DNA from: Escherichia phage ES2-BCU-3
Sequence record: PV733669.1
Reading direction: 5' to 3' (one strand)
Length of the DNA: 53,728 nt
The notes under the pieces are model-generated. The model searched no databases. It had not been told where the DNA came from and worked only from the letters and a program-made list of their open reading frames with translations. The position numbers were made by a program, and so were the translations under genes. This document shows positions 1 through 53,728 of this stretch, one piece after another (positions within the stretch are counted from its first letter, which is position 1; every line of letters begins with the position of its first letter).

Positions 1-127
1 TACCTATGACAGCCCACCGAATACTGCTGCCGGTGTCTCATTCTATCTTGGCTTCAGAAGGCTACAACAATATAGGTGAGTTGGCAGCAGCACTTGAAGA
101 CCGTGGTTCAGACGTTTGGGTTGTTGG
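1..127. repeat. Terminal direct repeat, copy 1 (identical to 53602..53728)
   Basis: Bases 1..127 match the last 127 bases of the window exactly; consistent with an assembly overlap of a circular or circularly permuted genome. Confidence 0.9.
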
Positions 128-344
128 CGGTGCACAGTTAATACTTGCGGCTCTCGAAGAGCATGCTAAAGGTACACTCCGTGTTGACAACATGTTTATC
201 AGTACAATCAAAGAAGCAGGTCCAAGTGATATATTAATGGACCGTAGCAAATTAATGATGTACATTGATAGCGACTTCACTTATAATGATGAATATGTTG
301 ATAACAAATCTGTGCTGATACAGCGTTACCGGAGTGTAAAATGA
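1..344 (+). CDS. Dihydrofolate reductase, 3' portion (same frame as 53274..53601 across the wrap-around)
   Basis: Frame is continuous with the ORF at the window end; contains VWVVGGAQL resembling the DHFR GGxxxY region; stop TGA at 342..344 overlaps the next ATG (ATGA). Confidence 0.7.
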   Translation, partial: PMTAHRILLPVSHSILASEGYNNIGELAAALEDRGSDVWVVGGAQLILAALEEHAKGTLRVDNMFISTIKEAGPSDILMDRSKLMMYIDSDFTYNDEYVDNKSVLIQRYRSVK

Positions 345-841
345 ATATCATAGTTGAGGGACCTGACAATGCTCGTAAATCTACACTTATTAAGTTCCTT
401 GAACCTCATCTTGGCCGCAGCATTATTCATAATACTGTTGACAAAGATGCCGAATCGGTTCTGGTTAAACAAGCCAAAGAAAACGCGCTCGAAGGCAATA
501 GTATTTACGACCGCAGCGCTGTTATATCTGAGTATATCTATTGCATGGTTCTTCAACGTGCGCCTGTCATCGATATTGATATATATTCTGTAGCTGAGTT
601 GGTAGACAATAGTATCACCATCTTTTGTCTGCCGCCAGTAGCAGAATGCCTGAAGACCACTAAAGACGAAATGCCTGGCGTGGTAGAAAACCTTCAGGCT
701 ATCTATGACGCTTATGACAAGATGGTTGATGAACTGTCTTGCATGGGTAAACAATTCTTCGTATTCGACTGGACTATTGACAGTCAGGAAGAAGTGCTTG
801 AATACATTAACGAACGTATTATGAAGGAGTGGAAAAAATGA
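341..841 (+). CDS. P-loop nucleotide kinase-like protein (thymidylate/dNMP kinase-like)
   Basis: N-terminal IIVEGPDNARKST resembles the thymidylate kinase P-loop (atypical R before K); DRS motif; GGAG 5 nt upstream; sits next to DHFR. Confidence 0.45.
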   Translation: MNIIVEGPDNARKSTLIKFLEPHLGRSIIHNTVDKDAESVLVKQAKENALEGNSIYDRSAVISEYIYCMVLQRAPVIDIDIYSVAELVDNSITIFCLPPVAECLKTTKDEMPGVVENLQAIYDAYDKMVDELSCMGKQFFVFDWTIDSQEEVLEYINERIMKEWKK

Positions 842-1641
842 GCCCAGTATTTAACCAGACAATTACCAAAGAATTGCAAGTTGGTGAACTGCGTAAAGTT
901 GTAACAGTATCATCAACTCGTCCTGACCTCAGCTTTGAAGACCTGGTGGCTTTTGCTAACCTGGCTCTCGAAGAGAACTCAATCTCCAGCTGTGAAGGCG
1001 TCAGTATTGAGCTGAATGTTGAAGGCATTCCTGCCAGACCCTTTGTGGGTGCAGTCGCTAAGCCAACGCGAGACCCGTTTGCTGAAGTACTTGTGGCCGT
1101 ATTTGGCCCTTCTCGTGGTACTGACCTTTATGACCGCCTGAAAAGAGCAGACTCACAGGCCGAGCGTGCTAGTAAGGAAGCACGTGAAGCTGAGAAGTTC
1201 AACAGTGAACTCGAATGCCGTACCAGCCAAATGGAAGTCAATGCTTTTGACTGGTTCAACGCAAAAGTAAACGGCACTAAGTGTGACCGTGACGGTATGG
1301 AAAAGGTATTGCATACCGGTGCACGTGAAATTGCAAAAGGCTGGGCTCATGTGCAGATGCTGCAAGAAAAGATTGTTCATATGGAAAAGAACCATCTTGA
1401 CGGCGTAGAGCTAATCAACGCCTATAAAGCCCAGATTAATGAGCTGCAGCAATTAATGGGCAAACGTGCTGAAGAACATGAAGCACAAATCCGTGAGCTG
1501 CATGGTACGTCTGTTGCTGCTAATCGTGCCTTTGACCGTGAGCGCGAAGCACGTATTGCAGCAGAAAAAGAGCTTGAAGAAGTTAACCGTAAAATCAAGC
1601 GCATGAAAGATTATGCCGTACGTTTGAATAGTGTTTGCTAA
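838..1641 (+). CDS. Hypothetical protein with C-terminal coiled-coil region
   Basis: ATG at 838 overlaps the upstream stop (ATGA) with AGGAG 8 nt upstream; track ORF begins at an upstream GTG (829). Confidence 0.55.
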   Translation: MSPVFNQTITKELQVGELRKVVTVSSTRPDLSFEDLVAFANLALEENSISSCEGVSIELNVEGIPARPFVGAVAKPTRDPFAEVLVAVFGPSRGTDLYDRLKRADSQAERASKEAREAEKFNSELECRTSQMEVNAFDWFNAKVNGTKCDRDGMEKVLHTGAREIAKGWAHVQMLQEKIVHMEKNHLDGVELINAYKAQINELQQLMGKRAEEHEAQIRELHGTSVAANRAFDREREARIAAEKELEEVNRKIKRMKDYAVRLNSVC

Positions 1642-1928
1642 TGGACCTCTTCGAACAGCTTGACAAGCCAGAAATTAACAGTATGGCAGAAGAAAGGCCG
1701 TTCGACTGGGAAGCTTTCAAGGCCGGTGAACCGGCCTTAACGTTTACCGGTGAAGTGGCTTATTACGGTGGACCTTGTACACATCCTATGTGTTTAGAAA
1801 GGTTCATAGCTATCGTTACTGTTCCGGACCATGCTATTATCAAGTATGGCAAGGATGTAATGCCGTACATTATCAATGAAGAAGGCTTATTTGAAGGCAG
1901 AAGCCCTTTTCTGGTAAAAATGGCGTAA
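1635..1928 (+). CDS. Hypothetical protein
   Basis: 97-aa ORF overlapping the upstream gene end; no recognisable motif. Confidence 0.45.
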   Translation: MLMDLFEQLDKPEINSMAEERPFDWEAFKAGEPALTFTGEVAYYGGPCTHPMCLERFIAIVTVPDHAIIKYGKDVMPYIINEEGLFEGRSPFLVKMA

Positions 1929-2043
1929 AACCGGATAAATATAAAGGCGTCTAGGTAGTCCTTATATAGATGTAAGCTACTTATTCGCCTTCCTACTGTA
2001 GACCTCCTCCTTATCTCTTTAGACATCCCAGATTCATCTCTTG

Positions 2044-2072
2044 TTTACATATCCTTTCTACCTCGTTATAAT
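2044..2072 (+). promoter_or_regulatory. Sigma70-like promoter (TTTACA-17-TATAAT)
   Basis: TTTACA at 2044..2049 and TATAAT at 2067..2072 with 17-nt spacer; -10/start region flanked by inverted repeat cctcgt(2061)/acgagg(2091). Confidence 0.55.
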
Positions 2073-2104
2073 CCGAGCTATCCGGATTGACGAGGACAAT
2101 ATCC

Positions 2105-2401
2105 ATGGCAAAATTGAAAAGTACCCGTGACGCAACAGAAGAACTGTTGAGCACGATGCGTCGTATTAAACTCGAACCTCTGGAGATAATGCAACGGGCT
2201 ATTACACAGGCTGAAGCCGAAAGTGATTATAAAGCCATGATGGACGGCGCTCTTGGTATCATGCCATACATGTACCCTAAACTGAAAGAGTCTGTTGTTA
2301 AAGCAGACATCGACCAGACACTTAACGGTAACGGCGTAAACCTGAACATTACTATCGGCGACCAAAAAGTTAACGTCGACGATGAGGATAAGGAAGAGTA
2401 A
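2105..2401 (+). CDS. terS: Putative terminase small subunit
   Basis: Small ORF immediately upstream of the large terminase with TAATG junction; ATG 2105 preceded by GAGGA (track ORF starts at TTG 2087). Assignment by position only. Confidence 0.35.
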   Translation: MAKLKSTRDATEELLSTMRRIKLEPLEIMQRAITQAEAESDYKAMMDGALGIMPYMYPKLKESVVKADIDQTLNGNGVNLNITIGDQKVNVDDEDKEE

Positions 2402-3849
2402 TGAATCTCGACTTCCACCTGCACGACAGACAAGGTGCCGCTCTGCAGTCTCAGGCAACTGAGATTCTGTACGGCGGTGCTGCAGGTGGTGGCAAGTCCC
2501 ACCTTATGCGTGTAATGTCCATCATTATGTGCTGCATGATTCCTGACTTGCAGATTTATCTGTTCCGACGCAACTATAATGACTTGACGGCTAACCATAT
2601 GGTTGGACCCACAAGTTATCCTGCCTTGCTGGATGGCATGTGTAAAGCCGGCAAGTGTAAGATTAACTATTCCAGTAACACAATCAAGTTCTGGAATGGC
2701 GCAAACATCAAGCTGTGTCACCTGCAGTATGAGAAAGACATCTATACCTACCAGGGTGCTGAGATTCACGTTCTGCTGATGGATGAGCTTACTCACTTCT
2801 CAGAAACGATGTATCGATTCCTTCGTAACCGTGTTCGACTCGGTGCACTGAAGGTACCTGAGAACTTCTTCCGGCCGCTGCCTCTCATCTTTTGTGGGTC
2901 GAACCCCGGCGGTGTAGGACACAACTGGGTTAAGCGTACGTTTGTAACTGCTGCTCCTCCAATGAAGATTGTTAAGCAGGACAAACGTGAAGGTGGTATG
3001 GCTCGACAGTACATCCCAGCTAAAATGACTGATAACCCGACGCTGATGGAAAACGACCCTGACTACGGCGACCGTCTTGAAGGTCTGGGTGACCCTGCTC
3101 TTGTGTCTGCAATGAAAGAAGGTGACTGGGATATTGTTGCTGGTGGTGCACTTGACGATGTATGGTCGACTAAATGTATCATACCTCGTATGCGTATACC
3201 TCGCGGATGGACAATTGAACGTTCTCTTGACTGGGGTTCTACTCACCCGTTCTCTGTCGGCTTCTGGGCAATTGCTAACGGCGCGCCTCTTATGGACGAC
3301 GAAGGCAATGAGTACTATATACCGCGCGGCTCTATTATCCGTATTGCTGAGTGGTATGGTTGTTCTGAAAAAGAAGCTAACAAAGGTATTAAGCTGTCCG
3401 CCGTAGAAGTTGCTGAAGGTATTCTCCGAATCCAGGAGAACCTGCAAGCTGGCGGATGGATAGATAGTAATGTCAACGCAGGTCCTGCTGATGGTCAAAT
3501 CTACGCGAGCAAAGAGAAGGACGTGGAGACTATTGCGAAGAAAATGGAAGACGCCGGAGTAACCTGGGTCAAAGCCGATAAATCGCAAGGGTCGAGAATA
3601 AATGGCCTCGAGCTATTCCGTCAGCTCCTGAAAAATGTTAAGATGGACGAAACGGAAAAGCCGGGTATTTATTTCATGGAAAACTGTCCGGCAGCAATAA
3701 ACACGTTGCCAGTTCTTCCTCGTGATAAGAACAACACTGAGGACGTAGATACCAACTCGGAAGACCACGTATATGATGATTGTCGTTACATGGTTGTAAG
3801 AGGTATCAACCGTTATACTACATCAATCAAGATTAATATGGGACGGTAA
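2401..3849 (+). CDS. terL: Terminase large subunit
   Basis: Walker A GGAAGGGKS near the N-terminus and Walker B-like VLLMDE; 482 aa; followed directly by a portal-sized gene. Confidence 0.8.
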   Translation: MNLDFHLHDRQGAALQSQATEILYGGAAGGGKSHLMRVMSIIMCCMIPDLQIYLFRRNYNDLTANHMVGPTSYPALLDGMCKAGKCKINYSSNTIKFWNGANIKLCHLQYEKDIYTYQGAEIHVLLMDELTHFSETMYRFLRNRVRLGALKVPENFFRPLPLIFCGSNPGGVGHNWVKRTFVTAAPPMKIVKQDKREGGMARQYIPAKMTDNPTLMENDPDYGDRLEGLGDPALVSAMKEGDWDIVAGGALDDVWSTKCIIPRMRIPRGWTIERSLDWGSTHPFSVGFWAIANGAPLMDDEGNEYYIPRGSIIRIAEWYGCSEKEANKGIKLSAVEVAEGILRIQENLQAGGWIDSNVNAGPADGQIYASKEKDVETIAKKMEDAGVTWVKADKSQGSRINGLELFRQLLKNVKMDETEKPGIYFMENCPAAINTLPVLPRDKNNTEDVDTNSEDHVYDDCRYMVVRGINRYTTSIKINMGR

Positions 3850-3850
3850 A

Positions 3851-5413
3851 ATGTCAATACCTTCAGCGACTACTCCGAATGTTGGTTACCAACGTCCTGA
3901 GTTAACGAAGAATTCTGGCAAATACAATATGATTAAAGATTGTATTGAAGGCCAGCAGGCTGTTAAACGTCGTAAAACGTTTTATCTTCCGCAGCCAGAC
4001 CCTACTAACTGTACGGCGGAAAACATTCGCCGTTATGAACAGTACCTTGAGCGTGCTGTATTCTATAACGTGCTGCAGCGTACCCTGTCAGGTATGACTG
4101 GTCTTGTTTTCCAGCAGCCACCTGAGATGCTCATGCCGGATGATATGGAAGTCCTGCGTGTAAATATCGATGGTGCTGGTATTGGTGCAATCCAACAGAT
4201 GCGCCGTTGCTTTAAATCTGTATTGGCCTTTGGTCGCGCAGGTATACTTACTGACTTCCCGCCGGCTCGTGTCGACAGCGAAGGCAAGCAACTTGGTTTT
4301 ACTCGCCAAGAGCTGATGGATGGTACAGTACAACCTACCGTTACACTGTACATGCCGTGGCAAGTCATTAACTGGCGTGAAGAGTATCGCGAAGGTAAAG
4401 TTGTACTGACTCAGGTAGTTATCTGTGAGCAGATTCCTGGCGTTACAGACGGATTCCAGCAGGACTACACTCCTGTGTGGCGCCACCTGTTCCTTGACAG
4501 CAATGGTGATTGCACACAAACAATCTGGGTTAACAAGGGTGACCCCAAAGCTGATAACGTTTCTGGCGGCGCACTGTACGTTGCACAGCAGACTGCGGTT
4601 ATGAAAGACTCGAACGGTAAGCCTCTCAAGTTTATCCCGTTCAAGTTCATTGGTTCTGAAACCAACAGTGCTGAGATTGACCCGCCGCCAATGTATGACC
4701 TGGCTGTGCTGAACATCGCGCACTATCGTAACTCAGCTGACTACGAAGAATCATGCTTTATCACAGGTCAGCCCACAGTATGGGCGTCTGGTCTGACAGA
4801 AGCATGGGTCGAAGATGTTCTCAAGGGTGAACTGCGCCTTGGTTCTTACGGCGGTATTCCGCTGCCAGCTAATGCTGCTGTGGGCATGATTCAGACGAGC
4901 CCTAACACCCAGCCGTTCGAAGCAATGAAACAGAAAGAAGCGCAGATGATTGCTATCGGTGCTCGACTGATTCGTGAGAATGGTAAAGTAGAACGTCGTG
5001 AAGTTGAAATTAAAAACGAAGCAGCATCTGAAGCCTCGTTAATCGTAACTGTTGCGCAAAACGTTGAAGCAGCATATCGTGAAGCACTTGGTTGGTGCGC
5101 TCTGTTCTACGGGCATGACCCCAAAGAACTGACTATCAACCTGAGCTATAACTTCATCTACAGCCAGATGACATATCAGGAACGTCAGCAGCTGGTAAAT
5201 GAATGGCTCGCAGGTGCAATCACCTTCACCGAAATGCGTAGCAACCTGAAACAAGCTGGCATTGCTAAACTTACTGATGATGAAGCTAAGAAAGCCATTG
5301 ACGAAGAGATGGCTGAACGTGACGCACGGGAAGTAGCAAAAGAAGCTGAAAAGAATGCTCAAGCAGCTAAGAACAACAATGTGGAAGAAAATAATCCAGA
5401 AAAAGTTGAGTAA
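3851..5413 (+). CDS. Portal protein (putative)
   Basis: 520-aa ORF directly downstream of terL, the conserved position of portal genes; acidic C-terminus. Confidence 0.55.
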   Translation: MSIPSATTPNVGYQRPELTKNSGKYNMIKDCIEGQQAVKRRKTFYLPQPDPTNCTAENIRRYEQYLERAVFYNVLQRTLSGMTGLVFQQPPEMLMPDDMEVLRVNIDGAGIGAIQQMRRCFKSVLAFGRAGILTDFPPARVDSEGKQLGFTRQELMDGTVQPTVTLYMPWQVINWREEYREGKVVLTQVVICEQIPGVTDGFQQDYTPVWRHLFLDSNGDCTQTIWVNKGDPKADNVSGGALYVAQQTAVMKDSNGKPLKFIPFKFIGSETNSAEIDPPPMYDLAVLNIAHYRNSADYEESCFITGQPTVWASGLTEAWVEDVLKGELRLGSYGGIPLPANAAVGMIQTSPNTQPFEAMKQKEAQMIAIGARLIRENGKVERREVEIKNEAASEASLIVTVAQNVEAAYREALGWCALFYGHDPKELTINLSYNFIYSQMTYQERQQLVNEWLAGAITFTEMRSNLKQAGIAKLTDDEAKKAIDEEMAERDAREVAKEAEKNAQAAKNNNVEENNPEKVE

Positions 5414-5418
5414 AGCTA

Positions 5419-5447
5419 TTTACTTTATGCTTACTGGGTTATATAAT
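5419..5447 (+). promoter_or_regulatory. Sigma70-like promoter (TTTACT-17-TATAAT)
   Basis: TTTACT 5419..5424, TATAAT 5442..5447; followed by the structured GC-rich leader 5455..5529. Confidence 0.45.
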
Positions 5448-5591
5448 CCGTTTTGTCAACCGCGCAACAGCCGGCCACGAGAGTCTGCAGGGCTCAGTGG
5501 ATTTCGGATGGCTGGCTGCGCGGTTTGACCCAAACCTGTTCGGAGCCCACTTGAGTGGATTGAGCCCCTCTCATATAGGATTGAAAATATT

Positions 5592-6308
5592 ATGGCACTT
5601 AAAACAGTTGTAACTGACCTGAACGAAATTGACGAAGGCTTCCGTGGCCTGTACGTCAAAGACGATGCTTCTGGTGCGTACCGTCTGGACGTTGAGCCTG
5701 ACGAGAAAACCACCAAAGAGCTGGAAGAGCTGCGCAAAGAAAAACAGCGTATGGAACAGCACACCAAAAAGCTTCTCGAAGAAAAGAAAAAAGAAGCTGA
5801 ACGTGCTCGTCTGGCTGAAGAAGAACGTGCTCGCCGCGACCGTGACGTTGAGTCGCTGGAACGTTCTCTGCGTGAAAAGCACCAGGCTGACATCGAAAAT
5901 GCGAACAGTCGCACAGCATTACTGCAGGCGCAACTCGAAAGCCAAATGGTTGATAACCTGGCAATGCGTCTGGCAAACGAACTCTCTGACACACCAGCAC
6001 TGATTATGCCGCACATCAAATCTCGACTGCGCGCTCAAGAGATTGATGGTAAGTGGCGTACCTCTGTTGTTGATGTCATGGGTAACCCGACTGCTACCAC
6101 GCCGGATGAGCTCGTTGAGCACATGCGCGCTGATAAGCAGTTTGCACCTCTTGTGCGTGGAACCAAGGCTGGCGGTGGCGGTGCCAACGGCGGCGGAGCT
6201 AATCCTGGTGGGAACGGCAATGGTGAACAACAGCACTCCTTTGGGGGCGGGGACGACCGCGTAGCACGTGCTCGTGCTAAAATTCAAAATACTCAATGGG
6301 GCAAATAA
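5592..6308 (+). CDS. Scaffolding protein (putative)
   Basis: Charged, coiled-coil-rich 238-aa protein between portal and capsid genes; Gly-rich C-terminal segment. Confidence 0.5.
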   Translation: MALKTVVTDLNEIDEGFRGLYVKDDASGAYRLDVEPDEKTTKELEELRKEKQRMEQHTKKLLEEKKKEAERARLAEEERARRDRDVESLERSLREKHQADIENANSRTALLQAQLESQMVDNLAMRLANELSDTPALIMPHIKSRLRAQEIDGKWRTSVVDVMGNPTATTPDELVEHMRADKQFAPLVRGTKAGGGGANGGGANPGGNGNGEQQHSFGGGDDRVARARAKIQNTQWGK

Positions 6309-6311
6309 AAT

Positions 6312-7289
6312 ATGTCACTGTATATCTTTAACGAACAGGTACGTTCCACAGCTACCGAGCTGGTCGACCAGGACGTACAGAAGTTTAACGAAGCTTCCGC
6401 CGGCACCCTCATCCTGGGTAACCAGTACGTAATCGGTGATTACGTTGAGCAGGCCATGTGGCAGCTGGTTGATGGTATCGCTAACCGCCGTAACGCGTAT
6501 GCTGGTACCAACAAAGTTAGCGCTCAGACTCTGGGTCAGATTCTGGACCGCTCTGTTAAAATCGACGGCCGCGTTGGTCCTCTGAACATCACCTCTACCA
6601 TGATGCGTCGCATCGGTGCTGGTGACTCTGAGCCGGCTGCTGTTGTTGCTGCGCAGGCTTCTGCCGCAATGTTCCAGGATTACCTGAACACCACTGCTGC
6701 GTGTCTGGTAGCTTCTATCGGTAACAACGCCGATGTTGTTCTGGACGTTACTTCTGCTTCTGGTACCGCTGCAAACGTTACCATGCAGAACCTGAACAAA
6801 GTCAACGCGAAGATGGGTGACCGTTCTCAGCAGATTCGTGCGTACATCATGCACTCTACTGCGTTCCACTCCCTCATCGACCAGGCTATCAACAACACGG
6901 AACACCTGTTCCAGATTGGTGACCTGAACGTGTACAAAGACTTCCTGGGTCGTCGTTATGTCATCTCCGACATTCCGTCCCTGGTTGATGGTTCTGGCGC
7001 TACCGCTAAGTACCATGTTCTGGGCCTGACTCCGTCGGCTGCTATCGTTCAGGTTGGTGGCCTGTACGACATGGTGACCTCTGAGCAGACTGGTGGTGAG
7101 AACATCCTCCGTCAGATGCAGGGTGAATACGACTTCAACGTGTCGCTGAAAGGCTACAGCTGGGTCGGTCACAAAGCTGGTCAGTCTCCGACTGATGCAG
7201 ACCTGGCAGATGCTGCTTCCTGGTCTAAAGTTGCGACTTCCAACAAAGACACCGCTGGTGTTATGTTGACTGCGAAGTCTGCAATCTAA
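6312..7289 (+). CDS. Major capsid protein (putative)
   Basis: 325-aa ORF after the scaffold gene; followed by a strong intrinsic terminator, typical of a highly expressed capsid gene. Confidence 0.6.
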   Translation: MSLYIFNEQVRSTATELVDQDVQKFNEASAGTLILGNQYVIGDYVEQAMWQLVDGIANRRNAYAGTNKVSAQTLGQILDRSVKIDGRVGPLNITSTMMRRIGAGDSEPAAVVAAQASAAMFQDYLNTTAACLVASIGNNADVVLDVTSASGTAANVTMQNLNKVNAKMGDRSQQIRAYIMHSTAFHSLIDQAINNTEHLFQIGDLNVYKDFLGRRYVISDIPSLVDGSGATAKYHVLGLTPSAAIVQVGGLYDMVTSEQTGGENILRQMQGEYDFNVSLKGYSWVGHKAGQSPTDADLADAASWSKVATSNKDTAGVMLTAKSAI

Positions 7290-7308
7290 ACCCACAAACG
7301 GGACTAAC

Positions 7309-7340
7309 AAAAGGCGTGCTGACGAGCACGCCTTTTTTAT
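7309..7340 (+). terminator. Rho-independent terminator
   Basis: Stem ggcgtgct(7313..7320), loop gacg, stem agcacgcc(7325..7332), then TTTTTTAT. Confidence 0.8.
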
Positions 7341-7368
7341 TTACAGCAATAAAGTTCTGGTGTATAAT
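7340..7368 (+). promoter_or_regulatory. Sigma70-like promoter with extended -10 (TTTACA-17-TGtTATAAT)
   Basis: TTTACA 7340..7345; TG at 7361..7362; TATAAT 7363..7368. Confidence 0.55.
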
Positions 7369-7396
7369 CGGACTAAACTTGCTGGAGGATTGGTTG

Positions 7397-7897
7397 ATGG
7401 CTTACAACATTATTGTCGAAGACGGTACAATCGTCCCAGGCGCAAATTCATATGTTAACACTCAAGAGATTGATGAGTTCATCACAAACGAAGGCATCAT
7501 TCTTGAACCAGGTGTTGACCCGTATTACCAGGCAACTAAAGCAGCAATCAAACTTGATACTCAGTACAACTGGATTGGTTTCAAGGTAAGTAAGACACAA
7601 CCTATGTCATGGCCTCGTACAGGTCTTGGTTGCTGTAATATCGATATTGCTGAAAACGTTATACCACGTGAGGTCAAGCTAGCACAGCTTTACTTGCTCG
7701 CAGATAAGCTTACAGCAGCAAGTGAAGAAGGTGTTCGTGGCGACCAGGCGTTGCGTCGTAAGAAGGTCGGTAACCTGGAGATTGAATACTTCGACTCCAA
7801 GTCTGGTGTAACTGGTGCTTCATCAGACTGGATTACAGATACTCGCGCTCTGCTTAAACACCTTGTGGGTGCAATGCTGAGAACTCGGAGGGTGTAA
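7397..7897 (+). CDS. Hypothetical virion protein (head completion region)
   Basis: ATG 7397 with GGAGGA 7384..7389; the track ORF (7316) begins inside the terminator/promoter region. Confidence 0.5.
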   Translation: MAYNIIVEDGTIVPGANSYVNTQEIDEFITNEGIILEPGVDPYYQATKAAIKLDTQYNWIGFKVSKTQPMSWPRTGLGCCNIDIAENVIPREVKLAQLYLLADKLTAASEEGVRGDQALRRKKVGNLEIEYFDSKSGVTGASSDWITDTRALLKHLVGAMLRTRRV

Positions 7898-8397
7898 TGT
7901 TTCGCATACGCCTTGAACGTCGCGACAAACAGAAGTTCGAATTTACCTACCGAGCATTCAAGTCGTTCAACGGACAAGGTGTGACGGTAGGTGTTCACCC
8001 AGATAAGAACCGTCGAAGCGACCCTAAAGACGGTATAGGTAATGCTGAGCTTGCAATGGTTCACGAGTATGGCTTGAACAACGTACCTGAGCGTAGCTTC
8101 CTGCGTTCAGCGGTAGGTGGACGAGGCAAAGGTCGTAAGGCAATCAACAGGGCGTTTAAAGAAGGTGTTCCTGCTGTACTGCGAGGTGACATGACAGCCG
8201 AACAGCTTAACGACCAGATAGGTCAAATGCTTGTAGAAGCTGTACGCGCCAGGATGCGCGAGAACATACCGCCACCGCTCAAACCAGAAACAGAACGAAA
8301 GAAAACTGGACCAGGTACCCTCCGCGAATCTATGGAGTTGTACGAATCCATAGGATACAAGGTTGGTAGAAACTGGAGGCTAGTAAATAATGCTTAA
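7897..8397 (+). CDS. Putative head-tail joining / virion morphogenesis protein
   Basis: TAATG junction with the upstream gene; basic 166-aa protein in the head-to-tail gene block. Confidence 0.4.
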   Translation: MFRIRLERRDKQKFEFTYRAFKSFNGQGVTVGVHPDKNRRSDPKDGIGNAELAMVHEYGLNNVPERSFLRSAVGGRGKGRKAINRAFKEGVPAVLRGDMTAEQLNDQIGQMLVEAVRARMRENIPPPLKPETERKKTGPGTLRESMELYESIGYKVGRNWRLVNNA

Positions 8398-8767
8398 GAT
8401 TACCTCTCTGCTGAAAGACAAGTTGTTTGTTACGAAGACTGACGTGCTGCTTCGTAATGACACACGTAAGCCCAATGGTGACTTTGAGGACGAATACGAG
8501 CCCAAAGTATACCTTTGTAACATTCAGCCAGGTGCAGCTACTAACCAGCCTAACCTGCTGACAAAAGATGATGGTGAGCATGAGTTCCCACGAATTGCTG
8601 TTTACAGCAATCAAGAGCTTAAGCTAGGTGACTTTGTTATATATGAGTCACAGCCATATCGTGTATTCCGAATCGACCCATGGAGTCGTCATGGCCACTA
8701 CTACGTTACAGCAGTTCTCCATATTGGACCTCAGGGAGCTCGTGCGACAGCTTTTACAGTTACCTGA
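8390..8767 (+). CDS. Hypothetical structural protein
   Basis: ATG 8390 with GGAGG 8375..8379. Confidence 0.45.
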   Translation: MLKITSLLKDKLFVTKTDVLLRNDTRKPNGDFEDEYEPKVYLCNIQPGAATNQPNLLTKDDGEHEFPRIAVYSNQELKLGDFVIYESQPYRVFRIDPWSRHGHYYVTAVLHIGPQGARATAFTVT

Positions 8768-9218
8768 TGGTTCCTGTATTGTTGGCGAAGAGTCTGGCAC
8801 AGTAGATGGCCAGCCATACATCTACCTTAAACCTGGTGATGCTGACGACTTTGGACCTGCTCGTACATATCAAGACGACCAGGGCATGGAGACAGTTGTA
8901 CAGCCTATGGTGATTGACGTTAAGGTCACAGCTGTAGGCAAGAACTCAGACGCTATCATGCGCAAACTTCGTGTAGCACTTGGTAGTTCACCAGCCAAAC
9001 AATTTAATAGACTGCGCCACTTTGCAATAACTAAAATGTCGCCACTGAAAAACGTAGGCGGTGCAATAGGTGCAGGCTATGCTCAAAAGACTTTATTGAC
9101 TCTTGAGATTACTTACGTGCACAAAGTTATTATTAATCAGCCGTACATTTACAAGGTTGATATTACTTGTGTTGATGATAACGGCGGGAAAGCCACTGGA
9201 ACAGTTGAGGTGCCGTAA
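8691..9218 (+). CDS. Hypothetical structural protein
   Basis: ATG 8691 preceded by GGAG; overlaps the upstream gene by 77 nt in another frame (track ORF starts at 8628). Confidence 0.4.
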   Translation: MATTTLQQFSILDLRELVRQLLQLPDGSCIVGEESGTVDGQPYIYLKPGDADDFGPARTYQDDQGMETVVQPMVIDVKVTAVGKNSDAIMRKLRVALGSSPAKQFNRLRHFAITKMSPLKNVGGAIGAGYAQKTLLTLEITYVHKVIINQPYIYKVDITCVDDNGGKATGTVEVP

Positions 9219-9838
9219 TGGCAACAGCAATCGACCCGGATTTGCAAGCACAGCTTGATAAGCTAACTGTTGCGGTTCAGCTTATCCATGACTTCGGTAT
9301 GTCTGACGACCCGAGCATACCTAACCCAGAAGGCGGTGTAATCCGTACGCTGGAAGGTATTAACGAAGCAATCAACGAAGCTATTCCAAACTTCGAAGAT
9401 GCTAACCAGGCAGCTATTGAAGCACGAGCAGCCAGGGACGCAGCTCAGTTAGCACAGCAAAAAGCAGAAGACGCGGCTGCATCTGCTTCCAACTCTTCTA
9501 CTTCAGCACTGTATGCTTTTGGTAATGTAGCAAGTGCGCCTACTGTTACTATACCTGCTTCATCTAAAACTGTTGTTGACGTTACACTCAATGCTGTAAC
9601 TACTCAGATTAATATTGGTGCTGTAACTGACCCAGCTACTATAGCCCGTCAGATTACTATTGCTGTGAAGCAGGGCACAGGTTCCAACAAAGCTACCTGG
9701 GACTCACGTATCAAATGGGCAAACAACAGAAAGCCTGTGCTTTCATTCCTTGTGGGTTACGAGGACTTTGTTACGCTTATTACCCGTGACTCCGGTAACA
9801 CATGGACTGGCTTCTTTAACGGTGGATGGGTTGGCTAA
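9218..9838 (+). CDS. Hypothetical structural protein
   Basis: ATG 9218 with GAGG upstream; 206 aa. Confidence 0.5.
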   Translation: MATAIDPDLQAQLDKLTVAVQLIHDFGMSDDPSIPNPEGGVIRTLEGINEAINEAIPNFEDANQAAIEARAARDAAQLAQQKAEDAAASASNSSTSALYAFGNVASAPTVTIPASSKTVVDVTLNAVTTQINIGAVTDPATIARQITIAVKQGTGSNKATWDSRIKWANNRKPVLSFLVGYEDFVTLITRDSGNTWTGFFNGGWVG

Positions 9839-12795
9839 TGCATACATTGATAATGAAGAATGCTGACCATCGAGCTAATGTTGAAAGCATTATCGAAGGT
9901 CACCATCACTTCTTAGAACGCAATACGGGCAGAACTGACGACGCTACAAAACAACACTATGTCTTTAACCCAGAAGGCATAGTGTCAAACAACCGTCACT
10001 TCATTGCCCATACAATGATGGAGTATCAACCTAATGGTGATGCTCCGTCTGAGAGTCAGTCTCTGCTGATTCTGGGAGAAGTCCATGCTTACCTGGCTAC
10101 TAAGGAACAGCGATACCTCGATAAAGCTATTGAGTACTTCGACGCATACGTTAAGTATTATTACGAGGGCGACCCTATTCCAGATACACCAAGGCGCTGG
10201 ATTGCTAACTGGCTTTGTAACGGCAAAGAACCAGTGCTTGCTAATTTCCCTATTAATGATTCGCAGCCAACTCAGGGCGGCTACAAGAACGTACCAATAC
10301 GTTTTGTTAATGGGAAGGCTATGGTGCCTCAGGGCTCTCCTTTTTGGGGCGAGTATATGGATGTGGCGACATGGGCTCACCGCGGACACATGGCGTGGCC
10401 TGCTATTAACGGTGGCGTACGTGCTATACAAGATACCGTAGACTGGGATGATATTTACGATAACTATCGTATAACCACTATGCCTGCTAATCCTGCAGAC
10501 CAGTTAGCATGGATTGATTGGCCGCGCTATCTTGGTAAACCGTCGTACACAGTCGACTGGTCTTCTCCTGAACCTCCGTTGCAGCTGATAGAATATATTG
10601 TTGCATGGACTGGCGACAGAATCGGTGTACTGCCAGGTAAGAACGACGAGCTATGGGGTGGTGAGATTCTGGAATCTGGTTTACCTGACTCACGTAAAGG
10701 TGAGATTCAGCTTCGTGACCATACTGTCAATGGGGTTTACCTGCTCAACTACTCTGTTAAGCTGCCAGTCGATAAAGGTGGTTACTTACTGAAGCGTAAT
10801 GAGGTATGGCACAACCGTCCTATTAACGTTCCGCTTCATGGCGAACTGCAACGTGGTAACGCTGCTGACGCCGAGCTCTGGTTCTGTGACTGTTGCTATA
10901 TGCTGTGGCGCATTACTAACGAGCAAAAGTATTATAACGCATGGCAAGCTGTACTATTTACTTTGGAGGAATATCTTGACATCGACAGACAAGACCAGTT
11001 CTTCCGACAAGACCCGTCTGCGTCTTCGCCATTCACTGATGGCATTTCTTACGACTGGTCTTATCCAGAAGAAGCACAAGCTCTGTACTCTCGCGATGCT
11101 AATGGGTATATTGATTTACGTCAAAATGAGATTGCTCAGTCATCACTTGAGCAGCAAGCTGTCTGGTTTAAAGTAAAACCAAGTGCGAAGATTCGTACTG
11201 AAACAGGCGGTCTTGACGATGCTGGTGGTAACATTAGCGTTAAGGTTGAGATGTACATGAACCGTGAGAAAGTCGATGTCGATGCAAACATCTATCGTTT
11301 TGTGGCTCAGCTTCCACCTCTGGCAGCTACACCCACAAACTATGACATTCCGCTCAGTGACTTCGTTGCTGGACAGAAAGGTGATGGTTCTGAGTATATC
11401 CTTGCTGATATACGAGCTGCTGTTGATTATGGGAATACAGTAGTCCGTCAGGTATATCGCACTGACATTCTCGATAATCGTCGCGGTAACACTATTCAGT
11501 TCACTATCCCAGACGGTTCGTCTGGTGGTATTATCGGTTTCTGGTTGCTGGAGTCTTCACGTTCTCCTTTAACTGGTTTAACCTATACATCCACAGGTCC
11601 GCTGTTGCTTAAAGCGACTGACGACCAGGGTTGGAACTGGGAACGTCCATTACCTGCCGCAGGTGGCTGGACAAGTATAACTATCAAGAACAGCGACTTT
11701 ACTTTGGCGTCATACCAGGAGAATCCTGGTACACCTGGTAAAGACCATCCTACGTGGACGGACATACCGCAGTTCTCTTTTGTACTGCCTGACGGAGTAG
11801 AGACTAGCACAATGCTAAGCTACTACTGTGTCAACGATGTTCCTCCTCGTTATGACTGGGACATTGGCTACACAATCAAGTATCGCTTAACGTTCTCTGC
11901 TGAGCATCCATACTTGGTTAAACTTGGTGACTGTACAGTTATTGATTATGAGCCTGACAACCTGGCGTACGTGCCTGGGTTAGTTCCGTTCTCAAACATC
12001 TATAACACGGAATCACAGCAGTTCGATGGCTGGCATGGTATGCCTTACCCTGGCTACCAATACCCATTCATCTTTACGCATGATGATACAGCTGTTGGTG
12101 CTAAGCGAATGGAGAACATGACTAACTTCTTGTACGACTCTCAGCAGTGGTACTTTAAGCGGTTTGGTCAGTTAGGTCCTGGCGCCTCAGCTTACATCTG
12201 GAACCGTTGGGATAACTTCAAGTATGGCGTTGCTGATACTTTCACTATGTATCACTGGGGGAACGGTAGTGCTTGGTCTGGTTATCAGCCTCGTGCTTAC
12301 TTCAGTGCTGCACGTGCTGTTTACGAGATGAAGAATCGCGGTAAGACACCACCTGCGAAACTTGTCAAGTACGTAGAGAACTGGACAACTTGGTTACTCG
12401 ACTTTATGGAACGGTCTGGCGGTGTGTCACCTACTAACTTCCCTCAGGAAGGTGTAGCAATGCCTGACCCTACTGACTTCACTGGTCACATGTGTGGCTT
12501 GTGGCTGGCAGGCGCATCTATGGATGCCCTTTGTGGGTCGAGTGTTAAAGGCGTTGAACGACTGATGGACCTGCTTGTTAATGAGCTGGAAGACCATTAT
12601 GATATTACCGGAGTACCTGGTCATATTATGGATGGCGGATGGTCGCCAGCTTTACGACTGAGTACTGGTTCAGGTCCTGAAAGCAATGCGATGTATTTCG
12701 GATTCTATTCAGGTGAGATTCTTCGCGGGTTAAGTTTGTACCTGCTGTACAAAAATAAAGGCGTCGGGGCAGATATTTACGACCTGGGCAAATAA
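9826..12795 (+). CDS. Large virion-associated protein of unknown function (989 aa)
   Basis: Longest ORF in the window, between head-completion and Ig-like genes; Trp/Tyr/Asp-rich; an alternative in-frame ATG at 9838 makes a TAATG junction. Confidence 0.6.
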   Translation: MGWLMHTLIMKNADHRANVESIIEGHHHFLERNTGRTDDATKQHYVFNPEGIVSNNRHFIAHTMMEYQPNGDAPSESQSLLILGEVHAYLATKEQRYLDKAIEYFDAYVKYYYEGDPIPDTPRRWIANWLCNGKEPVLANFPINDSQPTQGGYKNVPIRFVNGKAMVPQGSPFWGEYMDVATWAHRGHMAWPAINGGVRAIQDTVDWDDIYDNYRITTMPANPADQLAWIDWPRYLGKPSYTVDWSSPEPPLQLIEYIVAWTGDRIGVLPGKNDELWGGEILESGLPDSRKGEIQLRDHTVNGVYLLNYSVKLPVDKGGYLLKRNEVWHNRPINVPLHGELQRGNAADAELWFCDCCYMLWRITNEQKYYNAWQAVLFTLEEYLDIDRQDQFFRQDPSASSPFTDGISYDWSYPEEAQALYSRDANGYIDLRQNEIAQSSLEQQAVWFKVKPSAKIRTETGGLDDAGGNISVKVEMYMNREKVDVDANIYRFVAQLPPLAATPTNYDIPLSDFVAGQKGDGSEYILADIRAAVDYGNTVVRQVYRTDILDNRRGNTIQFTIPDGSSGGIIGFWLLESSRSPLTGLTYTSTGPLLLKATDDQGWNWERPLPAAGGWTSITIKNSDFTLASYQENPGTPGKDHPTWTDIPQFSFVLPDGVETSTMLSYYCVNDVPPRYDWDIGYTIKYRLTFSAEHPYLVKLGDCTVIDYEPDNLAYVPGLVPFSNIYNTESQQFDGWHGMPYPGYQYPFIFTHDDTAVGAKRMENMTNFLYDSQQWYFKRFGQLGPGASAYIWNRWDNFKYGVADTFTMYHWGNGSAWSGYQPRAYFSAARAVYEMKNRGKTPPAKLVKYVENWTTWLLDFMERSGGVSPTNFPQEGVAMPDPTDFTGHMCGLWLAGASMDALCGSSVKGVERLMDLLVNELEDHYDITGVPGHIMDGGWSPALRLSTGSGPESNAMYFGFYSGEILRGLSLYLLYKNKGVGADIYDLGK

Positions 12796-12801
12796 CGACT
12801 A

Positions 12802-12830
12802 TTTACATGGTTGAAGCGCCAGCTTATAAT
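12802..12830 (+). promoter_or_regulatory. Sigma70-like promoter (TTTACA-17-TATAAT) with -10 inside a palindrome
   Basis: TTTACA 12802..12807, TATAAT 12825..12830; 8-bp perfect inverted repeat gcgccagc(12816..12823)/gctggcgc(12833..12840) brackets the -10. Confidence 0.55.
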
Positions 12831-12864
12831 AGGCTGGCGCACATCCAATAAGAGGATTCTCCAG

Positions 12865-13506
12865 ATGGCAAATCGCACAACCGCTAACCGTCCTATCGAA
12901 GACGCAGACCTGCGTCAGGAAGAGGTTACGCAGTTCCCGCCAGCTAAACCGACTAAGCTCGATGAGAATGGCAAGTTCATTCCTACGCCGGTTACTGGCA
13001 TCACTGTAACACCTGATACCGCCAGCTTGCTGGTAGGTGAGTTCAAAACTCTTACCGGTACCATTGCGCCTGCTGACGCAGACGATGTTACTGTGCTGTG
13101 GTCGTCTGACGACGAAACCATCGCGACTGTTGACGGCTCAGGTCGTGTGCAGGGTATTAAAGTTGGCTCTGCAACTATCACGGCTAAGTCCAAACTGGAC
13201 CCAACCAAAACTGATACTGCAGCTATCACCGTTACAACTCCGCCTGTTGCAGTTACCGGCGTTACTGTTGCTCCTAAGACCGCCACGCTTTCCCTGGCAG
13301 GTACTAAGACTCAGCAGCTGACTCCTACCATTGCACCGGCTAACGCTACCAACAAAGCCGTGACCTATACCTCCAGCGACGCGACAGTAGCATCTGTCAA
13401 CTCTTCTGGTCTGGTAACTGGTCTGAAAGAAGGTACAGCGACCATCACTGTTAAAACCACTGATGGCAACAAAACTGATACCTGCGCTGTAACCGTTACC
13501 GCGTAA
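12865..13506 (+). CDS. Ig-like (BIG2-type) domain protein
   Basis: Repeated ~80-aa units with TVTP...A...TxTA...P..A....V.W.SSD..(I/V)ATVD pattern; ATG 12865 with AGAGGA 8 nt upstream. Confidence 0.6.
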   Translation: MANRTTANRPIEDADLRQEEVTQFPPAKPTKLDENGKFIPTPVTGITVTPDTASLLVGEFKTLTGTIAPADADDVTVLWSSDDETIATVDGSGRVQGIKVGSATITAKSKLDPTKTDTAAITVTTPPVAVTGVTVAPKTATLSLAGTKTQQLTPTIAPANATNKAVTYTSSDATVASVNSSGLVTGLKEGTATITVKTTDGNKTDTCAVTVTA

Positions 13507-13518
13507 CAGGAGCATACG

Positions 13519-15393
13519 ATGTCGCTTCCACTTAATGAGGTTGTCGACGTCCAGTTCAGCAAAAGCAACGGGGGTAAAGGTTTTACCCCCGAAGTAAAGC
13601 TGAAGGGTATATGGGCGAGCAGATACCTTTACGAAATGCTGTCGAATGATAGCCGCGTATTAATCGGTATCATGTACGACCCTGCTGATGCAACTAACAA
13701 GGGCATGACCTGGAAGTCAAGTAAGCCTCTTGTCGTAACTGTAGATGCCGAAGGCTATGTTACACCAGTGTCTGCTGGTGAAGCATTTGTAACTGGCACA
13801 TCAGACGATGGTGGTTTTACTGTTGTGATTCGGTTTATTATAACCAAAGCACCTGTGCCTGTTACTGATGTTACTGTTACACCCACAAGTCTCTTGCTTG
13901 AGGTAGGTGCTACCGGTCAACTCAGTTTCACTTACTTGCCAGCTGACGCAGACGACCTCAACTTCTCATGGCAGACTGATAACCCTGCGATAGCTACTGT
14001 TGATACAAACGGTAAAGTTACAGCTGTTGCGCCTGGGTCTACTGTCGTAACCCTTTTCTATTCTGCAAGCGTATATGATACGTGTGCAGTAACTGTGATT
14101 CCGCCTACTGTGCATGTTACCAGCGTACAGTTTGATACTCAGGAACCACTAAACGTAAACATCGGTAACACTGAAGAAACCGAGATAACTGTTTTACCGG
14201 CTAACGCTACTGACAAATCTGTTACGTACAAAAGCAGTGACACGGCTATTGCCACTGTCGATGCTGATGGCAAGGTAACAGGTGTAGCAGCAGGTAACGC
14301 AACAATAACTGTGACTACTACTGACGGTGCGAAGACTGACACCTTGGCTGTTGTTGTTAAGGTTCCTGTTGTTCCTGTCACTGGTGTTACTATTGACGAA
14401 GGTTCTACAGCTAGCATGACTGTTGGAGACACTCTTCAACTTCACGCAACTGTTGCACCTGCTAACGCAACAAACAAAAACGTGTCATGGCAATCGTCAG
14501 CACCTTCTGTGGCTACTGTAGGTTCTGCTGGTTTGGTAACAGCAGTTGCAGGCGGAAGTGCTAACGTAACTGTTACGACAGAAGATGGTAGTTTTACTGC
14601 TACTATCGGAATAAGTGTTGGTGTTCCTGTAGTTCATCCTACAGGTGTAACCATCGACCAGGGTGATGCTGCAGATGTTGTTAAAGGTACAACCTTACAG
14701 CTAACAGCCACAGTCGCCCCGGCTGATGCAACCAATAAAGCTGTCACTTGGTCTTCTGCCACACCTGCCAATGCGACAGTAGATTCAAATGGACTTGTGA
14801 CTGGTATTGCTTTTGGTACCTCTGTCATTACTGTCACTACTGTTGACGGTGGAAAGACAGATACCATTACAATTACTGTACCGTCACCCGCTAGCTTAAC
14901 GACGGACTCGTTCCCGAGTAACCTACTTGTGGGTAACAAGGTACAACTGACGTATACGACAAACCCGCCAAACTCGCCGTTGACTGATATTGCTTACTCA
15001 TCGTCAGATGAGACTATTGCGACTGTCGACTCTACGGGTCTGGTAACCATGTTAGCAGAAGGAAGTGCCACTATTAACATGAGTGCTAAGTCGTATGGTG
15101 AGGCAGTTAGTGACGGGTCTGGTATGTACCCTGTAACATTAAGTGTGCACACCGATTCGTTACCTTCGTTGGCAGTAGGTGCAACACAAAGTCTTGTTGT
15201 TTCAACTACTCCATCCTGGGCCTTAACTGACCCAGCAAGTACGGTCGAGTATACTACGACAGACGCCACTGTGGCAACTGTCGATACTACAGGCCTGATA
15301 ACTGGCGTCGCCTCCGGTGGTTGTAGGATAGGTGCGACAGTAAAAAATGGACTGGTAGAAGCATCTGATAGTTCCTATCAATCAGTTGACTAA
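13519..15393 (+). CDS. Ig-like domain repeat protein (about five tandem BIG2-like domains)
   Basis: Same domain pattern repeated; AGGAG upstream of ATG 13519. Confidence 0.6.
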   Translation: MSLPLNEVVDVQFSKSNGGKGFTPEVKLKGIWASRYLYEMLSNDSRVLIGIMYDPADATNKGMTWKSSKPLVVTVDAEGYVTPVSAGEAFVTGTSDDGGFTVVIRFIITKAPVPVTDVTVTPTSLLLEVGATGQLSFTYLPADADDLNFSWQTDNPAIATVDTNGKVTAVAPGSTVVTLFYSASVYDTCAVTVIPPTVHVTSVQFDTQEPLNVNIGNTEETEITVLPANATDKSVTYKSSDTAIATVDADGKVTGVAAGNATITVTTTDGAKTDTLAVVVKVPVVPVTGVTIDEGSTASMTVGDTLQLHATVAPANATNKNVSWQSSAPSVATVGSAGLVTAVAGGSANVTVTTEDGSFTATIGISVGVPVVHPTGVTIDQGDAADVVKGTTLQLTATVAPADATNKAVTWSSATPANATVDSNGLVTGIAFGTSVITVTTVDGGKTDTITITVPSPASLTTDSFPSNLLVGNKVQLTYTTNPPNSPLTDIAYSSSDETIATVDSTGLVTMLAEGSATINMSAKSYGEAVSDGSGMYPVTLSVHTDSLPSLAVGATQSLVVSTTPSWALTDPASTVEYTTTDATVATVDTTGLITGVASGGCRIGATVKNGLVEASDSSYQSVD

Positions 15394-15419
15394 CCAGGCA
15401 ATAAACATTTTCTTGGCCA

Positions 15420-15448
15420 TTTACACAGACTTTATTCCTGTGTATAAT
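15420..15448 (+). promoter_or_regulatory. Sigma70-like promoter with extended -10 (TTTACA-17-TGtTATAAT)
   Basis: TTTACA 15420..15425; TGTGTATAAT 15439..15448. Confidence 0.55.
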
Positions 15449-15480
15449 GGCCGGAAAGTCCACCCCATGAGGTAAACAAG

Positions 15481-16620
15481 ATGCCGTTGAATGTCAACCA
15501 GATTGTCAACGTTCAACTGAACAACACGCCGACTGGTATCAGCAAAGGTGACTTCGGTAAACTGGCTCTCCTGACTCAGGACCCAGGCACTGCATTCCCT
15601 GATGGTGACAATGGTCACTATGTTGAAATCTCTCAAATCTCAGAAGCTAATGCTTACTGGGGTACAGGCTCTGTTGTCATTGAAGCGTTAAAAGTATTCT
15701 TTGCACAAAGCCCGCGTCCTAAGTCGGTAGTCATCGGCTCATGGGACCCGGACGGTACTCTCGAAGACGCGCTGAACTCGTTCAACGACGCTTACCCTAA
15801 CTGGTACGTTGTTCGTCCGCTTCCGCCAACTGCTCAGCTCACTGCTGACGAGCTTACCGCACTGGCCGGCGCAGTAGCTGCATACGACAAAAAGCGTATG
15901 AGCTATACCACGCTGAACGCTGCAGACATCGAAAACTCTGACACCAACAAGATTAAAATTCTTGCTGGCAAAGGTTACGATAATATGTGGCTGCAGTACG
16001 ACAAGAACAACCAGAAGTACGCTGACATCTCCGCGATGGCCCGCGCACTGTCTGTTAACTTCTCAGGTAACCGCACAACGATTACCATGAAGTTTAAACA
16101 AGAGCCTGGCATTACGCCGAACAACACTCTGACGCTGACTGAAGCGAATAAGTGTAAAGCTCTGGGCATTAACTGGTACACCTACTACAGCACGTTTGCG
16201 ATGCTGGCTGAAGGTACTGTTCTCGGTACTTCCAACCCGCCACGCTTCTGGGATGAAGTGCACGGCCTGGACTGGTTCTGTAACGCTGTTCAGACCTATG
16301 TCTTCAACGCCCTGGCTACGTCACCCACGAAGGTGCCGCAGACTAACAAAGGTCACGAGCGCCTTACTGGTGCTGCAGCTGTTGCATGTCAGCAGGCTGT
16401 GGACAATGGTCTGGTTGCACCTGGCATCTGGTATGGCGATGAGTTCGGTACGCTGTCTTATGGCGACCGTCTGGAAACTGGCTTCTACATCTATATCCCT
16501 GATGTTGATGACCAGCCTCTGGAAGAGCGTGAGAAACGTGAAGCAGTTGTGATGCAGATTGCAATCAAACTGGCTGGCGCTATCCACTCTAGCGACATCC
16601 TCATCAACTTCACACGTTAA
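15481..16620 (+). CDS. Tail sheath protein (putative)
   Basis: 379-aa ORF with its own promoter, directly upstream of a tube-sized gene, chaperone and tape measure. Confidence 0.45.
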   Translation: MPLNVNQIVNVQLNNTPTGISKGDFGKLALLTQDPGTAFPDGDNGHYVEISQISEANAYWGTGSVVIEALKVFFAQSPRPKSVVIGSWDPDGTLEDALNSFNDAYPNWYVVRPLPPTAQLTADELTALAGAVAAYDKKRMSYTTLNAADIENSDTNKIKILAGKGYDNMWLQYDKNNQKYADISAMARALSVNFSGNRTTITMKFKQEPGITPNNTLTLTEANKCKALGINWYTYYSTFAMLAEGTVLGTSNPPRFWDEVHGLDWFCNAVQTYVFNALATSPTKVPQTNKGHERLTGAAAVACQQAVDNGLVAPGIWYGDEFGTLSYGDRLETGFYIYIPDVDDQPLEEREKREAVVMQIAIKLAGAIHSSDILINFTR

Positions 16621-16630
16621 GGAGTTATCA

Positions 16631-17062
16631 ATGATCATCGATTCTTCTGAATGCGTGCTGAGCCTTAACGGTGTCCAGTTGTCAGACTGGGCTGATGGCG
16701 CCGATGTAATCGACGTTCAATGGGTGGACCCTGCGTCCACCTACCTGGCTGGCGCAGATGGTAACGGCATTCAGATTATGAACCCGTCGAAAGCCATCAA
16801 GCTGACCGTTAAGGTTAAGCAGTCTGGTCCTGACGCCAAATGGCTGAACGACCAGTACAACCTGCAGCGTAACAACATCCGTGGATTCGTCCCGTTTGTT
16901 CTGCAGGCTAAAGACCTTCTGAACCAGGACCTTGCCTGGGGTAAGAAAGGTTACTTCACTGACGGTTCCCCTTGGACCCGCGGTAATGGCCACAACCCAA
17001 CTACATTCGCGATTGTCTTCCACAACGGTGGTATGACTCTGACCGAAGGTTTTGACGCTTAA
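16631..17062 (+). CDS. Tail tube protein (putative)
   Basis: 144-aa ORF after the sheath candidate; ATG 16631 preceded by GGAG (track ORF starts at 16559). Confidence 0.45.
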   Translation: MIIDSSECVLSLNGVQLSDWADGADVIDVQWVDPASTYLAGADGNGIQIMNPSKAIKLTVKVKQSGPDAKWLNDQYNLQRNNIRGFVPFVLQAKDLLNQDLAWGKKGYFTDGSPWTRGNGHNPTTFAIVFHNGGMTLTEGFDA

Positions 17063-17078
17063 TAAAAGGAACTGACAA

Positions 17079-17507
17079 ATGACTGAGCCCAAATCATTTG
17101 ACATCGACGGTGTAACGTATAACATGAACCTGGCAAACGCACTACCTGCCTGGGCAGTCCTGAAGAAAGCAGGGAAACTGTTCAAAGGCATCGGTAATGC
17201 TGACATTGTGGGTAAAGACAATAAGGTCGACGGTAAGAAGGCCATGTTGGTTATCCTTGACGCTGTGCTCGACAACGCAGGCTCTGATGAAGTGACTGCG
17301 ATTGAAGACCTCATCTTCAAGAACACCGTTGTTGTTGTAAATGGAACCCCGCGAAAACTCGGCGATGTAAAAGACCAGCACTTCAACCAGTATCGCAGTC
17401 ACATCTTGCCGATTCTGAAAGAAGGTCTGCTCTTCCAATTCGCGGATTTTTTCAAAGGGAATGGCCTGTCAGGAATAGCGGGTCTAGCCATGCCCTCGAC
17501 GAAATAG
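17079..17507 (+). CDS. Tail assembly chaperone (putative)
   Basis: Small ORF between tube and tape-measure candidates; assignment by position only. Confidence 0.35.
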   Translation: MTEPKSFDIDGVTYNMNLANALPAWAVLKKAGKLFKGIGNADIVGKDNKVDGKKAMLVILDAVLDNAGSDEVTAIEDLIFKNTVVVVNGTPRKLGDVKDQHFNQYRSHILPILKEGLLFQFADFFKGNGLSGIAGLAMPSTK

Positions 17508-17517
17508 AGCGTAAACG

Positions 17518-17560
17518 AAACCAGTCAGGGACGCAAGAAACTGACTGGTTTATTTGGTTG
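17518..17560 (+). terminator. Hairpin / possible intrinsic terminator
   Basis: 11-bp perfect stem aaaccagtcag(17518..17528)/ctgactggttt(17541..17551) with 12-nt loop, followed by a T-rich tract. Confidence 0.5.
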
Positions 17561-17672
17561 CCAGTTATCAAAGGCCATATAAAGCTGGAGGAGCTGAAGA
17601 CCAGTTACACTCTATGCGAATTGTGTGACCTGCATATAGCTATTCTCGACTATGCCGAGTTAGAGGAAATCC

Positions 17673-19334
17673 ATGGCGACAATAATCGATAGCTTCCTGG
17701 TATCGCTAGAGAGTAAGGCCGATAGTTCTGGCTTTGACCTCTTCGACCAGCTGTCTCGCCGTTTTGTGATTACCCTCGGTGACGTAATCAATCTGGCTGA
17801 GCGTGCCGCAAGTGCGCTCGGCAAGATGTTTGCGCCCGCGTTAGAAGCGGATGTAATTGGTGCCAAGATTCGAGGCTTCGGTTACGACGTAGAATCGACG
17901 TGGAAAACGCTGATGGATATGTCTCTGCAAATGGGTACACCATTCCAGGAGGCACTCGACGGCTTTACCAAATTAAAAGCATATGGCGTTGACCCGTTAA
18001 ACGGTTCACTTCAGATGCTCAAAACTATCACTGCCGCAACAGGCGGTGACTTGGCACGTACCATTATTGCGTATGGCCAGGCTACTGCGATGGGTTCATT
18101 GCAGGGCCAAGAAAAGAACCAGTTCATTAACGCCGGTGTCGACATCTGGGGTGCCCTGTCTCGCTACCTCGATAAACCACTTGGTGAACTGCAAGACATG
18201 ATGCGCAAGAAGCAAATCACGTCTGACATTCTTACCAGCGCTCTGAAAAAAGAAGCTGAGCGTTTAAAACCAATTGCAGAACAAGTTGCTAACACGCTGA
18301 AAGCTCAGCTTACCAACTTGAGTACAATCTGGTATGCTGCACGAGCTAAGTTCTCGCAGACCAGAATCTGGAGTGAAGCAACCAAAGGTGCTATCTCTCT
18401 GGTTAAGACGTTGACATCTGTTCTTAACGATGCAACGCTTACTGCAGCGTTTAAAAAGTTTGATGACCTTGTATTCGGCTTAATTGAAGACGTTAAGCGT
18501 CTGGTATACGTAGTCGGTGATAACTTCCCACTGATGGTCGCCATAACTACCTTTGCATTGATGCAGCTTATTCCTGTGCTTGCTCGTGTAGGTAATGCGT
18601 TTATGGCGCTTGCAGCCAAAATACTGATGAACCCGTTAACCTGGCTGATTCTCGGTATTGCTGCAATCATCTCACTGCTTGCTGACCTTGATGATGCGTT
18701 AGCAGGCCGTGAGACAATGGTCAACTGGTCCAAGGAAGCTGTTCAGGCTTGGAGCCTTGTTAAGCAGTATGTACTTATCATCGCTGATGCCATACTGGCA
18801 ATCTTCGATGGCAGGGCATGGGACAAGCTGACAGGTTGGTGGGACAACCTGATGGTCAAGATTAAGAAAGGCATCGAAGACATTAAGCTTTGGATTACTG
18901 AAGCTATTGCTCAGTTGCCTGGTGGTCAATACCTGCTGAACATGTTTAGCAAGATGCCGAACATGAATAACCCTCAGGCTATTGCTGACGGTTATGGTAC
19001 AGGACCTTTGCCGCCGCAACAACCTAAGCCGCAAGGTGGTGGATTCAGTTTCAGCGACTTGCTTAACTGGTCTGCCCGTAATTTCAACCCTATTACGGGT
19101 GAGCTTACTCCTGGTGGTCAGGCGATGCGTGCAGCAATGAATAGTGCAAACCAGTCTGCTAACAACAGCGGCGCACCTACGGTTATCCACCAAGATAACA
19201 GCGTCAAGGTCGATGCAACTATTACAGGTGTTGAGAACCCACAACAGGTAGGCAAGGAAGTTGCAGACCAGACTAAGCTGGCGCATCAGAATGCTTCGTC
19301 TAAATCTAACTCGCAGACGGCGGTGAAACAATGA
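17673..19334 (+). CDS. Tape measure protein (putative)
   Basis: 553-aa protein with helical N-terminus, central hydrophobic segments and Gly/Gln-rich C-terminus; sits between chaperone and baseplate genes. Confidence 0.55.
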   Translation: MATIIDSFLVSLESKADSSGFDLFDQLSRRFVITLGDVINLAERAASALGKMFAPALEADVIGAKIRGFGYDVESTWKTLMDMSLQMGTPFQEALDGFTKLKAYGVDPLNGSLQMLKTITAATGGDLARTIIAYGQATAMGSLQGQEKNQFINAGVDIWGALSRYLDKPLGELQDMMRKKQITSDILTSALKKEAERLKPIAEQVANTLKAQLTNLSTIWYAARAKFSQTRIWSEATKGAISLVKTLTSVLNDATLTAAFKKFDDLVFGLIEDVKRLVYVVGDNFPLMVAITTFALMQLIPVLARVGNAFMALAAKILMNPLTWLILGIAAIISLLADLDDALAGRETMVNWSKEAVQAWSLVKQYVLIIADAILAIFDGRAWDKLTGWWDNLMVKIKKGIEDIKLWITEAIAQLPGGQYLLNMFSKMPNMNNPQAIADGYGTGPLPPQQPKPQGGGFSFSDLLNWSARNFNPITGELTPGGQAMRAAMNSANQSANNSGAPTVIHQDNSVKVDATITGVENPQQVGKEVADQTKLAHQNASSKSNSQTAVKQ

Positions 19335-20227
19335 CTGACATCTTTACAGGTATTGTTGACTCGGCTACGCAGTTGGCGAATGACGCTCGTAACACACTCA
19401 TGGGCGATGGTACCGCCACACTCCGTTTCAGGAACTGTGGCGGTATTAAGATGGATGCAGTCACCAACGAAGAGCACTCCTCTGAGTTGGAGATTGCAGA
19501 CAACGAACTTGAGTCTGGTGCTAAGGCGTCAGACCATGCTGCTATCCAGCCAAAGGTGATAACTGTCACAGGCGTGGTTGTGGGTTACCTGGACACATCA
19601 ATTCAGGAAGACACAATCAGTGATATTACCGGCCTGAGAACGCTTGATTTCTTGGATGATATAGAGCTTCCTAAAGTAGTGTCTACTGTCCTCGAAAGTA
19701 CAAGGGACTTAGCAGTAAACAAGCTAGCTTCCTTTATAGACTGGGGTGGTTTAGACGCTACCATTTCTAGTTCTTTAGTTCCTTGGTTGCCTGACTTTAG
19801 TATAGCGGAACAGCTGAAGCCTTCGGACAACTTACGTATTGAATCTGTGTACCGTAAGTTACTGGACTTCCAGAAAAACGTTATCTACTGTGACGTTGAC
19901 ACTGGTATTTTTAAATACACGAATATGCTTCTGAAGTCTGTTCGTGTGGTACAGGAAAAAGATGGTTCTGCCACTTTTACCTTAACCTTCCGTGAGATAC
20001 TGGAAGTACCAATTGTTGTTACCAATGCTGTAGCCGCTAAGTCAACTGGCAGACCTGCTAACACAGGCTCAAAGAAAAGCGGACGAGCGCAAGCTCAGGG
20101 TGACGCAACGACGAAGAAAGATATTAACACAACTACATCTATTAGTGATAAGAAGGCGAACGATAACCGAGGCTTTAACGTTACGCTAGGTGACATCTTC
20201 GGCGTTAACCTGCGAGGTCTGTTCTGA
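19331..20227 (+). CDS. Hypothetical tail/baseplate protein
   Basis: ATGA overlap with tape-measure stop; 298 aa. Confidence 0.5.
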   Translation: MTDIFTGIVDSATQLANDARNTLMGDGTATLRFRNCGGIKMDAVTNEEHSSELEIADNELESGAKASDHAAIQPKVITVTGVVVGYLDTSIQEDTISDITGLRTLDFLDDIELPKVVSTVLESTRDLAVNKLASFIDWGGLDATISSSLVPWLPDFSIAEQLKPSDNLRIESVYRKLLDFQKNVIYCDVDTGIFKYTNMLLKSVRVVQEKDGSATFTLTFREILEVPIVVTNAVAAKSTGRPANTGSKKSGRAQAQGDATTKKDINTTTSISDKKANDNRGFNVTLGDIFGVNLRGLF

Positions 20228-20619
20228 TGATTATGACAACCACACACTTCCTTGATATTATCGGGAATGACGGTTCTGGTATTTACGACCTTGAACCGAC
20301 TAGTGCTGGACGTCAGTCAATCTCAATTCAGATTGCAGGTTATACCTACCAGGTTGACCTACGGTTCAATACCATAGGTCAGCTCTGGCAGGCAACAGTA
20401 ACCGACGTCTCATCTAACAATGTACTTTGTTCCAGTTATGCTTTACAATATGGCCGAGTAGCTTTTGGTGGCTGGGACACTCGTATTGCGCTGATAGTCA
20501 GCGATAAGTCCTCAAGCCGTATTGGTCCCATGACCGCTGATGATATGGGAGGACGTTGCAGTGTCTTCATCGTCGACAAAACAGCCTACCCGTCAGTTTG
20601 GCCGAGCGTTAAAGCTTGA
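20227..20619 (+). CDS. Hypothetical tail/baseplate protein
   Basis: ATGA overlap with the upstream stop. Confidence 0.5.
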   Translation: MIMTTTHFLDIIGNDGSGIYDLEPTSAGRQSISIQIAGYTYQVDLRFNTIGQLWQATVTDVSSNNVLCSSYALQYGRVAFGGWDTRIALIVSDKSSSRIGPMTADDMGGRCSVFIVDKTAYPSVWPSVKA

Positions 20620-21511
20620 GGTCAGTAACGGGAAAGAAGGTATAATCATTTCCAACCTTCGCGTTACCTTTGATATTCAAAAAGGTAATGCGAAGCATCC
20701 CAATAAAGCAACAATCACTGTATTCAACCTGACTGAATCCAACCGCTATAAACTTGCTTCTGGTGAATGGGATTACGTCCGTCTCTCTGTGGGTTATGGT
20801 CTTACAGATGTTGTGTACCGTCAAATTTTCGAAGGTGACATAACCAGGACTAACGACCAGCGTAACGGTATGGACATACAGACTGTGCTTGAATGTGCAG
20901 ATGCTCTCAAGTCATATACAACTGGATTCATGTCTGCCACCCTGACTAAGGGTTCAACGCACGACGACCTTGTTGATATGTGTCTTGCCAGTATGCCGAA
21001 GGTTGATGAAGGCTTTATCTGTCTTGATAACAACATCAAACCGTTTATGCGTGCCCGTACTATGTTTGGCCAGACTCACCAGATTCTGGACCAGATAGCT
21101 GGGGCTAATAACGCCACGTGGTCAATTCAAGACAACAAGCTAAACATCATTCCTAACAACGGATATACTGATGCCGAGGTAATCGTGCTGTCAGTGTCGT
21201 CAGGTATGGTTGGTGCTCCTCGCGGTACAGACAAAGGTCTTGAGGTAACGTGTAACCTCAATCCTACTCTTTCTGTCGGTGGACTCGTGCAGATAAATTC
21301 TATGTTTACACAGTACGACGGACAGTATAAAATCGACACAGTAAGATTCCGAGGTGACAACAAACCGAAAGGACCGTGGCTGGCTGATTTGACGTTACTT
21401 GGCGGTGACTTCGCCAAGAAAGTACGTCGACTCAAGAAGCCGCGTAAGAAGTCTGAAATCCAGTACGACTATGTAACCGAGCCAGGAGTTAACAATACAT
21501 ATGGCCGTTAA
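20561..21511 (+). CDS. Baseplate hub-like protein (putative)
   Basis: GTG 20561 preceded by GGGAGGA (7-nt spacer); track ORF begins at ATG 20540 without an RBS; position before V/W/J-like genes. Confidence 0.4.
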   Translation: MSSSSTKQPTRQFGRALKLEVSNGKEGIIISNLRVTFDIQKGNAKHPNKATITVFNLTESNRYKLASGEWDYVRLSVGYGLTDVVYRQIFEGDITRTNDQRNGMDIQTVLECADALKSYTTGFMSATLTKGSTHDDLVDMCLASMPKVDEGFICLDNNIKPFMRARTMFGQTHQILDQIAGANNATWSIQDNKLNIIPNNGYTDAEVIVLSVSSGMVGAPRGTDKGLEVTCNLNPTLSVGGLVQINSMFTQYDGQYKIDTVRFRGDNKPKGPWLADLTLLGGDFAKKVRRLKKPRKKSEIQYDYVTEPGVNNTYGR

Positions 21512-22145
21512 CGACTTTAAAACAGCAACGCTTGACGAAGCGCTTGAAGCTGCTTTGTTTGCTGCTGCTATCGGCAAGCGTCATTGCTTACCTGGTAGGG
21601 TAATGTCATTTGACAAAGACACACAGACCATAACTGCTGAACCGATGATTAGTGCAGAACGCCCTGACGGTTCAATGCTTCGCTTACCGCCTATCGCTGA
21701 TGCTCCTTTATTCCAGCTAGGTGGCGGTCTGTTTGTTATCACTGTTGAACCTAAAGAGAATGACCCATGCCTGTTACTCGTAGCCGACCGTTGCATTGAC
21801 AACTGGTACGAGACTGCTGAGAACAACGTACCTGGCGACTTCAGACAAAATGATTTGTCCGACTGCTTCGTACTTGTGGGCTTCAGACCTAGACCGATGA
21901 AGATAACCAACTGGATGGAAGGTATCACAATTCGTAAGGTTGACGGTTCGCACTATATCAACATTAACAACAGCGGCAAAGTAAGTGTTAAAGCAACTGA
22001 GCTTGACCTTACTTCAACACCTACTTTAACCGCACCAAACACGTCTGCAACGTTCAAAGAAGCAACGATAGGTGGTATTAAGTTCAGTACCCACAAACAC
22101 AAAGAGAACGGCGACGGTGGCGGTATTACAGACGGTCCACAATAA
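21501..22145 (+). CDS. Baseplate spike / assembly protein V-like (putative)
   Basis: 214-aa ORF ahead of W-like and J-like genes; Gly-rich C-terminus. Confidence 0.4.
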   Translation: MAVNDFKTATLDEALEAALFAAAIGKRHCLPGRVMSFDKDTQTITAEPMISAERPDGSMLRLPPIADAPLFQLGGGLFVITVEPKENDPCLLLVADRCIDNWYETAENNVPGDFRQNDLSDCFVLVGFRPRPMKITNWMEGITIRKVDGSHYININNSGKVSVKATELDLTSTPTLTAPNTSATFKEATIGGIKFSTHKHKENGDGGGITDGPQ

Positions 22146-22153
22146 GGTGGCTT

Positions 22154-22525
22154 ATGAGAACCAGACGACTTGATTCAAACTGGGACTGGAACTTCGGACG
22201 TGGTCGTCTGGACTACGCCGAAGAGTCTGAGTCCATTGAACAACGCATCAAACAGATTCTGCAGTGTTATACAGCAGACTGGGTTCATGACCTGGAGTAT
22301 GGCATAGACTGGTTCGGTCTCATGGATAAGCCTGTTCAATGGGCTGAGCTTGAGGCGGCAATCAAGACTGCTATACTGTCAGAATATGGCGTTGTATCTA
22401 TTGACAGCTTTACCCTTAACTTCGACCCTGACTCACGTCATGCTACTTACACGGTAGAAGTTAATGACATTTATCATAACCCAATTAGTGTTAACAGAAG
22501 TGTTAACCTGGCAACGGCGAGGTAA
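22154..22525 (+). CDS. Baseplate wedge protein (gpW/gp25-like)
   Basis: 123-aa protein immediately upstream of the J-like gene; AAGGTGG RBS. Confidence 0.5.
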   Translation: MRTRRLDSNWDWNFGRGRLDYAEESESIEQRIKQILQCYTADWVHDLEYGIDWFGLMDKPVQWAELEAAIKTAILSEYGVVSIDSFTLNFDPDSRHATYTVEVNDIYHNPISVNRSVNLATAR

Positions 22526-22528
22526 TCA

Positions 22529-23692
22529 ATGGGCTCGGTAACTCAAACCGGTTACACGCCAGTAATGCTTGACGACTGGATTTCCAGATTCGAGACATTA
22601 TTCCGTCGCGTGTATGGTGCTGACATCGACCTGTCAGCTAAGTCCGCAGACGGACAGATGGTCGGCATACTGGCACAAATCTTTGCAGACCAGGACGAGC
22701 AAGTTGCTATCCTGTTCTCTATGCTTGACCCTAACCAGGCATCAGGCGTTTATGTTGACCAGTTCCTTGCTTACCTCAAGCTTTCTCGTAAGTCTGAGCA
22801 GGTTACACTGCTGACTAAAGTTAAGATTGAAGGCAGCAAGAACTTAATCGTACGTGTGCCTTATATCGTAGCTGATGCTGCTGGTAATGAATATCAGCTC
22901 AACTCTACTGTAGCGCTTGACGATACAGGTGTTGTTGAAACTAGCTTCAGCTCCACTAAGACTGGCCGCTTTGTCGTGCTAGCTAACGATGTGCTGACAC
23001 CAAAGACTATCCTGCCTGGCGTTACTAAGGTTACTAACCTGCAGGTATCTTCTGGCGGTGCATCCACTGAGCTCGACTCTGAAGCTGTCGACCGGGCATA
23101 TGACTCTTACGGTATTACGTCACAAAATACAGTGGACGGTATCGTGGCTGAGATTCGTCAAATGCCAGATGTAATCGCCGCTGCTGGCTACGAGAACGAC
23201 GAAGATACTACTGACCCGTTAACAGGTCTGCCTGCTAAGAGTATGCAGATTGTAGTTGATGGCGGTACTCCTGCTAAGATTGCAGACTGTATCTTCAGAC
23301 GTAAATCTACAGGCTGTAAGCAGATTGGTACACAGTCATATAACGTAACAGATAAGACTGGCAAACCTCGTACAATGAAATGGAGCCAGCCGACTTACGT
23401 CAATATGTATGCGTCGATTGTTGTTGCTCGTAAAGAGCTGTTTACTGATGTGTCTGAGGACTTGATTAAAAATGCAATCTTGTCCAAAGTGTTTAACATC
23501 GGTGAAGAAGTATCTACTTACGAACTGGGCCAGTTGGTTCAAGGTGCAAACCCGAACTTCTACATTCAGTCCTTCTTTGTGGGTACAACAGCAAATCCGA
23601 CGTCTGGCACTATACAGAAGATTACTGCATTACAGCGAGCAATCTTCTCAGCAGACAGAATCACTATTGCGGTGGTAAACGCTGATGGCTAA
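22529..23692 (+). CDS. Baseplate J-like protein
   Basis: 387-aa ORF in the conserved W-J-I order. Confidence 0.5.
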   Translation: MGSVTQTGYTPVMLDDWISRFETLFRRVYGADIDLSAKSADGQMVGILAQIFADQDEQVAILFSMLDPNQASGVYVDQFLAYLKLSRKSEQVTLLTKVKIEGSKNLIVRVPYIVADAAGNEYQLNSTVALDDTGVVETSFSSTKTGRFVVLANDVLTPKTILPGVTKVTNLQVSSGGASTELDSEAVDRAYDSYGITSQNTVDGIVAEIRQMPDVIAAAGYENDEDTTDPLTGLPAKSMQIVVDGGTPAKIADCIFRRKSTGCKQIGTQSYNVTDKTGKPRTMKWSQPTYVNMYASIVVARKELFTDVSEDLIKNAILSKVFNIGEEVSTYELGQLVQGANPNFYIQSFFVGTTANPTSGTIQKITALQRAIFSADRITIAVVNADG

Positions 23693-24338
23693 TTACAAGC
23701 AACTGTTAATCCAACAGTATGCTGACAAACCAAAAGCCCTGGCAACAATCCAGGGTTTTGACGATGCGATTCAACCTATCTGGGACGGTGCACAACAGGT
23801 TGTTGATAGTCTTAATATCGACAAAGCTTTTGGCAAAGGCCTGGATAATGTTGCTGCTCGTGTAGGTGCGTCACGCGTACTGAAAAAAGGTGTTGACCGT
23901 AAGTTCTTCGGCTTCACCAATAAGATTCCTGATGTACTGGGCTTTGGTGGTTCTTCTGGCAAAAAGGGTGGACCATTCTATCGTTACGGTGCATCACTGT
24001 TTGACCCAGTTGTTCTTGATGATGTTGACTTGCGTACATACATCAAGATGAAAATCTGGAAGAACTTCCAGGAAGGTACAATGCCTTACTTGATTGACTT
24101 CCTGATTGAATTCTTTGGTGAGAACAACTTTGTTGTTACTGACAACGAAGATATGTCTCTCACGTTAGAAATTTATGGTACACTCACGCCATTGAAACAG
24201 GTGCTCATCCAGAACTATGACATCTTGCCGAGACCGATGGGTGTTAAGATTAACCTGAACACAAGCGTAGATGCGACAGATGCATTGTATCGTTACGCTA
24301 CTGTAAACTTACCAGCACAGGTGAACGTATATGGCTGA
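23685..24338 (+). CDS. Baseplate / tail fibre-associated protein
   Basis: Overlaps the J-like gene end; precedes the fibre gene. Confidence 0.4.
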   Translation: MANYKQLLIQQYADKPKALATIQGFDDAIQPIWDGAQQVVDSLNIDKAFGKGLDNVAARVGASRVLKKGVDRKFFGFTNKIPDVLGFGGSSGKKGGPFYRYGASLFDPVVLDDVDLRTYIKMKIWKNFQEGTMPYLIDFLIEFFGENNFVVTDNEDMSLTLEIYGTLTPLKQVLIQNYDILPRPMGVKINLNTSVDATDALYRYATVNLPAQVNVYG

Positions 24339-25680
24339 TGTACAGACTAGACCGGATAATGACATCTTCGCGAGTGCTGCAGGCACTGGTGAACTGTTAC
24401 CATTCGGCGACCTTGCCCGTGGTTGGGGTGCGACCCTGGGTTACTCAGACGGTATTCCGCCTATGGAGTGGTTCAACTTCATTGGTAACCGTACTGACAA
24501 AGGCATCCACTATATTCTGCAGCAAGGCGTTGACGTCTGGGTTGCCACTGAGACTTATCCTGTTGGTGCTCTTGTTAAAGTGCAAGCAAGCAACATGCTC
24601 TATCGTTGCCTTGTACAGAACATTAACATGGCGCCAGCTAACAACCCAACTCAGTGGCGTCCTGTTCTAGACCTTACTGCTGCAACTGCTGCAGCAAGAC
24701 AGGTCGGCAAGAACTCAGGCAACCTGATTCAGGTTGGTGCGTTTGGTCTAGGTGGTAATGCTGAAGTTGTTACTAACGCATCGTCAATTACCAACGATGG
24801 CTTGTATCAGCTTACACCCACAGGGGTAGGTGGTCCAGAGTCAGGCGTTGCATGTGAGCTGGTTCATATCCAGATTGATGCTAATAACGCTACTCAATGG
24901 GCTAAGCCTGCTAACAAACGAATCCTGTACCTGCGCGATAAGATTAACGGTACCTGGAACTCATGGGAAGGTCAGTACGGTCCTAGCAACAAGCCGTCCG
25001 CTGCAGACCTGAACATTGACCAGGACTTCATCCCTATGGATGGTTCTGATTCAATCCGTGGTAATCTCGGTACAGTAGGTTGGGTTCATATTGCACGCAA
25101 TACTTCTGACCTGTTCCGTGCTGCTAACTCTTCTGGTGTTGCAGTTCACGAGGTATCTGGTAACGTAGCAGGCGGTACGGCAGTTACTGAGTACATGACC
25201 TCCGTATCTGTTTCGGCCAACAGTAACTTGATTACTGCGGCACGCTGGGGTTCAGTACCTATGACGCACATCCAGCACATCCTGGTGTCTGGTGGTGCAA
25301 CCCAGATTAACCTGGCTGTGTCTCGTGCTGGTGGTATTGCTGACAGACGTATTGCCGCATTGTCTGTAGATGGTGCAAATAACCGAGTCACCACACTAAA
25401 TAGCTTTACTTTATGTGAAAATGGAACTAGAGTATATTCACCAAATAACCCTCAGCCTGTTGACTTATCGAGTGTCGTGAATAGCGTCCGTTGGGGTTCT
25501 GAAGTAACTAACCCAAGAACTGGCGGCGAATCCTTTGTGCTACGCGTCCCGTCGGGTCACGCAGCAACTGGCTTCGATATTCATTCTAAGAGTGGTCGTG
25601 AAGATGAATTCCGTAATGTCTTCTCTCGTCCGCTTCAGATTCTCGTTAACGGTAGCTGGTTCACTGTAGGACAAATTTAA
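24331..25680 (+). CDS. Tail fibre protein (putative)
   Basis: 449-aa Gly/Ala/Asn-rich protein at the distal end of the tail block. Confidence 0.5.
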   Translation: MADVQTRPDNDIFASAAGTGELLPFGDLARGWGATLGYSDGIPPMEWFNFIGNRTDKGIHYILQQGVDVWVATETYPVGALVKVQASNMLYRCLVQNINMAPANNPTQWRPVLDLTAATAAARQVGKNSGNLIQVGAFGLGGNAEVVTNASSITNDGLYQLTPTGVGGPESGVACELVHIQIDANNATQWAKPANKRILYLRDKINGTWNSWEGQYGPSNKPSAADLNIDQDFIPMDGSDSIRGNLGTVGWVHIARNTSDLFRAANSSGVAVHEVSGNVAGGTAVTEYMTSVSVSANSNLITAARWGSVPMTHIQHILVSGGATQINLAVSRAGGIADRRIAALSVDGANNRVTTLNSFTLCENGTRVYSPNNPQPVDLSSVVNSVRWGSEVTNPRTGGESFVLRVPSGHAATGFDIHSKSGREDEFRNVFSRPLQILVNGSWFTVGQI

Positions 25681-26222
25681 TGAAGATTGCCAAAACGTTC
25701 GGTCCCTTTACTCCTCGCTTACCTGCGAGTGAAAGCGAAGAACATATGGCAAACACCCTCGGCGTCGCCTATCTTGGCGCGCCGGATGGGCGTTGCTGGT
25801 ATGATGTTATCCCTGAACTTGAAACTGAATGTAAAGGGATGCACTTCGTTACTGTGAATGACGATAAAGCTGTTACAGCTGTTTCTGCGGATGCGTCAAC
25901 GTTGTTCCCGTCTGGCTGCTATGTGATGGCTGTTACAGGTGCACCTGACGCTATGGTGCAACGCGTAGGTACGTGGCTGTTTAACGGCAAAGGCTTCGAG
26001 CTCGACCCTTCTGTGGGTATCGAACAAGCAAGACGTCGTAAAGCGTCGGCGCTGGAAGAAGCTACTTTGCAGGTTTCTATTCTGCGCGATGCAGTTGATT
26101 CAGGTAAAGCAACTGACAACGAAAAACGTCTGTTTGAGTTGTGGCGTGATTATCGTATTGCTGTTAACCGCCTTGACATCAACGAAGGTACTGTAATGAA
26201 GTTACCTGCTAAACCGGAGTAA
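25680..26222 (+). CDS. Hypothetical protein (possible tail fibre assembly)
   Basis: TAATG junction with the fibre gene. Confidence 0.4.
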   Translation: MKIAKTFGPFTPRLPASESEEHMANTLGVAYLGAPDGRCWYDVIPELETECKGMHFVTVNDDKAVTAVSADASTLFPSGCYVMAVTGAPDAMVQRVGTWLFNGKGFELDPSVGIEQARRRKASALEEATLQVSILRDAVDSGKATDNEKRLFELWRDYRIAVNRLDINEGTVMKLPAKPE

Positions 26223-26224
26223 CT

Positions 26225-26734
26225 ATGGAACTTGCACAGTTTAATAACTTTACCGAATATCGCCCACAAAGGACGGCTGTCAACTTAGCTAAGTTTAAAG
26301 CTGGCTGCACGTTCATTCGTGATGTAGGCGGTAACGACTGGTACGAGGTTGTAAGGCTAATAGCCCGTCAGTACAAAGACGCATGGTTTATTACTGTGGA
26401 TGAGTACAATGTCGTTGTTGCTGCAACCAAACTGCCTGGTCAGATGTTCCCTGTTAACGCCAGTGTTTATGTTGTTGACGAGGTTCCTGACGTTAAGAAC
26501 TTCTCTGAAGTATGTCATCAATGGCTGTACTTCAATGGCAAGTTTATGCTGCACGCTGACAAGCTAAAGGAAGATGCTTCATACAAACTTAAGTCTGAGT
26601 TAGCTTGGGTTGGTGATGAGATTGATAAGGAAGAGGACCCGACACGCCGTGTGCTGCTGAGTAAATATCGAGCAGCTCTTACAGTTCTTGACATGTCAGC
26701 CGCACCTCATATCGACTGGCCTGAGCGACCATAA
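26225..26734 (+). CDS. Hypothetical protein (possible tail fibre assembly)
   Basis: 169-aa ORF; last gene before a terminator. Confidence 0.4.
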   Translation: MELAQFNNFTEYRPQRTAVNLAKFKAGCTFIRDVGGNDWYEVVRLIARQYKDAWFITVDEYNVVVAATKLPGQMFPVNASVYVVDEVPDVKNFSEVCHQWLYFNGKFMLHADKLKEDASYKLKSELAWVGDEIDKEEDPTRRVLLSKYRAALTVLDMSAAPHIDWPERP

Positions 26735-26742
26735 GTTATTGA

Positions 26743-26780
26743 TGCCAGCAAGCTTAATCAGTTGCTGGCATATTTCTTTT
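26743..26780 (+). terminator. Rho-independent terminator
   Basis: Stem tgccagcaa(26743..26751)/ttgctggca(26762..26770), 10-nt loop, then TATTTCTTTT. Confidence 0.65.
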
Positions 26781-26801
26781 GGCAAACAATCGTGCTATAA
26801 T
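26773..26801 (+). promoter_or_regulatory. Promoter with extended -10 (TGcTATAAT), weak -35
   Basis: TG 26793..26794 and TATAAT 26796..26801 about 30 nt upstream of the holin RBS. Confidence 0.4.
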
Positions 26802-26835
26802 CCACTCTGAGTGTACAACCAACCGGAGCTAAGGG

Positions 26836-27099
26836 ATGCACGACTTATTCGAGCGCTGGTGCTATACAATTGGCCAGTTCATTGCCTGGCTTACAATAAC
26901 AGTTAGTACATTGTCTTTAAGCGATTGGGGTACTATCATTGGTATTATCTCATCCCTTATAATGTTAATTGTTGTTACCTATAACCAGACACGTCGAACC
27001 AAAATTATGTCGGACTATTACAGACGTAAGAAGCCGGTGGAAGATGAGGTAGCTTCCGAAGAAGAGGTGTTGCGTGAGTCTAAAATCAACAGCGACTAA
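26836..27099 (+). CDS. Holin (two predicted TM helices, pinholin-like)
   Basis: 87 aa with two hydrophobic helices (IGQFIAWLTITVSTLSL; WGTIIGIISSLIMLIVV) and charged C-terminus; directly upstream of the lysozyme. Confidence 0.55.
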   Translation: MHDLFERWCYTIGQFIAWLTITVSTLSLSDWGTIIGIISSLIMLIVVTYNQTRRTKIMSDYYRRKKPVEDEVASEEEVLRESKINSD

Positions 27100-27619
27100 A
27101 GGTGGTTGTTCCGTACTTGCTATTATTGGTCTGGTACTATCAATGACCAGTACGCATGTACGGACTAACCAGGAAGGTCTTGAAATAATCGGCAATGCAG
27201 AAGGTTGTATGCGCAACCCATATGTTTGCCCTACTGGCTATCTTACCGTTGGTATTGGTAGCCGCATCTACGAAGATGAACCGGCAGTGCGTAAAGCAGG
27301 TTTGACTGACCAGGAGATTGCTGACCGCTGGGTCAAGAATATCCAGGAAGCTGAGACCTGTGTTAATAACTGGTTCCACGGAAAGGAAATGAACGACAAC
27401 CAGTTTAGCGCAATGACCTCGATGGTATTTAACCACGGTTGCACTAAGTTGCGTCGTAATAAAGATGGTTCTCCAACCCGCATCTATACTGCAGCTCGCT
27501 ACCAGAACTGGACGGAGATGTGTAACCGTATTACTGACTGGGATATGGGCGGCAAGTACAGAGGCTTGACTATACGTAAGCAGAAGGAAAAAGCCTTATG
27601 TCTAAAACCGGTGCAGTAA
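27074..27619 (+). CDS. SAR endolysin (T4-type lysozyme, GH24-like)
   Basis: N-terminal weakly hydrophobic Gly/Ala-rich SAR-like segment (GGCSVLAIIGLVLSM), then EGLEIIGNAEG...YLTVGIG resembling the lysozyme catalytic region; GTG start with GAAGAGG RBS. Confidence 0.7.
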   Translation: MSLKSTATKGGCSVLAIIGLVLSMTSTHVRTNQEGLEIIGNAEGCMRNPYVCPTGYLTVGIGSRIYEDEPAVRKAGLTDQEIADRWVKNIQEAETCVNNWFHGKEMNDNQFSAMTSMVFNHGCTKLRRNKDGSPTRIYTAARYQNWTEMCNRITDWDMGGKYRGLTIRKQKEKALCLKPVQ

Positions 27620-27927
27620 TAATCACGTTGTTCGGAATTGCCATTGTTCTGCTGTGTTTGTGGGTTAAGTCACTCAAGCAGGACATTCAAATCAAGGATG
27701 ATACTATTGAGCAGATTACAAAGGACAACAAAGAATTGTCCACTGCCAATACTGAGCTGCGCGGTCAGATAGCTGTTGAGCGCAATGCTTCTGCTGACAT
27801 GGCCCTTAAGAATAAAGAGCTTGAGGACAAGCTCAAAGAAAGGAAACCAAAGTATGACGCAGCTACAAAGAATGATGCTTGTGCCAATACTAATGCTCCT
27901 GACGGTGTTATCGACCTCATGCAGTAA
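27598..27927 (+). CDS. i-spanin (Rz-like)
   Basis: N-terminal TM helix (AVIITLFGIAIVLLCLWV) then coiled-coil periplasmic domain; overlaps endolysin stop. Confidence 0.5.
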   Translation: MSKTGAVIITLFGIAIVLLCLWVKSLKQDIQIKDDTIEQITKDNKELSTANTELRGQIAVERNASADMALKNKELEDKLKERKPKYDAATKNDACANTNAPDGVIDLMQ

Positions 27928-28132
27928 CAAGCCTGAGGTTATTTACAAGGACAGAATCGTCAAGCAGTACCCGCCTCAGGCTTATCTTGTTACGTGTAAA
28001 AAGCCTGTGTTACAGGGTAAGACCTGGAAGGATATAGGTCAGTTGGCAATAGACAGGGGAGTGGCTCTTGAAGATTGTACTTACAAGATAGATAAGATAA
28101 TCGAATGGAGTAATGGAAAGGGCCCCGAGTAA
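27854..28132 (+). CDS. o-spanin lipoprotein (Rz1-like), overlapping the i-spanin in another frame
   Basis: ATG 27854 with AAGGAAA RBS; signal-like MTQLQRMMLVPILMLLTVLSTSC with Cys as candidate lipobox; begins inside the i-spanin gene. Confidence 0.45.
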   Translation: MTQLQRMMLVPILMLLTVLSTSCSNKPEVIYKDRIVKQYPPQAYLVTCKKPVLQGKTWKDIGQLAIDRGVALEDCTYKIDKIIEWSNGKGPE

Positions 28133-28147
28133 GGGCCCTTTATTTTA
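28118..28147. terminator. Bidirectional rho-independent terminator between convergent genes
   Basis: Stem aaagggccc(28118..28126)/gggcccttt(28133..28141), 6-nt loop, flanked by A- and T-runs; the o-spanin stop codon (28130..28132) lies in the loop. Confidence 0.75.
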
Positions 28148-28369
28148 TCGCTTGGCTTTGCGTTCGTTAAAGTTGGCGCAGTGAGAACAAAGTACTGTAC
28201 CGGCAATCAGCTCACGACGCTTTGACTCAATAGGTTCGCCACACTGATAACAATCAATAGGACTCACACCTTTATATTGCACGCGACTTGCTATTGCTGC
28301 ATCACGTGCAATCTGCTCAGCATCCGATGCCATATCGTTAACGTCTGAAGTGCGGGTAGTCTCAATCAT
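28145..28369 (-). CDS. DksA/TraR-type C4 zinc-finger protein
   Basis: 74 aa with CYQC...(17)...CSHC near the C-terminus, the TraR/DksA zinc-finger spacing. Confidence 0.5.
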   Translation of the reverse strand: MIETTRTSDVNDMASDAEQIARDAAIASRVQYKGVSPIDCYQCGEPIESKRRELIAGTVLCSHCANFNERKAKR

Positions 28370-28641
28370 TTACATTCTTCTTCACAGTAGATAGTTTCTA
28401 ACTCGTCGCATAGCTTCTGTGTCCATGCGTCGTCCTCGCCTCGTATCTCAAAACACAGGGCGGTAATATCATAACCGTTGATACCGCTTTTGTAAAGCTT
28501 TTTGGCAACATCTTCCGGTTCTTCCTGGAATATCCGCATAAACCAGTCCAGTCCCGTCTTACATTCTGAGGCGTCTAGTATCTCCTTCGCCCTTGCCTTA
28601 AGCGTTTCATCTACTGGGTATTCTAAACCTATATTAGACAT
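28366..28641 (-). CDS. Hypothetical protein
   Basis: 91-aa acidic ORF, ATGA-coupled to the downstream gene. Confidence 0.45.
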   Translation of the reverse strand: MSNIGLEYPVDETLKARAKEILDASECKTGLDWFMRIFQEEPEDVAKKLYKSGINGYDITALCFEIRGEDDAWTQKLCDELETIYCEEECK

Positions 28642-28652
28642 ATAATAGACCT

Positions 28653-30623
28653 TTAGTGTGCCTCATCCCAGTTCATACCTATTTGCGCATCTGTAAGAAC
28701 AGGAACACGGAGTGGTAATACAGTTTCCATGACCTTTACAAAGTCTTTAAATCCTGCTTCTGCACTCTTAGTGTTTGGGATAGAGAAGTTTAATTCATCG
28801 TGTACTGTAAGACGTGGAACACCAATCTCGTCAAAGTACCCGTCCTCGTAACCTTTCAGCATACTGGCTTTCATCTGGTCCGCAGAAGAACCTTGAAGGA
28901 CTCGGTTGATTGCTTTGTGGGTGTTAGCCAGTTTAATGTTACCACGGTTGTAGGTAGCAAGAGCTTCATCTTTCGGAAGCGGAGTAAAGCCTTGTCCGCC
29001 CCATTCAGGCACCCACAAATCAAACCACGTTTTGCGGCCCATTATAGTTTCAACGTAACCCTGTGAGTAACATAGCTCTTCATAGTGTTTCATTGTTGCA
29101 CCGATGAATGGTGCACCTTGGTGGTAAGCCGCAAGGATTGGTTCTGCTTCTTCAGGAGTCATAGCCAGCTTACGGGCAAGCGCTTTAAGCATCATGCCAT
29201 ATAACAGACCGAAGTTAATTGTCTTCGCTGGTTTACGTTCTATAATGTGACCTGAGGCTTCCTTAATAATGTCGACCATAACAGCGTGGTAATCTGCTTC
29301 CGGGTTAGCCGCAAAAATTGCTCGTAACTCATCAGCACCCGGTCCGACTGCAAAATGCGCCATGAATCGATACTCGATTTGGGCGTAGTCGGCGGAAGCC
29401 CATCTGTGTCCAAGGTCCGGTACGAAACAAGAACGAACGAGTGGTCCCAATACTTTGTGTCGAGACGGTATATTCTGCAGATTAGGGTCAGATGAGCTAA
29501 ACCGACCACTAACGGTTCCGCCGTCATCACCGCGCATTTGATGGAATTGACCGTGAAGGAAGCCATTTGTATTCATCCCCAAGATGTAGCCACGAATGAA
29601 CGTGGACTGGATTTTCTCATAGGACTTAATCTCGGAAATAAGCTCTGCAAACGGATGATGCAGGCCTGCAAGAAAGTCCGCCGTAAATGATGGGTTACCT
29701 GCTTTAGTTCTGCCATACTCCAGACCTAAATGGTCAAAGGCAAGAGCAAGGTCACTACCCGAGTTGACGTTAACATTGAAACCAAGCTGGTCACGTATCT
29801 GCTTGTGCATCTTCTTAATCTCCTCGGACAATCTGTCGTCGGCGACCTTCGCTGCATCCAAGTCAACACGTACGCCTGCAAAACGCATTTTCAACATTAA
29901 TGGAATGAGCTTGCACTCCATATAAAACACGTCAGTTAAAGCCCAGCGTTGAAGTAAAGGCCACTGGGCTTTCATGATGTGGATTGGTAAGTCCGCATCT
30001 GATTCTGCATAGTAGCCCACAAGACGTGGAGGCGTTTTGTAGATGTACTTACGGGCTTCACCTGTAGGTTTACACCCGTAAGCTTCCGCAATCCACTCAT
30101 ACATTTCTGCTGAGTCTTTGCCTTCACCTACATATTTTCTTCCAAGTCCTTCCAACGCCACACGCGCACCTGGATCGAGAAGAGCTTCTGCATATTGAAC
30201 ATCCATGCACAGTCCTTTGACTTCCACGCCTTCTGCAGAAAGCCAGCCCAGGTCATATGTGATGTTAGCACCGACTTTAGTCTGCTCAGGTCGCGAAAGT
30301 TCCCGTCGTAACCAACCAAATACTTGCTCAACTGGTAGGTTATCCTCTGCTCCGAGTTCGTGTCGTATTGGGTAGTAAGCTTTGAATCCGTTGTCAGTGG
30401 CGACACTAACTCCAACGATATGACCTTCCCGCCTGGCCCAACCAGAACCATTTGTGTCCATCCCTGGGTCCCATGTTTCACAGTCAATACCGATAAGCTT
30501 CGCAGAAGACAAATCCGGGTAATGCGCGCGCGGCCGCCATCCAGTATCCCTGACATGCGGAATAGGACGGTTGATAGGTTTAACATTCTTGACCCCTTCG
30601 AATCCATCAAAAAGAAAACTCAT
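28653..30623 (-). CDS. DNA polymerase I (family A) with 3'-5' exonuclease domain
   Basis: Exo motifs IGIDCETWD, ITYDLGWL, YAESDADL; polymerase motifs A (DYAQIEYR), B (RKPAKTINFGLLYGM), C (VHDELNF). Confidence 0.85.
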   Translation of the reverse strand: MSFLFDGFEGVKNVKPINRPIPHVRDTGWRPRAHYPDLSSAKLIGIDCETWDPGMDTNGSGWARREGHIVGVSVATDNGFKAYYPIRHELGAEDNLPVEQVFGWLRRELSRPEQTKVGANITYDLGWLSAEGVEVKGLCMDVQYAEALLDPGARVALEGLGRKYVGEGKDSAEMYEWIAEAYGCKPTGEARKYIYKTPPRLVGYYAESDADLPIHIMKAQWPLLQRWALTDVFYMECKLIPLMLKMRFAGVRVDLDAAKVADDRLSEEIKKMHKQIRDQLGFNVNVNSGSDLALAFDHLGLEYGRTKAGNPSFTADFLAGLHHPFAELISEIKSYEKIQSTFIRGYILGMNTNGFLHGQFHQMRGDDGGTVSGRFSSSDPNLQNIPSRHKVLGPLVRSCFVPDLGHRWASADYAQIEYRFMAHFAVGPGADELRAIFAANPEADYHAVMVDIIKEASGHIIERKPAKTINFGLLYGMMLKALARKLAMTPEEAEPILAAYHQGAPFIGATMKHYEELCYSQGYVETIMGRKTWFDLWVPEWGGQGFTPLPKDEALATYNRGNIKLANTHKAINRVLQGSSADQMKASMLKGYEDGYFDEIGVPRLTVHDELNFSIPNTKSAEAGFKDFVKVMETVLPLRVPVLTDAQIGMNWDEAH

Positions 30624-31618
30624 TGTCCTGCCCTCACGTACGCAAGTACAACTGTACGCGTGTCGTTCTCCATCTTAAGCGCCTGACTTCCTAGTCCAAT
30701 ACGTTGCATGCCTTTTGCAAGTTTGCTCACTTGACTTATAACACAGTTAAATGGCTTTGTAAACTTAGTTGACTCAAAGTTGATGTCAACAGTCATCTTT
30801 GGAATCACATCGTCTGGAAGGTTAGCCTTTGCCTTGCTTTCGCTTATAACCTGCAAGATTGCTTGACCTTCGTCGTAACCCGTAAGCTGGTCCATAACTT
30901 CCAGGAACTCAGGTGTGATGTCTTCCATGTTCATTTCCATGCTGAAGAACTTGGAGATGTCTGGCCATGTTGCCGCAAGCACAGGTGAATCCATCTGCAC
31001 GTTATCTTCAAACCCGAAGAACATCTGGCCGCGAGTATAACCTACACTTGTGGGTTCCATCTTCAGCTTAACCAAAGCATCAAGCATTGGCTTTGAAATA
31101 GCACATTCAAATTCAAAGTCAACGTTAAGCTTCTCACGAATCATATACTTACCATTTGTCGCGTAAGCATAGCCATCGCGTAAAAGTAATGATGTCGCCC
31201 AGACTTGTGGAGCCTCGCTAGGTACCCATTTTGCGAGAGCTGATAAAACTGGGAGGAGTTCTCCATGTGCGGAGTACCACGTATTGACTGAAGTAACTGG
31301 TGGCAGAACTTCAGATAAGCATTGCATTCTTGTCTTAAGAACTCCTGCTGTGACAGTGAGGTTCCCTCCGGCGGTGATATTGAAAGTAATCTCTTTAGTC
31401 CGTGCAGCATTAACGGCCTTGCGAAATGATTCAGCATCAACTTGTATGTCTGGGAAACCTGGCGATGGTACTCGTAATAATACGTTCTTGTAGAACGAGT
31501 GCATGACTTCCTTGTCCACCCATAGCTTGCCCATAAGACCGCTATCATTGTACTTGACAGGACGAACCCTTTCAACGATTTTCTGTAAGGCTTTGGTGTC
31601 ATAGTTAAATTTGCCCAT
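30620..31618 (-). CDS. Hypothetical replication-associated protein
   Basis: 332-aa ORF ATGA-coupled to the polymerase gene; no motif recognised. Confidence 0.5.
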   Translation of the reverse strand: MGKFNYDTKALQKIVERVRPVKYNDSGLMGKLWVDKEVMHSFYKNVLLRVPSPGFPDIQVDAESFRKAVNAARTKEITFNITAGGNLTVTAGVLKTRMQCLSEVLPPVTSVNTWYSAHGELLPVLSALAKWVPSEAPQVWATSLLLRDGYAYATNGKYMIREKLNVDFEFECAISKPMLDALVKLKMEPTSVGYTRGQMFFGFEDNVQMDSPVLAATWPDISKFFSMEMNMEDITPEFLEVMDQLTGYDEGQAILQVISESKAKANLPDDVIPKMTVDINFESTKFTKPFNCVISQVSKLAKGMQRIGLGSQALKMENDTRTVVLAYVRAGQ

Positions 31619-31650
31619 AGTTAAAAGGGCGACCTAAGCCGCCCGTCTCC

Positions 31651-32535
31651 TTATACAGCCATTGGTAACTTAATGTTTGCCATCGGCGTATATTCCGCCA
31701 TCAGGCCGTTCAAATCATCAACGCGGAAGTTGAAGATTGATTTGTCGTAGATTGCGTTGATTGATGGTCGACGACGTGCGTTAGTGTCATACATCTCATC
31801 AGCGTTCTCTACGATACGCTCAAGAAACTGCTTTGAAGCGTCAACATGGTTTTCGTAGATATGGTAATCACCCAGGGTAACAGTCAGGTCACCAATGGCA
31901 CAACCTACTTCAGCCGCCAACATAATCTGCAGTAACTGATGCAGGAGAATGTCATGTGGCAGGCCAAGAATCACGTCAGCGCTACGCATATGGAACATCA
32001 GCTCAAGCTCATTTGCCCCATTAACAAAACACTGGAAGCCATGATAGCAAGGCGGTAGGGCCATGCTCGGCATCTCTTGTGGGTTCCATGCCGTTACATA
32101 CATACGGCGGTCTGTAGGATTGGTCTTCAGCGTATGCACCAGCTCTTGCAACTGGTCTGTCAGCTCGCCGTTCTTCCAGTACTCTTTAACCCATTGAGCA
32201 CCATATACAGGACCTAAGTCACGGTTATCAGGTGTGCCCCAACGTTTGTTTGCGTCCTGCAGGTTAGCTTCCCACCAGTTACAACCCAACATCTTCAAAG
32301 TATCGACGTTGGTAATGCCGTTGATAAAGCAATAAAGCTCAGCACCTACAGCTTTGATGTTAACAGGCTTGAAGATTGGAACCATCAGCTTGTTGTCTTT
32401 AAATGCCAGTTTGAAAGCAGTGCCAAACAGGCGGCGAGTACCGGTACCGGTGCGGTCACCTGACTGCTCACCCTTATTCAGGATGGTAGAAATCAGGTCG
32501 TCGTACAGTGCGTCAACAGTTTGGTATGTTTTCAT
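31651..32535 (-). CDS. thyA: Thymidylate synthase (ThyA family)
   Basis: Motifs DLGPVYGAQW, RSADVILGLP, DYHIYENH (Asn retained, dUMP-type) and active-site Cys in LPPCY (canonical PCH). Co-occurring DHFR favours a true synthase. Confidence 0.75.
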   Translation of the reverse strand: MKTYQTVDALYDDLISTILNKGEQSGDRTGTGTRRLFGTAFKLAFKDNKLMVPIFKPVNIKAVGAELYCFINGITNVDTLKMLGCNWWEANLQDANKRWGTPDNRDLGPVYGAQWVKEYWKNGELTDQLQELVHTLKTNPTDRRMYVTAWNPQEMPSMALPPCYHGFQCFVNGANELELMFHMRSADVILGLPHDILLHQLLQIMLAAEVGCAIGDLTVTLGDYHIYENHVDASKQFLERIVENADEMYDTNARRRPSINAIYDKSIFNFRVDDLNGLMAEYTPMANIKLPMAV

Positions 32536-33128
32536 TACAGCAGTTCCAGTTGGTTAGGGTTAGTGTGTGCATTGATAATTGCCTGGATGTCAGGTTTGAC
32601 CCAACCTTCTGGCTTAACAATGTCCTGGCCTGATTTGTGCTTACTGTTGCTTGCATCAGGTTTAGCACGTTCTTTCGCCATGTTGGCTTTCTGTACAGCG
32701 TCCCATGCATCATCCAGCGGCCAGTTGTTTGCAGCACACCAGTTGATAAGATGGATGATAAGCTGTGCCAGGCGGTCGCAGTGAGTGTCTTCGGTATCTT
32801 TAACATATACACGAAGACCCTTGGCATCAAACTTCTCCATCCAGCTGCATGGGTCAATGAAATGAATAGGGTATTCAAATTCATTTGAGAACCAGGTAGT
32901 CTGGTCATACAGGTAGAGAGTACCTGCAGCGATATAGATAAGGTCAACAATGCCGTCCAGGAATTCAGCTTTGTCGCCTTCCTTGATGGCTTTCTCAATC
33001 TCATCCATCTCTTCGATGAGACGGTCATAGCGAAGTTTGAACTCAGGCTTACCGCCTTCACTGATAGGTTTGAGGTCAAACTTCTGGTGGAAAGCAGTTA
33101 CACCTGCAGCAATTTTACTGAATCGCAT
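32535..33128 (-). CDS. MazG-like nucleoside triphosphate pyrophosphohydrolase (putative)
   Basis: EEMDEIEKAIKEGDKAEFLDGIVDLIY resembles the MazG/all-alpha NTP-PPase acidic helix; ATG at 33128 with AAGGAG 7 nt upstream (track ORF extends to 33200); TAATG junction with thyA. Confidence 0.45.
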   Translation of the reverse strand: MRFSKIAAGVTAFHQKFDLKPISEGGKPEFKLRYDRLIEEMDEIEKAIKEGDKAEFLDGIVDLIYIAAGTLYLYDQTTWFSNEFEYPIHFIDPCSWMEKFDAKGLRVYVKDTEDTHCDRLAQLIIHLINWCAANNWPLDDAWDAVQKANMAKERAKPDASNSKHKSGQDIVKPEGWVKPDIQAIINAHTNPNQLELL

Positions 33129-33513
33129 CACGGAGCTCCTTACATACAGTTTCGATGAATTTACGTTTGGTCTCAGTAGACCAGATAATATGACGGGCAC
33201 GTTCTACAACGTCGTAACGGTCTTTACCCACAGGAAAGGGAACAATGAAAAGGCCAGTACGGGAGATGCGCTTGATATACGGAAACTTGCAGCGCATGGT
33301 TGTTTCAAATGCTGTGAAGGCACGTTGTACGCCAGCTGTGAATTTTACCTTATCAAACTCATATTCAATGTCTTTGGCATACTGACACACTTTGGCGAAA
33401 GCATCTGCAGGCAGATAGTCTTCACGACCAGTGTTATTGACAAAATCTATTTGACCCTGCAGACGCAGAATCCAGATGTGGTAATATGATTCGGCAACAC
33501 GTTGTAAGTTCAT
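33115..33513 (-). CDS. Hypothetical protein
   Basis: 132-aa ORF with AGGAGAG RBS and its own promoter. Confidence 0.5.
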   Translation of the reverse strand: MNLQRVAESYYHIWILRLQGQIDFVNNTGREDYLPADAFAKVCQYAKDIEYEFDKVKFTAGVQRAFTAFETTMRCKFPYIKRISRTGLFIVPFPVGKDRYDVVERARHIIWSTETKRKFIETVCKELRDAIQ

Positions 33514-33541
33514 TGTACTCTCTCCTAATGAAATATAACTT

Positions 33542-33570
33542 ATTATACTACATCACTCTCTAGGGGTAAA
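33542..33570 (-). promoter_or_regulatory. Sigma70-like promoter (TTTACC-17-TATAAT), minus strand
   Basis: Reverse complement of ggtaaa(33565..33570) and attata(33542..33547). Confidence 0.5.
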
Positions 33571-33600
33571 GCACTTTTTTATATTCGGGTAAAAGAAAAA

Positions 33601-33624
33601 GGACCAGCGCAAACTGGTCCTTTT
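33601..33624 (-). terminator. Rho-independent terminator (works on either strand)
   Basis: Stem ggaccag(33601..33607)/ctggtcc(33614..33620), loop cgcaaa; minus-strand reading is followed by TTTTTCTTTT. Confidence 0.7.
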
Positions 33625-34087
33625 GGCAGGGCTGGATGATTACACAAGGAGTAGAAACAATGCAACTGTCAACGTCATGCACTTCCGGTACACTTGCTGT
33701 GCGCTCTCCTCGGCGAAGTATATAGCGTTACACTTATCACAAGGATTAAGAGAAGAGCACACAGCAAGTAACCAGCTTAGTTGTGGTGTTTCAGCGACCT
33801 GGTGTTATTGTGGATAACCTGCCATCCCGCGAGGATGTCAAAAAGGAAAATGCCAAAACACCACAACTAAATTGGTTGACCGCCATCTACATCCGGCGCC
33901 AGGGTCAAGGTAGCGAGCCAATACCCCTTATGGCGTCCTGGGACTCAAACCCAGGCATCATGGCATTTCCCAAATCTCGGTCAGCGAGCAGAATTGAACT
34001 GCATTCACTGGACACCCTCACTGAACACCAACGCACCAGGCTTAATCAGTTTGTTGAAAAGGAGAGTTGTAAGGATGTCCATTGAAT

Positions 34088-34105
34088 GCACCTCCGAAGA
34101 GGTGC
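34088..34105 (-). other. Stable UUCG-tetraloop hairpin just 3' of the 156-aa gene
   Basis: Minus strand reads GCACCUC-UUCG-GAGGUGC; no U-tract follows, so more likely an RNA-stability or processing element than a terminator. Confidence 0.5.
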
Positions 34106-34123
34106 GTTCGTGATCAGCGCCGA

Positions 34124-34594
34124 TTATTCTGCGTCGTTGTCAACGTCAGTTTCGGTATTACCGCCAGCCAGTGCAGCCGCTTCAGCTTTAGCAGCTTCGG
34201 CTTTCTGACGAGCTTTTTCAGCTTTCTCTTCAGCTTTGCGAATCTGCTCAGCAGCTTTCGCTTCGGCTTTTTCAGCTTTAGCTTTAGCACGCGCTTCAGC
34301 TTTCAGACGCTTCTCTTCGGCTTTAGCCGCATCACGTTCTGCTTTCGCAGTATCGATGCGTTTAGCCAGAACTTTACCGGTCGCTTTACGCCAGTAGGTC
34401 AGCTGAGAAGAAACGGTGCCGCGGGACATTTCGGTTTGTGCAACCACTTTGTCCATAACGTCAGAGCTGGATTCGCCTGCTTCGTGTGCCTGGTCAGCCA
34501 GGTCCCAAACAAAACGCGCACCAGTGCCAGCTGCCGGGTACATAACGCCGTTTACTTCTTCTTTACCAGATACAAAAGTCAGTTTCTCGCTCAT
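34124..34594 (-). CDS. Ala/Lys/Glu-rich low-complexity protein
   Basis: 156 aa; C-terminal half is near-repetitive KAE/AKA helix (AKAEEKRLKAEARAKAKAEKAEAKAAEQ...); GAGGA RBS; own promoter. Confidence 0.55.
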   Translation of the reverse strand: MSEKLTFVSGKEEVNGVMYPAAGTGARFVWDLADQAHEAGESSSDVMDKVVAQTEMSRGTVSSQLTYWRKATGKVLAKRIDTAKAERDAAKAEEKRLKAEARAKAKAEKAEAKAAEQIRKAEEKAEKARQKAEAAKAEAAALAGGNTETDVDNDAE

Positions 34595-34639
34595 AATTTT
34601 TTCCTCGTCTACAGGGCTTAATGTTTGTTTACGTGGTTA

Positions 34640-34668
34640 AGTATAACCCTTTTAAAAAAGTATGTACA
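34640..34668 (-). promoter_or_regulatory. Early-type promoter (GTGTACATA -35 region, TATACT -10), minus strand
   Basis: Minus strand reads GTGTACATAC-N15-TATACT; tgtaca at 34663..34668, agtata at 34640..34645. Confidence 0.5.
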
Positions 34669-34697
34669 CATCTTTTTTAAACTTTTTTCATACGCGT

Positions 34698-34931
34698 CTA
34701 AAAAGGAATGTCATACTCAAAATCTTTACAACCGGATGCTTGTATCTTCGGCGGCGGTAACTTGCCTCCGAACCGTGTACAAACATCTTCCTTATAATAG
34801 AGGCACTGCACACAACTCATATCCTGTAAAAAGATGATGAGTTGTCTACGAGCTTCTGGCGGCAACGTCTTTGCGATTGCTGCCACTTTATTGAATTCAT
34901 CTTGGTTGGCCAAAACCATTCCCCCAGTCAT
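34698..34931 (-). CDS. Small Cys-rich protein
   Basis: 77 aa with CVQC...C...C spacing suggesting a zinc-binding fold; overlaps the 3' end of the helicase gene by 35 nt. Confidence 0.4.
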   Translation of the reverse strand: MTGGMVLANQDEFNKVAAIAKTLPPEARRQLIIFLQDMSCVQCLYYKEDVCTRFGGKLPPPKIQASGCKDFEYDIPF

Positions 34932-36570
34932 AGTTCATGATTTGTGGGTAAGGGCGTTTAATCCATACCTTCAGTTGCTTAGGTACAGCAAGCTCACCCT
35001 TACGTTTGATAAACTCGTCACATGTTGATGGAGGTTCAGTGCCTGCAGCATTCTTCCACCAAGCATCTGCCATATTCTTAGCAGACCCATAAGCTTCAAC
35101 GTTGACCCATGTTGTGTATATCTCCAGGTTAGAATAGTATATTACCTTTATACTATCGGGTCTTCCTGGTTTCTGAAACAACGAATAGTTTACCAGCGTA
35201 ACTGATTTGTCTACAACACGAAGCTGTCCATTCGTCATTACTTCTTCTTCCGAAGATTCCATTGCAATAGCAGGACCTGACGTCTGGAATGTGAATTCAT
35301 GCCCGCAAGCAGGATATACACCGTTTTCATCAGGCTTACTTCCTTTAGCAGGATGCTTACAGAACTTGGCTGCAAATCCACTTACCTGATGGCAGATAGG
35401 ACATTCCTTGCCACCAACAGTCTTTGGTCCGCCTTTCTTTTTCTTCTTGCCAAGACGCGGAGGTACTGCAGGGTCGTCGATAGGACCAAGGTCAATAGTG
35501 TTAGATGTAAAGTCCATTACCAGGCAGTTCTCTTTACCCGGCGCAGTACGTAAACCACGACCCAGAATCTGTACCCACAAAGCGACAGAAGTGGATGGTC
35601 TGAGAATCCCGAGCATATCAATCTCTGGATAGTCAAACCCTGTTGTCAATACGTTTACGTTAACACAGACACGAGCTCTACCACTTGTAAACTCATCAAG
35701 CAGATGCTCTCGCTCTTTCTTACTTAACCCGCCATGTATGACAACTGTCTTCCATCCGCGTATCTCGAACTCATCGGCTACTTCATACGCATGGTCAACA
35801 CTTACTGCAAACACAAGTATGTGATGCCTGTCACTACCATAGTGCATCATCTCACGAATGGCTGCACCGGTTATGTCTGCCTGATTGACTGCTGCTTCAA
35901 GTTCGGAAGGTATGTAATCACCCATACGTGTTCCGACATTCGAAGTGTCAATCTTAGTTAATACTTTCTTATTGACAAGGCGTGACAAGAAACCTTCATT
36001 CACCAGACGAGTGAATGAGTCAGGTGTTGTCAGGTCATAACAAATGTCTGTAAAGATACCGCAATCAAGTAAGTGACCACCGGCTAAACGATACGGAGTT
36101 GCTGTAAGACCAGTAACCTTAATCTTCGGGTTAACTTCCTTGAAGTGCGCAATAACCTTACGATAAGTTGTCTCGGACTTCTCTGGAACAAGATGAGCTT
36201 CGTCAATGAAGATAAGGTTGAACTTACCAGCTTCTTCCAGGTTGTTGATGATGGACTGAATTGATGCTACAACAATACGACCTGATAAGTCTTTACGACC
36301 TACAGATGATGAGTAGATTGAAACTGGTGCATGTGGCCAGTGACGAGTAATAGCCTTGGCATCCTGCTCAACAAGCTCTTTAACGTGTGTCAGGATAAGA
36401 ATACGTTGACGAGGATATTGAGTAAGAATATCCTTCATAAGCATACCGAGTACAGGAGACTTACCTGACCCAGTAGGCATGACAATCAATGGATTGCCTG
36501 AATGTGAATTGAAGTAAGACCACCAAGCGGTGACTGCTTCTTGTTGATACCAGCGAGCTTCAAAAGCCAT
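34897..36570 (-). CDS. DEAD/DEAH-box (SF2) DNA helicase
   Basis: Motif I MPTGSGKS, II FIDEAH, III LTATP, VI QILGRGLR; C-terminal Cys pairs (CPICH...C) suggest a zinc finger. Confidence 0.8.
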   Translation of the reverse strand: MAFEARWYQQEAVTAWWSYFNSHSGNPLIVMPTGSGKSPVLGMLMKDILTQYPRQRILILTHVKELVEQDAKAITRHWPHAPVSIYSSSVGRKDLSGRIVVASIQSIINNLEEAGKFNLIFIDEAHLVPEKSETTYRKVIAHFKEVNPKIKVTGLTATPYRLAGGHLLDCGIFTDICYDLTTPDSFTRLVNEGFLSRLVNKKVLTKIDTSNVGTRMGDYIPSELEAAVNQADITGAAIREMMHYGSDRHHILVFAVSVDHAYEVADEFEIRGWKTVVIHGGLSKKEREHLLDEFTSGRARVCVNVNVLTTGFDYPEIDMLGILRPSTSVALWVQILGRGLRTAPGKENCLVMDFTSNTIDLGPIDDPAVPPRLGKKKKKGGPKTVGGKECPICHQVSGFAAKFCKHPAKGSKPDENGVYPACGHEFTFQTSGPAIAMESSEEEVMTNGQLRVVDKSVTLVNYSLFQKPGRPDSIKVIYYSNLEIYTTWVNVEAYGSAKNMADAWWKNAAGTEPPSTCDEFIKRKGELAVPKQLKVWIKRPYPQIMNYDWGNGFGQPR

Positions 36571-36628
36571 TTAACGTCTCCTCACTTAATATAGACATTA
36601 TATCACTTCCATGTGATAACGTACACTT

Positions 36629-37504
36629 TTACTTTAAGGAGAAGGTGACTGGTTCTTCACTTTGTGGGAAGACGTCTGCAGGTTTATAATCCCCGCATGC
36701 TGCCAGTTGTGTTTGAATTGTTTCAAGGTTATGGTTATGCTTTTTACAGTACCATACCTTGCCCTGTACAGGAGATGAATATGCACAGGTCCGGCAGTTC
36801 TTATCTGGTGCAGCACCTTTGTGGCACAGATGATGGTATTCACACATACCTACACGACACTGCCACCACAACGGCGATTCAGAAAGCTTCGGCATATCAA
36901 GACCAGACTCAGCAGTAATCACGGCTTCTGCTTTTGACAGCTGCATATCACTTTCTAACAGGTCAAGAGTAATCTCTTCATAATACATCTCATCGGTGTT
37001 CTTGTTGATTGCGATGTATAACGCCCTGTCAAGCTTCAGCTCTCGCATATAAACCTGCATCTGAGAATAGTGAACAGGCTTACTTGCTTTAACAGACTTG
37101 TGCTTAATCAGCTCTTTGAATGACTTGTCGCCGTGTGTCTTAAACTCGGTTAAAGCCCATACGCCATTGAACTTGATTACACAGTCACACGAACCAGAAA
37201 AGATGTCGTTGAATTTACTGATTCGCCATTGCTTACCCGTCTTAGGGTTTACAGGCAATACTTCTTCACAAACAGAGCGAAGCCAACCGATAATACGGTC
37301 TTCTTCCAGCGTACCACGGTTAAACAATCGTAACTGCTTAGCTGTGAACTTCTCTTTGTATGACCAGTGCAATACGTGCCACAGGTAACGGTAGCACTCG
37401 TGTCCAATTTGTGAAGCGCCTAAATGTCCGCGACGTTCTTCCTTCTCGTGGGCTTCTACAATAGCAACATCAATACGTTTGCCAATCTTATCCAGCAATC
37501 CCAT
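36629..37504 (-). CDS. PD-(D/E)XK nuclease with Cys cluster (Cas4/RecB-like, putative)
   Basis: D...EFK-type core (DCVIKFNGVWALTEFK), an N-terminal Cys (HECY) and C-terminal C-x4-C-x5-C cluster plus CRTC...C...H; start placed at ATG 37504 with GGAG RBS (alternative ATG 37540; track 37627). Confidence 0.45.
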   Translation of the reverse strand: MGLLDKIGKRIDVAIVEAHEKEERRGHLGASQIGHECYRYLWHVLHWSYKEKFTAKQLRLFNRGTLEEDRIIGWLRSVCEEVLPVNPKTGKQWRISKFNDIFSGSCDCVIKFNGVWALTEFKTHGDKSFKELIKHKSVKASKPVHYSQMQVYMRELKLDRALYIAINKNTDEMYYEEITLDLLESDMQLSKAEAVITAESGLDMPKLSESPLWWQCRVGMCEYHHLCHKGAAPDKNCRTCAYSSPVQGKVWYCKKHNHNLETIQTQLAACGDYKPADVFPQSEEPVTFSLK

Positions 37505-37505
37505 T

Positions 37506-37970
37506 CTAGTCTCCTGCAAGGTCTCCAGGTTCAAACTCATCGTAGATAACTCCTGCTCCCACAACCAGGTGAGAGACGGCGTTTGCCATGCTGTCTTTCC
37601 ACTTGGATTGCTTAGCCTTGTGTACAAAGGCTACAACACGTCTGACGTGTAAATTGGCAGTAAGCATCTTCGCACAATGTTCGCACGGAGGATATGTGAT
37701 GTATACAGTAACCGGGCCTAACGAGGAAGCGTCTAACTCCTTCCTTATATTAGCTAGTGCATTTACCTCACTATGTATAGTGAGAGCGTTCTTAAGCTCA
37801 TTAGGCACCTCCTTTAAGGCGTCTAACTGCTCAGGCAAACCGTTATAACCTGTTGATATAATTCGCTTTTTGGCATCGACGATTACACATCCAACCTGGC
37901 GCTTAGGGTCCTTAGACCAGCTAGCAATCTCCTGAGCCACTCGTAAAAAACGCTTATCCCACTTATCCAT
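37506..37970 (-). CDS. dCMP deaminase
   Basis: Zinc-binding motifs HSEVNA and PCEHC; ATG at 37970 with GGAGGA RBS (track ORF starts at TTG 37988). Confidence 0.75.
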   Translation of the reverse strand: MDKWDKRFLRVAQEIASWSKDPKRQVGCVIVDAKKRIISTGYNGLPEQLDALKEVPNELKNALTIHSEVNALANIRKELDASSLGPVTVYITYPPCEHCAKMLTANLHVRRVVAFVHKAKQSKWKDSMANAVSHLVVGAGVIYDEFEPGDLAGD

Positions 37971-37981
37971 AGTATCCTCCG

Positions 37982-38010
37982 CATACAAAAACAGGAGCCG
38001 AAGCTCCTGT
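37982..38010 (-). terminator. Rho-independent terminator with UUCG tetraloop, minus strand
   Basis: Minus strand reads ACAGGAGC-UUCG-GCUCCUGU followed by UUUUUGUAU; stems at 37991..37998 and 38003..38010. Confidence 0.6.
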
Positions 38011-38030
38011 TTGATTATACCTGGGTTAGA

Positions 38031-38570
38031 TTACTCTTCCCAAGGAGCCGGTTCGTCGGTCTTACCAGACGTTGCACCAGCAGCGGCACTTGCCCCCGCA
38101 CCCGCAGTCACTGTTTGTTTCTGCGAGGTCGTTTGAGATGCACCTTGCGTTGAACCAACAGCAGTAGTTGCTTCAGACGCATTTTTGTATTCTTTAATAT
38201 CGTTGCGGTCGTCGTACTGACCGGTCTTATCAATCTTAATACCGACCTTACCCATTACGATGCGGTTTTCCAACAGGTCAGTGCTGGTAAGTTCAACGAT
38301 ACCAACTGCACGGCACAGCTGAGACAGTTTGCGGTGGCCAATATCAACAGCCTGTTGATTCGGGTTAGAGTAGGTAATCATGTCAAACACGACACGGTTA
38401 GCGAACTCACCTTCATTAACACGCAAACGAAGGGACAGGTATGAACCAGTTCCTGCAGCAGTCGGCTTAAGCTCGACTTCTTCAATCATCAGTTGATACC
38501 AGTTCTTAGGAATTGGGTCAAACGATGCTTGTGGTTCGACTTCTGCAGAGTTAAACTGTAATTCAGCCAT
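38031..38570 (-). CDS. Hypothetical protein, possible ssDNA-binding protein (DUF669-like)
   Basis: 179 aa with Gly/Ala/Thr-rich acidic C-terminal tail ending PAPWEE; adjacent to the RecA-like ATPase gene. Confidence 0.4.
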   Translation of the reverse strand: MAELQFNSAEVEPQASFDPIPKNWYQLMIEEVELKPTAAGTGSYLSLRLRVNEGEFANRVVFDMITYSNPNQQAVDIGHRKLSQLCRAVGIVELTSTDLLENRIVMGKVGIKIDKTGQYDDRNDIKEYKNASEATTAVGSTQGASQTTSQKQTVTAGAGASAAAGATSGKTDEPAPWEE

Positions 38571-38639
38571 GGGTTTTACCTTTTCAATAGTTTAAGTTTT
38601 GGTTTAACGCTTTACCGGCAGCGTTCGGCCGTGGAACAC

Positions 38640-38669
38640 ATTATACGCCACTTTTTATCGCGGCGTAAA
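38640..38669 (-). promoter_or_regulatory. Sigma70-like promoter (TTTACG-18-TATAAT), minus strand
   Basis: Reverse complement of cgtaaa(38664..38669) and attata(38640..38645). Confidence 0.45.
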
Positions 38670-38674
38670 CGTTT

Positions 38675-39565
38675 TTATTCGCCGGATTCTTCTTCGGCTT
38701 TAGCCTGTTCAGCCGCCTTCTTGGCAATCCAAGCCATATGCCTTTCTTTCGATTCATCTGAACCGATTTTGGTAACACCACCTGGGTCAGTGTTATTCGC
38801 TTGTTCTGCTTCACGCCCAGTCATAAGCACATAGCTATCAGACTCAGCATGGTAGTACCAAAGCTGATAAGGATGATACCCCTGCAGCTTGTCGTAAATC
38901 CAGCCGAGGTTAGCAGGTTCACGTGCATCCAGCTCACGGCCTGGTGCGTTACGACACTTAGCTTCCCATTGGAAGTCAGGTTGTGTCTGCAGGTAACGTT
39001 CACAGTTACCATCCTTGTCAGGTGCAGTCATGCGTAAAGCAAGTACAGCATCCATAAGATAAGGAAGTTGTTTCGGTAACTGCTGACCAGGCATGAGAGG
39101 CGAATAAAGCATTGCACCGGTAACTTCATCTTTATTCTTCTCCAGCTTACAAAGGTAAGCAACGCTGAAAGGCAGGTCACGGAACTGACGCATGATATAC
39201 ATCATCTTGTCGTTCGTGTTACCATACGCCTGGCGTTTGTCATTGACCTGAGTCTTCTCATAGTCAAGACATACTTCAGCGACGTCAGAAAGAGAATCGA
39301 AGATAAGGTGCTTGTACTTCTTCGCTTCTTTGCTTTCAGTTAGCCATTTGTACAGGTCCAGAATATCCTGGAACTTACCAATGGGAGTTGAGTCAATGTC
39401 TGCATCAGCTACAGACATCAAGCCACCTTCAGCATCGATGATAAGCACTTCACCGTGAGGCAGTGTTTTAGCCAGGCTGGTCTTACCTACACCAGACTGG
39501 CCGTACACCGCAACCTTTGGCAGTTTGTTTTCAACTGCCGATTTGGTAGAGCGGATTTGTACCAT
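38675..39565 (-). CDS. RecA-like AAA ATPase (Sak4-type recombination protein, putative)
   Basis: Walker A GQSGVGKTS near the N-terminus, Walker B-like LIFDSL; sits beside SSB-like and nuclease genes. Confidence 0.55.
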   Translation of the reverse strand: MVQIRSTKSAVENKLPKVAVYGQSGVGKTSLAKTLPHGEVLIIDAEGGLMSVADADIDSTPIGKFQDILDLYKWLTESKEAKKYKHLIFDSLSDVAEVCLDYEKTQVNDKRQAYGNTNDKMMYIMRQFRDLPFSVAYLCKLEKNKDEVTGAMLYSPLMPGQQLPKQLPYLMDAVLALRMTAPDKDGNCERYLQTQPDFQWEAKCRNAPGRELDAREPANLGWIYDKLQGYHPYQLWYYHAESDSYVLMTGREAEQANNTDPGGVTKIGSDESKERHMAWIAKKAAEQAKAEEESGE

Positions 39566-39795
39566 TAATGATAGTCCTCGTATAACATTTCAGTGTCAGC
39601 GTACATCAGATAAAGTGCCTCGACGGCATCGTCCAGACTCTCGAATTGTTCACCGCAAACGTAGAACTCGGACACTCCGTCTTGTGGGTAACGTTCTTCA
39701 ACTACCCAGTCATGACGAATACCGTAAGTCCAATAGTCACAGGCTTCACCTGCTTTCAGTTTACGGGTGGCTTTGAATTGGTTGAGTGTTAACAT
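39565..39795 (-). CDS. Hypothetical protein
   Basis: 76 aa; GAGGAG RBS; own promoter. Confidence 0.5.
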   Translation of the reverse strand: MLTLNQFKATRKLKAGEACDYWTYGIRHDWVVEERYPQDGVSEFYVCGEQFESLDDAVEALYLMYADTEMLYEDYH

Positions 39796-39821
39796 GGCTC
39801 GCTCCTCATGTGTATAGGAGT

Positions 39822-39851
39822 ATTATACCCCACTTACATGGGGTATGTACA
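39822..39851 (-). promoter_or_regulatory. Early-type promoter (GTGTACATA -35 region, TATAAT -10), minus strand
   Basis: Minus strand reads GTGTACATAC-N16-TATAAT; tgtaca 39846..39851, attata 39822..39827. Confidence 0.5.
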
Positions 39852-39854
39852 CTA

Positions 39855-40280
39855 CTATTTCACACGAGTTGCGTTACACGCCATCGGATGGTGACCAAGT
39901 CTTGTGATAAGACCGTCAAGCAGAATTCCAGCGTGAGTCTCGTTGTATGCTTCTACCCACAATGGCAATTCCATGTTCGGCATGTACACGTTGAACTTGT
40001 ACACTTCTTTGAATGCCTTGCTGACAAGCATAATGGCAAGAGGTTTCGGAAGTTCAATACCTTTGTTCTTCCAGAAGTTATGGAACTCATCACCGTTGAC
40101 AATACCGTGCAGTATACGCTGAGTCAAGTCAGTCTTGAGGTCTGCCCTTGCTCTGGTATTGATATAGAAACGGCAAGAGAAGAACTCATTGACGTTAACG
40201 ACATCAACCGCATAAACCATGTTAGGTTCATCGGTTGTTGGTGCGGTGTATACTACGTGTTTAGTTTTGAACAGTTCCAT
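39855..40280 (-). CDS. Hypothetical protein
   Basis: 141-aa ORF. Confidence 0.5.
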   Translation of the reverse strand: MELFKTKHVVYTAPTTDEPNMVYAVDVVNVNEFFSCRFYINTRARADLKTDLTQRILHGIVNGDEFHNFWKNKGIELPKPLAIMLVSKAFKEVYKFNVYMPNMELPLWVEAYNETHAGILLDGLITRLGHHPMACNATRVK

Positions 40281-40326
40281 CGTACTCTCCTTGGAGGAAG
40301 AGGCGGGATTGCTCCCGCCGTATTGA

Positions 40327-41646
40327 TTATTGCAGTTGGTCTTTCAGTGCAGCGATACCCTGGAGCAGAGAAGCAATCTCAGGATTGGTCTGAGCCAGCT
40401 CCATTACAACAGACTGCTTACGACGGTCCATCTCAGCCTGTACTTCCAGGTCAAGACGTGCAGATGCTTCACGCAGTAACTGTTCAGCTTGCTGACGACG
40501 TTCATACTTCTCGAAGTCAGGTACAGACACAATCCACTTCAGCGTCGCGCTGTTAAAGCCTGACGAGTTGGCTTCAGACACAGACACAACATCAACCAGC
40601 TTAGTACCTGCCAGCTCAGGATAGTTGCTGTTACGAACATCAACAACAGCTTTGTCACCGACTTTAACTTTGCCGATGTATTTGTAAGTATACACACGAC
40701 CGTTAGGTTCAAACTTAACGCCGACATACTTCAGTTTGTCGTCCGCAGTTTCAACACCCTGAGTCAGGTTAATCGACACAGGTGCAGAATGAGTATGGTT
40801 AGCCAGCTGTTGAGCAGACATCATTTTAGATGTCAGGTACTGCTCAGAGAAGATTGGCTTAATAGAGCTGAATACATTTTCATTGTAAGTCAGCCAGTTA
40901 CCAGTCTCGTCGATACAAGCAATCTGGCTTGTACCATCCAGCGAACGAACGCCAGGACGGTTCTTTTCGATGTTGTACAGTTTACCGATGTTCAGGTTAG
41001 CATACTGCTTGCACGCAATACCCCAGTTCTGTTTTTCGGATTTGAACTGTTGGAAACGGTTGGTGCTGAAGTTCTGCTTCAGACCGCGGTCGTCGATAAT
41101 CCAGATGTTCTCATACGCATTATCGGTGGCGCCGAGATTAGCGTACACCTTGCCCTGAGTCAGCAAGCGAGTGTTACCTTCGTCAACACAGATAACGAAG
41201 TTAACTGCATCGTGAGCTTTACCGTTTTTATCGAATACTTTAGCCATTGTCTTTGTTTCCTTTGTCTGATGAACGCTTTTGATACGAGCTGTATATTGAC
41301 CAGGTTTAATTGGTCCGTCTGTTGTAAGTGCCAGCTTAACGCAAACACCTTTACCTATTAATTGTGTTAATTCCACTTGAGTCACCTCAGGTTGTGGGCG
41401 GGAAAAGAACTCAGCCATCTCAAACGAACTCCACCAAAAAGAAGCGTTAAATGGATGTTCGCTCAAATCAAGGATAGGTTTTCCCGCGCTGAAGTGAGCC
41501 GGTGCCTTACCCTGGTAGTTGACGCTCTTACCGATGTTTGAAGCATCCATGGCAATCTGTTCCAGACGAGCGATTGCTGCTTCATACTTACGTTCAAAAG
41601 CTGTAGGACCAAACAGCGCACGACGAATACTGGACAGATTGAACAT
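40327..41646 (-). CDS. Hypothetical protein (439 aa)
   Basis: Long early-region ORF with AAGGA RBS and own promoter; C-terminal coiled coil. Confidence 0.55.
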   Translation of the reverse strand: MFNLSSIRRALFGPTAFERKYEAAIARLEQIAMDASNIGKSVNYQGKAPAHFSAGKPILDLSEHPFNASFWWSSFEMAEFFSRPQPEVTQVELTQLIGKGVCVKLALTTDGPIKPGQYTARIKSVHQTKETKTMAKVFDKNGKAHDAVNFVICVDEGNTRLLTQGKVYANLGATDNAYENIWIIDDRGLKQNFSTNRFQQFKSEKQNWGIACKQYANLNIGKLYNIEKNRPGVRSLDGTSQIACIDETGNWLTYNENVFSSIKPIFSEQYLTSKMMSAQQLANHTHSAPVSINLTQGVETADDKLKYVGVKFEPNGRVYTYKYIGKVKVGDKAVVDVRNSNYPELAGTKLVDVVSVSEANSSGFNSATLKWIVSVPDFEKYERRQQAEQLLREASARLDLEVQAEMDRRKQSVVMELAQTNPEIASLLQGIAALKDQLQ

Positions 41647-41680
41647 GATTGTGTTTCCTTATTGCTTAACCGTTAAAAAG

Positions 41681-41710
41681 ATTATATCACTAGTTAGTGG
41701 TGATGTATAC
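41681..41710 (-). promoter_or_regulatory. Early-type promoter (GTATACAT -35 region, extended -10), minus strand
   Basis: Minus strand reads GGTATACATCA-N-TAGTGATATAAT; gtatac 41705..41710, attata 41681..41686. Confidence 0.45.
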
Positions 41711-41712
41711 CT

Positions 41713-42009
41713 TTATTTTAATAAAGAAGTGCAAATAGCATCACACAAACAATGATGAGGTTGCTCGTAGTCTGCAAACATAAACTGCTTACCATTAGCA
41801 ATGACAAGCTCATCCTCAATGCGCAGTTCAATACCAGCCTTCAGCATTAAGTCAAAGGCTTGCTCTTTGTTCTTGTACGGGTCATAGATAAGATGAAACC
41901 CAGACCCACAAAGAAGACAAGGTTTGCCTTCCAGTTTGTATGCAGCAGACTCTTTGACAGTGACACCTGCAATGTGCGCCAGCTTCGCTAAATCATCTAA
42001 CTTAGCCAT
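41713..42009 (-). CDS. Hypothetical protein
   Basis: 98-aa ORF with Cys/His pairs (CLLCGSGFH; HHCLCDAIC). Confidence 0.45.
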   Translation of the reverse strand: MAKLDDLAKLAHIAGVTVKESAAYKLEGKPCLLCGSGFHLIYDPYKNKEQAFDLMLKAGIELRIEDELVIANGKQFMFADYEQPHHCLCDAICTSLLK

Positions 42010-42077
42010 GTGTAATGTACTCCACTATTTGTGTGGCAAGATAACACCCGTAAACCAGGCAACCAACTACGATAGCA

Positions 42078-42422
42078 TCAAGAATCAGACTTGCTAGTTT
42101 CATCTGGCATCACCTGTATAATAATACGTTCTTTGTCAATCACTTCAATTGAGATACCAACCAGCTCTTTACCTGGTTCAGTGAATGCTTTACATTGTAT
42201 GAACGATGTACCATACAACATAGCCTGGTCGATTGCATGACGAAGCTTGACATTATCCTGGTACATATGACGCACACGAGGTAAGACATTACAAAGAGGT
42301 TCTTTCTCGTCCATACCAATTGAGCGCATAATTGATTTGAGTATGCCCAGATGGTGGTTGTACTTATCTTCCAGCGTATAACGCTGACCAGTCTTATTAT
42401 CCATTACCATGTTAGTCTCCAA
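42078..42422 (-). CDS. Hypothetical protein
   Basis: 114-aa ORF. Confidence 0.45.
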   Translation of the reverse strand: METNMVMDNKTGQRYTLEDKYNHHLGILKSIMRSIGMDEKEPLCNVLPRVRHMYQDNVKLRHAIDQAMLYGTSFIQCKAFTEPGKELVGISIEVIDKERIIIQVMPDETSKSDS

Positions 42423-42455
42423 TAAAGAAGGGGCTTGTGTTAAGCCCCTTGTTAA

Positions 42456-42908
42456 TTACTCGGCGTCGTCCGTTTCAGCCGCAGTGAATGTTACAGTCGG
42501 AATACCTGGTGACACTTTAACGATTGGGTCGACAATCGCAAGCTGTTCAGGAGTCAGGTTACGATATGCTGTAATACTCATATCATACTTGGCTTTGAAC
42601 AGTTTAGCCGCAACAACCTTCGGCAACTTCTTCATGACTTCTGGAACAAGTTTCTGCTCCAGGCTACGGTTGATTTTCTGTTCAACCTTCAGCTTACCAG
42701 GTACACCATGCAAGGAGAAGTCGGTAGTCTGTGTACCTTCTTTACCCTTGCTGATAATCATGTCACGTTCAAGACGAGACTTGATTGTCCGGCGCAGAAG
42801 CTCCTGGTCTTCCTTCGCCTTCGCCATCCACTTGTTCAGGTTGGACAGGTTGTCCAGCAGCTGTTCCGTTGTCAGCTGTTCCATTGCTTCCGGTGTTAGT
42901 TTGGTCAT
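42456..42908 (-). CDS. Hypothetical protein
   Basis: 150-aa ORF with helical charged N-terminus; its 5' end overlaps the 3' end of the next ORF by about 140 nt. Confidence 0.45.
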   Translation of the reverse strand: MTKLTPEAMEQLTTEQLLDNLSNLNKWMAKAKEDQELLRRTIKSRLERDMIISKGKEGTQTTDFSLHGVPGKLKVEQKINRSLEQKLVPEVMKKLPKVVAAKLFKAKYDMSITAYRNLTPEQLAIVDPIVKVSPGIPTVTFTAAETDDAE

Positions 42909-43179
42909 TACTTGTTTCCTCGTCAGGAGTAGATTGAACTGGCAACAGCACAGCCAGATAGTTATTGTATGCTTCCCGGAACAGAGCTATCGCTTTGCTT
43001 CGCTTGAGCTCTATTATACCATTAGTGGTATGCACACGTAAAACATTATTTTTCTGCTTGCCAATCCCCTTAACGAGGAACTCAATCTTGCGAACATCTT
43101 CAAGCATGATGATGTCGATTGTGCCGCCCCATTCGTCACTACCTTCGGGCTTGGCTTGGTGCATGAATGCAAAATTCAA
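42769..43179 (-). CDS. Hypothetical protein (3' end overlaps neighbour)
   Basis: 136-aa ORF whose C-terminal 45 aa are low-complexity and overlap the start of 42456..42908; one boundary is probably wrong. Confidence 0.35.
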   Translation of the reverse strand: MNFAFMHQAKPEGSDEWGGTIDIIMLEDVRKIEFLVKGIGKQKNNVLRVHTTNGIIELKRSKAIALFREAYNNYLAVLLPVQSTPDEETSNDQTNTGSNGTADNGTAAGQPVQPEQVDGEGEGRPGASAPDNQVSS

Positions 43180-43517
43180 AATGGTAACTCCCTGAAGTAA
43201 TACGGTTTAAAGTTAATACGTGCAAGTGCATTCTTCATACTGAGGTCTGTTGCATACAGTTCAGTGAAGCCAAACACAAGTTTGAACTTGTCACCTGCAA
43301 GTATTCCTGACTGGTCGTCATACCACTTCTCAACCAGCTTACGACGTTTACGCCAACGTATATCGACGTAAACACAGATACTACCGTCAGCCATGTCACT
43401 GATAGATTCAACATAACCGATAAGAGGCTTGCTGGTAGGGTCAGCAATAAGTACACGGTCACCTTTAGCAAGCTCATTCAAATTCTCAACGCGCTTGATA
43501 TAGTTCTTAGTTTTCAT
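43176..43517 (-). CDS. Hypothetical protein
   Basis: 113-aa ORF, ATGA-coupled. Confidence 0.45.
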   Translation of the reverse strand: MKTKNYIKRVENLNELAKGDRVLIADPTSKPLIGYVESISDMADGSICVYVDIRWRKRRKLVEKWYDDQSGILAGDKFKLVFGFTELYATDLSMKNALARINFKPYYFRELPF

Positions 43518-43909
43518 CGTTCGTTCCTTACCAGTTCACAAGCACGTTCAAAATTCTTTTCACCGAACTTCTTACGGCAGTCATTAGCAAAATAACCGTC
43601 ACCAACCAGGTAGTTACCTGGTGTGTTAAACTCGCCGACACCCATCAGCTTACGTGCAGCTTGCATACAAGAGTGTGATGGCCTTGACACAGGACGAGTC
43701 AATCCACGTTCAGCTTTTGTGGGTACCTTATGCAGGTTGTTCAATTGCTCAAGCACACCAGGTAAATAGTCGGTGTGGAAGTGTGCAATACATTCAGATT
43801 CTGCTTCGTCAGGTGTACCAAGCCAAAGCTCTACAACACCACCTTCAACACGAGCACGAATACCAAAGTTAGGTTTACGCATATTACCTCCAGCGAGGAT
43901 GGTCGTCAC
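43514..43909 (-). CDS. Hypothetical protein
   Basis: 131-aa ORF with scattered Cys/His residues. Confidence 0.45.
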   Translation of the reverse strand: MTTILAGGNMRKPNFGIRARVEGGVVELWLGTPDEAESECIAHFHTDYLPGVLEQLNNLHKVPTKAERGLTRPVSRPSHSCMQAARKLMGVGEFNTPGNYLVGDGYFANDCRKKFGEKNFERACELVRNER

Positions 43910-44108
43910 AGGTGTACAACCACTCAGTTACAAACATTGGATAACCACCAGTAGGATTACCTTTGCCATCATAGGTAGTAATCCAAGTCATACGCTGGCG
44001 TGACTCCATTGTCTGTTGGCAGTTATGTTTCTTCATATCTGCCCTATCCCAAAAGAACCAGGCAGTTATCCCGGCAATGAACAACACGATTACAATTACT
44101 TTGCCCAT
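43884..44108 (-). CDS. Small membrane-anchored protein
   Basis: 74 aa with N-terminal hydrophobic helix (VIVIVLFIAGITAWFFW). Confidence 0.4.
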   Translation of the reverse strand: MGKVIVIVLFIAGITAWFFWDRADMKKHNCQQTMESRQRMTWITTYDGKGNPTGGYPMFVTEWLYTCDDHPRWR

Positions 44109-44198
44109 GTTAATTTACCATGAAGTAAGCGGTAATACCCCATACCAAACCACAGTACACGACACAGGCGATAGCCATATAACCACGATTAGATAGTT

Positions 44199-44573
44199 TC
44201 ACAGACCTAGCACCTCTTTAATTAACTCCATCATTTCATAATCACGACAAGCATCTTTACGGTCTTCTGGAACAAGAGCCGTCTGCTCTTGTTCACGGGC
44301 AAACTCAATCTCTTTGTCGAGTAAGCCTTTCAGGAAATGCATAGCCGCTTTATGTTTTGACTCAATAACAGCAACACCTACCTCTTCAGGCTCACCTTGC
44401 TCACCTGGGAAGATACGACTAAACACTGCCGGATTATTGAACTTAGTTGCATCATCTATATTGTTGACAGGTACACAACTAGGCTGTTGTTTAAAGTTCA
44501 AATGTCCCATACGTGCGTAACGTTGAGGACGGTTAACCGGTGTAGGTAACTTAAATACAAACATTGTTTTCAT
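44199..44573 (-). CDS. Hypothetical protein
   Basis: 124-aa ORF. Confidence 0.45.
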   Translation of the reverse strand: MKTMFVFKLPTPVNRPQRYARMGHLNFKQQPSCVPVNNIDDATKFNNPAVFSRIFPGEQGEPEEVGVAVIESKHKAAMHFLKGLLDKEIEFAREQEQTALVPEDRKDACRDYEMMELIKEVLGL

Positions 44574-45025
44574 TTGTAAATGTCCATCCAGTTACGATAC
44601 TCGTCATAAAAGTGCGGCCACTCTTCTGTGGGATGCAGTTTAATAGATACACCGTTAACCAGATGCAATGTGTAGGTCTGGCGATTGACGTACATGATGT
44701 TACTGTACGGGAAGATATTGCCTGCAGTGTCGGTGAAGTAAGTTGGTGTGTTGTGTAACACTTCTGCCAACGCAACTAACTGGTCCAGCTCAGCACTGTA
44801 GTGTTCACGATTAAAAGACACAGCAGTATTATCACCTTCAGTTACTGAGTCAGTTGTTAACCAACCACGAATAGGAATACCTGCCGCATCTTTTTCAATT
44901 GTAATGTCCTTAATATCGGACGAACGAAAAGTCATACGGGTTACAAACTCGTCGTCTTCCTTTTTGGTGCGACGAATCACGATTGAATGGTACATTGATT
45001 GTGTCTCCTCGTTGTTAATCTTCAT
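44570..45025 (-). CDS. Hypothetical protein (first gene of the long minus-strand cluster)
   Basis: 151-aa ORF, ATGA-coupled to the downstream gene. Confidence 0.5.
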   Translation of the reverse strand: MKINNEETQSMYHSIVIRRTKKEDDEFVTRMTFRSSDIKDITIEKDAAGIPIRGWLTTDSVTEGDNTAVSFNREHYSAELDQLVALAEVLHNTPTYFTDTAGNIFPYSNIMYVNRQTYTLHLVNGVSIKLHPTEEWPHFYDEYRNWMDIYK

Positions 45026-45066
45026 TTATTATGCATATAAAGGAGGGACATGTACATAGATAATTT

Positions 45067-45119
45067 AGTATAAAATACTTAAAAGTCTATGTACACTGAT
45101 GTCTTTTTGGTTATATAAT
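45067..45119. promoter_or_regulatory. Divergent promoter pair sharing a palindromic TGTACA -35 element
   Basis: TGTACA at 45090..45095; plus-strand TATAAT at 45114..45119 (18-nt spacer); minus-strand TATACT is the reverse complement of 45067..45072 (17-nt spacer); second TGTACA at 45051..45056. Confidence 0.5.
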
Positions 45120-45147
45120 GGAGGTCCGCTAAAAGAGGAGAGTCACA

Positions 45148-45480
45148 ATGATTAAGCCAAAGCTGTTACGGCACATTCGTAACGGTGTTAAACTGCTTGC
45201 CGAAGGAAATGAGTATACTTGCAAGCAACGAGGTATCACAAAAGTCGGTCTATTTAATAAAGAACTGCCAATGCGATATTTCACCAAGTCACCATTGACC
45301 CTGGTTCCTGCAGCAGAGTATTACAAAGACCCCGAAGCAGCACGTGCAAAGATTAAGGATGCACTTGATTTGCTTGTCGAGGAAGGCTACTTGACTATTC
45401 GTCAACACACTGAATCATCTTTCTATTATAAGCCAACCCTCAAGGTAACCAGCAATGACAATGACGAGTCAGCCGAGTGA
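45148..45480 (+). CDS. Hypothetical protein
   Basis: 110-aa ORF with AGAGGAG RBS. Confidence 0.5.
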   Translation: MIKPKLLRHIRNGVKLLAEGNEYTCKQRGITKVGLFNKELPMRYFTKSPLTLVPAAEYYKDPEAARAKIKDALDLLVEEGYLTIRQHTESSFYYKPTLKVTSNDNDESAE

Positions 45481-47983
45481 TATTTTAGGGCTGAAGTTCT
45501 TCAAACCAGAAGGCATCCCTCAAGTCTTCAAAGATATGAAGCGCTGGGGTATCTTCGAATTAACGTACGAAGACGATAAGCTCGAAGTACAATCAAAACC
45601 TAAGAAACCGGCAAGGGCCCCGTCCGGGCGTTCCTTTAGCACCACTGTACCTGAAGAGTGGATGACATTCGACGAAGCATTGAATCGATGCATTCGCAAC
45701 CGTGAGATGAAGATTAAAGCTGTACAGGGTAATATAACCTTTGTACCAGCATTGATTGTTCCTCGCCAATGGTACTTTGTTGACCTGGACAACCATGAAG
45801 ACAACCCAGATATTGAGGCAACCCACAAAGCCATAATTGAAGGGACTCGCGGTGCTTATGCTGAGACATCTATCTCGGGTAAAGGTCAGCACATCGCTAT
45901 ACCATTACCATGGACTGCAGCAACGTCCAAAGAGAAAGACGACCTGCTGGACATCAAAATCCAGAAGGCTGAGATGTTCCTGGTAATGACAGGTAACGTG
46001 TTGAGTGAGTTCAATGCCAACCCTGTATCAGCCAAGCAATGGCATGAAGCTATTGAGCGATTCTTCCGTGATGCTTCAGCTCCTGATATTGATGTACAGT
46101 TTGAGCAAGACCCTGACCTGGGTGAAGAGCATGACAAAGAGCTGTATGCTCAGTTAGCCGAGAATACTCGTTGGGCATTAGAACACCCAATGAATGAGCA
46201 TGCACCTGATGGTGTTGGTGTAAGTAATGATGGTTCCGAACGTCTTAGCCGTATATTGAAAGACTTACTTCGTGTTACCCGTAATTACGAAGTCACACAG
46301 CGCATCTTTATGTCAAGTGCTGCAGCTCAGTACTCAGGACGACGTGCAAGCCGTATCAATTTGAGTGAGACACAATATCTGCAATGGTTCAGCCGTGTAG
46401 GTAAGACTGTACTCAAAGAGATGCAACGTGACGGACTGTTTGTCAAGACTGCATTTGCTCTGGACATTAACAAAGAGCTGATGAAGAAGTCTGGCATTAA
46501 ACTTGCCGACAATGTAGAGTTCAAGGTTGATGAAGACATTCTACCGTCTGAAGAGTTTGTACGTACAGCCCCAACAGGTTTCAAAGCTCTTATCGCCGAA
46601 GTGCAAAGCAATATTGCACCAAGCAAACGAGTGAATGACTACGCCATCGGCACCGCACTCAATATCCTGAGTAACTGTGCAGGACGCAAGTATGTTTGCC
46701 CTGTTGAAGGTCATGCAAACTTCCTGGTGACTAACATCATCCTTGTGGGTGGTTCATCTATCGGTAAGTCACTTTATACCGAGATGTTCCCGCAGATTCA
46801 GGCCGGCCTTCCAGAAGGTTCACCGCTGAGTCTGTTACGCATACCCCGTGAGCAGACGTTTGCAACCAGGACATTCGCCGAGATGATGGCTAACCCGTCA
46901 TTCCACTCGGTACAACTGTTCTACCCTGAATTTGGCCTGGCATTAGGTTCTGGTTTACGCATGAACCCTAACAACCCAGACAACTTCCAGAAGGCTTTAA
47001 TGGATGCTTCAACCAAGCGTAAGGTTGGCGGTATCTTAACAGGCATTAAACGTGCCAATGCTGAGAATGATGTTAAGGCGGTTCACGAACCTTGTTACTC
47101 TATCTTTGGTGACTCGACTCAAGAGCTTATCCTTGACAACACTCGTAAGCAAGACTTCTCATCTGGCTTCTTACCTCGCTTCCTGTTCATTCCGAACTAC
47201 GAACGAGCAGACTTTGCACAACCTGAGAAGGTAGGACGCCGTAAAGAAGTTCGCCGAGTACAGTTCAGCAAGGATATGATTGAACAGCTCGAGGCAATTG
47301 CTTATGTCAATGCTATTCCACCAAACGGACGGCTGAGACACGAACCAATCGCCATTTACGATGAGTCCGACGATGATGACATCTTGTATGAGTACCAATG
47401 CAAGATTAATGACATGCGTCGCTACTATCGTGATAACGAAGTTGCATCAGCCTTTGTGGGTCGTATGGGAGAATATGTCTTCAATATCGCCTCACTAATT
47501 GGCTTGCTTGATAATTGGGACAATCCTGTAATGACTCGTGATAACATTGAATGGGCATACAAATATGTTCTTCGTTGTATCACAGCCTGGGTTAACAATG
47601 CCAGCAAGGTAATTGCTCCACCTACAACTGACGCTGAAGTGGTTGACGGCTTCCTCAAAGTGTATCGGGACCTTTTGGCCCAGTACAACAAGAAAGGCTG
47701 GAAAGGTATTGTCAAGCATTATCCTGATAACATTGTACGCAATCTCAAGGAAGACCACCTCAAGATGAATGGCTTATCAATATATGCTATTCGTCAAAGT
47801 ATGGGCTGGTTTAAGACTTCTTACAACTTTGAGATTAAGAACAAGGCAATTGACGGCATGCTCAAGGATATGATAGACCAGGACTACCTTGCTGTCCAAG
47901 TATATAAGCCACCCACAGGTAAGTCGTCCAATTTGTACTGCTTAACTGAACGCGGTTACTCAGAAGCCAAGAAACTTAAATAA
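45455..47983 (+). CDS. Primase-helicase (AEP-type primase/polymerase domain fused to SF3-type helicase)
   Basis: N-terminal VDLDNH and SGKGQHIAIP resemble the archaeo-eukaryotic primase catalytic core; C-terminal P-loop VGGSSIGKS with downstream acidic motifs typical of D5/SF3 helicases. Confidence 0.6.
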   Translation: MTMTSQPSDILGLKFFKPEGIPQVFKDMKRWGIFELTYEDDKLEVQSKPKKPARAPSGRSFSTTVPEEWMTFDEALNRCIRNREMKIKAVQGNITFVPALIVPRQWYFVDLDNHEDNPDIEATHKAIIEGTRGAYAETSISGKGQHIAIPLPWTAATSKEKDDLLDIKIQKAEMFLVMTGNVLSEFNANPVSAKQWHEAIERFFRDASAPDIDVQFEQDPDLGEEHDKELYAQLAENTRWALEHPMNEHAPDGVGVSNDGSERLSRILKDLLRVTRNYEVTQRIFMSSAAAQYSGRRASRINLSETQYLQWFSRVGKTVLKEMQRDGLFVKTAFALDINKELMKKSGIKLADNVEFKVDEDILPSEEFVRTAPTGFKALIAEVQSNIAPSKRVNDYAIGTALNILSNCAGRKYVCPVEGHANFLVTNIILVGGSSIGKSLYTEMFPQIQAGLPEGSPLSLLRIPREQTFATRTFAEMMANPSFHSVQLFYPEFGLALGSGLRMNPNNPDNFQKALMDASTKRKVGGILTGIKRANAENDVKAVHEPCYSIFGDSTQELILDNTRKQDFSSGFLPRFLFIPNYERADFAQPEKVGRRKEVRRVQFSKDMIEQLEAIAYVNAIPPNGRLRHEPIAIYDESDDDDILYEYQCKINDMRRYYRDNEVASAFVGRMGEYVFNIASLIGLLDNWDNPVMTRDNIEWAYKYVLRCITAWVNNASKVIAPPTTDAEVVDGFLKVYRDLLAQYNKKGWKGIVKHYPDNIVRNLKEDHLKMNGLSIYAIRQSMGWFKTSYNFEIKNKAIDGMLKDMIDQDYLAVQVYKPPTGKSSNLYCLTERGYSEAKKLK

Positions 47984-47989
47984 ATACAA

Positions 47990-48027
47990 GGGCTTAGGTG
48001 TTATATGCATCTAAGTCCTTCTTTTTT
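47990..48027 (+). terminator. Rho-independent terminator
   Basis: Stem gggcttag(47990..47997)/ctaagtcc(48011..48018) with one G-U pair, 13-nt loop, then TTCTTTTTT. Confidence 0.55.
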
Positions 48028-48034
48028 AAGCTCT

Positions 48035-48342
48035 TTTTTCCGGCGGAGGCAATGCATATAATCATATATTTGAATATATATCACTTAAACCTTTGTTTTA
48101 TATACTCTTTTCGAATCCATAATCCATATAGCTTTCTTTAAATAATTAAGGGGGTAATAAGGGTACACAAGACCAGATAAAGGGGTAGATATTATTATTT
48201 ATTTATTATATATATTATATATATTTATATATTAGATAAAGAGTAAGTAAAACAGCTACTTAGAAGGCTAGAATCCATATTCACGGGAATATAGTTATAT
48301 GGATTACAGACCGGATAAAGAAAATCCTCCGCCGGCGGAAAA
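48035..48342. other. AT-rich block bounded by inverted repeats (candidate replication origin)
   Basis: Inverted repeats tttttccggcggagg(48035..48049) and cctccgccggcggaaaa(48326..48342); a 45-bp run of only A/T (48191..48235); internal aatccatat/atatggatt inverted repeats; two AGGGGTA direct repeats. Confidence 0.45.
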
Positions 48343-48379
48343 TTTAAAAAAGTCGGATTGCTAAATAAATTCGTAGACG

Positions 48380-48408
48380 TTTACACTGTGATTAATATGT
48401 AGTACAAT
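48380..48408 (+). promoter_or_regulatory. Sigma70-like promoter (TTTACA-17-TACAAT)
   Basis: TTTACA 48380..48385; TACAAT 48403..48408. Confidence 0.45.
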
Positions 48409-48458
48409 AATCACCAATATCCCAAATTAGCAGAATTTTCAACAGGATTGAATACAAT

Positions 48459-48887
48459 ATGGTTAACATTCGAGTAAAAGGCCAAAACTTTGAGCGTAAA
48501 ATGGCAAAAAAATTCAATGAATCATTTGGATTGAGTGTTGAACGCAATCTTCAACAGTCTATTAATGGCGGGGATGACTTACTCGGGGTACCGTTTTTCA
48601 GCGTTGAGCTTAAAAAACACAATACAAAAGCCATCGGTACGTGGTGGCGTCAATGTGAGGAGTCAGCAAAGCGTCATGATAAGACGCCTGTACTAATATA
48701 CGAACTTCCACGCCAAAAGCCAGTCGTTGTAATGCGACGCAGTGACGTGGATGTTGGTATATTACCACTTGGTACAACTTTCAAAGAGGCAACTAACAGG
48801 CTCTTTGTGGGCTTGGTAGAGCTAACATGGGAACAATTTTGCCAGGTCTACAACTTTTACGTTGCGCCTGGCGTTGATGTCAGTTAA
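48459..48887 (+). CDS. Hjc-like Holliday junction resolvase (PD-(D/E)XK), putative
   Basis: KGQNFERKMAKKF...G and DDLLGVPFFSVELKK parallel archaeal Hjc motifs KGxxxER and D...ExK. Confidence 0.5.
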   Translation: MVNIRVKGQNFERKMAKKFNESFGLSVERNLQQSINGGDDLLGVPFFSVELKKHNTKAIGTWWRQCEESAKRHDKTPVLIYELPRQKPVVVMRRSDVDVGILPLGTTFKEATNRLFVGLVELTWEQFCQVYNFYVAPGVDVS

Positions 48888-49068
48888 CAGGTTTTAGCTC
48901 GTCGCAGATAACACGCTGGTTTTGTGCAGGCACTAATCCCAGTTCTAACAAAGTGTATGGACTATCGGCAGCACATTGTTCTACGGTAGTCCATTCAGGT
49001 TTCGCTTCGACAACTTTGTATTCACAGTCGTGTGCAGCGATACAAGTAGCAAGAATCAAACCAATCAT
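48880..49068 (-). CDS. Hypothetical small protein
   Basis: 62-aa ORF with hydrophobic N-terminus. Confidence 0.4.
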   Translation of the reverse strand: MIGLILATCIAAHDCEYKVVEAKPEWTTVEQCAADSPYTLLELGLVPAQNQRVICDELKPVN

Positions 49069-49314
49069 TTATTTACTCCTGATGCCAAGTTTATTGAACA
49101 ACCAAATACACATATCAACCCAGGTTACTGGTACAGTTTTCGGGGGTTGATAAGACCATGCTTTTGCAGCTCGCTCCGCATTTTCTTCTCGCCTGCGCGC
49201 TTGGCGTAATACTTGACTGTCAGTAATGCCGGCAGAAAAAACATCGGCAATGTGAGATAAATCGCGTCGATGAACACGTCCAACCAAATCATTCAGTTGC
49301 TCCTCAGAAAACAT
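49069..49314 (-). CDS. Hypothetical protein
   Basis: 81-aa ORF; GGAG RBS. Confidence 0.45.
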   Translation of the reverse strand: MFSEEQLNDLVGRVHRRDLSHIADVFSAGITDSQVLRQARRREENAERAAKAWSYQPPKTVPVTWVDMCIWLFNKLGIRSK

Positions 49315-49426
49315 AACTCAACACCATACATACGATAACAATACCAATTACAATCCGCCACATGCTACGATTAACAGCATATACCGGATTCTCAGTAGTA
49401 TACTCAACAACATGTTTACGGACCAT
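49304..49426 (-). CDS. Small hydrophobic peptide (40 aa), not in the ORF track
   Basis: ATG at 49426 preceded by AAGGAGG (6-nt spacer); encodes MVRKHVVEYTTENPVYAVNRSMWRIVIGIVIVCMVLSYVF with one TM-like helix; stop TGA 49304..49306. Confidence 0.4.
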   Translation of the reverse strand: MVRKHVVEYTTENPVYAVNRSMWRIVIGIVIVCMVLSYVF

Positions 49427-49448
49427 AATCGGCCTCCTTGTGGGTTAA

Positions 49449-49493
49449 TTCAATCATGAGGACTTTCATCAAATCCTCATTGTTGAATTACTC
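49449..49493 (-). promoter_or_regulatory. Conserved-flank intergenic hairpin (early operon element 1)
   Basis: Minus strand reads GAGTAA-TTCAACA-[ATGAGGA...TCCTCAT]-GATTGAA; 7-bp stem between the upstream stop and the next RBS. Confidence 0.5.
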
Positions 49494-49793
49494 ATCATCA
49501 GCAGTATAATTGGAAATATCTTCCGCCAATGTTTCAATGTCAAACACCGCATTCAAGAAAGAATGCTCAACAACAGCTTTATCAAGTTCATCATCATAAT
49601 AAAGCTCAATGTAACTACCATACAACTCTTCTACACTTTCAATTGCAGGATAAATCTCATGCACTGCAGCATAGAAATCATCAAAATTATCAAAACAACG
49701 ACAATTTGTCAACTCTTGACCTTGCATCATTTCAACTAACTCATTAGTCAGATAAAAATAGCAATTGTGCTGGTTAATAATGAATGGTGTCAT
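49488..49793 (-). CDS. Hypothetical acidic protein
   Basis: ATG at 49793 with GAGGAGAG RBS (track ORF starts at TTG 49820); strongly acidic. Confidence 0.5.
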   Translation of the reverse strand: MTPFIINQHNCYFYLTNELVEMMQGQELTNCRCFDNFDDFYAAVHEIYPAIESVEELYGSYIELYYDDELDKAVVEHSFLNAVFDIETLAEDISNYTADDE

Positions 49794-49818
49794 GTTTCTC
49801 TCCTCAGTGATATTAATC

Positions 49819-49839
49819 AAGTCCCGGATACCGAGACTT
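49819..49839 (-). promoter_or_regulatory. Intergenic hairpin (early operon element 2)
   Basis: 9-bp stem aagtcccgg/ccgagactt with 3-nt loop; lies upstream of the 49793 start. Confidence 0.4.
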
Positions 49840-49847
49840 TGTTAATT

Positions 49848-50048
49848 TCACTCAATCATCACCTGAGCTACTATTATACACTCTTTATTGAATCTGGTAA
49901 ACACTTTACCTGCATTGGTACGTTTTGCACCAGCTTTTAATGCAGTTTGTGTCCAGACATTCCACTCTTCAGTTGTCAAAAATTGTTGGTCAACTTTTGG
50001 AGGTAACTGTTGAGCTATATGAACTGTAGTAAATTTGATTAATGGCAT
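49848..50048 (-). CDS. Hypothetical protein
   Basis: ATG at 50048 (MPLIKF...), 10-nt overlap with the upstream gene; track ORF starts at 50078. Confidence 0.4.
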   Translation of the reverse strand: MPLIKFTTVHIAQQLPPKVDQQFLTTEEWNVWTQTALKAGAKRTNAGKVFTRFNKECIIVAQVMIE

Positions 50049-50275
50049 ACACCACCATAACTTTGGATTTGTACACAAAAACTTCTGAAATTGTGAAGAG
50101 GAATATCGTCACAATTAATGAAGTATTGACCAGTTAAAGATTTCAAACCAAACCGCACATAACCTTTGTTAAGGTTGAGACGCACAATCTCACAAAATAA
50201 ATCATATGCGCCCAATTCCTGAACTTTTGGATGATTGATGTCTGGGTTAAAGTCAATCAGCATTTCTACTTTCAT
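50039..50275 (-). CDS. Hypothetical protein
   Basis: ATG at 50275 with AGGAG RBS (track ORF starts at TTG 50302). Confidence 0.5.
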   Translation of the reverse strand: MKVEMLIDFNPDINHPKVQELGAYDLFCEIVRLNLNKGYVRFGLKSLTGQYFINCDDIPLHNFRSFCVQIQSYGGVCH

Positions 50276-50296
50276 GTTTCTTCTCCTGTTGAATAA

Positions 50297-50347
50297 TTTC
50301 AATCATGAACTATCGCAACTTTGATAGTTCATTGTTGAAACTATTGC
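50297..50347 (-). promoter_or_regulatory. Conserved-flank intergenic hairpin (early operon element 3)
   Basis: Minus strand reads TAG-TTTCAACA-[ATGAACTATC...GATAGTTCAT]-GATTGAAA; 10-bp stem 50305..50314/50323..50332. Confidence 0.5.
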
Positions 50348-50529
50348 AATTTTGTACTAATTTGAATCGTGAGTCTGAATTGTTCAAGTAAGTCGCTAAC
50401 GCGAGAATTATCTTCAACACTAGACTCAATTTGATCACTAACAATTTGAGCATTTGATTCAAGAAGTTCAATCAAGTGCGCCAATTCGTCTGCTGTCAGT
50501 TTAAGTTCTTTCATAATTTTAACAACCAT
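50341..50529 (-). CDS. Hypothetical small protein
   Basis: 62-aa acidic ORF. Confidence 0.45.
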   Translation of the reverse strand: MVVKIMKELKLTADELAHLIELLESNAQIVSDQIESSVEDNSRVSDLLEQFRLTIQISTKLQ

Positions 50530-50774
50530 CCCATTACCAGTCCAAGGTCAGCAATATCATCACTGTCACGTTCACCGTCTTTGAATTCAGTACAGAACAT
50601 TCGCATGATTTGTGCCAAATTCATATTGATGACATACGCATGAATTTTCAAGTCTTCAAGAGGAGTGTCAAGTACTAATTGACCAAACTCCTGAAAACTT
50701 TCGTCCCAATTCAAGAACCATTCACGTGCGTAATGATGCAACTTGTCCATCAGGTCTTTGTCGTCAAGTGTCAT
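50511..50774 (-). CDS. Hypothetical protein
   Basis: 87-aa ORF; RBS AGGAG upstream of ATG 50774. Confidence 0.5.
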   Translation of the reverse strand: MTLDDKDLMDKLHHYAREWFLNWDESFQEFGQLVLDTPLEDLKIHAYVINMNLAQIMRMFCTEFKDGERDSDDIADLGLVMGWLLKL

Positions 50775-50796
50775 GTTTTTTACTCCTGTTGATTAA

Positions 50797-50842
50797 TAAT
50801 TTCAATCCAGACCTCTCGTAAGAGGTCTGTCAGAAATTACTC
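50797..50842 (-). promoter_or_regulatory. Conserved-flank intergenic hairpin (early operon element 4)
   Basis: Minus strand reads GAGTAA-TTTCTGAC-[AGACCTCT-UACG-AGAGGTCT]-GGATTGAAA; 9-bp stem 50808..50816/50821..50829. Confidence 0.5.
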
Positions 50843-51403
50843 TTCAGTTTCTTGTTCCGGAGCTTTATCATCAGCTTTATCATCAGTTTTTACAACTGAT
50901 TTACCGTCAGTGATTTTACCGGATTTTACATCATTACGGTAGTATGACATATAAGACTGTACAACACGTTTTGCCTTAATATCATCATCTGCCATTTCAC
51001 AAGCTTTCATTGCATCTGCAAGTGCCAGCTTGGAATCTTCTTTGTCCAGCAAGTTGTAATCTTTGAACACGGTATAGCATGTGTCCTTAGTTGATGGACC
51101 AGTTGAAGTTTTACGGGTGCCACCAGTGCTGGATTTTTGTTTGACTGCAACATGCTGAACTTCAAGCTGATTGAGTTCATCAAACAATGCCTTCATCATC
51201 ACTTCTTTGGAATCTTTGATTGTGCAGGTAGTCTCATCATTGAGACTTTTAATCATTTTCAACAGTTGATTGCGTTCAAAATGCTGGAGAGCATTCTGCT
51301 GCACAATCATTGACGCCATAGTGTCGTCAGTTGTCAGACCGTCCATCACAGCTTCAACAGAAAACGCGGAAGTAATGTAAACGTAGTTGATTGCAGTAGT
51401 CAT
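50837..51403 (-). CDS. Hypothetical protein (188 aa)
   Basis: ORF with GAGAGGA RBS; Lys/Asp-rich C-terminus. Confidence 0.5.
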   Translation of the reverse strand: MTTAINYVYITSAFSVEAVMDGLTTDDTMASMIVQQNALQHFERNQLLKMIKSLNDETTCTIKDSKEVMMKALFDELNQLEVQHVAVKQKSSTGGTRKTSTGPSTKDTCYTVFKDYNLLDKEDSKLALADAMKACEMADDDIKAKRVVQSYMSYYRNDVKSGKITDGKSVVKTDDKADDKAPEQETEE

Positions 51404-51455
51404 GTTTGTATCCTCTCATTGATAGATTTTTGATTGTCAATCCTTGACAAGTAAG

Positions 51456-51501
51456 TCCAATCATGACAACTTTGGTAAGTTGTCATTGTTGGAAATTACT
51501 C
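51456..51501 (-). promoter_or_regulatory. Conserved-flank intergenic hairpin (early operon element 5)
   Basis: Minus strand reads GAGTAA-TTTCCAACA-[ATGACAACTT-ACCA-AAGTTGTCAT]-GATTGGA; stem 51464..51472/51477..51485; a second palindrome ttgtcaa/ttgacaa lies at 51433..51451. Confidence 0.5.
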
Positions 51502-51645
51502 TTGATATTTGACTACTTGTGACTGGATAAAATCAACACAATCGTCCACGTCCATTGACTCAAAGTCTGGAACTGGTCCATTGTTAATGTTGACACACCA
51601 CAGTCCCTCATTGTCATCATACCAAAGTGTATAATTGTCTTTCAT
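51496..51645 (-). CDS. Hypothetical small protein (first gene of the early minus-strand operon)
   Basis: ATG at 51645 with GAGGTGA RBS 6 nt upstream; track ORF extends to GTG 51699 through a hairpin. Confidence 0.45.
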   Translation of the reverse strand: MKDNYTLWYDDNEGLWCVNINNGPVPDFESMDVDDCVDFIQSQVVKYQE

Positions 51646-51675
51646 AATAGTCACCTCATGTATTAGTTTCCAGGT

Positions 51676-51699
51676 GTGACTACTGTTACCAATAGTCAC
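51676..51699 (-). promoter_or_regulatory. Leader hairpin with the same 5' flank as the intergenic hairpins
   Basis: Minus strand reads GTAATAGTTTCAACCA-[GTGACTA...TAGTCAC]; 7-bp stem 51676..51682/51693..51699. Confidence 0.4.
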
Positions 51700-51886
51700 T
51701 GGTTGAAACTATTACTTGTGTTACTATCAACAAGAAACATGTTAACCAGATTGTTAAAGAGCAAAAGACACCATTGACCATCTACCAGATGTGTCTGTTG
51801 ACTGGTTGAGTACTAACAACATAAGTAACTACATAAATCCTCCTGAACCATTCTTGTGTTGAATTGTTCAACACATTCAATAAATA

Positions 51887-51916
51887 TATAATAGTCCAAT
51901 CGCTATTGATTGTACA
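51887..51916 (-). promoter_or_regulatory. Candidate early promoter for the minus-strand small-gene operon
   Basis: TTGTACATAAA at 51910..51920 matches the recurring GTGTACATA -35 region; TATATA/TATTAT -10-like hexamers 17-18 nt away on the minus strand. Confidence 0.35.
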
Positions 51917-51966
51917 TAAAAGAATTGCAAGTTAGTGCAAGTATTTAGAAACGATAATCACTTGCG

Positions 51967-52226
51967 GTTGATAGTGGTTCTCGATTACAATTGATATAGT
52001 TACTCGAGTAATCACTTCGTTTGAAATGGTCGGCAGGGGTTATAGTTACATAGGGGTGCTATCTAATAGGGCCGGCGAAATTATTTATAAAAATATAATT
52101 TCAATCTGAATTGTAGACGCTTTGAACTACTTCGGCCGAAACTGCTACACGGGTAATAGTTACTCTGGTAATGATTGCGTTGGTAATAGTTCACAACGAA
52201 ATAGGGTGCGGGGGGTATAATCACTC
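51967..52226. repeat. Iteron-like array of about 13-bp direct repeats (consensus GGTAATAGTTACTC)
   Basis: Copies at 51993..52005 (gatatagttactc), 52039..52049 (gttatagttac), 52152..52165 (ggtaatagttactc), 52182..52194 (ggtaatagttcac); degenerate copies at 51967, 52006, 52167, 52214; inverted copy at 51707..51715; AT-rich tract 52081..52100. Confidence 0.55.
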
Positions 52227-52412
52227 TGTGTGACCAATTTTAAGCGCCGACGGATTTTTTTATTTTTTGCTCCTTTTTAGACTCCTAGTACTCAATCATC
52301 ATCATATCAATCACGATTGTGTTACCATAAAGCCTTTTGTACAGAAATTGGAGGCCCCTCCAAAAATTTTTTATATTTTTCTGGAATTGTGTAGACATCT
52401 GTTAAAAAGTGG

Positions 52413-52441
52413 TGTACTTTTTTCTCACCACGCGCTATCAT
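52413..52441 (+). promoter_or_regulatory. Early-type promoter (GGTGTACT -35 region, TATCAT -10)
   Basis: TGTACT 52413..52418, 17-nt spacer, TATCAT 52436..52441; -35 inside inverted repeat gtggtg/caccac. Confidence 0.45.
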
Positions 52442-52505
52442 TAATTATCATCAACAACGACGTGTCAACGGACTTGCCTTGACCGTCCCTACTTGTGGGT
52501 TACAT

Positions 52506-53015
52506 ATGGAACTAGTCACTTTGACTCCGTATCCTCCGCAATTAGCTGTTGTGCTGAGTAAAAAACAGCATGATGAGCTGATTAAAGAGATGGATTTGCC
52601 TCCTTTTGGCCACTGGGAGGATGAATTTCCTGTCGCTGCAACAACTTTTACCTTCAACCGTAAGAGCTATCCCTATTGCTTTATAGTCGTAGAGCTCTAC
52701 CTCCCGGACGACCTCCGCTACAATACCATATCCCACGAAGGCATCCATGTCATGTCGTCATTAATGAAGTATGTCGGTCTTAAGTACGACGCAGATAACG
52801 ACGAATGGTATGCTTATCAGCATGATTTTATCGTAAACGCCATTTGTAAGGCTCATGACGAGTATATAAAGGCCAAAAAAGAGCAAGAAATTGCTCCAAA
52901 ACGCATAGAAACGGGCAATCATCCGTCTCTTGATGACACTCCACCTTGGCCTGAGCATGACCCAATGAAGGCCTTACTTTCCGAACCATCATCACAGGAT
53001 TTTTTAAATGACTGA
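52506..53015 (+). CDS. HExxH zinc metallopeptidase-like protein (putative)
   Basis: Contains HEGIH, a zincin-type HExxH motif; ATG at 52506 (track ORF starts at TTG 52479). Confidence 0.45.
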   Translation: MELVTLTPYPPQLAVVLSKKQHDELIKEMDLPPFGHWEDEFPVAATTFTFNRKSYPYCFIVVELYLPDDLRYNTISHEGIHVMSSLMKYVGLKYDADNDEWYAYQHDFIVNAICKAHDEYIKAKKEQEIAPKRIETGNHPSLDDTPPWPEHDPMKALLSEPSSQDFLND

Positions 53016-53277
53016 AGCAAACATCCTCGACCTGCCAGTAATCGAAAAAGGCAAACATCTCGAAGTTACTGTTGCGTATGACGCAAAATGCCGTTTACGC
53101 AAGCTTCGTGGCGGCTTTATCACGCGAAACATACAGGCAACGGCCAAATTTGGCTGTTACGGTGAGTTGGATATTGATTCAGCTAAACATCAGCTTGAAC
53201 ACTTGCTTGCCAATAAGTATGGCGCTCGTCGTATTCGCTGGGAAATGTTCAAAATCGTTTCGGAGGTAGAGCTGTGA
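53008..53277 (+). CDS. Hypothetical protein
   Basis: 89-aa ORF overlapping neighbours at both ends. Confidence 0.45.
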   Translation: MTEANILDLPVIEKGKHLEVTVAYDAKCRLRKLRGGFITRNIQATAKFGCYGELDIDSAKHQLEHLLANKYGARRIRWEMFKIVSEVEL

Positions 53278-53728
53278 TTAATATCATGTTTGCAATGGGT
53301 CAGGAAGGCGAATTTGGCCGCTCGCTTGAACTGCACCGTAAGCTGGTTAGTGAAGCCAAAACCGCAGAAGAGGTCCGTCTGCTTCCATTATCCGGTCTCC
53401 CATGGAAGTGTCCGAGTGACATGCTGTTTTTCAGGACTATGACTAATTCAATCGCAACAGAACCAGGCTATAATGCCTTTGAGCAACTCCGGGGTCTCTT
53501 CCCACAGGAGCATCTGCTCAATATGATTCGCGATGTGACAAGCAGAATGGTCGGTCATAGTGTATTGTTAGCCGGTGTGAAAACGTATCAGACTATGAGC
53601 TTACCTATGACAGCCCACCGAATACTGCTGCCGGTGTCTCATTCTATCTTGGCTTCAGAAGGCTACAACAATATAGGTGAGTTGGCAGCAGCACTTGAAG
53701 ACCGTGGTTCAGACGTTTGGGTTGTTGG
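53274..53728 (+). CDS. Dihydrofolate reductase, 5' portion (runs off the window end; continues at 1..344)
   Basis: GTG 53274 overlapping the upstream stop (GTGA) with GGAGG 7 nt upstream (alternative ATG 53286); LPWKCPSDMLFFRTMT matches the DHFR PWxxPxDxxxF region. Confidence 0.7.
   Translation, partial: MINIMFAMGQEGEFGRSLELHRKLVSEAKTAEEVRLLPLSGLPWKCPSDMLFFRTMTNSIATEPGYNAFEQLRGLFPQEHLLNMIRDVTSRMVGHSVLLAGVKTYQTMSLPMTAHRILLPVSHSILASEGYNNIGELAAALEDRGSDVWVV
53602..53728. repeat. Terminal direct repeat, copy 2 (identical to 1..127)
   Basis: Exact 127-bp match to the window start. Confidence 0.9.

What the first reader, a model, noticed from the sequence alone, without database searches (positions are those of the whole stretch)
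40327..41646. 439-aa early protein of unknown function with its own promoter
This is the largest unassigned gene in the replication/early cluster. It has a dedicated GTATACAT-type promoter (41681..41710) and a C-terminal coiled coil. Large orphan early genes are common places for host-takeover or anti-defence functions.
Basis: inference. Interest (0 to 1): 0.35.

Follow-up and report, generated by a model that had tools for sequence, protein, structure and literature searches.

The report
Phage replication protein with PriA-like domain
This 439-aa early phage gene is real and has its own promoter, but it looks like a conserved part of the phage's DNA replication/recombination module, carrying a domain resembling the DNA 3'-end-binding domain of the bacterial restart protein PriA, rather than a host-takeover or anti-defence gene.

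The parts
41681..41710 (-). Sigma-70-type promoter: -35 TATACA (41709..41704), 17-nt spacer, extended -10 TGATATAAT (41689..41681)
   Evidence: Consensus scan, 10/12 matches plus TG. Conserved in 9/9 related loci as GTRTAC...YGAYATAAT. One of three similar promoters in the cluster.
41647..41680 (-). 5' leader with Shine-Dalgarno AAGGAA (41660..41655), 8 nt before the ATG
   Evidence: Read directly from the sequence. The leader TTAACGGTTAAGCAAT is conserved in relatives.
40327..41646 (-). Coding sequence, 439 aa (49.1 kDa, pI 8.75), including the stop codon
   Evidence: ORF list. Orthologue S144 gp58 detected by MS with 5 peptides (PMC7432712). fHy-Eco03 Gp70 detected with 17 peptides and 53.5% coverage (PMC8145870). 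Codon-position substitution pattern is typical of coding sequence.
41248..41646 (-). Variable N-terminal extension, residues 1-133: low-confidence structure, dispensable
   Evidence: pLDDT below 50 for residues 20-132. The extension comes in at least three forms or is absent in relatives. It has been deleted in the viable phages emhyr and SOI901. Selection is relaxed: 24 synonymous vs 24 non-synonymous changes against SE4.
41245..41262 (-). In-frame internal Shine-Dalgarno AAGGAA (41262..41257) plus ATG of Met134 (41247..41245): predicted second start giving a 306-aa (34 kDa) isoform
   Evidence: Met134 is invariant in 23/23 sequences. AAGGAA lies 7-9 nt upstream in 9/9 loci. In fHy-Eco03 and L014 it sits in a different codon register (CAA GGA AAT). 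It serves as the true start in emhyr and SOI901. Use of this start in this phage is inferred, not shown.
40849..41247 (-). Tandem SH3-like barrels 1 and 2 (residues 134-205 and 206-266), the most conserved part of the full-length family
40741..40848 (-). Helix (268-284) and disordered, length-variable linker (285-302)
   Evidence: AlphaFold secondary structure and pLDDT. Indel-rich columns in the alignment.
40516..40740 (-). Barrel 3 (residues 303-377): PriA 3'-DNA-binding-domain-like beta-barrel
40330..40515 (-). C-terminal helical hairpin / coiled coil (residues 378-439), with a conserved (D/N)PE turn
   Evidence: AlphaFold helices 378-420 and 422-438. Conserved across the stand-alone module family. 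Moderate heptad periodicity.
40302..40319 (-). GC-rich hairpin 7 nt after the stop codon (GGCGGGA-GCAA-TCCCGCC), terminator-like with a weak T tail
   Evidence: Scan. Fold energy about -20 kcal/mol. A hairpin occurs at the same position with different stem sequences in 9/9 group loci, with T-rich tails in several.

Best explanation
The gene encodes a conserved accessory protein of the phage's recombination-dependent DNA replication module.

Shown:
- It is transcribed from its own conserved sigma-70-type promoter and is followed by a hairpin.
- It is abundantly expressed in relatives.
- It consists of a dispensable N-terminal extension, two tandem SH3-like barrels, a linker, a third barrel that is the structural counterpart of the PriA 3'-DNA-binding domain, and a helical hairpin.
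- The last two elements form a module that also exists as a widespread stand-alone phage protein, encoded among replication genes.

Inferred:
- The PriA-like barrel binds a DNA 3' end at a fork or D-loop made by the neighbouring Sak4-like annealase, DUF669 SSB and exonuclease.
- The helical hairpin oligomerises the protein.
- The tandem SH3 barrels dock a partner: the SSB tail, the Sak4-like ATPase or the DUF3987 primase/helicase. Recombination intermediates are thereby handed to the phage replisome.
- This would be a helicase-less analogue of the PriA DNA-binding domain, of T4 gp59 or of the PriA-like activity of SPP1 G38P.
- In this phage, two isoforms (49 kDa and 34 kDa) are probably made from Met1 and the in-frame Met134.
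For: Structure:

Sequence:
- PriA_3primeBD is the Pfam family hit by the most module members (9/66).
- hhalign aligns the whole barrel in register, P = 9.6e-4. The score is 26-27, against a maximum of 19.9 in 400 shuffles and 9.6 for the reversed alignment.
- Barrels 1-2 give no PriA signal.
- Equivalents of pocket residues Tyr18 and Lys61 (roles from PMC5778457) are conserved in 65/66 and 61/66 sequences.

Context:
- Synteny is fixed: DUF7173 .. X .. AAA_24 (Sak4-like) .. DUF669 .. dCMP deaminase .. exonuclease .. SF2 helicase. This holds in the window, in four divergent relatives and in a distant 45-kb phage.
- Stand-alone modules lie directly upstream of AAA_24/DUF669 (L017, L020), directly upstream of PolA (L006, L018, L019), or next to Gam, dUTPase and RNase_T (L007).
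- The module is also found in coliphage Seurat gp53, 2 kb upstream of Sak4.
- The gene is present in 60/60 group genomes.

Expression:
- fHy-Eco03 Gp70 is the most abundant non-structural protein in a preparation that also contains the primase/helicase, Sak4-like ATPase, helicase, PolA, SSB and exonuclease. S144 gp58 is also detected.

Literature:
- DUF669 is an SSB that stimulates Sak4 (PMC5928155). Sak4 and its SSB are required for phage replication (PMC5499656).

Internal start.
Against: - No DNA-binding or partner-binding experiment exists for any member of the family.
- The window protein itself does not reach any Pfam threshold. The hhalign probability is only 22-31%.
- The PriA profile used was shallow (enterobacterial sequences only).
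- The equivalent of Asp17 is Thr/Ser and variable. Gly37 has no clear counterpart, because the loop carries an insertion. The 3'-end pocket may therefore not be preserved.
- SH3-like barrels are versatile, so fold similarity does not fix function.
- Phage early and middle genes cluster with replication genes anyway, which weakens guilt by association.
- The module was not found near Sak4 in Moraxella phage Mcat23 or in Idiomarinaceae phage 1N2-2.
- The two isoforms have not been observed.
Confidence: 0.5

Rival explanations
1. Host-takeover or anti-defence protein. One version is a PriA mimic that occupies fork or D-loop 3' ends to block host PriA- or RecG-dependent processing. Another is an end-protection factor that shields phage DNA ends from host nucleases or defence systems.
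For: - It is an early-region gene with its own strong promoter.
- The N-terminal extension is variable and fast-evolving, as is typical of host-interaction surfaces.
- A PriA-like domain without a helicase could act as a competitor.
- The L005 neighbourhood contains an anti-Gabija Gad1 gene.
Against: - The gene is universal (60/60) and syntenic within the replication/recombination operon across genera and in distant phages. Anti-defence genes are usually patchy.
- The core is under strong purifying selection.
- The variable N-extension is dispensable.
- There are no PADLOC or Pfam matches to defence-related families.
- No toxicity data exist, because the homologue was excluded from the screen.
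Confidence: 0.15
2. Transcription or RNA-directed factor. The KOW/Tudor/SH3-like barrels bind host RNA polymerase or RNA, as in NusG/Spt5 KOW, CarD/Mfd RID or the ProQ C-terminal domain. The protein would help switch the host polymerase to middle or late phage genes.
For: - Foldseek's top hits on the whole model are Spt5 KOW arrays.
- 4/66 module members weakly hit Phage_ProQ_C_like.
- The phage has no RNA polymerase of its own and relies on the host enzyme (PMC7432712).
Against: - TM-scores to Spt5 are very low (0.12), reflecting only a string of small barrels.
- The gene's conserved neighbours are recombination and replication genes, not regulators.
- A DksA-type candidate regulator already exists in this phage group.
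Confidence: 0.1
3. Virion-associated (structural or co-packaged, injected) protein, as annotated for the homologue in phage fHy-Eco03.
For: Detected by LC-MS/MS of purified particles in two phages. In fHy-Eco03 it ranks 7th by spectral counts, above portal and sheath.
Against: - The same preparations contain primase/helicase, Sak4-like ATPase, thymidylate synthase, DHFR, helicase, PolA, SSB, exonuclease and terminase. S144 preparations also contain endolysin and spanins. Detection is therefore not specific for virion components.
- The gene lies in the early, leftward replication cluster under a sigma-70-type promoter, far from the structural module.
- There is no fold similarity to structural proteins.
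Confidence: 0.05

Closest known systems
PriA (primosomal protein N') N-terminal 3'-DNA-binding domain, Pfam PF17764 (PDB 2D7E, 6DGD)
   Different: There is no winged-helix domain, SF2 helicase core, zinc-binding region or C-terminal domain. The window protein does not reach the Pfam threshold. The Asp17 counterpart is Thr/Ser, and the Gly37 loop carries an insertion. The barrel is followed by a long helical hairpin and preceded by two SH3-like barrels. It is a PriA-3'BD-like domain, not a PriA.
Stand-alone phage proteins of 120-145 aa: PHROGs 13551, 3489, 27666 and 36612; partly Pfam DUF5839; coliphage Seurat gp53
   Same: They share the barrel-plus-helical-hairpin module end to end, with E down to 1e-31 against the PHROG profiles. 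There are 499 clusters at E <= 1e-3. They sit among replication genes and, in L020, in the very same slot of the module.
   Different: They lack the tandem SH3 barrels and the N-terminal extension. All are of unknown function. The window protein itself does not hit DUF5839, although 7/66 relatives do (best E = 1e-5).
Phage-encoded fork/D-loop recognition and helicase-loading factors: T4 gp59, and the PriA-like activity of SPP1 G38P (established knowledge; G38P as cited in PMC5499656)
   Same: The proposed role is the same: a non-helicase phage protein that recognises branched replication/recombination intermediates and couples them to loading of the phage replisome. Like those factors, it is encoded with the phage recombinase and SSB.
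   Different: No sequence or fold relationship to these proteins was found or tested here. The analogy is functional and inferred.
Tandem SH3 domains (e.g. STAC2, PDB 6B26)
   Different: Sequence identity is only 12% and the biology is unrelated. The ligand of the phage barrels is unknown.
Genes with in-frame internal starts that give two isoforms (e.g. T7 gene 4A/4B; established knowledge)
   Same: A conserved Shine-Dalgarno sequence plus ATG lies inside the ORF, in frame, at a domain boundary.
   Different: The two products have not been observed for this gene.

Membership tests
PriA / Pfam PriA_3primeBD (PF17764) | N-terminal 3'BD beta-barrel fold | tested here: met
PriA / Pfam PriA_3primeBD (PF17764) | Sequence match above the Pfam gathering score (22.7 bits) | tested here: not met
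   The window protein has no hit at E <= 1. Only sub-threshold hits occur, in 9/66 relatives (best E 0.004). hhalign gives P about 1e-3 and probability 22-31%.
PriA / Pfam PriA_3primeBD (PF17764) | 3'-end pocket residues Asp17, Tyr18, Gly37 and Lys61 (PMC5778457) | tested here: inconclusive
   The Tyr18 equivalent is Y/F in 65/66 sequences and the Lys61 equivalent is K/R in 61/66. The Asp17 equivalent is Thr/Ser in 34/66 and variable. Gly37 is not alignable.
PriA (whole protein) | Winged-helix domain, SF2 helicase lobes and Cys-rich zinc region | tested here: not met
   No Pfam, NCBIfam or PDB-sequence hits. The AlphaFold model contains only small barrels and helices.
PriA (whole protein) | Binding of a nascent-strand 3' end at forks or D-loops | not testable with these tools
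   Requires EMSA or a structure with DNA.
Stand-alone barrel-plus-helix phage module (PHROG 13551 / 3489; related to DUF5839) | End-to-end profile match of the module | tested here: met
   phrog_13551 E = 1e-31 (residues 295-435) and phrog_3489 E = 3e-9. 499 representative clusters match. The A2 profile vs the family's own barrel 3 gives P = 2e-21.
Pfam DUF5839 (PF19157) | Pfam match of the window protein | tested here: not met
   The window protein has no hit. 7/66 relatives hit, best E = 1e-5.
Tandem SH3-like domains | Two consecutive SH3 folds in a fixed arrangement | tested here: met
Anti-defence / host-takeover accessory genes | Patchy distribution and variable location among related phages | tested here: not met
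   Present in 60 records, the same number that carry the Sak4 gene at >= 60% identity. Synteny is fixed.
Anti-defence / host-takeover accessory genes | Toxicity to the host or inhibition of a defence system | not tested
   fHy-Eco03 gp70 was excluded from the published toxicity screen (PMC8145870).
Virion structural proteins | Specific presence in particles and a gene in the late structural module | tested here: not met
   MS detection is shared with the whole replication machinery. The gene lies in the early replication cluster.
Dual-start (in-frame internal initiation) genes | Conserved internal Shine-Dalgarno plus start codon | tested here: met
   AAGGAA lies 7-9 nt before the invariant Met134 in 9/9 loci, independent of codon register. 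It is the sole start in emhyr and SOI901.
Dual-start (in-frame internal initiation) genes | Two protein products observed | not testable with these tools
   The published proteomes give no peptide-level N-termini.

The most novel reading that the evidence does not exclude
The gene is the multidomain founding example of an unrecognised, widespread family of phage-encoded, helicase-less PriA-3'BD-like proteins (about 500 clusters at 50% identity). These would sense DNA 3' ends at forks and D-loops and couple Sak4/SSB-type recombination to loading of the phage replisome. That would fill the 'PriA/gp59-like' role in many phages where no such factor is known. In this lineage the protein would additionally be produced as two isoforms from an in-frame internal start.
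Probability: 0.3. Interest if true: 0.65.

Novelty: new variant of a known kind. Interest (0 to 1): 0.42.

Why it matters
Sak4-type recombination modules are common in phages, and Sak4 plus its SSB are required for phage DNA replication (PMC5499656). How recombination intermediates are handed to the replisome in these phages is not known.

A conserved, abundant protein with a PriA-3'BD-like domain sits at the head of the module. Its minimal form is a widespread 'hypothetical' phage protein. This gives a concrete, testable candidate for that step, and a functional lead for several PHROG families and probably DUF5839.

It also corrects the 'putative structural protein' annotation in fHy-Eco03. 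And it removes this gene from the list of likely anti-defence candidates.

Tried and rejected
**Searches that gave nothing specific**
- Direct sequence searches with the full protein found no named family: Pfam, NCBIfam, PADLOC and PDB sequences. A PDB profile search with the module alignment also found nothing.
- Literature searches for DUF5839, PF17764 or PriA_3primeBD in a phage context returned nothing.

**Hypotheses considered and rejected**
- Missing primase or initiator. I considered this because S144 annotates none. It is rejected: the fold contains only SH3-like barrels and helices, and the phage group has an 842-845 aa DUF3987-type primase/helicase.
- PSP1/YaaT-like domain. This was a resemblance recalled from memory. 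PSP1 was not among the families hit by any appreciable number of the 66 members.
- Structural protein (the fHy-Eco03 annotation). Rejected because the same MS data list the entire replication machinery.
- Exact 'GTATACAT' as a promoter class. It is not enriched; only the relaxed form is.
- Opposite-strand ORFs overlapping the gene (190 aa at 40789..41361 + and 256 aa at 39786..40556 +). I treat these as mechanical artefacts: no homologues were sought, and the minus-strand frame carries all the conservation.

Full report
**1. Observation**

The window is a Loughboroughvirus genome. It is 97% identical at the nucleotide level to Salmonella phages S144 and ZCSE2 over the gene. The ORF at 40327..41646 (minus strand, ATG, 439 aa) exists as described and corresponds to S144 ORF58, 'conserved hypothetical'.

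Upstream, in a 66-nt intergenic gap, lies TATACA-17 nt-TATAAT with a TGn extended -10 (41709..41681). An AAGGAA Shine-Dalgarno sequence sits 8 nt before the ATG.

The number of promoter-like sites in the region is no more than shuffles give. This particular site, however, is conserved at the same position in nine loci spanning Loughboroughvirus, Rosemountvirus, an Erwinia phage and several metagenomic relatives.

The exact octamer GTATACAT is not recurrent (2 hits vs 1.65 expected). A relaxed GTRTAC-N17-21-AYAAT is enriched (6 vs 0.78 expected), with three intergenic minus-strand copies at 41710, 39852 and 36626.

A GC-rich hairpin follows the stop codon (40302..40319). A hairpin with a different stem sequence occupies the same place in 9/9 related loci. 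The gene is therefore a promoter-gene-hairpin unit.

**2. The protein is real and abundant**

Codon-position substitution patterns against phages SE4 and AEV23 are those of coding sequence. The C-terminal third is under the strongest constraint (29 synonymous vs 5 non-synonymous changes). The first 133 codons are the most relaxed (24 vs 24).

Two published proteomes detect the protein:
- S144 gp58: 5 peptides, 16% coverage (PMC7432712).
- fHy-Eco03 Gp70: 17 peptides, 53.5% coverage, 35 PSMs (PMC8145870 supplement).

In the fHy-Eco03 dataset it is the most abundant non-structural protein, ahead of the portal and the sheath. The same preparation contains primase/helicase, Sak4-like ATPase, thymidylate synthase, DHFR, helicase, PolA, SSB, exonuclease and terminase. 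The 'putative structural protein' label in MW602648 is therefore not justified. What the data show is high expression and co-purification with the replication machinery.

Because it was labelled structural, Gp70 was left out of that paper's toxicity screen.

**3. Family and architecture**

Pfam, NCBIfam, PADLOC and PDB sequence searches give nothing. PHROGs gives only families of unknown function. Notably, residues about 295-435 also match PHROGs made of 125-136 aa proteins.

The 5.8-billion-protein search finds 22 full-length relatives, nearly all on contigs of about 52-54 kb. Their alignment shows:
- an invariant Met134;
- a highly conserved core from there on, including the invariant motifs FVICVDEG..LLTQGKVYANLG, IDDRGLKQNFS and YTYK;
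- an N-terminal extension that comes in at least three forms or is absent.

The exhaustive profile search finds only about 7 clusters with the full architecture, but 499 that match the C-terminal module. Most of those are stand-alone proteins of 120-145 aa.

AlphaFold gives:
- low confidence for residues 1-133;
- two confident beta-barrels (134-266);
- a helix and a disordered linker;
- a third barrel (305-374);
- long helices (378-438).

The module alone, modelled with 66 diverse relatives, reaches pLDDT 95.

**4. What the domains are**

Foldseek on the whole model gave only generic strings of small barrels: Spt5 KOW, tandem Tudor and tandem SH3.

Sequence evidence agrees:
- Of 24,736 Pfam families, the one hit by most of the 66 module members is PriA_3primeBD (9 members, best E 0.004). 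DUF5839 comes next (7 members, best E = 1e-5).
- A profile-profile comparison with an alignment of genuine PriA N-termini aligns the entire barrel in register (70 columns, 27% identity, P = 9.6e-4). The PriA query sequence was checked as 100% identical to the PDB entries. Homologues came and the alignment.
- Locally, the real score (26-27) exceeds all 400 column- or block-shuffled controls (maximum 19.9) and the reversed alignment (9.6).
- The signal is specific to barrel 3. Barrels 1 and 2 match neither the module profile (P 0.15-0.39) nor PriA (P 0.21-0.49), but they match each other (P = 4e-4), indicating a duplication.

According to the review PMC5778457, the PriA pocket for the terminal nucleotide uses Asp17, Tyr18, Gly37 and Lys61. 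In the hhalign register, the equivalents in the 66 module sequences are:

| PriA residue | Phage equivalent | Conservation |
|---|---|---|
| Phe16 | Tyr319 | Y in 65/66 |
| Tyr18 | Tyr321 | Y/F in 65/66 |
| Lys61 | Lys370 | K/R in 61/66 |
| Asp68 | Asp377 | D in 62/66 |
| Asp17 | Thr320 | mostly Thr/Ser, variable |
| Gly37 | none | loop carries an insertion |

I conclude that barrel 3 is a PriA-3'BD-like domain. Fold similarity is shown and distant homology is probable. Whether the 3'-end pocket works the same way is open. The protein is not a PriA: it has no winged helix, helicase core or zinc region.

**5. Genomic context**

In the window, the gene is followed by:
- a 141-aa and a 76-aa ORF;
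- a Sak4-like AAA_24 ATPase;
- a DUF669 SSB;
- dCMP deaminase, an exonuclease and an SF2 helicase;
- further on, thymidylate synthase and PolA.

A DUF7173 gene lies upstream, and a divergent DUF3987-type primase/helicase lies at 45455..47983.

The same order is found in four divergent relatives. It is also found in a distant three-barrel homologue on a 45-kb contig.

Stand-alone modules occur in these contexts:
- between a PDDEXK exonuclease and AAA_24/DUF669 (L017);
- in exactly the window's slot, DUF7173 - module - AAA_24 - DUF669 - ... - helicase (L020);
- directly upstream of PolA (L006, L018, L019);
- next to HU, Gam, dUTPase and RNase_T (L007);
- near DnaB (L005).

Coliphage Seurat gp53 carries the module 2 kb upstream of its Sak4 gene. 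I did not find it near Sak4 in a Moraxella phage or an Idiomarinaceae phage.

In the phage collection, the gene occurs in 60 records, the same number that carry the neighbouring ATPase at >= 60% identity. It therefore appears to be universal in its group.

From the literature: DUF669 proteins are SSBs that stimulate Sak4 annealing (PMC5928155). Sak4 and its SSB are required for phage replication, and SPP1 G38P is a phage protein credited with a PriA-like activity (PMC5499656).

**6. Internal start**

Before Met134, the DNA reads AAGGAAACAAAGACAATG. That is nearly the same as the ribosome-binding site of the annotated start, AAGGAAACACAATCATG.

AAGGAA lies 7-9 nt upstream of this Met in 9/9 loci. 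In fHy-Eco03 and L014 it is kept in another codon register (CAA GGA AAT = Q-G-N, instead of AAG GAA = K-E). The nucleotide motif is therefore what is conserved, not the peptide.

In the viable phages emhyr and SOI901, the N-terminal extension has been deleted and this site is the only start.

I therefore predict a 34-kDa short isoform in addition to the 49-kDa protein, and I conclude that the extension is dispensable. Neither isoform has been observed directly.

**7. Interpretation**

The best-supported reading is an accessory factor of recombination-dependent replication.
- The PriA-like barrel would recognise a DNA 3' end at forks or D-loops made by the neighbouring annealase, SSB and exonuclease.
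- The helical hairpin would oligomerise the protein.
- The SH3 pair would dock a partner: the SSB tail (the DUF669 protein ends in ...DEPAPWEE), the ATPase or the primase/helicase.

Architecture, conservation, context and expression are shown. DNA binding, the partners and the hand-over to the replisome are inferred. I put this at about 0.5 overall. The general claim (a replication/recombination-associated nucleic-acid-binding factor) rates higher, and the specific 3'-end-sensing and loading mechanism rates lower.

The rivals are listed separately with their tests:
- anti-defence or host takeover, including a PriA-mimic version: 0.15;
- an RNA polymerase- or RNA-directed factor: 0.1;
- a virion protein: 0.05.

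**8. Novelty and score**

No paper or database names this family. The fold elements are known. The combination is new: a tandem SH3 pair, a helicase-less PriA-3'BD-like barrel and a helical hairpin. So is the recognition that the last two form a widespread stand-alone phage protein. I rate it a new variant of a known kind.

It offers a testable lead for a sizeable piece of phage 'dark matter' and for Sak4-type replication modules. The finding rests on remote similarity and context, and it is not startling to a specialist. Interest: 0.42.

Noticed in passing
window 39822..39852 (-), 36597..36626 (-), 41681..41710 (-): The three GTRTAC/extended -10 promoters of the replication cluster each contain an inverted repeat running from the spacer into the -10 region: TACCCCA..TGGGGTA, TATCAC..GTGATA and ATCAC..GTGAT. 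The repeat sequences differ between promoters. The repeat is not kept in the orthologous promoters of emhyr or SOI901, so its significance is unclear.
   Followed up: partly
window 41713..42009 (-): The 98-aa gene immediately upstream is conserved in all relatives examined. It is Cys-rich (CLLCGSGF ... HHCLCDAIC), suggesting a small zinc-binding protein. It matches only PHROGs of unknown function.
   Followed up: partly
window 45455..47983 (+): This 842-aa gene is a weak DUF3987 match and corresponds to the 'DNA primase/helicase' Gp80 of fHy-Eco03. In the S144 record the orthologue is only a misc_feature labelled conserved hypothetical, with a note about anaerobic NTP reductase. That looks like an annotation problem.
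   Followed up: partly
L004 (MW602648.1, fHy-Eco03), whole locus: Many replication enzymes are annotated 'putative structural protein' because they were seen in LC-MS/MS of particles: Sak4-like ATPase, DUF669 SSB, exonuclease, and elsewhere primase/helicase, PolA and ThyA. These labels are probably misannotations that could spread to other records.
   Followed up: yes
PP583539.1 (hit H50): A record named 'Listeria phage 220426122051', with host Listeria monocytogenes, is a 53-kb Rosemountvirus-like genome. Its protein is 79% identical to this module, like the Salmonella and E. coli phages. The host label looks doubtful.
   Followed up: no
P0026, NCBI 'hypothetical protein KUO10_23060, partial [Vibrio vulnificus]': A 99-aa fragment 72% identical to the C-terminus of this Salmonella-phage protein is filed under Vibrio vulnificus. 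This is likely phage contamination of that assembly.
   Followed up: no
window about 41260..41325 (-) (residues about 108-130), and the linker of homologues P0009-P0022: A short segment of the type GK(G/L)..(K/Q)PG.Y.A.I occurs in the N-terminal extension of this protein. In many homologues it occurs instead as an insertion in the linker before barrel 3 (GKLQPGRYDATVQAVG...VIDFKVGD). It resembles the first strands of DUF669-type OB folds. This is a resemblance by eye only, not tested.
   Followed up: no
L021 3286..4077 (Escherichia phage Seurat gp53, YP_009151997.1): This 263-aa 'hypothetical protein' of the Queuovirinae model phage Seurat carries the module at its N-terminus (E = 1e-23). It lies in the RusA-dUTPase-RNase H-ligase-Sak4-Cas4-helicase cluster.
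   Followed up: partly
P0042 and P0047 (Achromobacter phage SE2, WNO48502.1; 552 and 508 aa), P0061: The module is also found fused to longer N-terminal regions with a helix-turn-helix-like stretch in other phages. These architectures were not analysed.
   Followed up: no
L005 3496..4287: An anti-Gabija Gad1 homologue (PF25705) lies about 3 kb upstream of a stand-alone module gene on a 58-kb metagenomic phage contig.
   Followed up: no
window 38031..38570 (-): The DUF669 SSB ends in ...DEPAPWEE, an acidic-aromatic tail reminiscent of the bacterial SSB C-terminal tip and of the NDYPPF tail of the HK620 SSB that mediates partner contacts.
   Followed up: no

What the first reader, a model, noticed from the sequence alone, without database searches (positions are those of the whole stretch)
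42456..43179. Two adjacent minus-strand ORFs overlapping by about 140 nt
The upstream ORF (42769..43179) ends in a low-complexity tail that overlaps the helical N-terminus of the downstream ORF (42456..42908). Either a boundary is wrong, with the downstream gene starting at an internal Met near 42761, or this is a frameshift or overlap arrangement.
Basis: seen in the sequence. Interest (0 to 1): 0.2.

Follow-up and report, generated by a model that had tools for sequence, protein, structure and literature searches.

The report
Drifting stop codon makes gene overlap
Two real, separately translated phage genes overlap by 140 bases because the upstream gene lost its original stop codon and now reads into its neighbour, adding a floppy, unconserved tail; this is ordinary genome drift, not a frameshift device, though it misleads annotators and at least one experiment.

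Summary
On the minus strand, ORF A (42769..43179, 136 aa) and ORF B (42456..42908, 150 aa) overlap by 140 nt, with B in the +1 frame relative to A. The window is a Loughboroughvirus (ZCSE2/S144-like Salmonella phage).

ORF B is a full-length Pfam DUF7173 protein. Its ATG at 42908 and a GAGGA Shine-Dalgarno 9-10 nt upstream are conserved in every lineage examined, so the internal-Met start is wrong.

ORF A is a real gene. Its core has dN/dS 0.02, and its fHy-Eco03 homologue was detected by LC-MS/MS. Only residues 1-80 fold; residues 82-136 are predicted disordered.

The tail looks like an unselected by-product:
- Relatives end A 4 nt before B's ATG, or 20-26, 98 or 125 nt into B. The long tail occurs in one derived clade.
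- Each stop position is set by synonymous codon choice in B.
- The tail's frame is no better conserved than the unused third frame.
- All polymorphisms in the overlap are silent in B and change A.

No frameshift motif, shared shift window or RNA structure was found. Evidence that the open frame is selected is marginal (P about 0.04).

In passing: a conserved extended -10 promoter-like element lies inside ORF A, upstream of B. Low interest; useful mainly for fixing annotation.

The parts
42769..43179 (-). ORF A, 136 aa, with a TTG start that overlaps the upstream gene's TGA (TTGA). It is a real gene found only in this phage group.
   Evidence: The TTG aligns with the ATG starts of the fHy-Eco03 and SOI901 homologues. 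Core dN/dS is 0.02 against SE4. The fHy-Eco03 homologue Gp75 was detected by LC-MS/MS at 60% coverage. Only 3 cluster representatives exist in 1.84 billion proteins.
43188..43192 (-). Shine-Dalgarno GGGAG, 8 nt upstream of ORF A's TTG.
   Evidence: Read directly from the sequence. Conserved in SE4.
42940..43179 (-). Folded core of ORF A (residues 1-80): a five-stranded beta-sheet plus a C-terminal helix, weakly PH-like.
42772..42936 (-). Disordered linker plus tail of ORF A (residues 82-136). Residues 91-136 are encoded inside ORF B.
   Evidence: pLDDT is below 50. The tail is absent or shorter in most lineages. No amino-acid constraint is detectable.
42769..42908 (-). The 140-nt overlap of A's tail and B's N-terminus.
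42769..42771 (-). ORF A's stop codon TGA, formed across B's codons CTT GAA (Leu46-Glu47).
42916..42921 (-). Shine-Dalgarno GAGGAA for ORF B, 9 nt upstream of its ATG. It is encoded as Glu-Glu within ORF A.
   Evidence: Conserved as GAGGA/GGAGA in every lineage. Synonymous-codon conservation in A rises here.
42456..42908 (-). ORF B, 150 aa, a full-length DUF7173 / phrog_2480 protein. The true start is the ATG at 42908.
   Evidence: Pfam PF23791 E = 1.6e-42, residues 7-146 matching profile positions 2-143 of 145. phrog_2480. 0 non-synonymous and 17 synonymous variants among close relatives. AlphaFold pLDDT 82.7. The fHy-Eco03 homologue Gp74 was detected by MS.
42759..42761 (-). Rejected.
   Evidence: No Shine-Dalgarno upstream.
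43013..43042 (-). Sigma-70 promoter-like element embedded in ORF A: TTTACG-N18-TATAAT, with TG giving an extended -10 (TGGTATAAT). It would start a B-only transcript near 43006.
   Evidence: 10 of 12 matches plus TG. Conserved at nucleotide level across lineages even where amino acids differ. Synonymous-codon identity is 0.7-0.83 here against a background of about 0.45. It is one of 5 perfect TGnTATAAT sites in the window. Independently annotated as a promoter in phage AEV23. No experimental transcription start is known.
42418..42450 (-). Intrinsic-terminator-like hairpin plus T-run, 6 nt after B's stop. It closes the A-B transcription unit.
   Evidence: 9-bp stem, 5 GC pairs, CTTTATT tail.

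Best explanation
ORF A and ORF B are two genuine, independently initiated genes.

B, a DUF7173 protein, starts at ATG 42908 using its own conserved Shine-Dalgarno. It may also be transcribed from a conserved promoter-like element embedded in A.

A starts at TTG 43179, coupled to the upstream gene through a TTGA overlap. It encodes an ~80-residue folded domain. In the ancestor, A's stop lay at or within about 25 nt of B's start. In the common ancestor of Rosemountvirus and Loughboroughvirus that stop was lost. Since then A's frame has stayed open until the next chance stop, which is created or destroyed by synonymous third-position changes in B. Those stops lie at +98, +125 or +140 nt.

Ribosomes translating A therefore run on into B (inferred, not shown). 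They append a ~46-residue disordered tail whose sequence is simply B's N-terminal helix read in the -1 frame. The tail is tolerated rather than selected.

Shown: gene reality, B's start, variable stop positions, lack of constraint on the tail. Inferred: that the tail is actually translated, and that it is functionally neutral.
For: B's boundaries: full-length DUF7173 and phrog_2480 matches. The ATG and GAGGA are conserved in 11 lineages. N-terminal helices are confidently modelled.

A is real: core dN/dS 0.02, MS detection of the fHy-Eco03 homologue, folded core.

The tail is derived and labile. The overlap is -4 nt (L019), 20-26 nt (L016-18, fHy-Eco03, KM, KE25, SOI901), 98 nt (emiel, BP63), 125 nt (birk) and 140 nt (window, S144, ZCSE2, SE4). 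The long form is confined to one clade on the B tree. emiel's GCT GAC gives a stop while birk's synonymous GCC GAC does not; birk's ATT AAG gives a stop while the window's ATC AAG does not.

No constraint on the tail. Against SE4 it has 12 non-synonymous and 1 synonymous change in A's frame. All 3 polymorphic sites among close relatives are B-synonymous and A-changing. A-frame identity equals or falls below that of the unused third frame (0.76 vs 0.76; 0.39 vs 0.48). Within Rosemountvirus, B's dS in the overlap equals that in the rest of the gene. The tail is predicted disordered.
Against: The open A frame is somewhat longer than synonymous shuffling predicts (P = 0.039 window, 0.013 SE4; 0.005 with window-wide codon usage). 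B's dS between window and SE4 is lower in the overlap (0.22) than in the rest of B (0.57), although this is not significant (P = 0.07), it matches A's core (P = 0.45), and the high-identity stretch continues about 50 nt past A's stop. Disordered tails can act through composition rather than sequence, which these tests cannot see. There is no direct evidence on whether the tail is translated in this genus.
Confidence: 0.8

Rival explanations
1. The tail is a young but functional overprinted extension. After the stop was lost, selection kept A's frame open in Loughboroughvirus because a disordered, acidic, Gly/Thr/Asn-rich tail contributes to A's function through its composition or length.
For: Shuffle tests give P = 0.039 and 0.013 and 0.005. 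B's dS is reduced in the overlap for window vs SE4. The full 140-nt overlap is kept in all 8 Loughboroughvirus genomes. The tail grows stepwise across the clade.
Against: The tail frame is no better conserved than the unused frame. The stop position is polymorphic within Rosemountvirus at dS of about 0.1. All polymorphisms change A. The dS dip is not significant and is not confined to the overlap. The Loughboroughvirus clade is shallow, so retaining the open frame has little statistical weight. Much of the openness comes from B's own codon bias.
Confidence: 0.12
2. Programmed +1 ribosomal frameshifting in the overlap fuses A's domain to B, and the overlap exists to allow this.
For: B is in the +1 frame of A in every lineage. 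B's frame is open 78 nt upstream of its ATG in the window.
Against: There is no common shift window. In L016 and L017 the B frame is closed immediately before the ATG, leaving only 20 nt. In fHy-Eco03 the window is 29 nt. In L019 A stops before B starts. No conserved slippery or stop-adjacent motif appears in the alignment. No stable RNA structure is present (z = -0.15). B has its own conserved Shine-Dalgarno and ATG. RF1 has B without A. The fHy-Eco03 MS reports separate Gp74 and Gp75.
Confidence: 0.02
3. A boundary is wrong: B really starts at internal Met50 (42761), as annotated in SE4, and there is no true overlap.
For: The SE4, birk, SD286 and IntR records annotate N-terminally shortened B proteins.
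Against: The DUF7173 and phrog profiles cover the N-terminus. Residues 1-46 are under purifying selection and include invariant residues L17, L21, N25, W27, M28 and others. They form modelled helices. The SD and ATG at 42908 are conserved, and there is no SD before M50.
Confidence: 0.02
4. ORF A is not a gene at all, as implied by the ZCSE2, S1, SA173, AEV23 and emiel annotations. The region would be a long leader or promoter region for B.
For: Four of seven close relatives and many Rosemountviruses leave it unannotated. It has no PHROG or Pfam match. A promoter-like element lies inside it.
Against: dN/dS is 0.02. The amino-acid sequence is conserved across lineages that are saturated at synonymous sites. 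The fold is confident. It has an SD and start-stop coupling. MS detected the fHy-Eco03 homologue at 60% coverage.
Confidence: 0.02

Closest known systems
Out-of-frame overlap of adjacent same-strand genes created by loss or drift of the upstream stop codon (C-terminal extension, or 'overprinting'). General knowledge of bacterial and phage genome evolution.
   Same: Same strand, with the upstream gene's 3' end extended into the downstream gene. The extension is disordered and low in complexity, young, lineage-restricted and variable in length. The downstream (older) frame dominates the substitution pattern.
   Different: At 140 nt it is much longer than the usual 1-4 nt phage overlaps. A graded series (-4, 20-26, 98, 125, 140 nt) is visible among related phages. 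No evidence of dual-frame selection was found, unlike established functional overprinted genes.
Translationally coupled phage gene pairs (ATGA/TTGA or short overlaps with termination-reinitiation)
   Same: The upstream gene and ORF A show the classic TTGA arrangement. In short-tail relatives A stops 20-26 nt after B's ATG, close enough for coupling.
   Different: In the window A terminates 140 nt downstream of B's start, too far for backward reinitiation by current understanding. B must rely on its own SD and possibly the embedded promoter.
Programmed frameshift gene pairs in tailed phages (for example the tail assembly chaperone G/GT type, or prfB-type +1 sites)
   Same: Two overlapping frames on one strand, offset by one base.
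   Different: No slippery site, stimulatory structure or conserved shift window. The downstream ORF has its own initiation signals and occurs alone in RF1. The genes sit in a replication-module cluster, not the tail module.
Pfam DUF7173 (PF23791) / phrog_2480
   Same: ORF B is a full-length member.
   Different: The function is unknown. One paper (PMC12946066) proposes receptor binding for a truncated Rosemountvirus homologue. The genomic context (replication/early cluster) and weak structural matches to N-terminal regions of phage RecB-like/PD-(D/E)XK proteins do not obviously fit that.

Membership tests
Pfam DUF7173 (ORF B) | Score above the curated gathering threshold, with near full-length profile coverage | tested here: met
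   145.4 bits against a cut-off of 27. Residues 7-146 match profile positions 2-143 of 145. phrog_2480 E = 1.6e-32.
Functional overlapping (dual-coding) gene pair | The alternative frame is open significantly longer than synonymous-codon shuffles of the primary gene | tested here: inconclusive
   P = 0.039 (window), 0.013 (SE4), 0.12-0.14 (Rosemountvirus) and 0.26 (fHy-Eco03). P = 0.005 with window-wide codon usage. Not corrected for ascertainment.
Functional overlapping (dual-coding) gene pair | Suppressed synonymous rate of the primary frame inside the overlap | tested here: not met
   In Rosemountvirus pairs, dS is 0.10 vs 0.11 and 0.19 vs 0.17. For window-SE4 it is 0.22 vs 0.57, but P = 0.07 against the rest of B and 0.45 against A's core, and the conserved stretch extends beyond the overlap.
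Functional overlapping (dual-coding) gene pair | The overlapping frame's protein sequence is conserved above a null frame, and its stop position is conserved | tested here: not met
   A-frame identity is at or below third-frame identity in 6 of 6 pairs. There are six different overlap lengths / stop positions across lineages (-4, 20, 23/26, 98, 125 and 140 nt), each toggled by B-synonymous sites.
Programmed ribosomal frameshift site | Conserved slippery or shift-prone motif within a shared overlap window | tested here: not met
   The shift windows do not coincide: 20 nt in L016/17, 29 nt in fHy-Eco03, none in L019. No shared motif is present.
Programmed ribosomal frameshift site | Stimulatory RNA structure, or a downstream ORF without its own initiation signals | tested here: not met
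   Fold z-score is -0.15. B has a conserved SD and ATG.
Termination-reinitiation translational coupling (A to B) | The upstream stop lies within a few to a few tens of nt of the downstream start | tested here: not met
   140 nt in the window. The condition is met only in short-tail relatives (20-26 nt, -4 nt).
Sigma-70 extended -10 promoter (element inside ORF A) | TGnTATAAT with a -35-like hexamer at 16-18 nt, conserved among relatives | tested here: met
   TTTACG-N18-TATAAT with TG upstream. Conserved in all lineages except L019. There is a synonymous-site conservation peak.
Sigma-70 extended -10 promoter (element inside ORF A) | Mapped transcription start site or promoter activity | not testable with these tools
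   No transcriptome or 5'-end data were found. The S144 paper only predicts promoters.
PH-like fold (ORF A core) | Significant structural superposition on PH-domain structures | tested here: inconclusive

The most novel reading that the evidence does not exclude
The A tail is a de novo protein segment caught in the act of being born. A graded natural series (no overlap, then about 8, 32, 41 and 46 tail residues) across sister phage lineages would show a disordered C-terminal extension being created by overprinting of a conserved helix-coding region. The Loughboroughvirus version would already be under weak selection for openness or composition. Alternatively, its translation through B's ribosome-binding site would tune B's expression relative to a B-only transcript from the embedded promoter.
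Probability: 0.12. Interest if true: 0.4.

Novelty: new member of a known kind. Interest (0 to 1): 0.15.

Why it matters
The value is mainly practical. Public records treat this locus inconsistently:
- ORF A is missing from ZCSE2, S1, SA173, AEV23, emiel and many Rosemountviruses.
- ORF B is N-terminally truncated in SE4 (102 aa) and in birk, IntR and SD286 (123 aa), because gene callers penalise long overlaps.

At least one published functional study (PMC12946066) expressed the truncated 123-aa form, which lacks about 26 residues of a conserved helical hairpin. It went into inclusion bodies and had to be refolded. Correct boundaries matter for any further work on DUF7173.

Conceptually the locus is a tidy, small example of how stop-codon drift produces long overlaps and disordered tails without selection. 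It is also a caution that a marginally significant open-frame test is not evidence of function.

Tried and rejected
- Internal-Met start for B: rejected on profile coverage, conservation, structure and the lack of an SD.
- +1 frameshift fusion: rejected.
- Sequencing-error frameshift in A: rejected, because 8 independent genomes share the frame.
- A conserved third-frame stop overlapping B's ATG (TAATG or TGATG) as a sign of a -1 shift plus coupling: the third frame is closed upstream and there is no slippery site, so this was treated as coincidence.
- RNA structure sequestering B's start: none found.
- Function of B: only helical-hairpin matches in the PDB, nothing by profile against PDB sequences, no PADLOC match, and BFVD matches mostly uncharacterised phage proteins.
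- Wider homologue search for A: only 2 proteins by the k-mer search and 3 representatives by the exhaustive search, so deep family statistics are impossible.
- The 210-aa antisense ORF: not unusual under synonymous shuffling (P = 0.31).
- The S144 paper: no proteomic evidence for these ORFs.

Full report
**What is there.** On the minus strand, the ORF listing gives ORF A at 42769..43179 (136 aa, TTG start) and ORF B at 42456..42908 (150 aa, ATG start). The window is a Loughboroughvirus, 98.6% identical here to Salmonella phages ZCSE2 and S144. The same arrangement occurs in seven other genomes of the genus, which rules out a sequencing error.

**How annotators have treated the locus.** They disagree.
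- ZCSE2, S1, SA173 and AEV23 omit ORF A.
- S144 and PK3 call both ORFs with an overlap.
- SE4 calls A in full but truncates B to 102 aa from Met50.
- In Rosemountvirus, emiel leaves A unannotated, while birk and BP63 call both.

**ORF B and its start.** B is a full-length member of Pfam DUF7173 (E = 1.6e-42, residues 7-146 on profile positions 2-143 of 145) and of phrog_2480. Its ATG and a GAGGA-type Shine-Dalgarno 9-10 nt upstream are conserved in all 11 lineages examined. The 46 codons inside the overlap are under purifying selection in B's frame (dN/dS 0.26-0.44). They contain invariant residues and form a confidently modelled helical hairpin (H14-27, H32-48; mean pLDDT 82.7). Among six near-identical relatives B has 17 synonymous and no non-synonymous variants. 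Met50 has no Shine-Dalgarno. The internal-start reading is therefore rejected.

**ORF A is a real gene, but only its first ~80-90 residues behave like one.** The core has dN/dS 0.02 against SE4 and is recognisably conserved in Rosemountvirus, the fHy-Eco03 group, Erwinia phage SOI901 and four metagenomic contigs. The TTG at 43179 aligns with ATG starts in fHy-Eco03 and SOI901, is preceded by GGGAG at 8 nt, and overlaps the upstream gene's stop as TTGA. In fHy-Eco03 the 91-aa homologue Gp75 was detected by LC-MS/MS with 60% coverage, and Gp74 (B) with 31% (PMC8145870). AlphaFold folds residues 1-80 as five strands plus a helix (pLDDT about 80-90) and leaves residues 82-136 disordered (pLDDT 32-47). 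The family is tiny, with three cluster representatives among 1.84 billion proteins, of 136, 122 and 93 aa.

**The tail is derived and labile.** A ends at different points relative to B's ATG in different lineages:

| Lineage | A's stop relative to B's ATG |
|---|---|
| L019 | 4 nt before |
| L016, L017 | 20 nt after |
| SOI901 | 23 nt after |
| fHy-Eco03, KM, KE25, L018 | 26 nt after |
| emiel, BP63 | 98 nt after |
| birk | 125 nt after |
| Loughboroughvirus (window, S144, ZCSE2, SE4) | 140 nt after |

On a B-protein tree rooted with Erwinia phage RF1, which has B but no A-like gene, the long overlaps form a single nested clade. The alignment shows that each stop is toggled by a synonymous third position in B. 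emiel's GCT GAC gives TGA while birk's GCC GAC is open. birk's ATT AAG gives TAA while the window's ATC AAG is open. The window's own stop is formed by CTT GAA.

**Tests for selection on the tail.**
1. Against SE4, the tail has 12 non-synonymous changes and 1 synonymous change in A's frame, compared with 1.5 and 16.5 in the core.
2. All three polymorphic sites in the overlap among close relatives are silent in B and change A.
3. Over the same nucleotides, A's frame is no better conserved than the unused third frame (0.76 vs 0.76, 0.39 vs 0.48, and so on). B's frame is conserved (0.89, 0.67).
4. Within Rosemountvirus, B's dS is the same inside and outside the overlap. The window-SE4 dip (0.22 vs 0.57) is not significant (P = 0.07), equals A's core (P = 0.45), and the high-identity stretch runs about 50 nt beyond A's stop.
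5. The only positive signal is that the frame is open longer than synonymous shuffles give: P = 0.039 for the window, 0.013 for SE4, and 0.005 with window-wide codon usage. It is 0.12-0.14 in Rosemountvirus. Given how the finding was selected, and given B's own codon bias against T-ending codons, this is marginal.

Eleven B-silent single-base changes could truncate the tail. The genus is too shallow for their absence to carry weight.

**Frameshifting.** There is no shared window in which an A-to-B shift could occur. The B frame is closed right up to its ATG in L016, L017, fHy-Eco03 and L018, and A stops before B starts in L019. No conserved slippery motif appears in the alignment. The region folds no better than shuffled sequence (z = -0.15).

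**Most likely mechanism.** These are two independently initiated genes. In this genus, ribosomes translating A simply continue for 140 nt into B and add a disordered Gly/Ala/Thr/Asn/Ser/Gln/Pro-rich tail whose sequence is dictated by B's codons read in the -1 frame. That the tail is translated, and that it is neutral, are inferences. In short-tail relatives A's stop is close enough to B's start for coupling. In the window it is not, so B must rely on its own ribosome-binding site.

**An additional feature bearing on B's independence.** Inside ORF A lies TTTACG-N18-TATAAT preceded by TG, an extended -10 (43042..43013). The block is conserved at nucleotide level across lineages even where the amino acids differ (GII, GIM, DMI). 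It uses the rarer ATA Ile codon twice. It coincides with a peak of synonymous-codon conservation (0.7-0.83 against about 0.45). It is one of only five perfect TGnTATAAT sites in the window. It was independently marked as a promoter in AEV23. It would give a B-only transcript starting near 43006. A terminator-like hairpin follows B's stop (42450..42428). None of this has been verified experimentally.

**Function.** The function of both proteins remains unknown.
- B matches only helical hairpins in the PDB and mostly uncharacterised phage proteins in BFVD. It has weak matches to N-terminal regions of RecB-like/PD-(D/E)XK proteins.
- The genes lie in S144's 'cluster C', the replication/transcription operon.
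- A 2026 paper proposes that the Rosemountvirus SD286 homologue 'gp38' is a receptor-binding protein (PMC12946066). The construct was the 123-aa truncated annotation, recovered from inclusion bodies and refolded, so that conclusion deserves re-testing with the full-length protein.

**Verdict.** This is a real but ordinary overlap: a non-conserved C-terminal read-through extension produced by stop-codon drift. It is not a frameshift device and not a mis-placed start for B. Interest is low. The value lies in correcting annotation and as a small worked example of neutral overprinting.

Noticed in passing
window 43013..43042 (minus strand), inside ORF A: An extended -10 sigma-70 promoter-like element (TTTACG-N18-TATAAT preceded by TG). 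It is conserved at nucleotide level across Loughboroughvirus, Rosemountvirus, the fHy-Eco03 group, SOI901 and metagenomic relatives, and it coincides with a peak of synonymous-site conservation. AEV23 annotates a promoter at the same place. It would give a B-only transcript.
   Followed up: partly
window 42418..42450 (minus strand): A strong intrinsic-terminator-like hairpin (9-bp stem, T-rich tail) 6 nt after ORF B's stop. S144 annotates a 'promoter' over the same bases (S144 locus 2653-2677, which is window 42448-42424).
   Followed up: no
window 42409..43041 (plus strand): A 210-aa antisense ORF spanning all of ORF B and part of ORF A. Similar antisense ORFs (155-156 aa) occur in SE4 and emiel. 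Synonymous shuffling of B gives P = 0.31, so it is a by-product of B having few TTA/CTA/TCA codons.
   Followed up: yes
window 43176..43179: ORF A's TTG start overlaps the TGA stop of the upstream gene (43176..43517) as TTGA, a classic translational-coupling arrangement. S144 labels that upstream gene 'BAH domain-containing protein', but it has no Pfam match here even at E up to 1, so the label looks unreliable.
   Followed up: partly
L003 1697..2065 (emiel); also ZCSE2, S1, SA173 and AEV23 at the position equivalent to window 42769..43179: The ORF A homologue is simply missing from many deposited annotations. The ORF B homologue is N-terminally truncated in SE4 (102 aa), birk, IntR and SD286 (123 aa), and in several protein clusters of 123-131 aa.
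   Followed up: yes
PMC12946066 (phage SD286 gp38, a homologue of ORF B): A published receptor-binding claim for a DUF7173 protein rests on a 123-aa construct lacking about 26 N-terminal residues of the conserved helical hairpin, refolded from inclusion bodies. The gene sits next to the primase in the early/replication cluster, which is an odd place for a receptor-binding protein.
   Followed up: partly
one search hits P0005, P0007, P0008; one search hit H61: Contigs of about 53 kb carrying B homologues are deposited under bacterial names (Enterobacter hormaechei, Salmonella enterica), and one record is named 'Listeria phage'. These are probably complete phage genomes of this group labelled by the sample rather than by the true host.
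   Followed up: no
L016 430..693 and L018 2224..2655: Neighbouring small genes in metagenomic relatives carry weak precomputed hits to PF04957 (ribosome modulation factor). Not examined.
   Followed up: no

What the first reader, a model, noticed from the sequence alone, without database searches (positions are those of the whole stretch)
45045..45120. Early promoter family with a GTGTACATA -35 region, including a palindromic TGTACA shared by divergent promoters
The 9-mer TATGTACAC (GTGTACATA on the minus strand) recurs at 34661, 39844 and 45087, each 17-18 nt from a TATAAT/TATACT hexamer and upstream of minus-strand genes. Variants occur at 41705 (GTATACAT), 51911 (TTGTACATA) and 52413 (GGTGTACT). 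At 45090..45095 the palindromic TGTACA is positioned to serve as the -35 for both the plus promoter (TATAAT 45114..45119) and the minus promoter (TATACT 45067..45072). A second copy at 45051..45056 lies in the minus leader. Conservation beyond the hexamer suggests a regulator or sigma-appropriation site over these -35 regions.
Basis: seen in the sequence. Interest (0 to 1): 0.5.

Follow-up and report, generated by a model that had tools for sequence, protein, structure and literature searches.

The report
Host-type promoter family of a Salmonella phage
The repeated GTGTACATA word is the -35 part of about twenty ordinary host-RNA-polymerase promoters spread over this Salmonella phage genome, so it is a real but unsurprising signal, not a special regulator site.

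Summary
The window is a complete Loughboroughvirus genome, 98% identical to Salmonella phage S144. TATGTACAC occurs exactly three times (34661, 39844, 45088), always in intergenic DNA, 17-18 nt from TATAAT/TATACT and facing a gene.

It is a subset of a larger family: T(G/T/A)TACN-N17/18-TATAAT occurs 13 times against 0.17 expected. About 20 such sites sit mostly 25-35 nt upstream of start codons in every gene cluster, structural genes included. None has the canonical TTGACA.

In 10 related genomes, orthologous promoters swap TGTACA, TTTACA and TATACT. This fits a degenerate sigma-70 -35 element like T4's early GTTTAC. It does not fit a palindromic operator or a MotA-type box, which sits 12 bp from the -10.

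The "shared palindrome" partner (TATACT) occurs only in the closest relatives.

Two subclasses exist. Replication/early promoters have an A-tract, G at -36, G or T at -34 and an AT-rich discriminator. Structural promoters have ATTTAC and a GC-rich discriminator. Some promoters carry covarying hairpins. No start sites have been mapped. Interest is low to moderate.

The parts
45090..45119 (+). Promoter P_D for the ORF68-primase operon: -35 TGTACA (45090-45095), 18-nt spacer, -10 TATAAT (45114-45119), start codon at 45148.
   Evidence: Conserved in 9 genomes with a diverged spacer; the -35 is TGTACA, TTTACT or TTTACA.
45028..45056 (-). Promoter P2 for the first gene of the minus-strand replication cluster: -35 TGTACA (45056->45051), 17-nt spacer, -10 CATAAT (45033->45028). 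The likely true start codon at 44995 is preceded by GAGGAG.
   Evidence: The whole block is nearly invariant in 9 genomes. The -35 is TGTACA in the window, ZCSE2 and L009, and TTTACT in the other relatives. The -10 lies 32 nt from the start codon, the usual distance for this family.
45067..45095 (-). It is lineage-specific.
   Evidence: The -10 degenerates to TATACA or AATACT in relatives, and the -35 is absent where P_D has TTTACT.
34640..34668 (-). Promoter with GTGTACATA: TGTACA-17-TATACT, preceded by AAAAAAGATG, upstream of gene 34124-34594.
   Evidence: Orthologs have TGTACA, TTTACA or TGTACT.
39822..39851 (-). Promoter with GTGTACATA: TGTACA-18-TATAAT, upstream of gene 39565-39795. The spacer forms the hairpin ATACCCCA/TGGGGTAT.
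   Evidence: z = -3.5. TGTAC is kept in all 11 genomes.
36597..36625 (-). The spacer holds a covarying hairpin with loop ATGGAA.
41681..41709 (-). Variant promoter TATACA-17-TATAAT (GTATACAT), with a TGn extended -10.
38640..38669 (-). SSB-gene promoter TTTACG-18-TATAAT with the hairpin TACGCC/GGCGTA. The -35 is TGTACA in Erwinia SOI901 and L017.
   Evidence: (z = -5.2).
33542..33570 (-). Promoter TTTACC-17-TATAAT preceded by AAAAAAGTG.
43013..43042 (-). Promoter inside a gene, TTTACG-18-TATAAT (TGn). It is annotated as a promoter in Klebsiella phage AEV23.
51888..51916 (-). Promoter TGTACA-17-TATTAT facing the small-gene cluster 51645->48880.
   Evidence: Conserved in KE25 (with TATAAT) and in KM.
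52413..52441 (+). Promoter TGTACT-17-TATCAT upstream of the Ku-like gene at 52506.
259..287 (+). Promoter inside a gene, TGTACA-17-TATAAT, upstream of the thymidylate kinase gene (start 341).
   Evidence: Conserved in ciri.
48380..48408 (+). Promoter TTTACA-17-TACAAT upstream of the resolvase gene.
49873..49901 (-). Promoter inside a gene, TTTACC-17-TATAAT, in the small-gene cluster.
2044..2072 (+). Structural-class promoter GTTTACA-17-TATAAT with a GC-rich discriminator (small terminase gene).
5419..5447 (+). Structural-class promoter ATTTACT-17-TATAAT (scaffold gene, long structured leader).
7340..7368 (+). Structural-class promoter ATTTACA-17-TATAAT, directly after the capsid-gene terminator.
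12802..12830 (+). Structural-class promoter ATTTACA-17-TATAAT, with the -10 inside the loop of GCGCCAGC/GCTGGCGC.
15420..15448 (+). Structural-class promoter ATTTACA-17-TATAAT (sheath gene). The whole promoter folds as a 16-bp hairpin.
   Evidence: (z = -6.1).

Best explanation
GTGTACATA is the -35 region of host sigma-70-type promoters. The phage encodes no RNA polymerase. Its genes are preceded by about 20 promoters built as (G/A) T (G/T/A) T A C (A/T/G/C), then 17-18 bp, then TATAAT. Most lie 25-35 nt upstream of a start codon that has a Shine-Dalgarno sequence.

Host RNA polymerase holoenzyme is inferred to bind these directly: sigma region 4 on T-K-TAC-A and region 2 on TATAAT. In the replication-cluster promoters, alpha-CTD is inferred to bind an AAAAAARNR-like A-tract at about -46 to -38.

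In the 45026-45147 gap, two back-to-back promoters fire in opposite directions. P_D (plus strand) drives the primase operon. P2 (minus strand) drives the replication cluster. Each has its own TGTACA, 39 bp apart. Use of the 45090 palindrome by a third, minus-strand promoter (P1) is possible in this lineage only.

Shown here: motif statistics, placement, orientation and evolutionary conservation. Inferred: recognition by sigma-70, the transcription start sites and the timing of expression.
For: The composite motif occurs 13 times against 0.17 expected. The TGTACA subtype occurs 5 times against 0.06. There are no hits at wrong spacings.

Of the 39 TATAAT copies in the genome, those in intergenic gaps that face a gene almost all have [AG]T[GT]TAC 17-18 nt upstream. 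TATAAT copies inside coding sequence do not, apart from three likely internal promoters.

The distance from the -10 to the start codon is 25-35 nt for most sites.

Each orthologous promoter is retained in up to 11 genomes, down to Erwinia phage SOI901 (43% primase identity). Spacers and flanks diverge while T-N-TAC and TATAAT stay fixed.

The base at -34 switches between G, T and A in orthologs, as expected for a tolerant -35 position.

T4 early promoters have GTTTAC at -36 to -31 plus extra consensus (PMC1524935, PMC2988021).

Cluster-C promoters score 6-8 of 8 against the UP proximal consensus; the null probability of a score of 6 or more is 0.05 (consensus from PMC4132738).

The S144 authors found no phage RNA polymerase and also assumed host RNAP (PMC7432712).

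Distant helicase relatives with other hosts lack the motif.
Against: No transcription start site or RNAP-binding data exist for this phage group.

TGTACA matches TTGACA at only 4 of 6 positions, and none of the roughly 20 sites has the canonical G at the third position. This is unusual for a set of plain sigma-70 promoters and could reflect an extra constraint.

TGTACA is kept in all 11 genomes at the 39851 promoter (TGTACT in ciri), so G at -34 is not merely tolerated there.

The same core drives replication and structural genes, so temporal control is left unexplained.

PhagePromoter annotation of S144 did not call the three GTGTACATA sites.
Confidence: 0.8

Rival explanations
1. The TGTACA core is an operator. 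A phage- or host-encoded dimeric regulator binds the palindrome over the -35 regions and controls the divergent promoters and the other copies together.
For: TGTACA is palindromic. Two copies lie in inverted orientation 39 bp apart at 45051 and 45090, as TGTACATAGA / TCTATGTACA. TGTACA is strictly conserved at the 39851 promoter across 11 genomes. The P2 block next to it is unusually invariant.
Against: Orthologous sites replace TGTACA with the non-palindromic TTTACT, TTTACA or TATACT while keeping position and spacing. The flanks are asymmetric (G upstream, T/A downstream), so the symmetry does not extend beyond 6 bp. TGTACA is not enriched genome-wide. Pfam and PHROGs found no DNA-binding regulator among 30 small proteins; the only hit was a TraR/DksA zinc finger, which binds RNAP and not DNA.
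Confidence: 0.07
2. This is a sigma-appropriation-type system. A phage activator plus an anti-sigma-like co-factor replaces region 4 / -35 recognition at GTGTACATA, like MotA/AsiA at T4 middle promoters.
For: The -35 deviates systematically from TTGACA, with T and never G at the third position. The genes served are replication and nucleotide-metabolism genes, the class that is 'middle' in T4. Many small early proteins have no known function.
Against: The MotA box lies 12+-1 bp from the -10 and replaces the -35 (PMC2988021). Here the motif is at the canonical 17-18 bp. The same core precedes the presumed earliest genes (51916) and the structural genes. TTTACA, a 5-of-6 sigma-70 -35, substitutes freely for TGTACA in orthologs. 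No AsiA or MotA family hit was found.
Confidence: 0.04
3. These are dual-coded elements, in addition to being promoters. At some sites the -35 (TAC) and the -10 (G-TA) are bridged by a selected hairpin in the sense strand. This could process, stabilise or insulate read-through transcripts, or make promoter use depend on structure. The G/T choice at -34 and the bases just after the hexamer would then be partly shaped by pairing.
For: Spacer inverted repeats reach p<0.05 in 5 of 20 promoters, where about 1 is expected. RNAfold z-scores are -3.5 to -6.1 for 39851, 38669, 15420 and 12802. In the helicase-promoter hairpin, 3 of 6 pairs show compensatory changes and one pair shows four Watson-Crick types; the covariation score is 0.60 against 0.185, and 0 of 500 shuffles reach it. 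The SSB-promoter stem is 100% paired, and the sixth -35 base covaries with -14. The G.U wobbles fall on the sense strand.
Against: Only a subset of promoters has this feature. The three sites at the focus of the finding (45090, 45056, 34668) show no significant fold, with z-scores of -0.6 to +0.6. At 39851 the stem is degraded in L008, ciri and L009. There are few independent lineages, with 5 distinct sequences per test. No function is known.
Confidence: 0.3
4. The word recurs by chance, or the sites are paralogous leftovers with no function.
For: The 9-mer with one mismatch is at chance level (17 against 16.8). TGTACA is at the expected frequency.
Against: The composite motif is about 80-fold enriched and shows strict spacing, orientation and intergenic placement. 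It is also conserved in orthologs against diverged flanks.
Confidence: 0.02

Closest known systems
Bacteriophage T4 early promoters (UP / -35 GTTTAC / TGn / -10 'uber' sigma-70 promoters)
   Same: Both are read by unmodified host sigma-70 RNAP. The -35 region is GTTTAC at -36 to -31, with T instead of the canonical G at -33 (PMC1524935). Here it is (G/A)T(T/G)TAC. Both have extra consensus outside the hexamers and A-rich UP-like tracts (PMC2988021). Both have a near-perfect TATAAT.
   Different: Here -34 is often G (TGTACA) or A. A TGn extended -10 is present in only about 3 of 20 sites. The same core also precedes structural (late) genes, which in T4 use gp55-dependent TATAAATA promoters. The phage is unrelated to T4 (a 53-kb Loughboroughvirus). 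Expression timing is unmeasured.
E. coli sigma-70 -35/-10 promoters with a proximal UP subsite (AAAAAARNR), and TTTACA-type -35 promoters such as lac/lacUV5 (the lac comparison is from my own knowledge)
   Same: The spacer is 17-18 bp, the -10 is TATAAT, and TTTACA matches the -35 consensus at 5 of 6 positions. An A-tract lies at about -46 to -38 in the replication-cluster promoters.
   Different: The phage set never uses TTGACA. The TGTACA form matches at only 4 of 6 positions. The set is far more uniform than host promoters.
T4 middle promoters (MotA box plus AsiA; sigma appropriation)
   Same: Both have a phage-specific conserved word upstream of a sigma-70 -10, in front of replication and nucleotide-metabolism genes.
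   Different: The MotA box (a/t)(a/t)(a/t)TGCTTtA lies 12+-1 bp from the -10; here the motif is 17-18 bp away. The sequence is unrelated, and no MotA or AsiA homologue was detected.
Back-to-back divergent promoter regions in bacteria and phages
   Same: Two conserved promoters fire outward from a gap of about 150 bp that has an AT-rich stretch between the two -35 elements.
   Different: No shared regulator site could be shown. The overlap of the -35 hexamers on a palindrome (P_D/P1) is restricted to one lineage.

Membership tests
Sigma-70 (housekeeping) -35/-10 promoter | -10 hexamer close to TATAAT, with A at -11 and T at -7 | tested here: met
   14 of the 20 sites have exact TATAAT. The other six have TATACT (twice), CATAAT, TACAAT, TATTAT or TATCAT.
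Sigma-70 (housekeeping) -35/-10 promoter | -35 hexamer resembling TTGACA, 17+-1 bp upstream of the -10 | tested here: met
   The spacing is 17 or 18 bp at all sites, with none at other spacings. TTTACA matches at 5 of 6 positions and TGTACA at 4 of 6. The third position is always T, never the consensus G, so the match is partial.
Sigma-70 (housekeeping) -35/-10 promoter | Located upstream of a gene, oriented toward it, and conserved at orthologous positions | tested here: met
Sigma-70 (housekeeping) -35/-10 promoter | Transcription starts 6-9 nt downstream of the -10, and sigma-70 holoenzyme is sufficient | not testable with these tools
   No start-site or in vitro data were found for Loughboroughvirus or Rosemountvirus.
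T4-type early promoter | GTTTAC at -36 to -31 | tested here: inconclusive
   GTTTAC or ATTTAC is present at about half of the sites. The rest have GTGTAC or GTATAC, which differ at -34 (PMC1524935).
T4-type early promoter | A-rich UP element upstream of the -35 | tested here: met
   This holds for the replication-cluster class only, which scores 6-8 of 8 against AAAAAARNR. Structural-class promoters do not differ from background.
T4-type early promoter | Expression immediately after infection, independent of phage protein synthesis | not testable with these tools
   This needs time-course RNA data with and without chloramphenicol.
T4 middle promoter / sigma appropriation | Activator box centred at -30, 12+-1 bp from the -10, replacing the -35 | tested here: not met
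   The motif lies 17-18 bp from the -10 (PMC2988021).
T4 middle promoter / sigma appropriation | Phage encodes AsiA-like and MotA-like proteins | tested here: not met
   Pfam and PHROGs scans of 30 small proteins gave no such family; the only relevant hit was a TraR/DksA zinc finger. Very divergent analogues cannot be excluded.
Palindromic operator for a dimeric regulator | Dyad symmetry extending over about 12-20 bp and shared by all sites | tested here: not met
   The symmetry is limited to the 6-bp TGTACA core and the flanks are asymmetric.
Palindromic operator for a dimeric regulator | The palindrome is conserved at orthologous sites | tested here: not met
   TGTACA becomes TTTACT, TTTACA or TATACT at P_D, P2, 34668 and 36625 in relatives.

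The most novel reading that the evidence does not exclude
The promoters form two separately regulated classes built on one core. The replication/early class has a UP A-tract, G at -36, G/T at -34 and an AT-rich discriminator. The structural class has no UP, ATTTAC and a GC-rich discriminator.

In this reading, timing is set by open-complex kinetics, modulated by the phage TraR/DksA-like protein or an unknown small protein, and not by a new sigma factor or a -35 replacement. At several sites the -35 TAC and the -10 GTA are additionally held in a covarying sense-strand hairpin. The promoter would then double as an RNA or DNA structural switch that couples read-through transcription to internal initiation.
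Probability: 0.15. Interest if true: 0.6.

Novelty: new member of a known kind. Interest (0 to 1): 0.3.

Why it matters
The analysis yields a usable promoter map, with consensus (G/A)T(G/T)TACA-N17/18-TATAAT, for Loughboroughvirus and Rosemountvirus phages. These phages are being developed against Salmonella, E. coli and Klebsiella, and their published annotations rely on generic promoter predictors that missed these sites.

It corrects the architecture of the divergent control region between the primase operon and the replication cluster. It also suggests a corrected start codon for the first cluster gene.

It shows that the whole genome, late genes included, uses one host-type core. This poses a concrete, testable question about how timing is achieved. 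Candidate answers are the UP element, the discriminator composition and the TraR-like protein.

As a mechanism it is not surprising: strong, phage-specific sigma-70 promoters are well known from T4, T5 and T7.

Tried and rejected
1. Enrichment of the word itself. The 9-mer with one mismatch (17 against 16.8) and TGTACA (30 against about 33) are at chance level. Only the composite with spacing is significant.

2. K-mer enrichment in intergenic DNA. It mostly returned AT-rich words and TATAAT, and was not informative for the -35.

3. Search for a regulator. Pfam on 30 proteins and PHROGs on 20 gave no HTH, anti-sigma or MotA/AsiA hit; the only relevant hit was a TraR/DksA zinc finger.

4. Palindromic-operator reading. 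Rejected because of the ortholog swaps and the asymmetric flanks.

5. MotA-box reading. Rejected on spacing. The GTGTGCATA that lies 12 bp from the -10 at 43029 is better explained by TTTACG at 18 bp, which is conserved in relatives.

6. Rfam and tRNA scans of the window found nothing.

7. Literature. No start-site mapping or promoter consensus has been published for this phage group. The S144 and AEV23 papers give only predictor output. The TGTACA+phage+promoter search gave nothing relevant.

8. The metagenome scan for more relatives gave one additional close genome (L017). The rest are distant (33-39% helicase identity) and lack the motif.

9. A small ORF in the conserved P2 block on the plus strand is not conserved (read from the alignment).

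10. The MAFFT alignments A1 and A2 of whole promoter regions put the Erwinia hairpin out of register. I replaced them with fixed-length hairpin alignments.

Full report
**Identity of the window**

The 53,728-bp window is a complete, circularly permuted genome of a Loughboroughvirus. It is 98% identical to Salmonella phage S144 over the tested 4 kb, and its primase is 100% identical to that of phage PK3. I transferred the S144 gene map with an offset of +6311.
- Plus-strand genes for nucleotide metabolism, packaging, structure and lysis run from about 52506 through the window end to 28132.
- A long minus-strand replication cluster runs 45025->28145.
- A short plus-strand primase-resolvase cluster runs 45148-48887.
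- A minus-strand cluster of small genes of unknown function runs 51645->48880.
- Intergenic DNA makes up 7% of the genome.
- The S144 authors found no phage RNA polymerase and assumed host RNAP. Their predicted promoters do not include the three GTGTACATA sites.

**Check of the observation**

That is 3 copies against 0.55 expected, and all three are intergenic.

The word alone is not a strong signal. With one mismatch there are 17 hits against 16.8 expected. TGTACA occurs 30 times against about 33 expected.

The composite is decisive:

| Pattern | Observed | Expected |
|---|---|---|
| TGTACA-N17/18-TATA[AC]T | 5 | 0.06 |
| T[GT]TACN-N17/18-TATAAT | 13 | 0.17 |
| Same hexamers at spacings 12-16 or 19-23 | 0 | 0.69 |
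| TTGACN-N17/18-TATAAT | 0 | 0.07 |

**What it belongs to**

I made an unbiased listing of all 39 TATAAT copies. Those in intergenic gaps that face a gene almost always carry [A/G]T[G/T]TAC 17-18 nt upstream. TATAAT copies inside coding sequence do not, apart from three likely internal promoters.

About 20 sites result.
- Nine have TGTAC: 259, 34668, 36625, 39851, 45056, 45095, 45090, 51916 and 52413.
- One has TATAC: 41709.
- Ten have TTTAC: 2044, 5419, 7340, 12802, 15420, 33570, 38669, 43042, 48380 and 49901.
- The -10 usually ends 25-35 nt before a start codon preceded by a Shine-Dalgarno sequence.

**Comparative evidence**

I compared the window with ten relatives:
- ZCSE2
- SE4
- SE13
- an IMG/VR Rosemountvirus (L008)
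- a metagenomic relative (L009)
- KE25
- ciri
- vB_SE1_KM
- Erwinia phage SOI901
- a second metagenomic genome (L017)

Orthologous promoters keep T-N-TAC, the spacing and TATAAT, while spacers and flanks diverge.

The second hexamer base is interchangeable between orthologs:
- 34668 is TGTACA in Loughboroughvirus, KE25, KM and SOI901, but TTTACA in the core Rosemountviruses.
- 36625 is TGTACG, TGTACT, TATACT or TGTACC.
- 38669 is TTTACG everywhere except SOI901 and L017, where it is TGTACA.
- 39851 keeps TGTAC in all 11 genomes.

This is the behaviour of a tolerant -35 position. A protein reading the TGTACA palindrome would not accept the non-palindromic TTTACT. Distant helicase relatives from other hosts lack the motif entirely.

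**The divergent region 45026-45147**

The alignment of nine genomes shows two conserved promoters.

P_D is on the plus strand: CTA-T(G/T)TAC(A/T), then 18 nt, then TATAAT at 45114-45119, with the start codon 29 nt further on.

P2 is on the minus strand. Its -35 is at 45056->45051 (TGTACA in the window, ZCSE2 and L009; TTTACT in the other relatives that cover it). After a 17-nt spacer comes CATAAT at 45033->45028. The whole P2 block, CCCTCCTTTATATGCATAAT, is almost invariant, even in the Erwinia phage.

Elsewhere its -10 becomes TATACA or AATACT. Where P_D has TTTACT, no minus-strand -35 exists.

The annotated start of the first cluster gene (45025) lies 2 nt after the CATAAT. An ATG there is not conserved in L017, and in SOI901 it is out of frame. 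The start preceded by GAGGAG at 44995 is conserved and lies 32 nt from the P2 -10, the usual distance for this family.

I therefore read the 'second copy in the leader' as the -35 of P2. I treat the shared palindrome as a lineage-specific coincidence or add-on.

**Mechanism**

The best-supported reading is direct recognition by host sigma-70 holoenzyme.

The closest described class is the T4 early promoter. Its -35 region is GTTTAC at -36 to -31, and it shows additional consensus and UP elements (PMC1524935; PMC2988021).

- a purine at -36 (G at 10 and A at 8 of 20 sites) and an A-tract at about -46 to -38;
- in all seven internal replication-cluster promoters, the A-tract matches the UP proximal consensus AAAAAARNR at 6-8 of 8 positions. 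The null probability of 6 or more is 0.05 and of 7 or more is 0.007 (PMC4132738).

Downstream of the hexamer, only a T at the next base is frequent (12 of 20).

A MotA-type box is excluded by position, since it lies 12+-1 bp from the -10. No AsiA, MotA or HTH protein was found among 30 small proteins.

**Two subclasses**

Across all genomes the promoters split by gene cluster.

| Feature | Structural class (5 ortholog groups, 20 distinct sequences) | Other classes (15 groups, 73 distinct sequences) |
|---|---|---|
| Base at -34 | T in 20 of 20 | G 34, T 35, A 4 |
| Base at -36 | A in 17 of 20 | G in 40 of 73 |
| Mean UP score | 3.6 | 6.2 |
| GC in the 6-nt discriminator | 4.1 of 6 | 1.9 of 6 |

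On group means, the Mann-Whitney test gives p = 0.0009 for the discriminator and p = 0.01 for UP.

The difference lies around the core, not in a special TGTACA site. How timing is set is unknown.

The phage encodes a TraR/DksA-type zinc-finger protein at 28145-28369, conserved in KE25 and KM. Such proteins act on RNAP kinetics. A link to the discriminator difference is my speculation.

**Promoter-embedded hairpins**

Five of the 20 promoters have spacer inverted repeats at p<0.05, where about one is expected. Four fold with z-scores of -3.5 to -6.1: 39851, 38669, 15420 and 12802.

In the helicase promoter (36625->36597) the stem around the conserved loop ATGGAA shows compensatory changes at 3 of 6 pairs. 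One pair shows CG, AU, GC and UA. The covariation score is 0.60 against 0.185 for shuffles, and 0 of 500 shuffles reach it.

In the SSB promoter the stem TAC(G/A)CC...GG(C/T)GTA is paired in 100% of cells. The sixth -35 base covaries with -14, and the G.U wobbles fall on the sense strand.

At 39851 the ATA that follows TGTAC pairs with the TAT of the -10.

These stems lie upstream of their own start sites, so they could be transcribed only by read-through. Their role (processing, stability or insulation) is open. The three sites at the centre of the finding (45090, 45056, 34668) show no such fold.

**Verdict**

This is a new, undescribed member of a well-known kind, the strong phage-specific sigma-70 promoters of the T4-early type. 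All functional statements rest on sequence statistics and conservation, because no start-site data exist for this phage group.

Noticed in passing
window 36597-36625 (-), 38640-38669 (-), 39822-39851 (-), 15413-15455 (+), 12816-12841 (+): Several promoters are embedded in hairpins that pair the -35 TAC (or the bases just after it) with G-TA of the -10, or that flank the -10. The stems are kept by compensatory changes across relatives. In the helicase promoter 3 of 6 pairs covary, and one pair shows 4 Watson-Crick types. In the SSB promoter the sixth -35 base covaries with -14. The G.U wobbles are on the sense strand.
   Followed up: partly
all about 20 promoters; structural class at 2044, 5419, 7340, 12802, 15420 versus the rest: There are two promoter subclasses on one core. 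Structural-gene promoters are ATTTAC(A/T), lack a UP-like A-tract and have a GC-rich discriminator (4.1 of 6). Replication/early promoters have G at -36, G/T at -34, an AAAAAARNR-like tract and an AT-rich discriminator (1.9 of 6). The split is conserved across 10 genomes.
   Followed up: partly
window 49446-49490, 50292-50345, 51456-51493, also 49794-49847 and 50775-50836 (minus-strand small-gene cluster): Nearly every gap between the small low-GC genes carries a long imperfect inverted repeat with arms of 17-23 nt, of the type AATTTCAACAATGA...TCATGATTGAAATT. The same 2-nt internal mismatch recurs. This looks like a repeated intergenic RNA stem-loop, such as a processing site or stabiliser.
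   Followed up: no
window 45028-45050: The P2 promoter block CCCTCCTTTATATGCATAAT, which contains the palindrome TATGCATA overlapping the -10, is almost invariant in 9 genomes, including an Erwinia phage. Other promoter spacers diverge freely. An extra constraint such as an operator may act here.
   Followed up: partly
window 44995 vs 45025 (-): The first gene of the replication cluster is annotated in S144 as starting at the ATG 2 nt after the P2 -10. That ATG is absent in L017 and out of frame in SOI901. The ATG preceded by GAGGAG, 30 nt downstream (44995), is conserved and is the likely true start.
   Followed up: partly
window 5454-5591 (+): A 144-nt leader lies between the scaffold-gene promoter and its start codon. 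It is strongly conserved in KE25, KM and Erwinia SOI901 and folds well (-54.7 kcal/mol, z = -3.1). There is no Rfam match. In KE25 and KM part of it is annotated as a 32-aa ORF.
   Followed up: partly
window 51988-52224 within the 860-bp gap 51646-52505; also 48150-48240: Four copies of a GGKTATAGTTAC-like 16-mer, plus a 35-nt duplicated unit, lie in the large low-GC intergenic region. A TATATA-rich tract lies in the 475-bp gap after the primase gene. These are candidate replication-origin iterons or AT-rich unwinding regions.
   Followed up: no
window 7306-7340 (+) and 33580-33620 (-): Intrinsic terminators sit immediately upstream of promoters, with the terminator T-run abutting the -35. This occurs after the major capsid gene and before the 33570 promoter. 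The capsid terminator stem changes by compensatory substitutions among relatives: GGCGTGC/GCACGCC, GGGCAAGC/GCTTGCCC and GGGAACC/GGTTCCC.
   Followed up: no
window 28145-28369 (-): A 74-aa TraR/DksA-type C4 zinc-finger protein is the last gene of the replication cluster. It is conserved in KE25 and KM and is the only recognisable transcription factor in the genome.
   Followed up: no
L016 5192-5352 (Erwinia phage SOI901): At the position where this window has three tiny ORFs (33640-34021), the Erwinia relative carries tRNA-Gln and tRNA-Pro genes. The window itself has no tRNA.
   Followed up: no

Follow-up and report, generated by a model that had tools for sequence, protein, structure and literature searches.

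The locus considered here raises two linked questions, namely, whether a 40-codon open reading frame (ORF) in the DNA of Escherichia phage ES2-BCU-3 (sequence record PV733669.1; the whole stretch of 53,728 nucleotides that was analyzed is termed the window) is a gene and, if so, what its product might do. The ORF runs on the minus strand from an ATG at 49426-49424 to a TGA at 49306-49304 and specifies the peptide MVRKHVVEYTTENPVYAVNRSMWRIVIGIVIVCMVLSYVF, a tryptic peptide of which is HVVEYTTENPVYAVNR (Table 1). The initial annotation had presented it as an unannotated small membrane peptide with a strong ribosome-binding site, probably coupled translationally to the next gene of an early operon, that might act as a host-membrane effector or a superinfection-exclusion factor.

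Table 1. Features of the locus, with positions given in the window
Feature	Position	Strand	Remarks
Sigma-70-like promoter candidate	49515..49543	minus	TTGACA-17-GATATT; 10/12 consensus match
RNA hairpin	49447..49489	minus	Follows the stop of the upstream gene (TAA 49490-49488) and precedes the Shine-Dalgarno sequence of the peptide gene
Shine-Dalgarno sequence AAGGAGG	49433..49439	minus	Followed by a 6-nt spacer, CCGATT, and then the ATG of the 40-codon ORF
40-codon CDS (TGA stop included)	49304..49426	minus	Predicted tail-anchored inner-membrane miniprotein; PHROG 10979
81-codon ORF	49069..49314	minus	ATG inside the last codons of the peptide; homolog of fHy-Eco03 g05 and ZCSE2 gp60
Shine-Dalgarno sequence GAGGAG of the 55-codon ORF	49300..49305	minus	Overlaps the TGA stop of the peptide
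Nested 55-codon ORF	49125..49292	minus	+1 frame relative to the 81-codon ORF; PHROG 28081, E 8.4e-26

Conservation and coding potential of the 40-codon ORF

The claimed ribosome-binding site is indeed present 6 nt 5' of the ATG on the minus strand. The ORF with a strong Shine-Dalgarno (SD) sequence recurs in 16/16 distinct clade relatives, in which the energy of the anti-SD duplex ranges from -9.3 to -11.4 kcal/mol. Among the 157 ATG-initiated ORFs of 30 to 60 amino acids (aa) in the six frames of the window, no other has a perfect AGGAGG 4 to 10 nt before its start, the expectation from mononucleotide shuffles being a mean of 0.29 such small ORFs. Substitution counts drawn from 16 related sequences give a dN/dS of 0.47 in its own frame versus 1.02 and 1.49 in the other two, with values of 0.39 for the N-terminal motif and 0.55 for the transmembrane (TM) segment; parsimony changes at codon positions 1, 2, and 3 number 47, 35, and 62. 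The overall value points to only moderate constraint, and the purifying selection is confined to the frame of the ORF, as expected if it is coding. Conservation in relatives, the check that the initial annotation had named, is found throughout: frame, start, SD sequence, and TM segment are kept in every relative examined, and frame, SD sequence, and junction are kept in 20 related loci. The peptide gene also lies 5' of the gene for the 81-aa protein in those further metagenomic loci that include the region. These patterns of sequence change mark the 40-codon ORF as an authentic and conserved gene of the phage.

It is also a gene that is already known, being catalogued as PHROG 10979 (E 1.1e-16, 61 bits, residues 4-40 aligned with profile positions 3-39 of 39) and as pVOG VOG6014, "membrane protein." Salmonella phage S144 matches the window at 99.4% identity, and the peptide is identical to S144 ORF73 (QMV47897.1), the record of which bears the label "TM, N in C out" from TMHMM. 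Annotated homologs include ZCSE2 gp61, SE4 gp75, and BP63 gp05, those of ZCSE2 and BP63 being labelled "membrane protein," and PVP-SE1 gp187 and fHy-Eco03 gp06 are further members. The description "unannotated" thus holds only for the track of ORFs from which the initial annotation was made. PHROG files the family under "moron, auxiliary metabolic gene and host takeover," which is a non-experimental label.

Phyletic distribution and the conserved motif

A tblastn search with the peptide recovered 101 phage records, including Rosemountvirus, Seunavirus (PVP-SE1 gp187, 4MG, and SSE121), PMBT28, and a KLB24-like siphovirus, and an IMG/VR search returned essentially the same isolates. With so short a query, a word-indexed protein search retrieved only 4 relatives, which made an exhaustive hidden Markov model (HMM) search necessary. 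This search, run on 1.84 billion representatives, yielded 24 genuine clusters of 32 to 55 aa with the same build; four strong matches to long proteins were discarded as translated tandem repeats. No copies were detected by two patterns in 185,579 representative bacterial genomes and, across the collections searched, the family is phage-only. Its carriers comprise myoviruses of 53 and 145 kb and siphoviruses of 40 to 48 kb, and the peptide cassette recurs in unrelated Enterobacterales phages, often behind a sigma-70-like promoter candidate of its own.

The peptide agrees with PHROG 10979 in length, motif, and C-terminal TM segment and is an ordinary member of the family. The core, also present here, takes the form E-Y-T-T-x-N-P-[AV]-Y...R/K-x-M followed by a single C-terminal TM segment, for a total of about 32 to 55 aa; in the peptide itself, residues 1-22 hold the conserved motif K-H-V-V-E-Y-T-T-x-N-P-x-Y...R-x-M. 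In an alignment of 27 members, Y9, N13, and M22 are invariant, and P14 and Y16 are conserved at 90% or more. Searches of Pfam-A with the peptide gave no match at E <= 1, and when the peptide and its neighbors were compared with Pfam, NCBIfam, and PADLOC models, the adjoining PDDEXK/RusA-like resolvase was the only match; PADLOC in particular gave no defense-model match for the peptide or its three downstream neighbors. A profile search of all PDB sequences produced a DprA fragment at E 1.2, which we set aside as a chance match. A PHROG scan of ten cassette neighbors from other contexts gave no informative function, and a literature search on the family identifiers and on tail-anchored phage miniproteins found no functional study.

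Predicted topology and parallels among bacterial small proteins

The peptide has one TM helix, in agreement with the initial annotation. This segment, WRIVIGIVIVCMVLSYVF, spans residues 23-40, extends up to the C terminus, and is the most hydrophobic 18-mer of the peptide (mean Kyte-Doolittle value of 2.34). An AlphaFold2 (AF2) model (pLDDT 86) places residues 14-39 in a helix and residues 1-13 in an extended conformation. An N-in topology is predicted for 30/30 members, with all basic residues in the N-terminal flank (mean of 3.9 K+R) and a mean of only 0.6 residues in the flank C-terminal to the TM segment. The peptide is hence predicted to be tail anchored, with the conserved 22-residue N terminus facing the cytoplasm and practically no periplasmic portion; because the TM segment lies so near the C terminus, insertion would have to be post-translational.

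Several parallels are offered by AcrZ, MgtS, MgrB, YohP, and Prli42, bacterial single-TM regulatory or tail-anchored miniproteins that act by binding a larger membrane-associated protein. The peptide is like them in having fewer than 50 residues, a single TM segment, and a probably non-toxic nature; it differs from these products of chromosomal bacterial genes in belonging to a phage-only family that has no sequence in common with them. Small bacterial proteins of this kind are reviewed elsewhere (PMC12648545, PMC7549839), and post-translational insertion is reported for YohP (PMC7549839).

Genomic setting and upstream elements

The peptide gene sits next to the genome end, in a low-GC cluster of genes whose small products are mostly acidic. 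T5-like phages carry their pre-early genes in terminal repeats, and a comparable placement of the small-gene cluster is seen in fHy-Eco03, where the peptide gene lies inside a direct terminal repeat of 3699 bp with 11 genes (PMC8145870); the repeat is documented for fHy-Eco03, and we infer one for S144. By analogy, genes inside such a long direct terminal repeat probably enter the cell before all others and are the first that the host RNA polymerase expresses. The cluster has no homology to T5 genes, and these phages are not known to use two-step DNA transfer.

The promoter candidate lies just upstream of the hairpin, with its -10 element ending 88 nt 5' of the peptide ATG. A comparable site (up to 11/12) occurs in BP63, birk, and KE24 at a distance of 86 nt, and four unrelated contigs have candidates 23 to 34 nt 5' of the peptide gene; all of these, the candidate in the window included, are consensus matches only. 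PVP-SE1 has an annotated promoter, and several clade members are without a match above threshold. Taken together, the cluster of small low-GC genes, its position at the genome end or terminal repeat, and the sigma-70-like candidates suggest that the gene may belong to an early operon, as the initial annotation had assumed. In two siphovirus lineages (one, KLB24-like, with P0008 in L024-L027, and the other with P0013 in L048) the peptide gene instead lies directly 3' of the tape-measure gene, and the siphovirus members have a promoter-like TTGACA-17-TAAGAT 31 nt 5' of it. If this candidate promoter is active, the gene in these siphoviruses would form an autonomous unit in a late or tail operon, of the kind known from HK97 gp15-like moron exclusion genes of temperate phages; in the window it is part of the small-gene cluster.

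The hairpin lies in an 86-nt stretch with a folding energy of -26 kcal/mol (z of -3.95), and 0/200 shuffles fold as well. The fHy-Eco03/SOI901 clade has another stem sequence at the same place, in which 6/9 stem pairs have changes in both arms that preserve the pairing. An Rfam scan of the region gave no family and only sub-threshold chance matches. An intrinsic terminator is ruled out, since a U-tract is lacking; the conserved intergenic hairpin may instead be a processing or stability element.

Overlapping frames downstream of the peptide gene

The 11-nt overlap with the next ORF, ATGTTTTCTGA, is borne out for the 81-codon ORF, which starts at 49314. "Next gene" is ambiguous, as a nested 55-codon ORF starts 11 nt past the stop. 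This geometry is kept in 16 relatives, with the ATG of the 81-codon ORF 11 nt before and that of the 55-codon ORF 11 nt after the end of the peptide stop (14 nt on each side in SE4). The 81-codon ORF has no SD sequence of its own (anti-SD pairing of -2.8 kcal/mol in 16/16 relatives); pairing for the 55-codon ORF is -5.8 to -8.9 kcal/mol in all relatives. With an SD-less ORF and an overlap conserved at 11 nt (14 in SE4), the suggested translational coupling is plausible for the 81-codon ORF. We infer a role in cis for the peptide gene, in that ribosomes terminating on it would be the only plausible source of initiation on the 81-codon ORF; this proposed role is limited to the Rosemountvirus/Loughboroughvirus clade.

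Two lines of evidence suggest that the 81-aa and 55-aa frames are both genes. The 3' tail of the 81-codon ORF beyond the nested ORF has a dN/dS of 0.12, with 15, 5, and 39 parsimony changes at codon positions 1, 2, and 3, and the 81-aa frame would stay open by chance in only about 1% of cases if selection acted on the nested protein alone. In the nested region dN/dS is 0.47 in the 55-aa frame versus 1.45 in the 81-aa frame, and the 55-codon ORF is intact in five further metagenomic loci, with a TTG start at the same position in L052. The 55-aa product has an N-terminal TM helix and a basic tail, and the AF2 model of the 81-aa protein is of low confidence (pLDDT 69, pTM 0.28). All three ORFs occur together in the 20 clade loci that were examined at the DNA level, and the 81-aa and 55-aa proteins co-occur in all 61 records of what is a single clade, with GenBank records for about 60 phages split between calls of one or the other. 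As a minor alternative, ribosomes translating the 55-aa frame might undergo a programmed -1 frameshift and read on into the 81-aa tail. The conserved CCCCCGAAAAC, however, has no canonical X_XXY_YYZ heptamer, and such a shift would not account for a frame that stays open all the way from the ATG of the 81-codon ORF (a chance of about 1%). We also dropped the idea of an SD-sequestering hairpin opened by translation of the peptide, since folding of the junction RNA (z of -0.56) reveals no structure beyond chance.

The 81-aa homolog draws attention to this locus, because the fHy-Eco03 g05 clone was the most toxic in a screen of 32 genes (PMC8145870). That clone contains the nested 55-aa ORF, and the published toxicity is therefore not assignable to either protein. 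Tentatively, and with more doubt than conviction, we propose that the peptide gene might head a three-ORF switch in which ribosomes are split between back-reinitiation on the 81-codon ORF and initiation on the 55-codon ORF, the two products forming a host-shutoff or toxin-modulator pair. Were this so, the toxicity of "Gp05" would belong to, or require, the overlooked nested membrane protein.

Proposed function of the peptide and alternatives

The homolog fHy-Eco03 g06, a complete ORF that is 63% identical, was non-toxic when cloned in E. coli, with a next-generation sequencing (NGS) ratio of 2.43 and a plating value of 0.68 (PMC8145870); this is one homolog in one screen, scored on the clone without a check that the peptide was made. 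A damaging effector of the host membrane, as raised by the initial annotation, is disfavored by this result. Further, Gp06 is not reported in the virion proteome of fHy-Eco03, as would be expected for a non-structural protein (PMC8145870).

Taking these findings together, we propose, at about even chances, that the peptide is a genuine tail-anchored miniprotein that acts as an early membrane-tethered ligand of a conserved host partner, in addition to the role of its gene in cis. The peptide would be made early by the host RNA polymerase and inserted post-translationally into the inner membrane. The strand K-H-V-V-E-Y-T-T and the N-P-x-Y helix cap would then dock onto a host protein at the inner membrane face through the invariant Y9, N13, and M22 and the near-invariant P14 and Y16. 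The host protein might thereby be modulated or neutralized, as an accessory function in host takeover or counter-defense that leaves the membrane undamaged. In the clade of the window there would be an additional step, in which ribosomes ending at the peptide stop, which sits on the SD sequence of the 55-codon ORF, initiate on the SD-less 81-codon ORF. We favor a host over a phage target because the motif is common to phages that share hosts and differ in virion type.

Superinfection exclusion, the other function suggested by the initial annotation, would have the inner-membrane peptide block entry of a secondary phage genome. The peptide would bind the ejection channel or, after the manner reported for T4 Imm, the tape-measure protein; alternatively, it would occupy a factor in the host inner membrane on which entry depends. 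We consider it unlikely but worth weighing. The predicted inner-membrane location, the probable early expression, and the non-toxic homolog would all suit it, as would the moron-like position after the tape-measure gene, behind a candidate promoter 31 nt upstream, in two divergent siphovirus lineages. Known exclusion proteins, such as Sp, SieA, and HK97 gp15, work at the periplasmic face or across it; the peptide, in contrast, has practically no periplasmic portion (mean C-flank of 0.6), and its conserved part is cytoplasmic. Also against exclusion, the motif is common to widely differing virion types and genome sizes, the tape-measure proteins of which are presumably unrelated, and there are no prophage copies in the 185,579 representative bacterial genomes, unlike the case of typical moron exclusion genes. 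According to a 2026 preprint, exclusion by T4 Imm works through binding to the tape-measure protein, and Imm itself has 83 residues, a multi-helix membrane core, and a periplasm-facing N terminus (bioRxiv 10.64898/2026.03.06.709160). Imm and the peptide are alike in being small inner-membrane proteins of virulent myoviruses, made early (probably so in the case of the peptide), and a non-lethal accessory role is plausible; the adjacency of two siphovirus peptide genes to the tape-measure gene adds to the likeness. Imm differs from the peptide, which has 40 residues, one TM segment, a predicted cytoplasmic N terminus, and no periplasmic part; nor is there a sequence relation between them, as Pfam connects the peptide neither with Imm nor with any other family.

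The direct 3' juxtaposition to the tape-measure gene in two siphovirus lineages runs counter to a host ligand and favors exclusion.

A partnership with the toxic downstream locus, in which the peptide would serve as antidote, membrane anchor, or dosage regulator and the three ORFs would form one coupled module, appears improbable to us. The strictly conserved junction, the co-occurrence of the three ORFs in the examined clade loci and of the downstream pair in all clade records, and the strong toxicity of the g05 clone as against the non-toxic g06 speak in its favor. However, the peptide family is far wider than its supposed partners, with 101 records versus 61 from one clade for the 81-aa and 55-aa proteins, and the downstream genes in PVP-SE1, PMBT28, and the siphoviruses are unrelated both to these and to each other. 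Since the downstream genes differ between contexts, the conserved motif cannot be specific for a g05-type toxin; moreover, g05 is toxic when cloned alone. Still less credible, to the point of being very improbable, is a lysis protein (holin, antiholin, or pinholin-like) or a Hok/TisB-like membrane toxin, a reading that the small size, the single TM segment, and a weak match to the holin phrog_689 would fit: this match (E 0.46) is not significant, Pfam gives none, the S144 lysis cassette lies elsewhere (ORF34-37, according to the S144 paper), the homologous g06 clone is non-toxic, and the peptide has one TM segment and no periplasmic or charged C-terminal domain. Finally, a non-functional ORF, be it a chance frame or a mere leader cistron feeding ribosomes to the downstream ORFs, might be suspected from its very short length and the overlap of its 3' end with the next start, yet this reading is effectively refuted by family-wide conservation, with a motif 31 to 64% identical across unrelated contexts without those downstream genes, frame-specific selection, and TM hydrophobicity kept in 30/30 family members.

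Implications

For annotation, the 40-codon ORF should be called, and public records already list it as a hypothetical membrane protein. The peptide is one of many uncharacterized small phage proteins, with an unusually clean tail-anchored design. The neighboring locus of overlapping frames is the more unusual of the two and matters more than the 40-codon ORF itself; for fHy-Eco03 Gp05, it should be asked again which product is toxic and whether the proposed RecG-related mechanism holds. As for the membrane-tethered host ligand that we propose, the retention of a short cytoplasmic motif in enteric phages of unrelated lineages suggests that these have a host target in common.

Identification and conservation of the peptide gene

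The window represents a Loughboroughvirus genome, with 99.4% identity to Salmonella phage S144 and 98.9% to ZCSE2 over the 2 kb tested. The initial annotation had drawn attention to a 40-codon ORF with a strong Shine-Dalgarno (SD) sequence, a product with one hydrophobic helix and an 11-nt overlap with the next gene, all of which are present in the sequence, on the minus strand (see the table). The hydrophobic stretch of the product spans residues 23 to 40 and reaches the C terminus, with a mean Kyte-Doolittle value of 2.34 over its 18 residues; the overlap (ATGTTTTCTGA) is with an 81-codon ORF. Among the 157 ATG-initiated ORFs of 30 to 60 aa across all six reading frames of the window, only this one possesses a perfect AGGAGG at SD spacing, against an average of 0.29 expected from shuffled sequences.

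Features of the window around the peptide gene
Feature	Position	Strand	Description
Sigma-70-like candidate site	49543-49515	minus	TTGACA-17-GATATT; consensus match; ends 88 nt before peptide ATG
Conserved RNA hairpin	49489-49447	minus	between upstream stop and peptide SD
Peptide SD	49439-49433	minus	AAGGAGG; 6-nt spacer to ATG
Peptide ORF	ATG 49426-49424, TGA 49306-49304	minus	40 codons; product MVRKHVVEYTTENPVYAVNRSMWRIVIGIVIVCMVLSYVF
81-codon ORF	49314-49069	minus	
Nested 55-codon ORF	49292-49125	minus	+1 frame within 81-aa ORF; phrog_28081, E 8.4e-26
62-aa ORF	49068-48880	minus	phrog_32337
Resolvase gene	48459-48887	plus	annotated "RusA-like resolvase"

A lack of conservation in related phages would have spoken against a real gene. 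We compared 16 distinct relatives, comprising Loughboroughvirus, Rosemountvirus, fHy-Eco03, Erwinia phage SOI901, and one IMG/VR contig, and found the ORF, its ATG, and its strong SD (-9.3 to -11.4 kcal/mol) in all 16. The pooled Nei-Gojobori dN/dS is 0.47 in its own frame versus 1.02 and 1.49 in the other two (0.39 for the N-terminal 20 codons and 0.55 for the transmembrane [TM] segment), and parsimony changes on a neighbor-joining tree fall 47/35/62 across codon positions 1/2/3. Since the frame is thus both conserved and constrained, the comparative evidence identifies the ORF as a genuine gene.

The gene is, however, not unannotated as had been supposed: the identical protein is already present in the S144 record as ORF73 (QMV47897.1), along with an RBS feature and the note "transmembrane domain - N in C out." Homologs are labeled "membrane protein" in RefSeq (ZCSE2 gp61, SE4 gp75, and BP63 gp05) or assigned to pVOG VOG6014 (gp17 of phage birk), and the peptide covers the entire profile of phrog_10979 ("membrane protein"; E 1.1e-16). 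Searches of Pfam, NCBIfam, PADLOC, and PDB sequences yielded no match, the ORF is not called in the records of VB_ST-SA173, PK3, and Klebsiella phage KLB24, and our literature searches found no paper on the function of the family. It is hence an already catalogued gene, real but ordinary.

Family range and predicted topology

Matches to the peptide were recovered by tblastn in 101 phage records, 80 of them full-length. These include 61 Rosemount/Loughborough-type genomes, the unrelated ~145-kb Seunavirus myoviruses (PVP-SE1 gp187, SSE121, 4MG, GAP31, and FENT2), the 48-kb phages PMBT28 and PSA28, and a 40-kb Klebsiella siphovirus. When 1.84 billion cluster representatives were searched exhaustively with an HMM, 28 matches were obtained at E <= 1e-3, of which four were discarded as tandem-repeat translations; the remaining 24 are peptides of 32 to 55 aa with a single shared architecture, namely, a basic N terminus, the motif phi-E-Y-T-T-x-N-P-[AV]-Y-x-E-[GS]-[RK]-x-M-x-[KR], and 16 to 19 hydrophobic residues, after which the protein ends. 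Across 27 aligned sequences, Y9, N13, and M22 never vary, and P14 and Y16 reach at least 90% conservation. Two scans covering 185,579 representative genomes of bacteria and archaea recovered no member, which suggests that the family is phage-only and unseen in prophages.

Basic residues lie in the N-flank in all 30 members examined (mean, 3.9 K+R), and hardly any C-flank exists (mean, 0.6 residues and 0.03 K+R). By the positive-inside rule, the peptide is predicted to be a C-tail-anchored protein with a cytoplasmic N terminus, in agreement with the TMHMM note in the S144 record. AlphaFold2, supplied with the family alignment, modeled a helix from P14 to residue 39 and an extended segment at residues 1 to 13 (pLDDT 86). 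Taking the topology and the model together, the conserved part, on the cytoplasmic face, is predicted to consist of a short free strand (K-H-V-V-E-Y-T-T) and a juxtamembrane helix with an N-P cap. As the TM segment lies so close to the C terminus, insertion would be posttranslational, as has been reported for other small membrane proteins (PMC7549839).

Genomic contexts and upstream elements

In the window, the gene falls in the leftward cluster designated cluster E in S144 (ORF71-80), a set of small low-GC genes without known function that adjoins the physical genome end (PMC7432712); its neighbors mostly code for small acidic soluble proteins. In fHy-Eco03 (locus L005, 176-2689), the small-gene cluster lies in its entirety, peptide and resolvase genes included, within a 3,699-bp direct terminal repeat with 11 genes, and hence is present in two copies per virion genome and is probably the first DNA to enter the cell. 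The peptide likewise matches at two places per record in vB_SalM_Sz; the window carries one copy of the cluster.

The folding energy of the 86-nt stretch with the hairpin is -26 kcal/mol (z -3.95). In the same place, the stem sequence differs in the fHy-Eco03/SOI901 clade, where both partners of six of the nine pairs have been replaced without loss of pairing; this compensation is full and constitutes a single evolutionary event. The hairpin lacks a U-tract, and no Rfam family matched it; a role as an RNase III site or as a 5' stabilizing element is possible. Besides the site in the window, TTTACx-17-TATAAT is found at 86 nt in BP63, birk, and KE24, promoter-like sites occur 23 to 34 nt upstream of the gene in four unrelated contigs, and PVP-SE1 has an annotated promoter. 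In two divergent siphovirus lineages (peptides P0008 [L024-L027, about 4001-4114] and P0013 [L048, 898-1011]), the gene lies directly after the tape-measure gene and before tail-L, with a sigma-70-like site 31 nt upstream and, in L024, a hairpin ahead of the ATG; the same observation covers locus L031 (about 2501-2610). All the sigma-70-like sites are candidates, i.e., consensus matches and not evidence of function. This siphovirus layout is moron-like. The genes downstream of the peptide, which are without known function, are entirely different between contexts, and the peptide gene thus behaves as an independent, mobile cassette.

An overlapping pair of frames downstream of the peptide

The 81-aa ORF is devoid of an SD in all relatives (-2.8 kcal/mol), and its ATG invariably precedes the end of the peptide stop codon by 11 nt (14 in SE4). 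Accordingly, we infer that termination-reinitiation from the peptide cistron is its sole plausible initiation route. The nested ORF starts 11 nt (14 in SE4) after the peptide stop, with a GAGGAG SD that overlaps the peptide TGA, and codes for a protein with an N-terminal TM helix and a basic tail. Neither frame is interrupted in any of the 16 relatives or in five further metagenomic loci; in the most divergent of the five, TTG serves as the nested start at an unchanged position, and the SD is retained. For the overlap, the dN/dS values of the 55-aa, 81-aa, and third frames are 0.47, 1.45, and 0.97, respectively; parsimony changes are 28/30/47 by codon position of the 55-aa frame, and the per-site rate (0.64) is half that of the flanks (1.26 and 1.16). 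In the last 18 codons of the 81-aa ORF, past the nested stop, dN/dS is 0.12, with changes of 15/5/39 by codon position. Upon synonymous recoding of the 55-aa protein, the 81-aa frame stays open in ~1% of cases, versus 20 to 45% for the converse. These patterns indicate that the 81-aa frame is also under selection, such that both overlapping frames bear signs of it.

The two proteins are found only together, in the same 61 records. Annotations downstream of the peptide are inconsistent across about 60 Rosemountvirus/Loughboroughvirus GenBank genomes (e.g., loci L001, L002, L004, L006, and L018-L023): S144, BP63, birk, KE24, LPSEYT, and SenM-1 call the 55-aa ORF; ZCSE2, SE13, IntR, AV127, and fHy-Eco03 call the 81-aa ORF; and SOI901 has an N-terminally extended version of each. 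This bears on a toxicity screen of 32 fHy-Eco03 genes, in which the strongest toxicity came from the 81-aa ORF homolog, g05 (NGS ratio, 0.003; plating, 0.16), which arrested growth on arabinose induction (PMC8145870). The g05 forward primer (…ATGTTTTCTGAGGAGCAACT) places the nested ORF, together with its SD, within the toxic clone (PMC8145870). Hence, the identity of the g05 toxin is ambiguous, and neither the toxicity nor the proposed RecG link is assignable to the 81-aa protein alone.

Further downstream, the 62-aa ORF begins with an ATG that abuts the 81-aa stop (TAAATG) and at its 3' end shares 8 nt with the convergent resolvase gene. With a hydrophobic N terminus (MIGLILATCIAA, not a canonical lipobox) and four cysteines, its product may be secreted or membrane associated. 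An extra gene of ~180 to 198 nt (ZCSE2 gp59, at about 1166-1363 in L002; BP63 gp03) separates the 62-aa and 81-aa ORFs in ZCSE2, BP63, and most Rosemountviruses; its absence from the window (site at about 49068/49069) and S144 explains why the aligned sequences differ in length by 193 bp. The resolvase gene matches both Pfam PF24608 (PDDEXK_15, phage putative PDDEXK endonuclease; E 6.8e-18) and the RusA-like PHROG 244, and its fHy-Eco03 homolog was detected in virions by LC-MS/MS.

Functional considerations

The initial annotation had raised a role as a membrane effector or superinfection-exclusion factor. The effector reading is weakened by g06, the fHy-Eco03 homolog (63% identical): cloned as a complete ORF, it was not depleted among transformants in the E. 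coli screen (NGS ratio, 2.43; plating, 0.68 of control) and so counted as nontoxic, although peptide production was not verified in that study (PMC8145870). Our analysis documents a miniprotein that is under selection, has a strong SD, and is predicted to be tail anchored, and whose conserved motif would face the cytoplasm; unrelated phages of the same host group carry it. As a general mechanism, to which we accord about an even chance, we propose that it would be made early by the host RNA polymerase and act as a membrane-tethered ligand that engages a conserved host protein on the membrane's inner face, with an accessory role in takeover or counterdefense. Two points favor a host target: the motif has been conserved among phages with common hosts but different virion machinery, and the conserved face lies on the cytoplasmic side.

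The main rival, superinfection exclusion, draws support from siphoviruses, where the peptide gene and the tape-measure gene are neighbors, and from T4 Imm, which reportedly binds the tape-measure protein (bioRxiv 10.64898/2026.03.06.709160); however, the peptide lacks any periplasmic part, prophage copies, and similarity to Imm, and we regard this role as unlikely. A function dedicated to the downstream toxic locus is less probable still, given the wider distribution of the family. That the peptide is a holin or toxin, or that its conserved ORF is not a gene, are both highly improbable. The main appeal of the family lies in its conserved cytoplasmic motif, together with the dual-frame toxic locus that the peptide gene appears to feed.
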